Virus record (IMG/VR): IMGVR_UViG_3300037424_000507
Span: 1-36,841 of that record
Source: a virus
Lineage: Duplodnaviria > Caudoviricetes
DNA: 36,841 nucleotides
Strand: one strand, 5' to 3'
The translations under genes were made by a program, and so were the position numbers. The notes beneath the pieces are model-generated. The model ran no database searches, had not been told where the DNA came from, and saw only the letters and a program-made list of their open reading frames with translations. Of this stretch, positions 1-36,841 are shown piece by piece (position 1 is the first letter of the stretch; every line of letters begins with the position of its first letter).

Positions 1-98
1 AAAGCGATCACTATAAATATGATCGCCGGTGCGAGCTGAGCGCCTGAGGTCAGGAATTGAATGGGATCGAATGAGAATTGCATTTTGTCCTCCGCTAG
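1..98. repeat. 98-bp exact direct repeat, copy 1 (5' end and RBS of the holin-like gene)
   Basis: Base-for-base match to 36151-36248; the copies diverge after ...tccgctag. Confidence 0.97.
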
Positions 99-100
99 GT

Positions 101-134
101 AAAACAAAAAGACCGATGTCGAATGACATCGGTC
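101..134 (-). terminator. Intrinsic terminator in late leader (version A)
   Basis: Minus strand GACCGATGTC-attc-GACATCGGTC followed by TTTTTGTTTT. Confidence 0.85.
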
Positions 135-164
135 GGTAATCCGATTGTAGCGGAGATTATCCGC

Positions 165-401
165 TTAACCTGCCTTGATTGTAGCAGAAATACTCTTACC
201 GGTCAATCTATATAATAGCTTTTCCAGCTGCTTCTCACTGGACCAGAAGTGATACTCCGCACCGCAGCTGCAGATGCCGTGCGCGGAATACAGCTCCACG
301 TTCCCGATCTGGATCCACACCTGGCCTTCATGCTCGATATATTTCCCGATCAGCCGGTCACAAGATTGACAATTTACCGCATTAGTCTCGTTTTCGCTCA
401 T
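165..401 (-). CDS. Small Zn-ribbon protein (CxxC...CxC), Com-like putative late regulator, version A
   Basis: CQSCDRLIG...HGICSCGAEYHF; clear homolog of 36344-36673; AGGAGG RBS. Confidence 0.7.
   Translation of the reverse strand: MSENETNAVNCQSCDRLIGKYIEHEGQVWIQIGNVELYSAHGICSCGAEYHFWSSEKQLEKLLYRLTGKSISATIKAG
178..206 (-). promoter_or_regulatory. Sigma70-type late promoter (version A)
   Basis: TTGACC (206-201), 17-bp spacer ending TGc, TACAAT (183-178); same architecture at 36356-36384. Confidence 0.75.
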
Positions 402-419
402 TTATGATTTCCTCCTGAT

Positions 420-1349
420 TTAACCGAATATTGACCGGTGTGCTTGCTTTAGATCGTCTGCATAGATCTTTGCATATATCCGAGTAGATTTCGGATCCCT
501 ATGTCCCAGCAGGTCCTGCGCCAGCGCCAGATTGCCCGTCTCCGAAAGCACGCGGATAGCAAAGGCATGCCTGAAGTAATGCGGGCTCATCTTGCTAACA
601 TCTAGCCCAGCAAACTCGGCGATCTCATTGACGATATTGCGGGCAGTTGTGGTCGTCATGCGCTTTAGCCGTTTATTACCAGCGCCCTTATCGTGCCTCG
701 CAAATATCGGATCGGTGGGCATCCTGGAGCTGCGCCGGGCAGCCCAGTAATTTTCCAGCGCCAGCTTTGCTTGTGAGTTGAAAAATACATGCCTTTCCTT
801 GTCTCCTTTGCCTATTACAATCGCGGTCCTATTCTCAAGATCAATATCTTTGACATCAAGAGCAATCAATTCACTGATCCTGCAGCCTGTCGAAGCCAGC
901 ATCTCGAGCAAGGCAATATCGCGCTCCCGCTTGGGGGTGAAATCCTGGTGTGTATATACCGCTTCAAGCATTCTCTGAATATCACCCTTTTTTGGGAAGC
1001 GGGGCAGCTTCTCTTCGCGCTTTCGATGTGCGTGGTCGAAAGCCATTTTGTATCGAATGCCATCCAGGTAATCCATAAAAACTATGCCTTCAACTACTAA
1101 AAACTCTAAGAATGCTTTTGAAGCTGTTGCATAATAGCTGGCCGTCCCTTTTTTATATTTCCCAAACAGCCACATAATAAAATCAATAAAGTGCTGGATA
1201 TTTAATTTTTCGATAGGGTCTGTTGCTTTTATCTCACGCGTTCCAAGAAAAATAACAAAACTTTTTAAGCCAACACCATAACCATAGGTGGTTGTTTTGG
1301 CCAGGGAGAGGTTGTTCAGGCACTTTGAAATAGCCGTTTTAATATCCAT
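420..1349 (-). CDS. Tyrosine recombinase (XerC/D-like)
   Basis: TGCRISEL, GKGDKER, HYFRH, LLGH and TRIY give a complete R-K-H-R-H-Y catalytic set. Confidence 0.93.
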   Translation of the reverse strand: MDIKTAISKCLNNLSLAKTTTYGYGVGLKSFVIFLGTREIKATDPIEKLNIQHFIDFIMWLFGKYKKGTASYYATASKAFLEFLVVEGIVFMDYLDGIRYKMAFDHAHRKREEKLPRFPKKGDIQRMLEAVYTHQDFTPKRERDIALLEMLASTGCRISELIALDVKDIDLENRTAIVIGKGDKERHVFFNSQAKLALENYWAARRSSRMPTDPIFARHDKGAGNKRLKRMTTTTARNIVNEIAEFAGLDVSKMSPHYFRHAFAIRVLSETGNLALAQDLLGHRDPKSTRIYAKIYADDLKQAHRSIFG

Positions 1350-1386
1350 CCTGTATCCTTTTTATTGGTTTTATATTACTTCCAAA

Positions 1387-1566
1387 TCATAAACAATCGA
1401 CTAATCGATCGAAGTAAGCCGCATCGGCAATTTCTGTCTCCGACAACGGGATCTCGAACAGTCTCGTCGAGTAGATATCGATGATCCCGTCACCGAAGTC
1501 CGCAATCTCAAACTTTGACGGGCGCGTGTGTACGTGTGCATGGCGCGTGTGCGCGTGTGTGTGCAT
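1387..1566 (-). CDS. 59-aa hypothetical protein with His-rich N-terminus (below ORF-track cutoff)
   Basis: Manual translation MHTHAHTRHAHVHTRPSKFEIADFGDGIIDIYSTRLFEIPLSETEIADAAYFDRLVDCL; fills the gap in the operon. Confidence 0.4.
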   Translation of the reverse strand: MHTHAHTRHAHVHTRPSKFEIADFGDGIIDIYSTRLFEIPLSETEIADAAYFDRLVDCL

Positions 1567-1577
1567 GCAATCATCGG

Positions 1578-2195
1578 CTATTTCCTTTTTTTTTGCACAT
1601 GCACATCAGGCAGAGGAGGGGCCATCTGCGCAAAGTGACGGGTCAGCGCTTGCCCCTTCGCCGTAAGCCGTAAGCCCTGGTTGTGCGCCCGATCATCGTA
1701 CCAGCGGATCAGGCCGCGCCGTAAGAACTCATCCCTCAACTGCTCGTATTCAGCACGGGTCAAAGGGCGTCCAGGTCCGGCAAGGCTGGAATGTGAGAAG
1801 GTGCTGCCCTCCATCAGGGATCGGGAGACACCCACAAGGCGCTCAGGCTCCAGCGTTAAGTCAATAAACTCACCGGCGTGCCCGTCGATCTGGTCAACGA
1901 TAACGCGCACCTTTGGCAGCGGTGGCTCCAGTTCGGGTTCGCCTATAATGCCGTCGTTATTAAGGTCTACACCCAGCACACGCTCGATCAGGCGCCAGGA
2001 TCTCCCTAATAGCATCAGCCAGGAGATGATCATTGTGGCCGCCCAAACTGCGATGCCCCATTCCAAGTATTTCTCGGAACCTGCCAGCCATGCCAGGAGT
2101 GCTGCACCCGTGCCGAGGATAATCCCGGTCAAGAAGGTCTGCACCGCTGGGATAAGTACTTCACTTTCAAACGTTCTGGTACTGGTCTCGCTCAC
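1578..2195 (-). CDS. Membrane protein (2 TM helices, DLNNDG motif, possible C-terminal winged helix)
   Basis: Two hydrophobic segments, DLNNDGIIG, C-terminal LRLTAKG. Confidence 0.65.
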   Translation of the reverse strand: MSETSTRTFESEVLIPAVQTFLTGIILGTGAALLAWLAGSEKYLEWGIAVWAATMIISWLMLLGRSWRLIERVLGVDLNNDGIIGEPELEPPLPKVRVIVDQIDGHAGEFIDLTLEPERLVGVSRSLMEGSTFSHSSLAGPGRPLTRAEYEQLRDEFLRRGLIRWYDDRAHNQGLRLTAKGQALTRHFAQMAPPLPDVHVQKKRK

Positions 2196-2222
2196 GAAAA
2201 ACTAAATGTCCTTAATTGCAGC

Positions 2223-2501
2223 TTAATCTTCCGTGGATTCCAAGGTGAGAATTTCCACGCTTCTTTTTCCTTCACCCATGAATTTCACAAGGAGTACTTT
2301 CTTTCCTTCCAGCTCATATACCCTTACAGGTATGTTTCCTCCAACATTGGATGTTAGTTTTTGAGTTACAGCATCTAATATTCGCTTAAGAGAGAATATT
2401 TCTCCATTTATTCGGTCAATCTCTTTTTCCTTTTTATCAATCTCACCTTGTAGTTTTGCATATTCCCGCGCAAGCTCTTGTCTATTCATTCTGTCAATGT
2501 C
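2223..2501 (-). CDS. Hypothetical coiled-coil protein
   Basis: Heptad-rich ORF coupled in the operon; start approximate. Confidence 0.55.
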   Translation of the reverse strand, partial: DIDRMNRQELAREYAKLQGEIDKKEKEIDRINGEIFSLKRILDAVTQKLTSNVGGNIPVRVYELEGKKVLLVKFMGEGKRSVEILTLESTED

Positions 2502-2709
2502 CATTATTAACTCCAATTCCTAAAACCGGTGTCAGCCAATTTTCATCCATCCAGGCCGTTCGACTATTTAAATTCATTACCTGGTAGCGGTATTCATCTC
2601 CGATCTTCTTCACTTCTAAGATAGCAACTCGATCACCTGCAATCATGCCAGCCTCTGGGCGACTAACAGAAACTTCAACAATTTGGAAATTTTCATATTT
2701 CGGTTTCAT
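2494..2709 (-). CDS. Hypothetical protein (small beta-barrel-like)
   Basis: Overlaps both neighbours; GGAGG RBS. Confidence 0.55.
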   Translation of the reverse strand: MKPKYENFQIVEVSVSRPEAGMIAGDRVAILEVKKIGDEYRYQVMNLNSRTAWMDENWLTPVLGIGVNNGH

Positions 2710-2920
2710 GATTATGCATCCACCTCCCTACCTTATAGATCAGCTCAAGCGCCCCTACCGGACCTAGCCCGTTGCAGTTCTGGGAAAGCGTGCGCATCAA
2801 TTCGATGATCTCTTCCTGCTCACACTTGGGCAGCGATATGAAGTGTGCATAGATCTCCGGGATCTTCACCCTATGCTGCTTGAGCGTGCTGCGGATGTTA
2901 GAGGTAGTGTAGAAGGGCAT
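2693..2920 (-). CDS. Hypothetical protein
   Basis: ATG at 2920 overlaps the PolX stop (TGATG). Confidence 0.5.
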   Translation of the reverse strand: MPFYTTSNIRSTLKQHRVKIPEIYAHFISLPKCEQEEIIELMRTLSQNCNGLGPVGALELIYKVGRWMHNHETEI

Positions 2921-3411
2921 CAGGGCGCCTTCCTCTCCCACGGCTCGAGCAGGCCGAGGCCCAGGAAACTTAAGAAATCGATCTCCTCGGGCATCGGCAC
3001 GATCTGTTCCTTCACCCAAACAGCGCCTGAATTGACCATCGCAAACTTCGGCAGCCTGCCACCAAGCGCACGTCTTGTAACACACCAGGTCGAAAATTCG
3101 GCAGGACCCGTTCGCAAAGTAAAGATGACGCCGAACTGCGCCGGAGGAGTTACCAGAAATAAATCTAAGTTAATCCCTTCCGGAAGCGCATACTGCTGAT
3201 ATTTGGATCCACCTTTGAGCCTCCTGGAGCCACTTTCCCACTCGAGCTTGAATTGCATGTTTACGGCATCCGTGGGAATAGCGACCAATTCGATGTCATG
3301 CACCTCTGGCTTTTTCCTGCGCACAGAGCCAGCAACTTCGATCCTAGAGCAGTATGGCCGCAGCAGCTCCACGTAGCGGGTGGCGATGGTCTCAGCTTGT
3401 TCTAAGATCAT
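2920..3411 (-). CDS. Minimal family X DNA polymerase / Pol beta-like nucleotidyltransferase
   Basis: AGSVRRKK..HDIELV, NLDLF, RTGPAEF and EEIDFLSFLGL..PWER motifs. Confidence 0.82.
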   Translation of the reverse strand: MILEQAETIATRYVELLRPYCSRIEVAGSVRRKKPEVHDIELVAIPTDAVNMQFKLEWESGSRRLKGGSKYQQYALPEGINLDLFLVTPPAQFGVIFTLRTGPAEFSTWCVTRRALGGRLPKFAMVNSGAVWVKEQIVPMPEEIDFLSFLGLGLLEPWERKAP

Positions 3412-3426
3412 AAATAATCCCTTTCG

Positions 3427-3978
3427 TCAAGAATTCAACGCTCTCACACATGCGGATATATACTGGTTCCCAGGTATTACACGCTCCATCACGATTACCG
3501 AACAAGCTACCCAGGCGCTGCAGTATGGACAATGAGGATTGGCGTACCCGCCATTCCATTTCTCACCATTGAAATCTCTCAGGCAGTTCCAGCATTTGAA
3601 TACTTTTCTTGAATCCGAATAATCAACTTCTGGATCAAAGGTGTATGGTCGCATGCGCGCATCGTCATCAATGCTTCTGGGATTATCCAGGAAGCTGGTC
3701 TGATAGGTGAGCTTATTCTTCTCGATCAGGAATATCTCATCGCCCGTATCGGTAAACCAGCGATTTCCTTCTTGGTGAATATTATTAATTCCTGACCTGC
3801 CTGATACTAAAGATATTACCGGATAGGGCCATATCGTCACATGATAGTGAGCGCCATTAAATGGCATCCACCACCAATATGGCCCCCAAATCGAGCTGAT
3901 TACATAAGGGCCTGTGCCGTAGGATGTTCGAATCACATCCCCGATTGCAAACCCTAATGCTTCCTTTCGATGGACCAT
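3427..3978 (-). CDS. Hypothetical protein with C-terminal Zn finger
   Basis: CWNC...CPYC. Confidence 0.55.
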   Translation of the reverse strand: MVHRKEALGFAIGDVIRTSYGTGPYVISSIWGPYWWWMPFNGAHYHVTIWPYPVISLVSGRSGINNIHQEGNRWFTDTGDEIFLIEKNKLTYQTSFLDNPRSIDDDARMRPYTFDPEVDYSDSRKVFKCWNCLRDFNGEKWNGGYANPHCPYCSAWVACSVIVMERVIPGNQYISACVRALNS

Positions 3979-3980
3979 GC

Positions 3981-4271
3981 TTATCCCCTTGCCTCCAATA
4001 GCCACTCCGGATCCACACCGAACCCGTGGCACACCGGGCACGCCACCGCATCAGTACCGGCGCTCACGATAAGAGCACCGTGGCCAGCGCATCGGCTGCA
4101 GGGATGATCTCGCTTCTGCTCGATCACAGCCAGCGTGCCGGCCAGCATTCTGGACCGCTCCAGCTCGCTGAGCATGCCGCAGCCGTCGGGATAGATACGA
4201 TCAGCAATCTGGCAGCACCCTTCGAAGAAGGCAAAGGCGATAGTCTTAATTAGCACTGACAGCTGTTTCAT
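3981..4271 (-). CDS. Hypothetical protein with DnaJ-like CxxCxGxG motifs
   Basis: CSRCAGHG...CPVCHGFG. Confidence 0.6.
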   Translation of the reverse strand: MKQLSVLIKTIAFAFFEGCCQIADRIYPDGCGMLSELERSRMLAGTLAVIEQKRDHPCSRCAGHGALIVSAGTDAVACPVCHGFGVDPEWLLEARG

Positions 4272-4461
4272 GGCCATTTCTACAAAACTCACAATCCTGA
4301 ATATGATTCCTCAGCCTCCATAGCGCCCGCTGGTATTTATAGTCACCTTGCTGATCGCAGATCGCCATCTTGGACCGCTCGTCGAGATAAGGTGGGTGGA
4401 CGAGCTGCAGGCAGACCGCGTACCACTCACGACGCAGCTGGTCTGCGATAATACACATCAT
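4246..4461 (-). CDS. Hypothetical protein
   Basis: Coupled to the initiator stop; HxxxCxxC at C-terminus. Confidence 0.5.
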   Translation of the reverse strand: MMCIIADQLRREWYAVCLQLVHPPYLDERSKMAICDQQGDYKYQRALWRLRNHIQDCEFCRNGHETAVSAN

Positions 4462-5267
4462 CAAAGGCGCTCCCACTCTGCATAACGTACCAGATCTTCA
4501 GGACTGTTGCGCAGGTCTGGCTTCCCCCGGCCAGCGCCATTGGTAGGCTTGCGGCGGCTAGCACCGGCCAAAGGACCGGCCGTGCCTTGGCCGGCCGCAC
4601 CTGCCGGCTTTCCGCGCCCGTTGTCTTTGCCTTCAGCCTCCCAGCGATTTAAGATGGCCGTAAAGTATGCCAGGCTGCGCTTGTTCTGCTCGACAGAGAT
4701 GATCATTGCATCGATGATCCAGTCCCTGGGATATCGGTCCAGTAATTCCAGGATCTTCTCTCGAGTTGTCTCTGTAATTTCTCCAATATTCTCATGGTAG
4801 TGAGAAAAAACAGCCGCAGCAGCCGCTTTCTTCTCTGCTTCTTCTTCTAACTCTTTATCTATATCTACTTCTATATCTATCTCTTTATCTTCTTCTGCGG
4901 AACGTTTCGTTTCATCTCCGTTTCGATCTCGTTTCATCTGTGTTTCCCGTTCTCGGAAGCGACGCACGCGCTCAGTGTTGCTCACATGCGCCTGACGCTC
5001 TTTAAATTTGGTGACCATCCAGCCCAGCTCGGTCTCGGTCACTATCCCGATTTCTGCTAAGGTCCGTAGGTTCTCACAGAGCCTGTTTTCTTCGACCCTG
5101 AGCCTCCACGCCATATCAGCCACGGGCGGCAGTGTACCGTCTCTACCGTGATCACCAGCCAAAAGAAAGAGCTCAACCACGCGCCGCCAGAGATAGTCCG
5201 GCAGCCTGGCCATCTTGGGATCGTCCAGGATCTCGTGGTAGAGTTTGATGAAATAGAAGGAAGTCAT
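4461..5267 (-). CDS. Phage replication initiator (replisome-organizer N-terminus + DnaD domain)
   Basis: FIKLYHEILDDPK N-terminus, ERVRRFRER, SLAYFTAILNRW (DnaD YxxxILxxW). Confidence 0.85.
   Translation of the reverse strand: MTSFYFIKLYHEILDDPKMARLPDYLWRRVVELFLLAGDHGRDGTLPPVADMAWRLRVEENRLCENLRTLAEIGIVTETELGWMVTKFKERQAHVSNTERVRRFRERETQMKRDRNGDETKRSAEEDKEIDIEVDIDKELEEEAEKKAAAAAVFSHYHENIGEITETTREKILELLDRYPRDWIIDAMIISVEQNKRSLAYFTAILNRWEAEGKDNGRGKPAGAAGQGTAGPLAGASRRKPTNGAGRGKPDLRNSPEDLVRYAEWERL
4844..4955. repeat. Iteron-like CGTTTC(AT) repeats plus AT-rich tract; putative origin inside the initiator gene
   Basis: cgtttcatct / cgtttcgatct / cgtttcatct at ~4908-4939 next to a tct/tat-rich tract. 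Confidence 0.5.
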
Positions 5268-5272
5268 CTCAA

Positions 5273-5521
5273 TTATTTAAATATCTGTCTCTTATCTTCA
5301 CCGACCAGGTGCTGAGCCGCCAACTTACAGCGCACTGCCAGCGCTTCTCGGTGCGCACCAACACGGCGCAGCACGCCCTTGTAGATGTCCTGCGGCGTGG
5401 CGCCTGCATGCACTTCCTCGGCGATCGCATCTGCCCAGATCGGCGCCTGCTCTTCGAGCCACTGCCAGGCTTCCTCCGAGGCGGCTTTGTCTATGTGTGG
5501 TAGATCTCGTAAGATAGTCAT
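5273..5521 (-). CDS. Hypothetical protein
   Basis: GGAGG RBS before ATG 5521. Confidence 0.6.
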   Translation of the reverse strand: MTILRDLPHIDKAASEEAWQWLEEQAPIWADAIAEEVHAGATPQDIYKGVLRRVGAHREALAVRCKLAAQHLVGEDKRQIFK

Positions 5522-5522
5522 G

Positions 5523-6023
5523 TCATTCCTCCAATAATGAAATAACTTTATGAGCCAGGTTTTCCCTTGCCCATTTAAACGGGATAATAAGGCCGTATGT
5601 GTTATATCCATTATTTTGATTGTGGCTTGTAGAGACTTCCTTATATCTGAGTTTGAGCTTATCGATTATTTGTCTTAGCCCGTCTGGTCTGAATAGAAGA
5701 AGGCAATTATTCAAAATGGTTGCATAAATTAAAATATCTGCTTTGCATGTATAGACCCAGCCTAATTTATAATTATTTGGATCATCAACTGAAATTGTTT
5801 CAATGAATATATTTCCTGTATAAAATGTTTGAATGCCAGATTTATATTCAATAAATAAACTTGTATCCTTCCAAGTAAATTGTCGGTCGCCAAGACACAA
5901 AACTCTTTCTTCATGATCAGTAGTCTGGCGAATTTGATAACCCCTCTGACGGAAATATCCATCCAGAAAAGCTTCTACATCTTTGCCATTTTTATATTGA
6001 GTAAGCTGGGTAAAATTACTCAT
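5523..6023 (-). CDS. PD-(D/E)XK nuclease-fold protein
   Basis: GxxxE...GD...IEYK...GNIFIE; ATGA overlap with the MTase; AT-rich. Confidence 0.6.
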   Translation of the reverse strand: MSNFTQLTQYKNGKDVEAFLDGYFRQRGYQIRQTTDHEERVLCLGDRQFTWKDTSLFIEYKSGIQTFYTGNIFIETISVDDPNNYKLGWVYTCKADILIYATILNNCLLLFRPDGLRQIIDKLKLRYKEVSTSHNQNNGYNTYGLIIPFKWARENLAHKVISLLEE

Positions 6024-7012
6024 GACTTTTTTAGTTTTCCAAATATTACCTTCTGGGGTAGAACATGCCAGGTAAACCATGCTGTTGCGAATTGAGCTCC
6101 GGCGGCATCCCAACCCTTCAAAGGCATCTTGAAATCAACCCTTTTGTCAAGAAGAAGAATTTCAAAGCCGTTTCGTTCAAAGAGATCTTGCGCTGTCTTC
6201 GTGCCGATAACTTCTACAGGAAGCAATAAGGCAAACGGCTTGCCTAATTGATAGCAGCGCTCAAGCCAGGGAAATTTGATGCTGAATGGGGGATTAGTTA
6301 CCAAACAATCCCAATGTTCGGGCTCGAATTCGAAGAAGTTCTCACCAGTGAGAATGTCTGAAGATACAACTTTGAAATTGCAGTCCCATAAGGCGTCCAC
6401 CAGCATGCATTCGCCGGCAGCTGGCTCCCAGATGGTTTGATATCCGTTTAAATAAAGATATGGAATGAGTGGATCTATTGCATAAGCCGGCGTCTGGCAG
6501 GCATCCATGCCTTGGGGAGTGTAGATATCCTGTTCGATGGAGCTGCGCTCATCTCGCTTGTAGTCATAACGGGCTTGTTTATAAATGCCTGTGGTTGTGA
6601 TTTCTAACTTTTCTTCGAGTGTCTTTTGGATAGTGCGCTCGAAATTATCTGCCGGCATCCTTGCGATCGTCTGCCAGACATGGGCGTCTCGTGGAGTGAT
6701 ACCTATTTCTGCATAGGTGGGAGTTTGTGCGCTTACAGCTTGTAAGCGCACAATAGGTGCCCCTTGTCCACCAGGATTTCCTTTAGCTCCCTTTGCTTTC
6801 TCCATTCCATCCAGGATCTCGCCGGCGCGCCGTTGTGCTCGCACTTTGATTTCAGCAGCATGGTTCTGTGCTTCCAACCCAAGCTCGACTTGGCGAGCAT
6901 AGATGCGTGCAGCTTCAGCCAGGTTGATCAGGTCTTTGGCGTCATCAATGGAGCTTATTTCTGCCAACATCTTTGTTGCTAAATCGAGCTTGATAATATT
7001 GTTATTTTCCAT
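6020..7012 (-). CDS. Amino (N6-adenine) DNA methyltransferase with helical N-terminal domain
   Basis: TP.YAI..L, WEPAAG (SAM binding), VTNPPFS (catalytic). Confidence 0.85.
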   Translation of the reverse strand: MENNNIIKLDLATKMLAEISSIDDAKDLINLAEAARIYARQVELGLEAQNHAAEIKVRAQRRAGEILDGMEKAKGAKGNPGGQGAPIVRLQAVSAQTPTYAEIGITPRDAHVWQTIARMPADNFERTIQKTLEEKLEITTTGIYKQARYDYKRDERSSIEQDIYTPQGMDACQTPAYAIDPLIPYLYLNGYQTIWEPAAGECMLVDALWDCNFKVVSSDILTGENFFEFEPEHWDCLVTNPPFSIKFPWLERCYQLGKPFALLLPVEVIGTKTAQDLFERNGFEILLLDKRVDFKMPLKGWDAAGAQFATAWFTWHVLPQKVIFGKLKKS

Positions 7013-7030
7013 TCTGAGATGAGAGAGAAA

Positions 7031-7927
7031 CTATTCTTTACGATCACCTATCAGCCTGGCGAGAAAGCCTACCAGAGGGCATTCGCCACATACCTTTGGA
7101 TCTGCAAACTCGACCAGCGGGCAGGTATTGCACACGTCAGCGGCATGCGCCCTTACCTCCGGCCAGATCTTTATATCGGGCTCGACGATCCTGCGCTTAT
7201 GCGTGCGTAGCTTGAACTTGGCAAATCTAAAAGATGGTATCTTTTCACCTTCCAGATCTGCGTATCTTTCCTGCTTCGAAGGCCGTCTGTAGACCAGCGG
7301 ATGCTCAGTGATCTTTCTGCATGTGCTTATGATGTAGCTGGCTGGGGTCATTCGTAGAGCAAACCCGCGTGCTAGCGAGACGCGCCGGTCATCCGGCAGG
7401 CTCAGCAAGCCGTATATCACCGCCTGGTCCAACGGCAGCTTCTTCTTGGCATACAGCTCCTGGATCTCGGGCTCGAACTCCAGCAGCTTCAGCCTGAAAT
7501 TGACCGTCGTTGGGCTCACTCCTACCAGCCTGGCGATCTCTTCCACCGGGATCTCAGCGCTCAGCTTTTTATACGCCTTTGCCTCTTCGACCGGATCCAT
7601 ATCCTGCCGCTGCAGGTTGGCCACCACCGCCAGCAGAAGGCGTTCTTTTTCGCCGGCACCGTTGGCGGACGGCCGCACGCTGGCCTCAATCTCGGTCAGC
7701 CCGGCCAGCCTGGCAGCCCGCCAGCGCCGCTCGCCGTCGATCAGGATGTAGTAGCCTCCCTCACCCTGCTCCACAGCGATCGGGTTGATCAGGCCATGTT
7801 CCAGGATGCTGTCCGACAGGGCCAGCAGCTCCGTCTCGTCGATCGCCGTGCGTGGCTGTTGCGGGTTGGGCAGGATGCGGTCGATGGGGATCTTGTCCAG
7901 CCGTTTGCTGGGCTGGATTTTATTCAT
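7031..7927 (-). CDS. ParB/Spo0J-family protein
   Basis: PNPQQPR, LSDSILEHGLINPI, IDGERRWRAA, NLQRQDM..EEA, then HTH. Confidence 0.9.
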   Translation of the reverse strand: MNKIQPSKRLDKIPIDRILPNPQQPRTAIDETELLALSDSILEHGLINPIAVEQGEGGYYILIDGERRWRAARLAGLTEIEASVRPSANGAGEKERLLLAVVANLQRQDMDPVEEAKAYKKLSAEIPVEEIARLVGVSPTTVNFRLKLLEFEPEIQELYAKKKLPLDQAVIYGLLSLPDDRRVSLARGFALRMTPASYIISTCRKITEHPLVYRRPSKQERYADLEGEKIPSFRFAKFKLRTHKRRIVEPDIKIWPEVRAHAADVCNTCPLVEFADPKVCGECPLVGFLARLIGDRKE

Positions 7928-8414
7928 TGCTGACCTCACCTACCACCCACTCCGGCATATCACCAGGTGTTCCCAATGCGATCGAGAAGATCGGCACGAG
8001 CTCCATCGCCGATATTGATGCTCCGATCTCCAGCGCCATCTGCAGCGCCGGTCCTGAGCTCGCCAGCGTCCAGCCGTTCTCCAGCATCCAGGCCCTGAAT
8101 TGATCCCAGGTGCGCAAATTGACTAAATTCCCGGTCACCTGGCTGAGCTTGTCGGTGGGTATGCCATCGGATGTAATAATGAAGCTGGCATTCTCCAGGA
8201 AGGGCCTGGAGTACACGATCAGATTGCCTTTCGTGAAGATCTCCGAGCCGCAGGCGCCGGCCTTGCAGCCATCGACGATCCACTCCGCCGTGGAGTGGAA
8301 GATATTGATCACCTGGCCGTCCAGGATCTCGGGACCGCCGCCGGCGCAGCCGGTGAGCAGCAGGGCCCAGATGACCAGAAGTTGAACGATTGGAGAGTAA
8401 AGTTTTGTGTTCAT
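7920..8414 (-). CDS. Lipoprotein
   Basis: Signal peptide with lipobox LTGC. Confidence 0.7.
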   Translation of the reverse strand: MNTKLYSPIVQLLVIWALLLTGCAGGGPEILDGQVINIFHSTAEWIVDGCKAGACGSEIFTKGNLIVYSRPFLENASFIITSDGIPTDKLSQVTGNLVNLRTWDQFRAWMLENGWTLASSGPALQMALEIGASISAMELVPIFSIALGTPGDMPEWVVGEVSNE

Positions 8415-8923
8415 GCTTTCACCAGTTTTGAAACTTTCACGGCTTTATCACCATCCATGATGACGTGAGCTGTATAACCTTTTAGATCGATCACTTTCGT
8501 CGGATCGAGCAGATCCACATCGAAGCCGGCTTCAGCCAGGACCTCGGGATAGATGGTCACCCCGAATTTCGAGTATTTGCCGCCCTTGACCTTAAAGGCT
8601 GTCTTTCCCTCGGATACATTCGTGATCAGCTTGTCAGCCTGGAAGGTAACCGCTCCTTCAGCTGCCGTTGTGCCGTTCGATTTCACGGCTTCAGTCTGTG
8701 CAGCTGGATGGCCTACCTGCTTCGGTGTAACGTGCATGCTCTCCAGGTGCTGTGCCAGCTTGGCAAAGCGTTTCAGAAGGTTGAACTCATCCACATCCCG
8801 CAGCGTGATCTGCAGGTTCCAGCCCTTCTCCGTAATGGCGAAGAAGTTCAAGGATGCCGGCGCTTCGGACATAGTGGCTGATGTTAAGGGTTCTAATTTT
8901 TCTGTTTTAATAGTGTCGTTCAT
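8411..8923 (-). CDS. Hypothetical protein
   Basis: GGAGG RBS; ATGA coupling to the next gene. Confidence 0.65.
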   Translation of the reverse strand: MNDTIKTEKLEPLTSATMSEAPASLNFFAITEKGWNLQITLRDVDEFNLLKRFAKLAQHLESMHVTPKQVGHPAAQTEAVKSNGTTAAEGAVTFQADKLITNVSEGKTAFKVKGGKYSKFGVTIYPEVLAEAGFDVDLLDPTKVIDLKGYTAHVIMDGDKAVKVSKLVKA

Positions 8924-9010
8924 TTGCGTTCCTCCGAGTTTTCATATATAATGGAGGCGCCATTTCAACATGACACCTCAAGATCCACGGTGCCCGCCGT
9001 GGGTTTTGAT

Positions 9011-9406
9011 TTAAGCAGCTACCTTTTTTTCCCACATCTCGGCCAGGCGGGTCAAACTACTGGGTACATCTCCGGACTCGTTTTCATCCATCCATTTGAT
9101 AACCTTTTCCTGAGCCTCCAGGCAGCGCCTCTCCGCCTCATGGAGAGCCTCGTGCTCGAGCTTCGGACCATTGGCTTCCGGCGTCCACCAGACCAGGTAA
9201 TGCTTGTAATAGGAACATTCGTGCGCCTGGCACTCATCGGGCTTAGCGGCTACATCTGATCGTACATAAGTCACGCCGTTGATTTCTAGGCTCTCAGGCA
9301 TATTCTGGGCTAGCCATTCCCGTTCCGCTCTGGCTGCGCCTTCCTGTTCTGCCAGGGCATCAATTTCTGGCGTTCGATCTGCTTGTGTCCAGGGATAATC
9401 AGTCAT
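9011..9406 (-). CDS. Hypothetical protein
   Basis: AAGGAGA RBS; 131 aa. Confidence 0.6.
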   Translation of the reverse strand: MTDYPWTQADRTPEIDALAEQEGAARAEREWLAQNMPESLEINGVTYVRSDVAAKPDECQAHECSYYKHYLVWWTPEANGPKLEHEALHEAERRCLEAQEKVIKWMDENESGDVPSSLTRLAEMWEKKVAA

Positions 9407-9439
9407 TATTTATCTCCTTTCATTGCTTATTATCGTTAT

Positions 9440-9703
9440 CGCAACCTGCCAGCCCCCGCTGTGCCTCTATAAGGTCTTGGCGGGTAGTTTTTAGCCCCGA
9501 AGGGTTAACCATTGATTATTGATGGGCTGGCAGATCGCATTATTCCCTTCGCCCGGGCCGTGGGGACCAACCAATAAATTCGGCCCGGGCATCAATAGGA
9601 GTCTGGAAACTATCCGCCCTTAGCACAGGGCTTGGATCGTCTCCAGCCTTCCCCCGACCAGCTTGGGGGGGGCAAGCTGATAAGGGGAGAGCTGGGGATG
9701 ATC
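9440..9703 (-). ncRNA. Highly structured intergenic RNA element, function unknown
   Basis: Four consecutive stem-loops including a multibranch domain with a cUUCGg tetraloop on the minus strand. Confidence 0.5.
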
Positions 9704-10052
9704 AACTTTCCCATTCCTCATTAAGTGACTTGATAAAGTCCTGTACTGCCTCTTTGATGATCTGGTCCCTACGTCCCGGGCAGTCCTGGTAGCTATACGG
9801 TCCCTCGGATGTCTGTCCTAAAATACGCAGCACCTGCTTGACCATCGCCAGGTTGCGCTGCTTTTCCATCTCACCCAGGAGCACCTGGTGCACCAGTAGC
9901 GCCTGCGCATCGCCGATGCCGTCTAAAGTGTTGTGGGTATGGCGCTTGGCGCCTCGAGCCTCGATATCTTGCAGCCGCCGGTGAAAGCTCAGCACCAGGA
10001 AAACGATATAGGCAACACCAAGACCGGCTAGAAAAGCAGCCAGATTATCCAT
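9702..10052 (-). CDS. Membrane-anchored hypothetical protein
   Basis: N-terminal TM helix. Confidence 0.6.
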   Translation of the reverse strand: MDNLAAFLAGLGVAYIVFLVLSFHRRLQDIEARGAKRHTHNTLDGIGDAQALLVHQVLLGEMEKQRNLAMVKQVLRILGQTSEGPYSYQDCPGRRDQIIKEAVQDFIKSLNEEWES

Positions 10053-10137
10053 AATGGATCATCAACAAAAGAGCAATGATGGATAAGACGATGATGGCTA
10101 TTGCCAAAAAAAACCCGATAATTTCTGATTTCTTCAT
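10045..10137 (-). CDS. 30-aa single-TM peptide
   Basis: Manual translation MKKSEIIGFFLAIAIIVLSIIALLLMIHYG; overlaps the next start. Confidence 0.45.
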   Translation of the reverse strand: MKKSEIIGFFLAIAIIVLSIIALLLMIHYG

Positions 10138-10166
10138 CGAAAAAACCCCAATTTTCAGAATAAGTG

Positions 10167-10724
10167 CTACCCTGTTAAGTGTGAGAAATACCGCTCTTTA
10201 ACATCTTCTATATGTTCCTGCCAGCGATCGCTGGCAGCCTGGTCTGTGTGGCGCCAGATATTCCCGCACTCACAGCGGTACAGGTATCCGTGCATATCCA
10301 TGATGGCAGGCGCCACATTGGCTGCGCACTCGGGACAAAGTCTGATGTGCTTATGCTGTTCGTATGGATGGATCGAGACCTGCCCTGCAGCTGCAACGAT
10401 CGCCATCTCAACCGGGCTGGGGGTATTGCCGATGCCGGCGCTCTCGATGAGGGTCAGCACCCGGTCGAAGGCAAAGCTGAACTGCTGCGGTGACCAGCTG
10501 TCCATCTCCTCGGGCAAGTAGTCCTGAAATTCCAGGAACGCATCATCGCCGATGCGGTGGCGGATGACCAACGCCGTGTGATGCGCTCTCTGATCCCAGA
10601 GAGGATGAAACGCATTAAGCTCGAGCTTCTGCTGGTCGGTAAGATTGTTCCCTTTGAGGTCGCGCTTGTTGTTCAGGGAAAGATAGGTTTGCCAAGAATG
10701 TTTGTATTCCGCCCGTAATGCCAT
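10167..10724 (-). CDS. Hypothetical Zn-finger protein
   Basis: CPEC...CECG; AAGGA RBS. Confidence 0.6.
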   Translation of the reverse strand: MALRAEYKHSWQTYLSLNNKRDLKGNNLTDQQKLELNAFHPLWDQRAHHTALVIRHRIGDDAFLEFQDYLPEEMDSWSPQQFSFAFDRVLTLIESAGIGNTPSPVEMAIVAAAGQVSIHPYEQHKHIRLCPECAANVAPAIMDMHGYLYRCECGNIWRHTDQAASDRWQEHIEDVKERYFSHLTG

Positions 10725-10825
10725 TGGTCTTCATCCTTTCGAAATGGTACTCAATAATCATGTCCAGGGCTGCGTAGTACGCCGGCATATCTTCCGGCTG
10801 CAGCGGTGTGACGTGCTCAATCAAG

Positions 10826-11035
10826 TTAGTACATGCGATATTCATCTGACCTTGCCTTGTTCATCGCACAGCCGGCCAGGACGATCCCGACCGTGTAAGA
10901 GAAGCAGCCGAAGAACACACCTATGAAGATGCCAGATCCTCGATCGACGATCGTCACGATCGCTCCAAACAGAAGACCGGTCAAGATGCCAAGTATGGCA
11001 AAAAATAGATGATAGGATAATGAGATGAAGTTCAT
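10826..11035 (-). CDS. Small 2-TM membrane protein
   Basis: Two hydrophobic helices; ATGA coupling. Confidence 0.55.
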   Translation of the reverse strand: MNFISLSYHLFFAILGILTGLLFGAIVTIVDRGSGIFIGVFFGCFSYTVGIVLAGCAMNKARSDEYRMY

Positions 11036-11139
11036 CGCCGCCCTCTCTTTTTGATGGGTTCTTTTAGGAATTTGTAGCTGTTGTGGTCGAAGACCACGAT
11101 TGCAGCACTGACTATTAGAAAAAGGATGATCCAGATCAT
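11032..11139 (-). CDS. 35-aa single-TM peptide with basic tail
   Basis: MIWIILFLIVSAAIVVFDHNSYKFLKEPIKKRGRR; GGAGG RBS. Confidence 0.5.
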   Translation of the reverse strand: MIWIILFLIVSAAIVVFDHNSYKFLKEPIKKRGRR

Positions 11140-11154
11140 GATTGCCCTCCAGAG

Positions 11155-11186
11155 AAACCAACGGGGCAGGACTTATTGCCTGCCCC
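11155..11186 (-). terminator. Hairpin after the cro-like gene (tR1-like)
   Basis: GGGGCAGG-8 nt-CCTGCCCC followed by GTTGGTTT. Confidence 0.55.
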
Positions 11187-11202
11187 TCACTATGTGCCGC
11201 TG

Positions 11203-11421
11203 CTATCCGGTTTCGGAAACGTTCTCGACTTCACGCTCAGCTTCGAGTGCTTCGCGCCCCTGCTCGGTGATGCGGTAACGATCTGTAAACCATTCATCAA
11301 TAATCTGACGAAGAGTTAGAGAAATATTGAATAGTTTGCGCTCGTGACTGACTTTTTTGATAAGCTCGTTTTGCTTACGGGTGATGCTAAAACCCCTGGT
11401 AATTATTTCATGATCTTCCAT
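11203..11421 (-). CDS. Small DNA-binding protein at the Cro position (RHH-like)
   Basis: Divergent from the repressor; strand-helix-helix pattern FSIT...NISLTLRQIIDEW. Confidence 0.55.
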   Translation of the reverse strand: MEDHEIITRGFSITRKQNELIKKVSHERKLFNISLTLRQIIDEWFTDRYRITEQGREALEAEREVENVSETG

Positions 11422-11460
11422 AGTTCACCTCAAGAATACAATTCGCTTTCATGTGAATAT

Positions 11461-11488
11461 ATTATACATAGATTGCAAAGTTTGTCAA
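11461..11488 (-). promoter_or_regulatory. Consensus early lytic promoter
   Basis: TTGACA (11488-11483), 16 bp, TATAAT (11466-11461). Confidence 0.8.
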
Positions 11489-11547
11489 TACCCGAAAACT
11501 ATTCCGCTTCCTATGAATGCGAGATTAATGACAAAATGTATTCAGAA

Positions 11548-11997
11548 ATGAATGGAAGTTTTAGTGATTGGTTAAATAAACAATTAATAGATAGGGAATT
11601 GTCTCAAGCAGCATTGGCAAGATTATCCGGCTTGAGTAGAGGAACTATCAGTAATCTAATAAATAATGTAAGAAATCCGGGGCCTGATGTTTTAGAAGCA
11701 ATTTCAATCGGTCTTAAATTGCCAAAGGAGAGTGTATATAGAGCGGCCGGCCTTTTAGATGCAAGGCCATCTGGCAATGGACGCTTTGAAGAACTTAAAT
11801 ACTTATATGCGCAATTACCTGACCGAGATCAAGCAGAGATAATCGATTTCATCCGCCTCAAGCTGGAACGCCACGAGCAGCTCATCGCAGAGCTTAAAAA
11901 GAAATATAACCCGTTTCCACCGGTGGATAGCGACCAGGCCTGGGAGGTAATGAAAGACTATCTGAGATTGTTAGGAGTGAAAGTTACAGAACGCTGA
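11548..11997 (+). CDS. XRE/CI-type HTH repressor
   Basis: LSQAALARLSGLSRGTISNL HTH; start 11536 or 11548; no S24 domain. Confidence 0.88.
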   Translation: MNGSFSDWLNKQLIDRELSQAALARLSGLSRGTISNLINNVRNPGPDVLEAISIGLKLPKESVYRAAGLLDARPSGNGRFEELKYLYAQLPDRDQAEIIDFIRLKLERHEQLIAELKKKYNPFPPVDSDQAWEVMKDYLRLLGVKVTER

Positions 11998-12167
11998 GGC
12001 AACCTACAATCCAATTCTTTCCCATTCCTGCCCCGGATTGTAAAACTGTTATCCGTTATTACCAGTAATTGGATTTCCTTACCAATTGGTATAGTATCTC
12101 CCACTTGGTATTTTCCTTCGATGATGGCTGCGATGATGGAACCTAAACTAAATAAACACTTCTCCAT
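11958..12167 (-). CDS. Small hypothetical protein convergent on the repressor
   Basis: GGAGG RBS before ATG (start approximate); 40-bp tail-to-tail overlap. Confidence 0.45.
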   Translation of the reverse strand: MEKCLFSLGSIIAAIIEGKYQVGDTIPIGKEIQLLVITDNSFTIRGRNGKELDCRLPQRSVTFTPNNLR

Positions 12168-12341
12168 CAACCCTCCACCCCCCAAAGAATCGGACTGTAT
12201 TTGTCAAAAAAAAAAACGCTGAGACCTTTGAATTGTTACTGAGGTCATAACAACTTTATCTTAGCACAAGAGTTCCATAAAGATCAATCCCCTTAAAGTA
12301 GGAAATATGGGTGAAAAGTAGGTTAATCCAACAGGTGACCC

Positions 12342-13865
12342 ATAAATAAAACCACCCCCTTCGAAGCCGGTGCACGTGCGATTGGATATTTAAGGGATAG
12401 TGGAGGAGAAGCCCAAGAGTTATCCGTCCTGCAGCAAGAAGCCTCCCTGCGCGCATGGTGCAGAGAAAACGGCCTGCAGCTCGTGCGCATCTTCGCCGAC
12501 GCCGCCAGGCCGGGCAACACCACAACCGGCAGGGATAGTTTTCTCGATATGGTCGAAGCGCTGGTCAAGAATAAGCTCGACGTTTCCGGCGTGCTGCTGT
12601 GGTCTTATAGTCGTTTCGCCCGTTCCTTCGACGACACCGCCTACTACCTGGCCAGCATCCGCCGTGCCGGCTACATCGTCCATTCCATCACCGACGCCAT
12701 CCCTGACACACTGGATGGCAGGCTGTTCGAGAGCGTGCTGGCCTGGAAGGACGCCAGGCAGCGCGTAGATCTCAGCCGGGATATCAAGCGTGGAAAAGCA
12801 TACATGGTCACCGTACACCATGCCTGGCCAGGCGGGCGGCCACCCACCGGATACCAGCTCGAGCAGGCCGAGGTAGGGCTGCGCCGTGACGGCAAGCCTC
12901 ACCGCATCAGCCGCCTGGTGCCAGGTCCCTATGCTGAGAAAATCGCCGGCGCCTTCGAGATGCGCGCCGCTGGCGCATCTGTATTCGATATCTACGAGCA
13001 CTATCCCACCCTGACCGGCTCGGTGGCATCCCTGAGCCGCATCATCAACAATCCTATCTATTCCGGTGATCTCCGCTACGCCGGGCAGCTCATCACGAAT
13101 TATTGCACTCCGATCGTCGATCGAGAAATATGGATTGCAGCCCAGCGCGTCAATAAGGCCCGCCGCGAGCGGCATGGCACCCACCACCCGCGCACGGTGA
13201 ATTCCCGCTTCATCCTGACCGGGCTGCTCGTTTGTGCCAGATGCGGAGCTCACATGGTCGGGGCCGTCATGCGCCGGAAGCCTTATAAGGAATATACCTA
13301 CTACCGCTGTGGCAGCTATTACAATAACCCGGGCACCTGTGGAGCTCCGGCCATCCGAAAGGACACGCTCGAGCGCCTGGTGCTGGATAAGCTCAGGGAG
13401 AAGATCCTTATGCCCCAGGTGCTGGCTGACCTTCAGGCGCGTGCCCTCGAGCACTCGGACGACGGCAACCTCGAGCGCCGGCAGGCTGAGCTGCAACTCG
13501 AGCTGAAGGACTTACAAAGTCGCATCACCCGTATCATCGCAGCCATCGAGCAGGCAGGTCACAGTGCCGCACTGCTGAAAAATCTTGCAGATCTGGAAGA
13601 AAAGCACCAGGAAATCCAGCAGAGAGCGCTACAGTGCGAGCTCGAGCTCTCTCAGCGTGCCAATCTGGACCTGGAGACGCTGGATGTGGGAGAGCTGGCA
13701 GCATCTGCCCGCGAGCTGCTGAACTCAGGAGATATCGCCAGGCAGCGTACTGTCGTGCGGGGCTTTGTGCGAGAGATAAAAGTTATGCTTGAAAACGAGG
13801 TAGTGAAAGGGGAATTGTGGTATTATTTACCTGGGGAGGATACCGGCGATTACATACCTTTATGA
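12342..13865 (+). CDS. Large serine recombinase (integrase); true start upstream of the ORF-track call
   Basis: In-frame GYLRDS catalytic motif at 12384-12401, SRFAR, recombinase domain, CxxC...C...C Zn ribbon, coiled coil; frame open from 12339. Confidence 0.88.
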   Translation: MNKTTPFEAGARAIGYLRDSGGEAQELSVLQQEASLRAWCRENGLQLVRIFADAARPGNTTTGRDSFLDMVEALVKNKLDVSGVLLWSYSRFARSFDDTAYYLASIRRAGYIVHSITDAIPDTLDGRLFESVLAWKDARQRVDLSRDIKRGKAYMVTVHHAWPGGRPPTGYQLEQAEVGLRRDGKPHRISRLVPGPYAEKIAGAFEMRAAGASVFDIYEHYPTLTGSVASLSRIINNPIYSGDLRYAGQLITNYCTPIVDREIWIAAQRVNKARRERHGTHHPRTVNSRFILTGLLVCARCGAHMVGAVMRRKPYKEYTYYRCGSYYNNPGTCGAPAIRKDTLERLVLDKLREKILMPQVLADLQARALEHSDDGNLERRQAELQLELKDLQSRITRIIAAIEQAGHSAALLKNLADLEEKHQEIQQRALQCELELSQRANLDLETLDVGELAASARELLNSGDIARQRTVVRGFVREIKVMLENEVVKGELWYYLPGEDTGDYIPL

Positions 13866-13969
13866 GCCTTCTCTAAAGTGATTGTGAGTAAAAACATGTG
13901 ACGCCTTCCCTGATCGATAACCGCGATTATAGCACCGAATTTATCAAAAGAAATAGAAAGGTCATTCCC

Positions 13970-14176
13970 ATGAAATCAAGATTTATCCTTCTAGTAGTTG
14001 CCCTGAGCCTGTTTATTTTTGCAGCGATTATCCCTGTCTTAGCTACGACACAGGTTCAATCTGTACAGGCCGGCTCGATTGTATATTATTGCAAGGGAAA
14101 TTTACCTTGGGAATTGAATGATTTCAATGTGTGGGTCGAACAGGATTGCGTCTGGTTGCCAATTATTGGAAGATAA
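13970..14176 (+). CDS. Small secreted protein (moron-like)
   Basis: Signal peptide MKSRFILLVVAL...; C-terminal VWLPIIGR. Confidence 0.6.
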   Translation: MKSRFILLVVALSLFIFAAIIPVLATTQVQSVQAGSIVYYCKGNLPWELNDFNVWVEQDCVWLPIIGR

Positions 14177-14227
14177 TTCTATAGATCGGCAGAACCGGCC
14201 GATCCTTGCCGGTCGGCAGAATAGATA

Positions 14228-14443
14228 TCATCCTGGATGCTCAAAAGTCGCCCGGCGTAAGATGACAACCTCAGCTTCGAAGCCCATTCCCATAATTTTA
14301 TTGACAGCGGCTTCTGCGAGACTTATATCCATGAAACGACGTGCCATGTCCCATTCACTACCAAGAAGCGGCATCTCGTTTTCGAATTTGATGAAATAGC
14401 CATTTCCGCTGCGCACTATATATGACCTTATAATTTTTGACAT
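14228..14443 (-). CDS. Hypothetical protein
   Basis: GGAGG RBS. Confidence 0.55.
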   Translation of the reverse strand: MSKIIRSYIVRSGNGYFIKFENEMPLLGSEWDMARRFMDISLAEAAVNKIMGMGFEAEVVILRRATFEHPG

Positions 14444-14679
14444 CTTGAATGCCCTCCGTCAATGTCTCCTTTCCTCCCCATCTCGTTGAATATCTCATGC
14501 GTGATCTGTAGAAATTCCCTATCGTGCTCAACAAATGTGCAGAAACAGAAATTCATGCGCCCCGCCTTCGAGCGATATTCTCCCTCACCCCTACATCTCG
14601 GGCATTCACTATATGGCTCATACTTGAATTTCACTCTCGGATATTTCTTCCTAAGCTGTTCCAGTGTCTGCATCTCCAT
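14428..14679 (-). CDS. Hypothetical Zn-binding protein
   Basis: CPRCRGEG...CFC. Confidence 0.5.
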   Translation of the reverse strand: MEMQTLEQLRKKYPRVKFKYEPYSECPRCRGEGEYRSKAGRMNFCFCTFVEHDREFLQITHEIFNEMGRKGDIDGGHSRCQKL

Positions 14680-14680
14680 T

Positions 14681-14914
14681 TCACTCCTCTTGTATAATCA
14701 GCACCCTACCATCGGCAAGGCAAATAATCCCGTCCCCGTTGCCATGTCCACAGCATGAGGCCGTCATATCAATGCCGCCGGTTTGCAGCGCCTGAACAAT
14801 ATCAGTGATGCACGTGTCAATCTTTGCATCCTTCCAATACGCTTTACCAGTGTGAGACAACTTGGCAACGATTTTGACACGTACGACTTTATCAGTTCCC
14901 CATTTGCACATCAT
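14681..14914 (-). CDS. Hypothetical protein
   Basis: IDxCI..IVxAL...TxxSCCGHG pattern common in small phage proteins. Confidence 0.6.
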   Translation of the reverse strand: MMCKWGTDKVVRVKIVAKLSHTGKAYWKDAKIDTCITDIVQALQTGGIDMTASCCGHGNGDGIICLADGRVLIIQEE

Positions 14915-14923
14915 TTCACCTCA

Positions 14924-15343
14924 CTACGCCGCGTTATCGCTGCGGCTGAGTTGCTGCCAGCTGTTGCTGCCAAGATAAACCAGTAAGATCGAATCCGCTA
15001 TATTATCCAGGCTGAAATCACCGGATAAAAACAGAGTCGAATTATCTTTTACCACGACCGTATGGGTGCTGTCAGCTGCATTTATTATCAGAAGCCCACC
15101 AACCGGCATAGTACTTGTATTGATCTCGGCCAGGTCGTCAGTTCCTGCAGCTGATTCCGTATCTACTATAGCTAACTGGACCTTGTGTACGCCCGTAACC
15201 TGGATTTTACCGCTTGCTATCGTATAGGATTTAGTTCCTACGACCGCCTGCTGTTGCAGTCGTTCCAGGTGTTCCATTTTATCTTCAAGGGCTTTTAATC
15301 TGTTAAATAATGATACGGTCACCGGATCCCGCCCCGCGATCAT
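14924..15343 (-). CDS. Tail-associated protein (coiled coil + beta domain)
   Basis: Position after baseplate genes; ATGA coupling. Confidence 0.6.
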   Translation of the reverse strand: MIAGRDPVTVSLFNRLKALEDKMEHLERLQQQAVVGTKSYTIASGKIQVTGVHKVQLAIVDTESAAGTDDLAEINTSTMPVGGLLIINAADSTHTVVVKDNSTLFLSGDFSLDNIADSILLVYLGSNSWQQLSRSDNAA

Positions 15344-16476
15344 GCTACCCCCACTTCGATCCCTACAGATTGTTTTCCGGCTGGATCCAGCGACTGCGAA
15401 ACTGCTACAACTTTCTGGGTATAAACAGATCCAGTAAGCGGATTTTCCACGCTGACCAGATCCCCCAGGAAATAATCCACGCCATAAAGCGTAGCAGGTG
15501 CCTGCAGCGCATCAAATCGAAAAGTCCTGGCCGCCTCGACCTCGCTCAGTTTCTGATCGCCGCGATCATTCAGGCCGGTGGAATTTCCTAATTCCACATC
15601 TCTAGCATCCACAAACATTTCAATATCGTTCGTGGTTGTGTAATTTAATCCGGTCCTGGTCACGTAATCCCGAGCTGATCCTTCTCCCTGTCCCCACACG
15701 CAAGCTACCGTTTTTTCGTCCAGCCTGCTTTCATTATATTCTGGCAATCCCATATTACCCAGGCCAAGCGAAAACTTTACTGTCGCTGATCTGTCCGTTC
15801 CCAGCTGGCCATCGTACCAACGAAACTGGTAAGCGGTCGGGCTGGTCTTTACCAGGTCAAAATCACCACCTGCGATTGGTGCAAGTTTCTGCAGGCTGGC
15901 CAGCAGATTATCGCCAAAACAATACCAATCTCGAATATCGCCGTTCGCACCATCAGCCTCGACCGTGATTTGTGTAGCAGGCCAATTTGTTCCGGACCGC
16001 TTGCGCCCGTTCCCAGTCGTGGCCGAGCTGGTAATATTATAGGTCACCAGCGTTTTCATTATTGTTTCAGCCACAACGCCATCAAAGGCGGTTCGGTTCG
16101 CCAGATCTGCATACCAGTTAATCGTTCGATATCCGAGTAAACTCAGGATCCCAGGACAGTATAAGACGATATTAGATTTCTCTCCGTACTCCCATTGACC
16201 GGCGCGAAAAATGGCTGCCATCTCTCTGGACCAGGATCCAGCGAAAGGCTTGCGCCATAATTCAAACTGCCATTTGTCAGCCAGGCTGGAAAGTAACCAA
16301 TGATCGCCCCTTAATGAGAACGTCAGCAAGCCAGGCGCATTAACACGATTTATACAAGCCAGCTGCAGAAATCCGGACTTTTTCGCAGATCCACCTGCAG
16401 CGGTTCCTGTCATTGAACCCTGCAGCACTCCGGAGTTATTGAACACATCCAGGCGATAATCAGCCAGATCTGGCAT
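15340..16476 (-). CDS. Siphovirus minor tail/hub protein (ReqiPepy6 Gp37-like)
   Basis: GQGEGSAR, EMFVDARD, YGVDYFLGDLV. Confidence 0.8.
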   Translation of the reverse strand: MPDLADYRLDVFNNSGVLQGSMTGTAAGGSAKKSGFLQLACINRVNAPGLLTFSLRGDHWLLSSLADKWQFELWRKPFAGSWSREMAAIFRAGQWEYGEKSNIVLYCPGILSLLGYRTINWYADLANRTAFDGVVAETIMKTLVTYNITSSATTGNGRKRSGTNWPATQITVEADGANGDIRDWYCFGDNLLASLQKLAPIAGGDFDLVKTSPTAYQFRWYDGQLGTDRSATVKFSLGLGNMGLPEYNESRLDEKTVACVWGQGEGSARDYVTRTGLNYTTTNDIEMFVDARDVELGNSTGLNDRGDQKLSEVEAARTFRFDALQAPATLYGVDYFLGDLVSVENPLTGSVYTQKVVAVSQSLDPAGKQSVGIEVGVA

Positions 16477-16501
16477 GTCTCACAACCCTTTCGCCACTCC
16501 G

Positions 16502-17287
16502 TTATTTAGGACCGATCGCCAACCAGTTCACATTATCAGATGCTGCTGATCCGTCATCAGCATATAAATTGATCGTGAACCCGCTGGCAGAAACACCGGA
16601 AACGCTAGCCATTCTGGCGTTTGTCGTTTTAGGGGCGGGGATAACATTCGGAGGTTGGGAAAAAGCAACCGGGAAGGTAACCGTAGCAGATCCAGAAACG
16701 ACGTTCACTACACCTGCCTGGATCCGGACCGGTGGCATTATATAATTTGTCGTTCCCGCGATTGACCAATCCGTAGCGCTTCCTCCCTGGCGGCCGGTAA
16801 ACGGGCTGCCTATCACGCGCTCATCCGTCAGGGTTACAGTTCCAGATGTATTAACTAATGCCTGGTAAAGCATAATATCGTAGGTAGTACCTGGTGTCTG
16901 CGTGATCGCCGGGGCTGTAGGGCTAGCTGCATCCACGCCAGCGATCCGAGTAAGCTCGCATTTAAAACCCGCCCAAGTTGCGCGTACTACGATCCGGTCA
17001 ATCCTGGTGTTCCCACCACCGACCGCGCTAGGAATAGTAATATCTTTATTGGCATCATTTTGATACCATTGGCCATCACAGACCGCGCCACCGGTGGCGA
17101 TCCTGGCAGTATTCGCACCAGGAACCGAACCGGCCAGCCCGTTTAAATAACCAGGCGAAACCCCCTCGAATCCAGCAGCTGCAGCCAGGATCGCCCATGC
17201 CTTAGCAGCGATAACCTGGGTATAACTGGCGACCTGGTGTCCGGATGGTGTTCCGCTTGTAGTCCAAAAGCCCGACGTCTCTGTCAT
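16502..17287 (-). CDS. Baseplate/receptor-binding protein with C-terminal H-type-lectin/gp53-like domain
   Basis: RIDRIVVR; VTFPVAFSQPP...VNWLAIG. Confidence 0.7.
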   Translation of the reverse strand: MTETSGFWTTSGTPSGHQVASYTQVIAAKAWAILAAAAGFEGVSPGYLNGLAGSVPGANTARIATGGAVCDGQWYQNDANKDITIPSAVGGGNTRIDRIVVRATWAGFKCELTRIAGVDAASPTAPAITQTPGTTYDIMLYQALVNTSGTVTLTDERVIGSPFTGRQGGSATDWSIAGTTNYIMPPVRIQAGVVNVVSGSATVTFPVAFSQPPNVIPAPKTTNARMASVSGVSASGFTINLYADDGSAASDNVNWLAIGPK

Positions 17288-17308
17288 GGGTTTCTCCTTC
17301 TTTCCTCA

Positions 17309-18196
17309 TCAGATCCCGCTAGAACGGTTGAAATAATTGATCTCGATTTTCGTGGCTGCAGTAATCGCACTGCCCTGCACCCGAATTGGGTTGATCCCAT
17401 CTGCCACCTCATCATCAGCTGCGATATGCCAGGTGGAGTGGTCACTGTCCGTAGTCAGATCCGAAAATTGATCCGCACCGGTAGAATCTACGATTGTTTT
17501 CAGCCCATACCGCAAGTCAATATCATAATAATCGCCAGCCGCAATCGTGGTGCCGGTGAAATCCAGTTTCTCGCCTGTCGCCATATTCGTAATGATTGCG
17601 CTTGTTATCGGTCCAGTAATCCGGATGATCGTTGGAAATGTGGCTACATCGCCGGCATATTCCAAATTCTGTGTCAGGTCAATCGAGGACGCGCCTACTG
17701 TCCAGGGTATTACCCAGGGAAACTCCCACGCGCTGCCGCCACCACCAAGGGCGAAACTGACCGATACACCTTCTGGATCATAAAAGGTAGGGTCGTCTGT
17801 TTTAAGAATGATCGCTGTTTTCTGGAATACTCCGGCGCGCCGGTCCTGTGCCGGCATTTTCATTCCGCCATAGTAATATCCATCCAGATAACGAATTTCG
17901 CCATCTTCCAGCACGTGTTTCATAATAATCAAGCGCGAAGGGCGAAATATCTGCAGCAGTTGCCGGCGTTTCGTCCTCAGTTCGGCCGGTGACCAGGCAG
18001 GAATCCCAAAAACATAGGTGGGAAATCGTGGATCCAGCCTGTAGCCGCGATCCGTGGATCCATGCTGCATCGGTCCTCGTTCTTCCAGCCGGTGCAGCGG
18101 GGGCATCCCCAGGTCATCCTCCCCCTCGAATTTGGCCGGATCTCCGTAATTCAGGTCGTATTCCACTCCGCTTACGATGGCATAAACTTTTATCAT
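17309..18196 (-). CDS. Distal tail protein (Dit-like)
   Basis: Follows the tape measure; DPTFY, FPW..PW, I.GP motifs. Confidence 0.78.
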   Translation of the reverse strand: MIKVYAIVSGVEYDLNYGDPAKFEGEDDLGMPPLHRLEERGPMQHGSTDRGYRLDPRFPTYVFGIPAWSPAELRTKRRQLLQIFRPSRLIIMKHVLEDGEIRYLDGYYYGGMKMPAQDRRAGVFQKTAIILKTDDPTFYDPEGVSVSFALGGGGSAWEFPWVIPWTVGASSIDLTQNLEYAGDVATFPTIIRITGPITSAIITNMATGEKLDFTGTTIAAGDYYDIDLRYGLKTIVDSTGADQFSDLTTDSDHSTWHIAADDEVADGINPIRVQGSAITAATKIEINYFNRSSGI

Positions 18197-20431
18197 TTAT
18201 CCTCTTTGGTGCATCAGTTCCAGCAGGCGCACCTGACGCGCCAGGTCATCGGACGTTTGTAACGGGCTGGCTGCCTGGATTACATAACTCCAGCTGTTCG
18301 TGATATTACCAGGACTGCCTGTCAATCCTAATCTCTGCTGAAATTCTGGCAGGGTATAAGTACTCAGTTCCTTCATAGCTGCATTAATCCCTCGCAGGCT
18401 TTTCTCGAATGGCGAAGGACTTTTACCTAACAGGACCTCCAACCATTCTGGAATTTGGATCGGATTTTTTAATTTTTCGATTAAATCTCCGAACCACCCA
18501 ACCAGATCCTCGATAACGCCCACAACATTACTAACGCCCGCAAATAACGGATCAATAATTTCCTCTTTAAACCATTCCAGCTTCGGACCAATATCATCAC
18601 GGATAAAATCATGCACCGTTTGCAGCGCGGGCTGCAGCGTTTCAGTCCATAAATCGGATAATGACTGGACCGCACCGCCTACATGCTCTTCAAGCCAGGG
18701 GACCAGGGTATCACGCAGGAACGGTATGAGGGTATCGCCCAGCCAGGCCCACACCTGGTTGATCGCCGGCTGCAGGGTTTCAGTCCAGAAATCGGATAGG
18801 ATCTGCAGCGCTTCCGGCACCTGTACTTGCAGCCAGGGAACAAGCGTATCTCGCAGGAACGGGATAACCGTCGTTTCCAGGAAATGCCAAACGGTTTCAA
18901 TGGCTGGTTTTAATATATCCTCCCAGAAATCGCTCAGGATCTGCAGCGCCTTGGGGATATATTCCTGCAGCCAGGGAACGACTTTATCTTGAAAGAACGG
19001 GATAAGAACGGTAGATAACCAGTTCCAAACAGTTTCTATGGCTGGTTTCAGCGTACCTGTCCAGAAATCGCTCAGGACCTGCAGCGCTTTAGGTATTTTG
19101 TCCTGCAGCCAGGGAATGATCGTATTCTGAAAGAACGGGATAAGGACCGTAGATAACCAGGTCCAGACGGCCTGGATAGCAGGCTGCAGCACAGTTGTCC
19201 AAAAGTCGCTCAGCCGCTGAATTGCTACAGGTAGAAATTCTCCAATCCAAGGAATGACTTGTTCTTGAACTACTTTTATAATGCTTTGAAAAGACGGAAC
19301 AAGCTGACCAGCCACTTGACCGATCATCCCCTTAAACCCGGCCTTGAGTCCTCCAACACTATCATTGAGATCCGCCAAGCCTGCGACTGTCTCTTCACCC
19401 ATCACAGCGCCAAGCTTGTGCGCCTCATCGCTCATGGCAGCCAAGCCTTCAGTGCCCAAATTAATCAGCGGGTTTAATTCCTGCGCGGATTTCCCGAACA
19501 GATCCATTGCAAGCTGGTCGCGCTCCGTCTCATTCCCCACGGACCCGAGTGCAGCGACCGCGTCGAAGAAGATCGCTTCACTGTCCCGCATCTGGCCGTT
19601 GCTGTCACGAACGCTGACCCCTAATTTACTAAAGGCATCTGCTGCAGGCGTTCCTGCCTTTTCTGCATCGTCCAGGCTGCGCACCATCCTGGCCATAGAA
19701 CCGGTCATAGTTTCCACATCGGTGCCGGTCTGGCCAGCGATGTAATTCAGCTCCTGCAATTTGGTCGTTGTGATCCCGACCTTTTCGGCGGTCTCGACCA
19801 GCTCGTCAGATGCAGCAGCAGATTTTAGTACCATCGCGCCGATACCGGTCACAGCCCCAGCCGCACCGGCGACCAGGCCTGCAGCCATGCCTGCAGCCAC
19901 TTTCGCCACGCCACCGGCCATCTTGCCCAGGCCGCCGACGGTATCGCCTAATTTCCCTTTCAGGTCGTGAAGCGCATTCTTAAATTTTTCTGTTGCGCCG
20001 GTCGCTTGTTTTTCCTCCCCTTCCAGCTTATCCGTCTCTTTGGCGGTTTTGCCTTCTTCGGATCTCATCTCGGAAAGTGCGGTTTCGGTTTTTCCCAATT
20101 CCGCTTCCATTTTTCCGAGCGTTTCTTTTTCCTTGTTTAACTTGATTTCCAGGTCCTGCGCGGCCTTACTGGTCTTTCCCTTTTCAGCTGCAACGCGCTT
20201 ATACTCCCCTTCCAACGCAGCCACTTTCGATTTCTGAACATCCATCTGGCCGGTGAGAGACTTCATCCTCAATTCCAGGCCACTTGCATCCTTCGCCCAA
20301 TCCCCCAGGCCTGCTGCAGACGCGCGAAAAGAGCTTTCCAGGACCCGCAGTTCTCGGTTCATGGCTGCCAGGCCGGTTTTGAAATCGGTGGTGTCCAGCC
20401 CTACGCGACCTGAAAGATTATTATCTGTCAT
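18197..20431 (-). CDS. Tape measure protein
   Basis: 744 aa, helical, aromatic periodic repeats, downstream of the chaperone. Confidence 0.92.
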   Translation of the reverse strand: MTDNNLSGRVGLDTTDFKTGLAAMNRELRVLESSFRASAAGLGDWAKDASGLELRMKSLTGQMDVQKSKVAALEGEYKRVAAEKGKTSKAAQDLEIKLNKEKETLGKMEAELGKTETALSEMRSEEGKTAKETDKLEGEEKQATGATEKFKNALHDLKGKLGDTVGGLGKMAGGVAKVAAGMAAGLVAGAAGAVTGIGAMVLKSAAASDELVETAEKVGITTTKLQELNYIAGQTGTDVETMTGSMARMVRSLDDAEKAGTPAADAFSKLGVSVRDSNGQMRDSEAIFFDAVAALGSVGNETERDQLAMDLFGKSAQELNPLINLGTEGLAAMSDEAHKLGAVMGEETVAGLADLNDSVGGLKAGFKGMIGQVAGQLVPSFQSIIKVVQEQVIPWIGEFLPVAIQRLSDFWTTVLQPAIQAVWTWLSTVLIPFFQNTIIPWLQDKIPKALQVLSDFWTGTLKPAIETVWNWLSTVLIPFFQDKVVPWLQEYIPKALQILSDFWEDILKPAIETVWHFLETTVIPFLRDTLVPWLQVQVPEALQILSDFWTETLQPAINQVWAWLGDTLIPFLRDTLVPWLEEHVGGAVQSLSDLWTETLQPALQTVHDFIRDDIGPKLEWFKEEIIDPLFAGVSNVVGVIEDLVGWFGDLIEKLKNPIQIPEWLEVLLGKSPSPFEKSLRGINAAMKELSTYTLPEFQQRLGLTGSPGNITNSWSYVIQAASPLQTSDDLARQVRLLELMHQRG
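18600..19230 (-). repeat. About five 138-bp (46-aa) tandem repeats in the tape measure gene
   Basis: LSD(F/L)W codons recur at 18647, 18785, 18923, 19061 and 19199. Confidence 0.85.
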
Positions 20432-20433
20432 AT

Positions 20434-20667
20434 TTATAGCCAGTTTACCTGGTCAATATAATCACGCCTTACCGGTCTTTTTCCTGTAAGGTGATTTATG
20501 AACGCCATCAGGTTGGCGGTATCTGTTTCATCAATATCATGCAGCGACCAACCTAACGATTTCCACAGCTGGATCTCGATTTCAGCCATCCAATCGGTTT
20601 CATCTGTTTCAGATCCAGGATCCCCTGGAGAAGTTTTTAAGGCTTCCCCAGGGGTGGGGGGTTTGGG
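20434..20667 (-). CDS. Tail assembly chaperone -1 frameshift extension (gpGT-like)
   Basis: Slippery C CCA AAC at 20667-20661; the -1 frame stays open to TAA 20434. Confidence 0.8.
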   Translation of the reverse strand, partial: PKPPTPGEALKTSPGDPGSETDETDWMAEIEIQLWKSLGWSLHDIDETDTANLMAFINHLTGKRPVRRDYIDQVNWL

Positions 20668-20957
20668 ACTGTACCCTGTGCGCTGGTCATAATACCGGTT
20701 AAGACGCTCATCATCTCGCCAAGATCTGCACCGTCGTTCAGCTGGTCCGTTGTAAACTGATTCCCGAACGTGTCCACGACCAGGGCGGCCAGGTCATCAA
20801 CAACCTCATCGCTCAGATCTTCTGCCTGGAAATTACCGATACTTTTCGATAGTTTCACAGCACGTTTCAACAGTTTCCAGGGAACGAAAGTGCGGGTATA
20901 TTCCTTGACGACCTCGTTTGTTTCCGGATCATAAAGAGTGATAACCAGATGAGCCAT
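20637..20957 (-). CDS. Tail assembly chaperone (gpG-like)
   Basis: Between major tail and tape measure; FGNQFT..QL..G. Confidence 0.82.
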   Translation of the reverse strand: MAHLVITLYDPETNEVVKEYTRTFVPWKLLKRAVKLSKSIGNFQAEDLSDEVVDDLAALVVDTFGNQFTTDQLNDGADLGEMMSVLTGIMTSAQGTVPNPPPLGKP

Positions 20958-20964
20958 AGTGCTC

Positions 20965-21888
20965 CTATGCAGCAGTCGTGAAGTTGATTGCGCCGGACAG
21001 ATGCTGGCCATAGATATCGGTCACGTTGTAGGCGATGATGTGGGCTGTTGTGCCCGCCAGGGTGGCATCCGGGTTGATCGTAATGATCTTCTTCGTGGCA
21101 TCCAGCGTGATCACGGATGCAACAACTGAAGCGTCGGACGCCAGCAACAGGACTGCATTGTAAACCGCATCATTGGTCAAGGCATTGTTGAAGGTCAAGC
21201 TCTGATCCAGGGTCTTCGACACACCGGATGCGCCATCCGTAGGAACGCTGGAGCTCAGAGCCAGGGCAGAAGGAGCTGCAACGCTCGGTGTCTGGACCTG
21301 GGTAAACCAGCCGGTTTCGTCGAAGTTCGTGGTATCGTCATCGCCGTAGACGCGCTTCACCGATTCATTGGTAGCTCCGATATCGAATTCAAAGACGGTT
21401 GGAATGGCCGTATAGGTCAGCGCGGTTGTTTTTGGATCCGGCGTATCGCCTTTGGTCTTGGTTTCCTCGGTCGGTGCGGAAAACCGGCCTTTGAGATACT
21501 GGTAATAGCGATAAGATCCGTTGCTCTTGAGCGACCGGAAGCTCAGCGCAAAATAGGGGGGTGTCGCCCCTGGATTATCGAACACCCGCCCGGATACAGC
21601 ATCGAACTGGCGTCCCAGCAGCTTGGCCTGCATCTCCGGGGGGATACCGGTTACCGTCAAGCTGATCACCGTCTCGCCCTCGATGACCATGCTGTCATAC
21701 GGTTGATCGTCGGCAAACTGCGTGGCTGCGTTGGTTGCCGGCGTCTGGCTGGCTTCCGCTGCAGGCGCCAGATATTCGGGCGTGTCCGCCGTGTAGGCTG
21801 CGGCACTGTCCACAGTTACTTCGGCAATGTAGAGGCTATCAAGCCCGATTCGACTTTTATACTCGCCTTCATTTGCAGAAATTGGCAT
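20965..21888 (-). CDS. Major tail protein (phi13-like) with C-terminal Ig-like domain
   Basis: IGLDSLYIA, FADD, PYFALSF, YLKGRF; C-terminal P.DGA.GV...LTFN. Confidence 0.88.
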   Translation of the reverse strand: MPISANEGEYKSRIGLDSLYIAEVTVDSAAAYTADTPEYLAPAAEASQTPATNAATQFADDQPYDSMVIEGETVISLTVTGIPPEMQAKLLGRQFDAVSGRVFDNPGATPPYFALSFRSLKSNGSYRYYQYLKGRFSAPTEETKTKGDTPDPKTTALTYTAIPTVFEFDIGATNESVKRVYGDDDTTNFDETGWFTQVQTPSVAAPSALALSSSVPTDGASGVSKTLDQSLTFNNALTNDAVYNAVLLLASDASVVASVITLDATKKIITINPDATLAGTTAHIIAYNVTDIYGQHLSGAINFTTAA

Positions 21889-21891
21889 TAT

Positions 21892-22239
21892 CTAATCCTC
21901 CAAAAAATTGAAGTCCATCGAGACACCAAAATGCCTCGTTTGTAAGTTATAAGGTAATTCCCGGCCTTCGATCCGGGTAAAGCCGGCAGCCAACATGGCG
22001 GTTTCCACCTGTGCTGGTGTCGTCGCCAATCCCGTCCGGCTGTAAAAGCTGACCTGCATCCGGTAGCTGCGCAGGGTTTCAAGATCATCCGCGTGCAGCT
22101 GCGGCGGGTTGCTGATCAGCTGGTAGACCAGGTACTGATCGGGAAGCTCCTGTCCGGAGGGCATGATCATAGTATTGGCAGCCAGCGGTAGCCCCAGACC
22201 ATCTAAAGCATCCTCGGTGATCTCCCAAATACTGGCCAT
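21892..22239 (-). CDS. Tail completion/terminator protein
   Basis: Position; YLVY...ADD...QVSFYS...AGF. Confidence 0.75.
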   Translation of the reverse strand: MASIWEITEDALDGLGLPLAANTMIMPSGQELPDQYLVYQLISNPPQLHADDLETLRSYRMQVSFYSRTGLATTPAQVETAMLAAGFTRIEGRELPYNLQTRHFGVSMDFNFLED

Positions 22240-22241
22240 CG

Positions 22242-22643
22242 TTATTTCTTGATAAATCCTAAACGTTCAAATACTACCCGCATGGCTTTTCTCACTTTGC
22301 TCATGTCCGTGTCCATCGTTGGGCGAATATAAGGCTGCGCAGCCATACTGCTGGTTCCATATTCTTGGGCATTGCCATAACGAGCTGTTTCGGCATCGGT
22401 CGTCTTATCGATCCCAACCAGAATGTAGTGGAAATTGCCATCTTGGTGCGGACCATCGATAGCAAGATGCTCCTCCAAATTGTGGGTATCCTTGGGTACC
22501 CGGCGCTGCATGCCATCTAGCAGAACTTCACCACCTTCCAATAATGCTTCATCAGCTGCGATATCCACATCCTGGCCAGCCTGGGAGATCTGCTCCAGGT
22601 ATTCGGCGAAGCCTTTGGTCTCCAATTTAGCTCTAACTACCAA
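22242..22643 (-). CDS. HK97 gp10-family neck protein
   Basis: VPKDTHNL, QEYGTSSMAAQPYIRP; TTG start. Confidence 0.85.
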   Translation of the reverse strand: MVVRAKLETKGFAEYLEQISQAGQDVDIAADEALLEGGEVLLDGMQRRVPKDTHNLEEHLAIDGPHQDGNFHYILVGIDKTTDAETARYGNAQEYGTSSMAAQPYIRPTMDTDMSKVRKAMRVVFERLGFIKK

Positions 22644-22677
22644 TTGACATCCACCTCCTATCGTGCTCATTCAGGCG

Positions 22678-22728
22678 TGGCAAGGATTTTCTTATCATGC
22701 TATATTTATGAAATAGAACTAAGGAGGT
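22678..22728 (+). promoter_or_regulatory. Moron promoter and RBS
   Basis: TGGCAA, 17-bp spacer ending TGc, TATATT; TAAGGAGGT. Confidence 0.6.
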
Positions 22729-22732
22729 CATC

Positions 22733-22960
22733 ATGTCCACCCAATATGAAACTCGCGTTGTCACATACGTAAGTGACAGATCTGCCAAAAGTGGGATCGC
22801 CAAGATGGAGAGTAAAGGATGGGAAGTTGTCTCCGTTGAATCCATCGACCGCGGATATGCAAAAGGAAAGACCTGCTGCCTGGCGATTTTGTTCTTCCCG
22901 TTGGCACTTTTAGGAAAGAAGCCAGCAGCGACGCGCGTCGTATATCGTAAGCCCAAATAA
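22733..22960 (+). CDS. Antisense moron, small membrane-associated protein
   Basis: Perfect RBS; GWEVVS motif; hydrophobic CCLAILFFPLALL. Confidence 0.75.
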   Translation: MSTQYETRVVTYVSDRSAKSGIAKMESKGWEVVSVESIDRGYAKGKTCCLAILFFPLALLGKKPAATRVVYRKPK

Positions 22961-22976
22961 TTCAGCTCAGAAATTT

Positions 22977-23321
22977 TCATCCTGCCTTCATCCTTTTCAC
23001 TTTAAGCTCCTGATATTCATGGCGTTCCTCGATATCATCGATTGAGATGATTTCATAGCGCTCTGAGCCTTTCAGCACGGCGCAGGTCTGGTCCAGCCCG
23101 CTGCGGTAGCGAATGAGCACAGTTGCCGGAGCCTCAGCTCCAACCAGGGCAGCCTGCAGGCTCTCCGCTCCGTGCGCATTCTTCCAGCGTGACCAAACCA
23201 TCGCGATCGTAGACCATGTTGGCTTCTGGAAGCCGCCGGTCTGATCAGTGATCGTCCGGCTCTGCAGAGAGATCTGCGTGCGCAGCTCCCCGGGATTGAC
23301 GACTTTATCCCCGATGATCAC
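22977..23321 (-). CDS. Head closure protein (SPP1 gp16-like)
   Basis: GELRTQI, W...VW, IRYR, YEIISI. Confidence 0.85.
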   Translation of the reverse strand: MIIGDKVVNPGELRTQISLQSRTITDQTGGFQKPTWSTIAMVWSRWKNAHGAESLQAALVGAEAPATVLIRYRSGLDQTCAVLKGSERYEIISIDDIEERHEYQELKVKRMKAG

Positions 23322-23821
23322 AGCGCCTCCAAGGGGATAATCAGCGCATCAAACCATTTATCATTCAGGTCGCTGGCCGAGAGCTGCTGGATATAGTCAT
23401 TCATGCTGATCACGCTCTCGAAGCTGGCTGCCTGGTTGCCACTGATGCCTTGGATGCCGGTCACACTGCTTACCGTATCCCCTTCACATACACCTGGAAG
23501 ATAGATATAACCGGCACTGCTCGAGCCTTCGAACTTGCGATAGCGCTGAGCCCACGCCTCGAGCTGCATTAATGCGGCCCGCAAGCCTGGACCCAGCGTA
23601 TCACCGGCAGCCATTCCGCCAGGGTCTTCATGCCAGCGAACCAGCAGCATCCTGGCTGCAGACTTCGCTCGAGGGGAGATCTGGTTATCGCTGGTCCAGT
23701 CCCTGCCGGTAGCAGTCTCGATATAGGCATCGATCAATGGAAGCAGATCGAGCATATTCGGGTCGTCTTCCGTGGTACGCAAGACGGTGGCCGCCTCGGT
23801 CTCGGTCAGAATATTAGCCAT
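23318..23821 (-). CDS. Head-tail connector (HK97 gp6-like) with C-terminal extension
   Basis: AYIETATGR, AARMLLVRWHE. Confidence 0.75.
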   Translation of the reverse strand: MANILTETEAATVLRTTEDDPNMLDLLPLIDAYIETATGRDWTSDNQISPRAKSAARMLLVRWHEDPGGMAAGDTLGPGLRAALMQLEAWAQRYRKFEGSSSAGYIYLPGVCEGDTVSSVTGIQGISGNQAASFESVISMNDYIQQLSASDLNDKWFDALIIPLEAL

Positions 23822-23829
23822 GTTACCTC

Positions 23830-23869
23830 CTCAGGCGGTCTATGATGACCGCCTGAGCGCCGTTCGGCG
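23830..23869 (-). promoter_or_regulatory. Post-capsid hairpins abutting the next RBS
   Basis: CTCAGGCGGTC-6 nt-GACCGCCTGAG 11-bp stem; no U tract. Confidence 0.6.
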
Positions 23870-25024
23870 TTAGCCGAGCAGTATCGCGATAGCTTCCGGC
23901 TTGACAGTCTTGACGCCCCAGGCCAAGCCGACTTCGAAGGCCACCTGGCGGTACTGGCGGTACAGCGCGACCTGGAAGGAGATCCCACTCAGTGGGTCAG
24001 TGATGATCGTCACGTCGTCTGCTGCATCTCCGCCTTCCGGCATGGCCGGAGCTCGCATCATCAGCGCGAGCGCTGAGCGACTGAAGGCCATATTGGCGGC
24101 ATAAGCCGCACCCACCGCCACCGGGTCATTGTTGACCCAGGCCACCCGGTTGCCGGGGTTGGCCAGCACGATATCCTGGTCACCGCCGCCAGTCTGGCCG
24201 GTTTTGACCACATACTTGTTGGTGTCACGGCCAGTCTTGGTGTTGGTCAGGATATCGCCGGCGACTATCGTGCCGGTGCCGGTGTCGATATGGATGGTGG
24301 TTGACCCGATCGCGTACCCGGCGGTCAGGTCCACCAGGTAGCCGGTGCCGGTGCCGATGGTGTGAGCCTTGACCTGCGCACTCTCGCGAATGGCAAAGCC
24401 CATCAGGTCAAGCAGAATGCCGCGGCGCAGCAAAGAGTCATCGCCAGCTTCATTGGCTTTCCATAGCTCGGTCAGAGAGCGTAGGGCCGCCCCAGCTGTG
24501 GTGTTGAGCACCACCTGCAGATCACCCAAGGGCGCGCCATTGTCGGCCAGGATCTTATGCAGCTGGGCCAGGAAGGTCAGCTTGTTGGTGCTGTCGAACG
24601 GCGTTGTTCCTGCCGTGCCATAGGCCCGGCTGGCCGCCACATACAACGCTGCCAGGTCGGCTTCGACCTCATTGACCAGCGTGCGCATCGCCTGGGCAAA
24701 CTGGTCCACCAAGATCGTGTTATATAAGCCGCCCAGGCTCTTTTGCTCTTCGCCGTTCCATCCGAAGACGACCGAGCGGCTCTTGCTGATCGTCATCGTT
24801 CCCGGAGATATCGTCTGATCAGTTGGAGTTGGACCAGTTGTGGCCGGCGTTATATTGCCTGCGCCGGCTGCCGGTGTGACCGGCCAGCCGATAGTCTGGT
24901 CTTTTGCTGCCTGTTCGCCTGAAGCATCCAGGGTCACCGCTGGGATGAATCCGGTCAGCTCGCGGAGAACGACGTCCAGGCCTTTATAGATAGTAGGAAT
25001 TAATCCTGTAAGCGTGTTAGCCAT
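23870..25024 (-). CDS. Major capsid protein (P22 coat-like)
   Basis: [34 protein letters not shown]...WGVK..KPE...LLG. Confidence 0.82.
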
Positions 25025-25090
25025 TTTTCATATCCTCTTTTTAAAATCATATCCTCATCATTTAAATTTCGTGTTTTAGGGATTAATAAA

Positions 25091-25462
25091 TTAATCCTCC
25101 AGAGTACCGCCAGAGCGGATGAAGCGCGCACGATCAACTAAACTCATACGGTCATACTCCTGGCGCTTGATGACCGATGGCTGAGTACCTTCGGCATCGT
25201 TGGGTTGTGTGTTGGAAACGGGTACAAAATTCTTGGCAATATCATTGGGGCGATTAGCTTTCTGCATACTTTCATACAGAGCCAACGCATTGGTATGCAC
25301 CTGCTGGGCCTTCTCCAGCTCCGGCTGCATAGCCAGAGCCTGTGCCTTTGCTTCGTCCGTTTCCTGGCGGAAGAGTGCATCCATCTCATGAGCGATACGC
25401 TGTACCTCCGCCTCAGCCGCGTTCGCGGCATCGAAATAAGGTTTCAAATCAATCATTGTCAA
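25091..25462 (-). CDS. Putative scaffolding protein
   Basis: Coiled coil between protease and capsid; C-terminal R.EYD.MS..DRA.FI..GG. Confidence 0.6.
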   Translation of the reverse strand: MTMIDLKPYFDAANAAEAEVQRIAHEMDALFRQETDEAKAQALAMQPELEKAQQVHTNALALYESMQKANRPNDIAKNFVPVSNTQPNDAEGTQPSVIKRQEYDRMSLVDRARFIRSGGTLED

Positions 25463-26418
25463 TTTCCTTTCATTGTTAATTTAGTTATCTCGCCAAAGGC
25501 GCTCACCGCCTTCGTCTCTAGGATTTGGTTGACCGTCATGCGGAGAGCTTCCGCTCGTTTAGCTTCTTCATTCGATAGTTTAAATAGCCTCCTTTGCAGT
25601 TTTTTGGTTGTTTCTTCCAGCGTTCCGATGTGATCCGCCATGCCTAAATTGATAGCCTGGCGCGCACTGACCACACGTCCTTCTCCAAAACCATTGCGTA
25701 CCTCATCGACCGATTTTCCACGGTTGCGTGCCACGGCTCGCACGAACATATCGTAAGCTTCCCGGACCGACCCCTGAATAGCCGAGTGGGCCTCCTCCGT
25801 CAATGGCTCATAAGGATTGCCTTCAATTTTGTATTTCCCTTCACTGATTAATGTCAGCTTGAGCCCTTCCATTTCGAGGGCCTTGCTCTCATCCCAATGG
25901 GCCGCGAACGCACCGATCGATCCCACCTCTCCTGAAGGGGTTATTACAATCTCGTCAGCTGCTGTACCAATCCAATATGCTGCCGAGGCCATTATGTGAT
26001 TAGCCACCGCTATAACAGGCTTTTTCCCACGCGCTTCATAGATCTTGCTGCTTAACTCCTCGACCCCAGTCGCCTGCCCGCCGGGGCTGTCCACATCAAT
26101 TATGATGGCACCGATTTCCGGATCCTTGACTAGTTCATCGAATTGCTTACCAAATAATTCGGCACTAGTTGCACCGGAAATCTCCGTCAACAGGTTCGCC
26201 CTCGGAAAGATAGTCCCAAACAGCGGCAGGACGGCAATATTCCCTAATTTGCGGTCCGCCGGGCGTTTGGCTCCATGAATCACCATTTGCACTTCCTCTG
26301 GAGGTAGCTTTTCACCAGAGACATGCCTAGCGACAATCTCCTGTAAAACTATCAAACGCTCGGGCAAAATGGCCCAAGGTGTCTGGGTAAAGGCGTCAAG
26401 AATACGCGATTTCTTCAT
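25459..26418 (-). CDS. S49 (SppA-like) prohead protease
   Basis: DSPGG, ASAAYWI, GSIG, GKYK. Confidence 0.92.
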   Translation of the reverse strand: MKKSRILDAFTQTPWAILPERLIVLQEIVARHVSGEKLPPEEVQMVIHGAKRPADRKLGNIAVLPLFGTIFPRANLLTEISGATSAELFGKQFDELVKDPEIGAIIIDVDSPGGQATGVEELSSKIYEARGKKPVIAVANHIMASAAYWIGTAADEIVITPSGEVGSIGAFAAHWDESKALEMEGLKLTLISEGKYKIEGNPYEPLTEEAHSAIQGSVREAYDMFVRAVARNRGKSVDEVRNGFGEGRVVSARQAINLGMADHIGTLEETTKKLQRRLFKLSNEEAKRAEALRMTVNQILETKAVSAFGEITKLTMKGN

Positions 26419-27668
26419 TCTTCCCTCATTTCTTGGTTATTCATTGGAACGGCGTCGGTCACTGCCGGATTTTCAATGGGCATGATACTGCTCATCATGT
26501 AATAACGGTCTCCTTCGGGATAGGCACTCATATCATCTTTCTCTCGCGCCTCGTTTGGCGTCATCATTCCATTTTGTATTCGTACTGACATGCTGTCTGC
26601 TCTTGCCTTGCTGTCCATCCGCAGCAGGCTATCCCTTACGAAGCGAAAATAAATGTTGACCTGCTCCTCCCTCGATAGCCAGCGAATACGCGCTCCTTCC
26701 TCCCACGGCACCAGGTAAGCATCCAACGTACCGGTCAAGTATTCAATATATTTCTGCTCATTGGAGTTATAAGCTTCCTTGCCGCGGTTGAGCATGTGCT
26801 CAGGTAGCCCAAAGAAATTGCAGATATCCCGATCTCCAGCATCGATCGATTCCAGGAATTGCGCATCCTTGAGCTGGATGGTGATTGGCTCGAATTTTGT
26901 GATACGACTGTCGAAGACTGCCAAACGGTAGGCATTATCAGACCCGCTCATCTGTTCCTCGTAAACCCCACGCACTTTATCCCGCGCTTCTTTCGACAAC
27001 TCGCCTGCCATCTGGACATAAGCAGCGGGCAGAAATCCCTGTTTGTATAGCATGCTTTGAGTCTTATGAGCTGCAATTTGCCGCCCGAAAGTCTCCCTGG
27101 CAAATGTGATTACCCCGCGCCCCATAAATCCAGTGGTATCTGGATTGATCAGCAGATGCAGAATTTCCACGGATGGAATGAACTCCGTGATGTTATTGCT
27201 GAATGTATGCCGGTACCACAGGTTCCCGTCCAGGTCGAATACTGGCACTGTCCTGTCAGCCGGCAGGATCAATAATTGTCGCTCTCCGACTGTCGGGCTC
27301 CAGATGTATGCATTCCCATAAAACAGCAGCCATTCGATGCTCGCCTTTTTGAAGAGAAACGGCGTCCAACCCCACAGGTTGGGGGAGATCTGCAGCAGGT
27401 AAGCCATGTTGCGCGTTACCACGTCCGGTTGTATCTGCTCGATGTTGCGCCCTACCCGCCGTATGACCTGGAAGGGCATTTTTGCCACATCATCGCTGAT
27501 GATGTTCTTTGCCCGGTATGCCGTAGCAATCGATTGGGCTCCGGGGACAGAGACGCGTTCTCCGGATTTGGTCGTATAGCCCCAGGTAGGCGCATAATCC
27601 GCTCTTGGGCTGGCGTTCGGGTCTTCCTTGGGCTTCGAGCTGGAAGAAAATAACTTAGTCAGCAGCAT
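26415..27668 (-). CDS. Portal protein, HK97 family
   Basis: LLFYGNAY, EILH, DAQFLE, MTPNEAR. Confidence 0.94.
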   Translation of the reverse strand: MLLTKLFSSSSKPKEDPNASPRADYAPTWGYTTKSGERVSVPGAQSIATAYRAKNIISDDVAKMPFQVIRRVGRNIEQIQPDVVTRNMAYLLQISPNLWGWTPFLFKKASIEWLLFYGNAYIWSPTVGERQLLILPADRTVPVFDLDGNLWYRHTFSNNITEFIPSVEILHLLINPDTTGFMGRGVITFARETFGRQIAAHKTQSMLYKQGFLPAAYVQMAGELSKEARDKVRGVYEEQMSGSDNAYRLAVFDSRITKFEPITIQLKDAQFLESIDAGDRDICNFFGLPEHMLNRGKEAYNSNEQKYIEYLTGTLDAYLVPWEEGARIRWLSREEQVNIYFRFVRDSLLRMDSKARADSMSVRIQNGMMTPNEAREKDDMSAYPEGDRYYMMSSIMPIENPAVTDAVPMNNQEMREE

Positions 27669-27831
27669 TTTTAGCCTTTGCCTTTCCGATGAGCAGACCA
27701 AATCCGATCAACATCAGTCCTGCGACAATCCAGGTGATGACCGCGTTCCACAGAGATAAGCCATACAGGACGCATGCACATCCGGCGAGTAGTAAGATAT
27801 CTTCACTGAAGCGACCTAACCATTTAGTCAT
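27655..27831 (-). CDS. Small 2-TM protein preceding the portal
   Basis: Hydrophobic; common position in HK97-like phages. Confidence 0.65.
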   Translation of the reverse strand: MTKWLGRFSEDILLLAGCACVLYGLSLWNAVITWIVAGLMLIGFGLLIGKAKAKNAAD

Positions 27832-28372
27832 ATTGACCAAACACATTCACCAATGGACCACTCATCACCTGCAGTCGTTCCACGTGTGGTAATAGCGCCC
27901 TTCCCTCCTCGAGCCAGGGCCTGATATGATGATCGAGTGGATAATGGAAGCATGGCACATCCGGGCCATTGAAGGGATGACAATAGAGCACCTCGCCCTG
28001 GTATAGGTCCATCCCACATAGGATGACCGGGCTGCATCCCAGCCACAGGGCAAACCAGGCTGCGGTATTGGAGCTATAGAATCCGGTCCATACATCGATA
28101 TCGAAAATGACATCCGACGTGGGATCGGGGCTGACTCGCACCGCCTTCGCTTCTTTGATAGCTGCCGCCAACTCCGGACCATCTTCTGGACGATCGTTAT
28201 AGACCATATAATCCGGCTGGCAGTGATAAAAGGCGTGATAATTGACCGCAATCAGCAGAGAATCCGGAGGCAATTTAGCCATGTCACTCGGTAGGCTGGG
28301 ACCACCACCGAGCACGGCAGCTGGTCGTCCTGTAAAATGATCGCGCAAGGAAGACATCAGGAGCTTGGACAT
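27824..28372 (-). CDS. GT29/MAF/MptE-like Rossmann-fold protein
   Basis: VLGGGPSL, IAVN, D..VYND, ALWLGC..VILCGMD. Confidence 0.7.
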   Translation of the reverse strand: MSKLLMSSLRDHFTGRPAAVLGGGPSLPSDMAKLPPDSLLIAVNYHAFYHCQPDYMVYNDRPEDGPELAAAIKEAKAVRVSPDPTSDVIFDIDVWTGFYSSNTAAWFALWLGCSPVILCGMDLYQGEVLYCHPFNGPDVPCFHYPLDHHIRPWLEEGRALLPHVERLQVMSGPLVNVFGQYD

Positions 28373-28830
28373 TCTCTCTTTTCCAAAATAACATTCACAT
28401 TCCCATCCCGGGTCCAATTGAGACTGATAATCTTCCAGGGTTTGGGCTGGTAAGTTAGATAACGCCGGCAGTCCGGATCAAAATGCTCAAAAGTAATCTC
28501 ATCACACGGATTACAATGCGTTGGATCGTGGTAGAAACCATCCGAGGATCCATAAGGCGTTTCAATATCTATTCTTGCGCCAACTTTCAACACCCGCCAG
28601 CATTCGTCCATAAACTCCAGAAAAGGCCGGCGCAGGCCTCTTTCCGTCACGCATGCCGGTGGAATGTGCTCTATAATATGCCAGGCCTTTGCCTGTTCCA
28701 CGCTATCCGCCAGCACGGGCCACGGCTGAATGGTTAGATCATGGGCAATGTCCACACCCGGAAGAGACTGGATGTCGATCCCGGTCCAGCCGGGGTCTTT
28801 ATGATGGCCGCAAGCAATGTCCAGCTTCAT
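28357..28830 (-). CDS. Class I SAM-dependent methyltransferase
   Basis: LDIACG, HIIEH, ECWRVLK.G, DPTH. Confidence 0.82.
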   Translation of the reverse strand: MKLDIACGHHKDPGWTGIDIQSLPGVDIAHDLTIQPWPVLADSVEQAKAWHIIEHIPPACVTERGLRRPFLEFMDECWRVLKVGARIDIETPYGSSDGFYHDPTHCNPCDEITFEHFDPDCRRYLTYQPKPWKIISLNWTRDGNVNVILEKRECPSS

Positions 28831-30500
28831 CACATACCCCAATCTTCAGATAAGATGTCTGCAGAGATATCCACGCTGCCCTTATAAAACCGGGCTCTTG
28901 CCATCGCGTTCACCCAGGCTGCAGTCAGGTCGATGCGCTTGGTACGATCAACTGATTTGCCCTTATGCTCTTTGACAAACTTGATATATCCCTGTCCATT
29001 CTTTGCGATCGATGTGTTGCCAAAGCACCAGCGAGCAACCGGATTATTTTCATGGGTCATCCGGCCTTTGAGAAGATGGTCTGTTGGCACGATCGGAATA
29101 ATATCTGTTTCCTCATTTTCTATAATTTCCTCTAGCTCTGGCTCCTTCCATCCAGCCTGCCCTTTCAGCAATATCTCGATCTGGTTCATTGGATCTGTCA
29201 GACTGACATACGTCTGCGGCACATCCACACAGACCAGGTTCGCCTGCTCAAGCCGCTGCAGCAGCATCGCTGCCATTGCCCGATCACTTGGCAGCTCTAT
29301 CACGTTATAAAATTTCTTTATTTCCAGGATCGTCTTTTCGATCTCTGTGTAATCGATCACGTCACCCTTCGTCAGCGTCAGATAACCCTGTTGAGCCCAT
29401 TTGTCATACGGGATCTTGTCGTTCTTCACCCGGTCTTCGAGCCCGCTCTCCGGCAGCCAGCAATGCCAGAATATTCGCCAATCGAGCTGTTCACCCTGTG
29501 GGGGGAACAAGACAGCCAGCGCTGCAAGGTCAGTGGTGGATGAAAGATCAATGCCAATGTAGCAATCCTTTCCCAGCTGGTCAGCCCGAGTCCATCCGCC
29601 AACAGTCTGGTCGAACAGGTCCAGCGGCAGCCAGGAGGTCAGCTTATATGTCAGCCATTGGTTAAGACGCAGCCAGCGGAACAGCCGCTCATCTGCAGGT
29701 TTTTTCTTGGCTCGCTCAGCAGTCTCGCGCACCGACTCGATCGTGATCGTATGGTCCAGGCTTGGGTTGGCCTTGTACCAATTGCGTTCGTTATAGATGT
29801 CATCACCTTCATAGGAGAAGATCACCGGGTACCAGGTTGGATCCACAATCTCCCCATCCAGGATCTTCTTAGCATATTCGTGCTGCTCCCAACAGACAGA
29901 CACTCGATCCGGATCATCGCCGGCAGTAGTGATTACCCACCAAATCGGCTGGGTACGCGCATCGCCGGCGCCAAAAGTCATCACATCCCATAATGCCCGG
30001 TTGGGCTGCGCGTGCAGCTCGTCGAAGATGCAGGCGGAGACATTCAAGCCGTGCTTGGTATAGGCCTCTGCGCTCATCACCTGGTAGAAGGTCCCGGTCA
30101 CTTTATCGGTGATCCGTTTCTTGCTGGCCGTGTACTTGGCTCTTTTTCGCAGTGCCGGTGATTGATCGATCATATCCACCGCCACATCGAAGACCAGGCT
30201 GGCCTGCGCCCGATCGGCAGCACAGCCATAGACCTCACCATTGCGCTCGCCATCAGCGAACAAGTGATAGATGCCGGCGCCGGCTGCCAGCTCGCTCTTG
30301 CCCTGCTTCTTAGTGATCTCGATATAGACAAACTTAATCCGGCGCAAGCCTTTTTCATTGACTGTGCCATATACGTCGCGAACGACCTGGCTCTCCCACG
30401 GAAGCAATATAAATGGCTGACCATAGAAACGACCCTTGGTGTGCCGTAGCGATTCGAAGATCTTGACTGCGCGCTGTGCTCTTGCTTCATCGAACATCAC
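28830..30500 (-). CDS. terL: Terminase large subunit
   Basis: KKQGKS Walker A, IFDELH Walker B, ITTAG, GIDLSSTTDL, RID. Confidence 0.96.
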   Translation of the reverse strand: MMFDEARAQRAVKIFESLRHTKGRFYGQPFILLPWESQVVRDVYGTVNEKGLRRIKFVYIEITKKQGKSELAAGAGIYHLFADGERNGEVYGCAADRAQASLVFDVAVDMIDQSPALRKRAKYTASKKRITDKVTGTFYQVMSAEAYTKHGLNVSACIFDELHAQPNRALWDVMTFGAGDARTQPIWWVITTAGDDPDRVSVCWEQHEYAKKILDGEIVDPTWYPVIFSYEGDDIYNERNWYKANPSLDHTITIESVRETAERAKKKPADERLFRWLRLNQWLTYKLTSWLPLDLFDQTVGGWTRADQLGKDCYIGIDLSSTTDLAALAVLFPPQGEQLDWRIFWHCWLPESGLEDRVKNDKIPYDKWAQQGYLTLTKGDVIDYTEIEKTILEIKKFYNVIELPSDRAMAAMLLQRLEQANLVCVDVPQTYVSLTDPMNQIEILLKGQAGWKEPELEEIIENEETDIIPIVPTDHLLKGRMTHENNPVARWCFGNTSIAKNGQGYIKFVKEHKGKSVDRTKRIDLTAAWVNAMARARFYKGSVDISADILSEDWGM

Positions 30501-30951
30501 TATTCACAAAATCCGTTACGTCATCGAGCAGCTGCTCCAGATCATCCGGAGGTGTCTGCTCAGCAGCCTTCTTCGCCAGGCGGGCCCGGGCGGAAATTGA
30601 AATCCCGAGCTTCTCAGCAAACGATAATGCCAGGCGGCTCCATGACTGTGCTGCCGTAATTTCCTTGGGGTCGCTGTCATCTTTCAATGCCTTGACTGCA
30701 GATTGATAACGAGCAACCGCATCAGCATAGAGCGCCAGCAAATTCGCATCTACGTTGTCCAGAAGTTGCAGCCCTCGCAGTTGTCGCTTTGTGCTTTCAA
30801 AGATTTGGCGTGCTTCCACAGAAAGCCAATCGGGAGCTGGAAGTCGAACTCTCTTATGCTGCAATGTAATCTCAACTGTTTGGCGTGCAACACGCTCAGC
30901 TTTGGACATATGTTTGCGAATATTTTCGGTAGTTTTCAACGGCGTTGGCAT
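30487..30951 (-). CDS. terS: Terminase small subunit (P27-like)
   Basis: PDWLS.EA...LGISISARARL. Confidence 0.88.
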   Translation of the reverse strand: MPTPLKTTENIRKHMSKAERVARQTVEITLQHKRVRLPAPDWLSVEARQIFESTKRQLRGLQLLDNVDANLLALYADAVARYQSAVKALKDDSDPKEITAAQSWSRLALSFAEKLGISISARARLAKKAAEQTPPDDLEQLLDDVTDFVNSDVR

Positions 30952-31054
30952 AGGTCACTTAATTTCAGGCGCTGATTGGGGCGAAAAATTCGCGTCGAAG
31001 GCCATCTGCGCTCGACATCTTCCGAATAAAAACTTTTTTAGGGGGATATGGCTT
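30952..31054. other. Probable cos region
   Basis: Noncoding gap between HNH and terS, the usual cos position in HK97-like phages; cut site not identified. Confidence 0.45.
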
Positions 31055-31408
31055 CTATTTACTAGCACTGCTCATCTCCTTAGCTGTCCGCCTGCTGTGG
31101 CAGCTCTTGCACAGTGACATCAATTGGCTGGTCCTGAATATATGTGCATCGCCCGCATGCCTCTGCTTGTGATGTCTCTCTGTTGCAGGAGTATAGATAC
31201 CATCGGCCAGGCAGTCAGCACACCAGGGCTCTGATGCCAGCTGCGCTGCCCTGCGCTTCTGCCAGGTGCGGTCATACAGGCGCTGCCGTTCTGGATTGCG
31301 TGGCAGGATTGCCAGTGGCCTTTGACCGATGTGCTGATCACAATAACCAGACCGAACCAGGTTAGGGCATCCAGGATATTTGCAAGCACGCCAAGATTTA
31401 ATAGGCAA
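31055..31408 (-). CDS. HNH endonuclease (terminase-associated)
   Basis: C..PGC...YC..H, CADC, HH...H, LCKSCHS. Confidence 0.88.
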   Translation of the reverse strand: MPIKSWRACKYPGCPNLVRSGYCDQHIGQRPLAILPRNPERQRLYDRTWQKRRAAQLASEPWCADCLADGIYTPATERHHKQRHAGDAHIFRTSQLMSLCKSCHSRRTAKEMSSASK

Positions 31409-31419
31409 GAGTTCCACTC

Positions 31420-31707
31420 CTATGGCATAAGCCTATTGGATAGGCTTAGGATTACGACGTCATCTCCACTAACGGCCGCATCAAACCAGAACTTGTTCAT
31501 ACTGTTAATGTCTACGATCACCTGCACGCCACTGTCTAGGATATAGCCGGTGGTCGCACTCACACCATCAGCACCATCGTTACCCATATAGATAACGCCT
31601 GCGTTGGCTGGATCACCGCGCACGATAAATGATCCCGGCCCGGTATCAGGCCCCTGCACCGCAGTACCTGCGGTCGTTACTGTAACTCTCCATGATTTTT
31701 GTGTCAT
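31420..31707 (-). CDS. Small beta-rich virion protein
   Basis: N.G.IY.G...V....GY.L pattern; AAGGAG RBS. Confidence 0.6.
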   Translation of the reverse strand: MTQKSWRVTVTTAGTAVQGPDTGPGSFIVRGDPANAGVIYMGNDGADGVSATTGYILDSGVQVIVDINSMNKFWFDAAVSGDDVVILSLSNRLMP

Positions 31708-31725
31708 ATAAAACTCCTTATAAAA

Positions 31726-32052
31726 CTACACTGCAGGTATAGGTAAATTCTCACAGACTTTGAATTGCAGGATATCCGTATACCATTCACCACTAGCAAG
31801 TATGATATGTCCTTGCCATTGCCAGAAACCTTCAAGATCAAGATCATCAGGAATAGTTACATAATGCATCTTGCCATCCGTGCCATCAGTAACGAATACA
31901 GCATCTTTGATCACCGAGATACCATCTGGCTTACGGAATATGAACTCACTGGTCGTGGCTGCGGAGATATCCACTATCGTGCCATCCTGATCTTTGATGG
32001 TACGCTCGAAGATGGTGCCTACATCGTCTATGTGGATATTAGCGCTCATCAT
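31726..32052 (-). CDS. BppU-N/Ig-like structural protein
   Basis: FRKPDG...DGTDGK..Y...DLD..G.W. Confidence 0.62.
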   Translation of the reverse strand: MMSANIHIDDVGTIFERTIKDQDGTIVDISAATTSEFIFRKPDGISVIKDAVFVTDGTDGKMHYVTIPDDLDLEGFWQWQGHIILASGEWYTDILQFKVCENLPIPAV

Positions 32053-32136
32053 CCCTGCCTAACCACAGGCCGGCTAGGATCGGCCGTGTCCCTGGCCCGC
32101 TGGGCCTGGGCGGGCTGCCGATAGCTGCGCTTAAAA

Positions 32137-33627
32137 TCAGACATAAGCCCGCCAATAAACTGTCTGTGTTGTTCCTGCCGACCCGTCAGGTTTCTTAATT
32201 GCCACCGTGAAAGTGGTTGCCGCCCGCGCCGTGACACTGACCATCTCACCCGCCACACTGGGGGTCGCCTCAACAACGGTTGGCGTTGTTTCGCATCCAT
32301 GTAAAATTGTTCCTCCGTCTGCAACAGAGGTTGCGCCTTTAGCCTCGGTGACATAGCCCGAGTTACCATAGACAACATCCCCTGCCGCTGTAGAGTAAAT
32401 TTGCCCAACAGTCGACAAAAAGTTGAATGCAATTATGTTTCTACCTGACGCAGCGCCGGTAGAAAGGACGGCATAGTTAAGGTTGCGGTCAGGGCCATCC
32501 ACAAATTGATTAAGAGCAACGATATTGTCCAGGTTTCCATGCGTGCCTGGGCCGGTCGAGATCATCCGCACACCATTGCAGCAGTTGTAGAACAGGTTGC
32601 CGATAATAGAGTTATTTTTAGAGTCCCATCCACCGCCCCCATCGTCGGCTGACGAATACACGGCGCTGTGTCCCGTTGTCATTTGGTTTATAAATACATT
32701 GCCGCTGATCAGGCTGTTCTGCGTTCCATTGATGTAGACCTGAATCTGGCCACCAATAAACAGGTTGTTTACGATCTGATTTCCAGCGTTCCCGTCGTCA
32801 ACATCGAAATCGGCCGTGAGATCGACCGCCCCTTTTGCAAGAGCCTCGATGTTGTTTTCGAAGATGTTTTTGGAGACAGTACAGTAGGACGCGTCAAGCC
32901 GCATCGCAGATTCACCCAAGAAGTAATTATTTTGGATCGTTGTTTTTCTTGTCTTGTAGCGGATGTGGACGGCCCAAGATTCAATCTCGAAGGGATCGTT
33001 CTCGTCGTGCCAGTTTTTAAAGCGGCATTTCTCGATGATGGTTTCGCCAGTATCGAAAATCTCATCAATGGCGTACCCGTCTTTGTAGGTTGTCTGGTTA
33101 TAGATGTTGTTATCAAACTCAATGCCGCTAACGTAGGTTTGGTTGGTCTTTAGGTTTACAGCGCTCGTCCCAAATATGACCAGCGTCACGATCCTATCCT
33201 GCACCTGGTTATCGGCAATCTTGAAAATCGTTGCGCCCGGAATGCCCTCGAGAGAGATATTGGGATGTGTGCGCGTGATCTTCAGACTGCATTTCACGTT
33301 AGCAATGCCCACGCTTATGGTTTCGGCATAGGATAAGAGGAAAGTACCTGGCGATGTAAGTACCCTGCCGCCCGGCGAGGAAATCGCATCAATAGCAGCC
33401 TGTATCTCTACCTGGTCATTCACACCATCGCAAACATAATCTGCTGATTTTTTCCAAGTATCTGATGCATCATTTGCAGCTACAAGGATTTCCCTTCCAC
33501 GAAGGATATTTTCTACAGTCACTTTTTTACTGGTGGGTATCCCTAATGGATCATCAATGACATACAATAAATCTCCCCGTATAGGTGATATCAGCTCGGT
33601 AAGACTAGAAACCTTTTTATCAGCCAT
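32137..33627 (-). CDS. Right-handed beta-helix (pectin lyase-like) spike/depolymerase
   Basis: DQVEIQAAID..GG.V...GTF and repeated I..N.F turns. Confidence 0.8.
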   Translation of the reverse strand: MADKKVSSLTELISPIRGDLLYVIDDPLGIPTSKKVTVENILRGREILVAANDASDTWKKSADYVCDGVNDQVEIQAAIDAISSPGGRVLTSPGTFLLSYAETISVGIANVKCSLKITRTHPNISLEGIPGATIFKIADNQVQDRIVTLVIFGTSAVNLKTNQTYVSGIEFDNNIYNQTTYKDGYAIDEIFDTGETIIEKCRFKNWHDENDPFEIESWAVHIRYKTRKTTIQNNYFLGESAMRLDASYCTVSKNIFENNIEALAKGAVDLTADFDVDDGNAGNQIVNNLFIGGQIQVYINGTQNSLISGNVFINQMTTGHSAVYSSADDGGGGWDSKNNSIIGNLFYNCCNGVRMISTGPGTHGNLDNIVALNQFVDGPDRNLNYAVLSTGAASGRNIIAFNFLSTVGQIYSTAAGDVVYGNSGYVTEAKGATSVADGGTILHGCETTPTVVEATPSVAGEMVSVTARAATTFTVAIKKPDGSAGTTQTVYWRAYV

Positions 33628-33629
33628 GA

Positions 33630-33806
33630 CTATGCTTCCACTAAAATGCGTTCCTGATTTTCCGAAATTAGAACTCCACTGCCATTTTCCATCACAATAT
33701 AAAGTGGACTAAGACCGGTATATATATATCCATCTTGCTCTACCATTTTATAGATAAGCCCGTCAGCAGAAATCAAGATGGGTAGATCATCGTCTGTTGT
33801 CGTCAT
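33630..33806 (-). CDS. Small hypothetical structural protein
   Basis: 58 aa, IVMENGSGVLISE repeat-like end; directly precedes the spike gene. Confidence 0.5.
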   Translation of the reverse strand: MTTTDDDLPILISADGLIYKMVEQDGYIYTGLSPLYIVMENGSGVLISENQERILVEA

Positions 33807-33823
33807 TAATATGCCTAAAATAA

Positions 33824-34546
33824 TTACACCGTCGCTACGTTCAGCATTTCTGCGGGTGTCAGAGCCGTTTTCCACAAGGCCACGAGGCCCTCCCACCCGT
33901 TGAATGGGGATGTTGGCGTTATATTTCTGGCTCCTAGGGTAGCCGTAGTAAGCGAGCCTGTAGGCTGCACCAATCCAGTTTGAGTGACGCCAACCTGTGC
34001 ACCGGATCTATAACCTTTCATCGCATCCGCAACCGTGTCCCAGGTCATGCCCAGGTGCACCAACCCTGCACCGGATGGTGCTAAATCCACAACTTTACTC
34101 GTAGCTCCCTGCTGATAAACAGCACGAATAACGTTCGCGGCGACTTTACCAATATAGATGGTATTCGAATTGTTAAGGAAATCCAACTCGATCATCCATC
34201 CAGTGCCGACAGCGGCCCAATATGAGCCATTTACGGGCTTTACCCATAGCGCAATCGTTCCGGCAGCCTTGCTGACATCGGCAGCAAGCGCAGCAGAAAA
34301 TAAATTCACATAATCGGCTGCACCATCGAAATATGGGATCAGCACACCGTCAGGTCCAGCCGCGTTTGCAAGATCGACGCCGGTATAAGTGCCGTTATTT
34401 CCCTGCCCGCTGATATCTACCGCTGTTGCCCCGCTCGTTTCATTCAGACGCCAAAAGCCGATCAGGTTGGCGCGCTGAATAGAAAGTATCTTCTGATAAT
34501 ATTTCTGTTTGCCGCCCATTAGCACGGGCAAATAACGAGCTTTCAT
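33824..34546 (-). CDS. LamG/concanavalin A-like lectin protein
   Basis: GFWRLNETSG..A.D.SG..NNGT, FDG, TIALWVK, ALTPAEM. Confidence 0.82.
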   Translation of the reverse strand: MKARYLPVLMGGKQKYYQKILSIQRANLIGFWRLNETSGATAVDISGQGNNGTYTGVDLANAAGPDGVLIPYFDGAADYVNLFSAALAADVSKAAGTIALWVKPVNGSYWAAVGTGWMIELDFLNNSNTIYIGKVAANVIRAVYQQGATSKVVDLAPSGAGLVHLGMTWDTVADAMKGYRSGAQVGVTQTGLVQPTGSLTTATLGARNITPTSPFNGWEGLVALWKTALTPAEMLNVATV

Positions 34547-35559
34547 GGTATATCCCTGCACAGCCAACCGGCCAGGTGCGCAGTCGGCCCCGACTTCAGC
34601 CAGGTGCGGTTTAGCGCGTCCTTGACTTCGCCGGTGACCACCCACTCTTTATCGATAGGCGTCTGCCCAATCAGCGTTGACGGCGTAACCACCGGCGCAT
34701 TCCTGATATTCAGCAGCCCCGTATTCACAGCCACGGTGCGCGGCCCAGGTGGAGGAGGAGGCTGACCAGCCCAGGCATAATTTGCCACCACGTCCCACAG
34801 CTGCGGGAGACGGCTGCGCTCATCCCATACCCAAAAGTTAGCGCCTGGAAGCCCCAGAAGCTCAGCAGTCTCCAGGAACTCCTGGACTTCGCCGGCAGTT
34901 GCCTGCCAGCCATGCTCCGCAAACGCAGCTCCGGTGGGCAGGTAAGGAAGCTGGGGAGACATCGCAGTATATTCGCTCAAGCTTCGCCTGAGTTGCTCAC
35001 CCGGATTGTGCGCTTGCATCCAGTAGACCTGCGGCATATCGAAGTCAATGATCGAGCGCCAAATGTCCCAGGCCAGCTGGGGATGAAGCGTCGGGTAGCG
35101 GTACGAGCTCAGCCCGATCGGCATGCGGCCCACCAGCAGTGGCCTGAGCATATCGACGTAGCGAGCGGCGCGCCCGCGTGGATCCAGGACTTTATAGTGC
35201 TGCTCCACATCGATGATGTAACAGTCCACGCCCAGCTCCAGCGCCCGCTGAGCACCGATCTGCGCCTCGCGCTCCGGAGTGCACCAAGCCGGGTCGTAAT
35301 GCGGCACGCCATTAGCATCGAACCACACGCCTCCGTAGACGAAATGCCATCCCCAGGCCTCGATGCCATATAAATGTAAATAATTGATGATGCCTTGAAG
35401 GTCTACAGAGATGTTGTAATAGTCGTCCGCGTTGGCGATCTTGATGACCACGTGCGTGAGACCGGCAGCTCTGGCAGCATCAGCAATAGCCTGCGGACTT
35501 CCACCTTCGCAGTCGATGCACTTCCAGATGAAATAACCTTTTCCGGTGATCGGTATCAT
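34543..35559 (-). CDS. Endolysin (TIM-barrel glycoside hydrolase + SH3-like domain)
   Basis: IIDVE, MPQVYW, proline linker, LNIRNAP...W...GW. Confidence 0.75.
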   Translation of the reverse strand: MIPITGKGYFIWKCIDCEGGSPQAIADAARAAGLTHVVIKIANADDYYNISVDLQGIINYLHLYGIEAWGWHFVYGGVWFDANGVPHYDPAWCTPEREAQIGAQRALELGVDCYIIDVEQHYKVLDPRGRAARYVDMLRPLLVGRMPIGLSSYRYPTLHPQLAWDIWRSIIDFDMPQVYWMQAHNPGEQLRRSLSEYTAMSPQLPYLPTGAAFAEHGWQATAGEVQEFLETAELLGLPGANFWVWDERSRLPQLWDVVANYAWAGQPPPPPGPRTVAVNTGLLNIRNAPVVTPSTLIGQTPIDKEWVVTGEVKDALNRTWLKSGPTAHLAGWLCRDIP

Positions 35560-35562
35560 GGG

Positions 35563-35898
35563 CTATTTCCTCCACGCATCGTCATCGAAGTCTTTCAATG
35601 CTGGAACATCAATGTCATGCTCACGCAGCGTAATGCGCAAGGTAGCGATATATTCCCTCAATACCAGGTTCTCCTGGAGAAGGCGCCGATTTTCGGTCTC
35701 TAAATTTCTTACACGATCACGCAGCAAGCCGAGGTCCGTACGCAACAGATCCAGATCTTCTCTCTTCGCCGCCCTACGAGACGTGATCCAGGAGCCGACA
35801 GCAGCTCCCATCGTAGTCATTATCGGTCCGATGGCGGTGAGTAGAGCTGCCAGGGCAGCAATAAGCAGAAGAAGCTGCTCATGGGTAAACTCTTCCAT
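35563..35898 (-). CDS. Membrane/coiled-coil lysis-module protein
   Basis: N-terminal TM then coiled coil; between holin-like gene and lysin. Confidence 0.6.
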   Translation of the reverse strand: MEEFTHEQLLLLIAALAALLTAIGPIMTTMGAAVGSWITSRRAAKREDLDLLRTDLGLLRDRVRNLETENRRLLQENLVLREYIATLRITLREHDIDVPALKDFDDDAWRK

Positions 35899-36233
35899 TA
35901 CCCTTCACCTTGCGGCGTAATCCCCAATGCCGCAGCAATGATCTTTTTAAGCAGCTCCTTGGCCTGGTCGTAGAGCAGCGGGGGCGTGGCCGCCATTACA
36001 AGCGCATAAACCAGGATACTAAAATAATCGGCAAACGTCGCCGGCGCGAACCTGGCCAGCTGTGCTCCACCACCCAGGAGCAATCCAAGGATGAGTGCAA
36101 AGGCAAGCTGACCTTTACCGGCCAGGCCGAAGGTACCGGCAAAATATGTAAAAGCGATCACTATAAATATGATCGCCGGTGCGAGCTGAGCGCCTGAGGT
36201 CAGGAATTGAATGGGATCGAATGAGAATTGCAT
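35898..36233 (-). CDS. Putative holin (3 TM), first late gene
   Basis: Three hydrophobic helices; GGAGG RBS; ATG 36233. Confidence 0.65.
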   Translation of the reverse strand: MQFSFDPIQFLTSGAQLAPAIIFIVIAFTYFAGTFGLAGKGQLAFALILGLLLGGGAQLARFAPATFADYFSILVYALVMAATPPLLYDQAKELLKKIIAAALGITPQGEG

Positions 36234-36248
36234 TTTGTCCTCCGCTAG
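36151..36248. repeat. 98-bp exact direct repeat, copy 2
   Basis: Identical to 1-98. Confidence 0.97.
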
Positions 36249-36276
36249 CCAGGTCAAGAGACGACCTGTGTCTCTG

Positions 36277-36312
36277 AAAATAAAAAAACCCGATGCCAAA
36301 AACAGCATCGGG
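36277..36312 (-). terminator. Intrinsic terminator in late leader (version B)
   Basis: Minus strand CCCGATGC-8 nt-GCATCGGG followed by TTTTTTTATTTT. Confidence 0.85.
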
Positions 36313-36343
36313 CGGTAAGTCCGACTATTCCCGCTTGGGATAT

Positions 36344-36673
36344 TCAACTATTAGGATTATATATTATTTTTTGAACAAGGTCAATCGGTTGAGCAGCGCG
36401 TTCACCGGCAGGATCGGCCGTGCCCGCCCGGGACCCATGCGGTCCAGGGTCTAGCCGATTGATGCGTTTCCTTTTAATCTTAGTGATAAGCCGCTCGAAG
36501 CTAAGATCGCTGCTCAAGAAGTGAAATTCCGCACCGCAGACACAGGTCCCATGCGCTTTATACAGCACCACGTTCCCGATTTTGAGATGCACCTGGTCAC
36601 CGACCTGCTCGTACTTCCCGATCAGCCGGCCGCAGCCCTGGCAATTAATTGAATTAGCTGTGTTTTCGGTCAT
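36344..36673 (-). CDS. Small Zn-ribbon protein, version B
   Basis: CQGCGRLIG...HGTCVCGAEFHF; homolog of 165-401. Confidence 0.7.
   Translation of the reverse strand: MTENTANSINCQGCGRLIGKYEQVGDQVHLKIGNVVLYKAHGTCVCGAEFHFLSSDLSFERLITKIKRKRINRLDPGPHGSRAGTADPAGERAAQPIDLVQKIIYNPNS
36356..36384 (-). promoter_or_regulatory. Sigma70-type late promoter (version B)
   Basis: TTGACC (36384-36379), 17 bp, TATAAT (36361-36356). Confidence 0.78.
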
Positions 36674-36676
36674 TGA

Positions 36677-36841
36677 TTATCCTCTTAACATCAACGGCAA
36701 ATGCTCTGCTATTTCGACGGTCGTCGCTTCTGCGGCTGTACGTCCATCAGGTAATAACAGATAGGAGAAAAACGCGGCACGTGGTCCCAATATCAGGGCT
36801 GTCATGCATTTGGCTTTGACGTCATGAAATAGCAGCCGACT
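36677..36841 (-). CDS. 3' end of a truncated hypothetical gene (not the tyrosine recombinase)
   Basis: Open frame ...SRLLFHDVKAKCMTALILGPRAAFFSYLLLPDGRT...LRG* runs off the window edge. Confidence 0.55.
   Translation of the reverse strand, partial: SRLLFHDVKAKCMTALILGPRAAFFSYLLLPDGRTAAEATTVEIAEHLPLMLRG

Follow-up and report, generated by a model that had tools for sequence, protein, structure and literature searches.

A conserved promoter-hairpin-terminator leader before the late genes of an Anaerolineae phage group, with a candidate zinc-ribbon antiterminator encoded beside it

Late transcription in phage lambda starts at a strong promoter, pR′, and passes a short leader and the intrinsic terminator tR′ before it reaches the lysis and virion genes; the early operon ends with the gene of the regulator Q, immediately before this unit, and Q uses a promoter DNA site and a sigma-dependent pause. 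In HK022 the put RNA itself contacts the polymerase, and in phage P2 the late promoters are activated by the DNA-binding protein Ogr. Many temperate phages have no recognisable late regulator. According to PMC3369931, the RNA targets of the ANTAR proteins EutV, AmiR and NasR are pairs of hexaloop hairpins in which loop position 1 is A and position 4 is G. The terminator's 5′ arm is overlapped by a small weak hairpin whose loop is conserved, and several such sites may lie along one operon, EutV acting at four terminators of a single operon. The same source presents the 29–30-nt RAT of BglG, SacY and LicT as a protein-stabilised antiterminator hairpin which excludes the terminator. Phage Mu encodes Com, a tiny C4 zinc protein which, according to PMC6483171, binds the loop of an RNA hairpin located immediately behind the gene that encodes it.

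The window analysed here, i.e. the whole stretch of DNA, is an IMG/VR record of 36,841 nt (Duplodnaviria; Caudoviricetes). A first-pass annotation had described in it two divergent copies (A and B) of a six-part arrangement consisting of a small Zn-ribbon gene, a promoter inside its 3′ end, a 5′ hairpin (hairpin 3), a second hairpin (hairpin 4, here P2), a terminator sharing a strand with P2, and the ribosome binding site (RBS) of the first late gene. All six elements were found on the minus strand where they had been placed, and their order is the same in both copies:

1..98, minus strand: exact 98-nt repeat (= 36151-36248) with the RBS and start of the holin-like first late gene
93-89 and 83, minus strand: RBS and late-gene ATG behind copy A
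101..134, minus strand: intrinsic terminator A, stem 134-111, U-tract 110-101
128..145, minus strand: candidate antiterminator hairpin P2 of copy A, 5 bp, 8-nt loop 133-140
150..164, minus strand: hairpin 3 of copy A, containing the GG strand
165..401, minus strand: copy A Zn-ribbon gene, 78 aa, CxxC...CxC, last gene of the early/replication operon
178..206, minus strand: late promoter A, TTGACC 206-201, 17 nt, TACAAT 183-178, TG extension, inside the 3′ end of the Zn-ribbon gene
420-1349: XerC/D-like tyrosine recombinase, directly upstream of the copy A Zn-ribbon gene
11344-11997: repressor gene, with the lytic promoter at 11488 beside it
12483-13865: serine integrase
35898..36233, minus strand: first late gene, holin-like membrane protein, heading the ~22-kb lysis/packaging/head/tail operon
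36233, minus strand: ATG of the holin-like gene after copy B
36278..36313, minus strand: intrinsic terminator B, stem 36313-36288 and U-tract
36307..36325, minus strand: candidate antiterminator hairpin P2 of copy B, 5 bp, 9-nt loop
36329..36340, minus strand: hairpin 3 of copy B
36344..36673, minus strand: copy B Zn-ribbon gene, 109 aa, Zn domain aa 1-72
36356..36384, minus strand: late promoter B, TTGACC 36384-36379, 17 nt, TATAAT 36361-36356

The window represents the circle of a temperate siphophage of 36,150 bp, since the exact identity of 1-98 and 36151-36248 closes 99-36248 into a circle in which copy A precedes the holin-like gene. The early/replication operon runs leftward from a perfect promoter at 11488 down to the XerC/D-like recombinase and the Zn-ribbon gene, and the late operon extends from the holin-like gene at 36233 over terminase, portal, head and tail genes to ~14.2 kb (about 14228). 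The holin-like gene itself matched no family in the family searches; at 13 of 66 homologous loci the gene in its position is a holin. Many early ORFs of the window are without annotation in Pfam, PHROGs and NCBIfam. The phage carries both a serine integrase and a tyrosine recombinase, and its tape measure gene contains 138-nt tandem repeats (18626-19208).

The idea that both copies reside in one genome is not supported. Besides the repeat, a contig of sequencing run X1 that ends at 36248 runs on into copy A sequence (255-nt loose end), and the depth in X1 is ~18 over 34.7-35.5 kb versus 0.5-3.8 over copy B; this depth is a coarse, per-contig value from a run that is possibly the source sample and in which no piece spans the whole stretch, and the read-level check covers the copy B end of the contig only. 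Copy A is thus probably the phage's own switch, A and B probably do not share a genome, and copy B most likely stems from a rarer related phage joined at an assembly graph fork, where the repeat length of 98 would correspond to k-1 for k = 99. At window position 36293 a loose contig end in X1 reads into an apparent third version of the leader; more relatives may therefore be present in the sample.

Sigma70 scores of at least 10/12 occur at three sites only on the entire minus strand, namely at promoters A and B and at the lytic promoter beside the repressor gene. Both leaders are more stably folded than expected (z = -6.1 for A and -3.4 for B). The full-length leaders fold as the terminator; upon omission of the 3′ terminator arm both fold as hairpin 3 plus P2, and the 5′ arm of terminator A is the 3′ strand of the copy A P2. 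P2 lies at least 45 nt before the start codon in the window. The covariance model R2, derived from the leaders, scores at A and B alone in the window. For the copy A U-tract, pairing with the RBS region of the holin-like gene is predicted, and in relatives the U-tract is often broken by G and in many ends in AAC-like bases (alignment A6).

Compared with the described systems, the locus resembles lambda pR′/tR′ in the strong promoter, short leader and intrinsic terminator followed by lysis and virion genes, and in having a regulator gene, here a candidate one, directly before this unit where the early operon ends. Unlike in lambda, Q-family proteins are absent among the window ORFs, as are ArpU/RinA and sigma factors (Pfam and PHROGs on 67 ORFs, NCBIfam on 30), in agreement with the first-pass annotation. 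Where Q uses promoter DNA and a pause, an RNA hairpin overlaps the terminator here, and the element recurs without promoter inside late operons, which argues against promoter-DNA loading and processive read-through. As in the ANTAR targets, the 5′ arm of the terminator is overlapped by a small hairpin of low stability whose loop is conserved, and several sites occur along one operon. However, an ANTAR domain (PF03861) was not found in the window ORFs or the homologues, the hexaloop pattern of ANTAR RNAs does not occur, and instead of two hairpins there is a single one with a mostly 10-nt loop and an upstream GG strand, the 5′ hairpin not being conserved; moreover, ANTAR proteins control nitrogen metabolism, whereas the leader putatively controls phage late genes. 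By analogy to BglG, SacY and LicT, an antiterminator hairpin excludes the terminator and is proposed to be stabilised by a protein, but CAT and PRD domains are lacking in window ORFs and homologues, P2 is shorter than RAT (16-21 nt) with a large loop, and the timing, which is set by phosphorylation in BglG-type systems, would here come from protein synthesis. Like Mu Com, the candidate is a tiny phage protein with four Cys, encoded just upstream of the RNA hairpin that it is proposed to bind; Com activates translation of one gene, while the present element sits at a terminator and is predicted to gate transcription. The parallel with Com does not extend to homology (hhalign probability 17% over 14 columns, one CxxC knuckle). 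Altogether, the logic is that of BglG and ANTAR systems with new parts and in the role of lambda Q, and the locus is a member of none of them. No published description of the combination of Zn-ribbon gene and leader was found, subscription-journal papers lying outside the scope of that search. The loop sequence is absent from six supplement files of PMC10690425 on candidate phage RNAs; files 1, 2 and 4 of the supplement, which are not among these six, might contain the motif without a name.

The Zn-ribbon protein is an unnamed family occurring in Anaerolineae prophages, as judged from sequence comparisons. The Zn domain of copy B (aa 1-72) is 53% identical to copy A, and both are sisters in the protein tree (support 97/90). 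A profile built from A, B and one relative detected 289 clusters at E <= 0.001, 57 of which reach E <= 1e-10. In the family alignment, comprising 136 of the best 150 listed clusters, the four Cys are kept in 135-136 of 136 sequences. Also conserved are a Gly and an HG motif preceding the second pair of Cys residues, a strand with an aromatic-His-aromatic pattern, and a helix at the C-terminus. The model predicted for copy A (pLDDT 81.5) shows a zinc ribbon rich in beta strands, with a single helix. Foldseek gave no match to it at E <= 0.001 and the best VIA fold match reached Z 2.1 (rmsd 4.7, 55 aligned residues), which does not establish a new fold. A PDB sequence search yielded nothing better than E 0.0026, and no Pfam, PHROG or NCBIfam family was named beyond weak generic zinc-ribbon and DUF matches; copy A also matches a family of minor head proteins, weakly and in part (E 0.00085). 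No Q-family antiterminator was found among the 25 top families matched by the 136 homologues. Counted from the first Cys, the net charge has a family median of +2, with 22/136 negative; the copy A protein has net charge 0 and pI 5.8. Host matches at E <= 0.001 were obtained in 23/301 genomes of the Anaerolineaceae-level family (several weak), 13/401 of the order and 2/401 of the class, and the named matches are nearly all Chloroflexota MAGs, one short contig being binned as Geobacteraceae. Searches of loci with a single protein or a small alignment recovered no true relatives (the candidates L003-L005 were false, L003 upon inspection), tblastn against GenBank phages gave weak Streptococcus matches only, a word-index protein search found one relative, and the ESM Atlas unnamed clusters only, at 0.92-0.93. 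Two Zn-ribbon paralogues are present in some phages (G1062:C1 at 26771-26989 and 38866-39030, G674:C16, L197), one of them divergent and distant from any leader. At L324 a CRISPR-DR2 repeat (1435-1464) lies immediately upstream of the Zn-ribbon gene.

Pattern scans and genome searches provided 63 unique homologous Zn-ribbon genes outside the window, family members being encoded at 26/44 viral, 14/120 genome and 4/119 metagenome loci. If the arrangement is functional, homologues should keep the leader downstream, and 56 of the 63 do so on the same contig, 52 of these leaders being recognised by covariance models R1 or R2 and four by eye (L016, L022, L295, L305). The distance from the Zn-ribbon stop codon is <= 200 nt in 32 cases; the other leaders follow beyond inserted genes or a second paralogue, for which distances of up to ~12 kb occur. 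The interval between gene and leader is also a cargo insertion site with varied genes (L008, L012, L015, L020, L023, L025, L072, L295, L299, L303), a feature that, like the upstream GG strand and the additional leaders inside late operons described below, goes beyond the first-pass annotation. The seven genes without leader comprise four on a short flank or at a contig end (L257, L314, L323, L301), a frameshifted gene (L316, 1.5 kb examined), a 42% fragment (L029) and one without late genes behind it (L100). The gene upstream of the Zn-ribbon gene varies, Prim-Pol (13/63) and DnaA_N (5) being found besides others. From the sequence neighbourhoods, the Zn-ribbon gene thus appears as the sole constant neighbour of the leader seen, constancy being assessed for the immediate upstream gene.

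Approached from the RNA side, two 16-nt pattern scans gave 120 unique matches. A script called an overlapping terminator in 42 of them, 18 with a Zn-ribbon gene within <= 5 kb upstream; among the 78 matches without called terminator five have a Zn-ribbon gene and the rest are mostly coding matches. Ten leader-first virus records without nearby Zn-ribbon gene were searched as a whole: two carry one 7-9 kb upstream, and the eight without are fragments of 12-38% completeness. In host genomes (150 per scan, overlapping draws), R2 matched at E <= 0.003 in 10/150 family, 5/150 order and 1/150 class genomes, most matches being training sequences. Nine places were new, five of them on contigs with a Zn-ribbon gene, three in genomes without one and one a plain terminator (G824). 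Three host MAGs accordingly contain a leader and no Zn-ribbon gene in the genome (G306, G507, G783). No copy precedes host metabolic genes at E <= 0.003 in these three scans of 150 genomes each. In one of the three MAGs the leader (L493, G306:C61 979-1051) has no ORF behind it and lies near a host gene, possibly as a remnant.

For the structural analysis 80 unique leader cores were curated, nine chance or upstream-duplicate model matches and four sequences without a P2 call having been dropped. P2 comprises 4-5 bp and 16-21 nt with loops of 6-11 nt (10 nt in 57/80). Its pair 2 is G-C in 57, A-U in 22 and G-U in one core, pair 3 is C-G in 64, U-G in 10 and U-A in six, and pair 4 is formed in 72/80. 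An inner register, in which the 5′ strand pairs with the loop CCG, was rejected as the A-U variants fit the outer register only. Permutation over 45 stem types gave 4.40 pairs versus 3.71 +/- 0.09 (0/10,000). In a MAFFT alignment of 67 cores, P2 exhibits 52 double-sided changes against 21.4 +/- 4.8 in shuffled data (0/500) and the terminator 98 against 31.0 (0/500), slid controls reaching at most 54% paired compared with 83.5% for P2; the covariation predicted for this hairpin is therefore present, with the qualification that the shuffles ignore relatedness. On the protein tree, which is poorly resolved (73 columns), the pair-2 swap is spread over many separate branches. As ~31 of the 80 cores came from pattern scans fixing the loop and inner pairs, independent checks weigh more. 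The 22 protein-first seeds, which were picked by a hairpin detector, contain 15 double-sided changes (1/500 shuffles). Of 13 new matches of R2, a model containing no P2 pairs, 12 form at least three P2 pairs (hand-set anchors) and the 13th pairs one base over; the weak or partial L503, L513, L301 and L518, and L169, in which P2 is broken, were left out of this check. Protein and loop variants covary only as far as shared ancestry predicts.

The overlap of hairpin and terminator noted in the two window copies extends to the family: the covarying P2 overlaps the covarying terminator in 76/80 cores, the terminator often taking part of the P2 loop as well, while in L298 it barely overlaps. The loop CC is kept in 31 of the 34 cores whose terminator leaves it unpaired, as expected of a binding site. 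With median energies of -4.1 kcal/mol for P2 versus -22.9 kcal/mol for the terminator, P2 would need a stabiliser. A -10-like box is located 14-40 nt upstream in 57/80 cores (TG extension in 38), so that the RNA would begin ~15 nt before P2. This leaves no room for a specifier stem, and a T-box reading, raised by a pheS leader weakly matched by R2 (E 0.027) and treated as false positive, was rejected. A DNA palindrome was rejected in favour of an RNA element, as G-U pairs are tolerated, the half-sites change, and loop length and spacing vary. Rfam 15 gave no match in the window at E <= 5 and, over 19 homologous loci, only a chance miRNA match (E 2.6) on a leader, in line with the expectation that the leader belongs to no known family. 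Tandem or duplicated P2-like hairpins ahead of a single terminator were observed in L037, L039 (462-566), L460 (52-138) and L214.

Hairpin 3, presumed to be part of the conserved leader, is indeed present in both window copies and is not conserved in the family, which keeps an A-rich stretch and a GG upstream of P2 instead. The GG strand lies inside hairpin 3 of copy A and is free in relatives; in copy B, GCGG (36334-36331) can alternatively pair with the loop CCGC (36315-36312), and in both copies hairpin 3 competes for this strand. The GG strand may therefore pair with the P2 loop (P1, 2-4 bp in most cores) into a pseudoknot, or P1 could belong to an earlier folding state. Where the loop CC or its neighbour is altered, the upstream strand is often altered to match (L019, L302, L313, L092, L020, L486, L492, L500, L507 and the L295/L508 pair). 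Comparison of cognate with swapped strands gave no P1 signal by longest helix, p = 0.17 by duplex energy over all cores (<= 0.045 with one per loop), a median p of 0.04 with a sequence anchor and, with a loop-anchored score, p = 0.053 when only new cores are used, 0.031 with all cores and <= 0.003 when each loop type is represented once. Because the score was refined over three attempts, P1 is graded as suggestive.

The first genes behind 66 leaders comprise 13 holins, 2 endolysins, 5 TerS, 5 scaffolds, 2 major head proteins, 1 virion protein, 1 tail chaperone, 10 others and 27 without match, which means that lysis, packaging or virion-type genes come first in 29/66. Two leaders per record were detected in L036, L338, L344, L364, L401, L474, L447/L467, G001, G435, G531 and G674/G1062, and at least seven leader copies have no -10 box. 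Repetition within one genome, partly without promoter, suggests a switch operating on the RNA and site by site.

Based on these data the leader is very probably an RNA attenuator. We further propose, with a probability of roughly 0.6, that the conserved promoter-hairpin-terminator leader before the late genes is switched on by the adjacent Zn-ribbon protein via the nascent RNA; its binding to the leader, for which the genomic linkage is the evidence, is somewhat more probable than its absence. The late promoter would be constitutive and, as the terminator is ~19 kcal/mol stronger than P2, termination is the predicted default, yielding an RNA of ~60-90 nt, so that lysis and virion genes would stay off during lysogeny and in the early phase of infection. 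The Zn-ribbon protein would appear late because its gene is the last of the repressor-controlled early/replication operon. Its target would be P2 with the loop, perhaps joined with the upstream GG strand into a P1/P2 pseudoknot; bound there, the protein would block the 5′ arm of the terminator and thereby allow read-through into the late genes. Such an action would proceed site by site along the late operon, which would explain why each internal terminator has a leader copy of its own. Protein-stabilised antiterminators as presented in PMC3369931 are built in this way, with conserved loops on weak stems at separate terminators. The protein is not strongly basic, which speaks against an RNA-binding role. 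If the proposal is true, it adds an RNA-binding protein family and a cis-regulatory RNA and brings BglG/ANTAR-type logic to a phage late switch, with a concrete candidate regulator for a phage group of the Anaerolineae, a lineage with almost no phage genetics. The parts are tiny (~75 aa, ~70 nt) and come with natural variants, so that orthogonal protein-RNA ON switches become testable, and the RNA motif marks late-operon starts in unannotated phage contigs.

The position of the Zn-ribbon gene, which takes the place of Q in lambdoid phages just before promoter, terminator and lysis genes, would also suit a late activator which, like Q, P7, gp39 or AlpA, acts via RNA polymerase; the hairpin would then be a loading or pause signal or a polymerase contact, and read-through would be processive. 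The modest charge of the protein fits a protein-protein role, and lambda Q is reportedly discussed with a zinc ribbon in PMC9388147. Yet a processive factor would not need full leaders inside late operons, several of them promoterless, and the direct overlap of P2 with the terminator also disagrees with it, which makes this explanation unlikely. The attenuator might also be real and respond to another trigger, be it a host protein, a small molecule in a new type of riboswitch, another phage protein or an antisense RNA. A compact, possibly pseudoknotted structure overlapping a terminator does resemble a riboswitch, three leaders reside in MAGs without Zn-ribbon gene, and the many unannotated early ORFs offer candidates. 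We nevertheless assign it a small chance, considering the absence of Rfam matches and of copies before host metabolic genes in the three scans, the free variation of loop and P1 bases in compensated variants and the lack of another constant neighbour as far as the immediate upstream gene is concerned.

In a third explanation the Zn-ribbon protein is a DNA-binding late-promoter activator of the Ogr type or a translational activator of the Com type, and the terminator does no more than close the early operon. Phages are known to encode small C4 Zn proteins with such functions, and PMC6483171 reports the binding of Com to a hairpin loop. But the near-consensus promoter lies upstream of the terminator, which activation alone would not pass, P2 is placed upstream of the terminator and not at the start codon, and the protein has no detectable relationship to Com, all of which render both variants highly improbable. 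The most sceptical explanation sees no switch at all, an ordinary leaky terminator setting the level of late gene expression and P2 arising as by-product of terminator symmetry. A structure-only leader scanner, rejected as too permissive, indeed returned 63 chance hairpin-plus-terminator candidates on the minus strand of the window. Chance would hardly produce the conserved loop and upstream sequence, fixed spacing, recurrent compensatory changes and tight linkage to one protein family, and we consider this explanation very improbable, too.

A more far-reaching version of the preferred antitermination model is offered tentatively and we would not yet bet on it: the ~75-aa Zn-ribbon family would recognise the P1 plus P2 pseudoknot and antiterminate site by site without Q, sigma factor or DNA activator, and satellites devoid of a Zn-ribbon gene might use the protein of a helper phage as induction signal. 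A small integrated element in one MAG (G507:C28; L504, 1091-7206) is possibly a satellite tuned in this manner to its helper's antiterminator. No virion genes were seen in the element and no Zn-ribbon gene in the genome. It carries a full leader at 4385-4466 ahead of a replication module, and its genes encode a tyrosine integrase, an HTH_36 replication protein, small HTH proteins and a membrane protein which is 41% identical to that encoded at 1578-2195 of the window.
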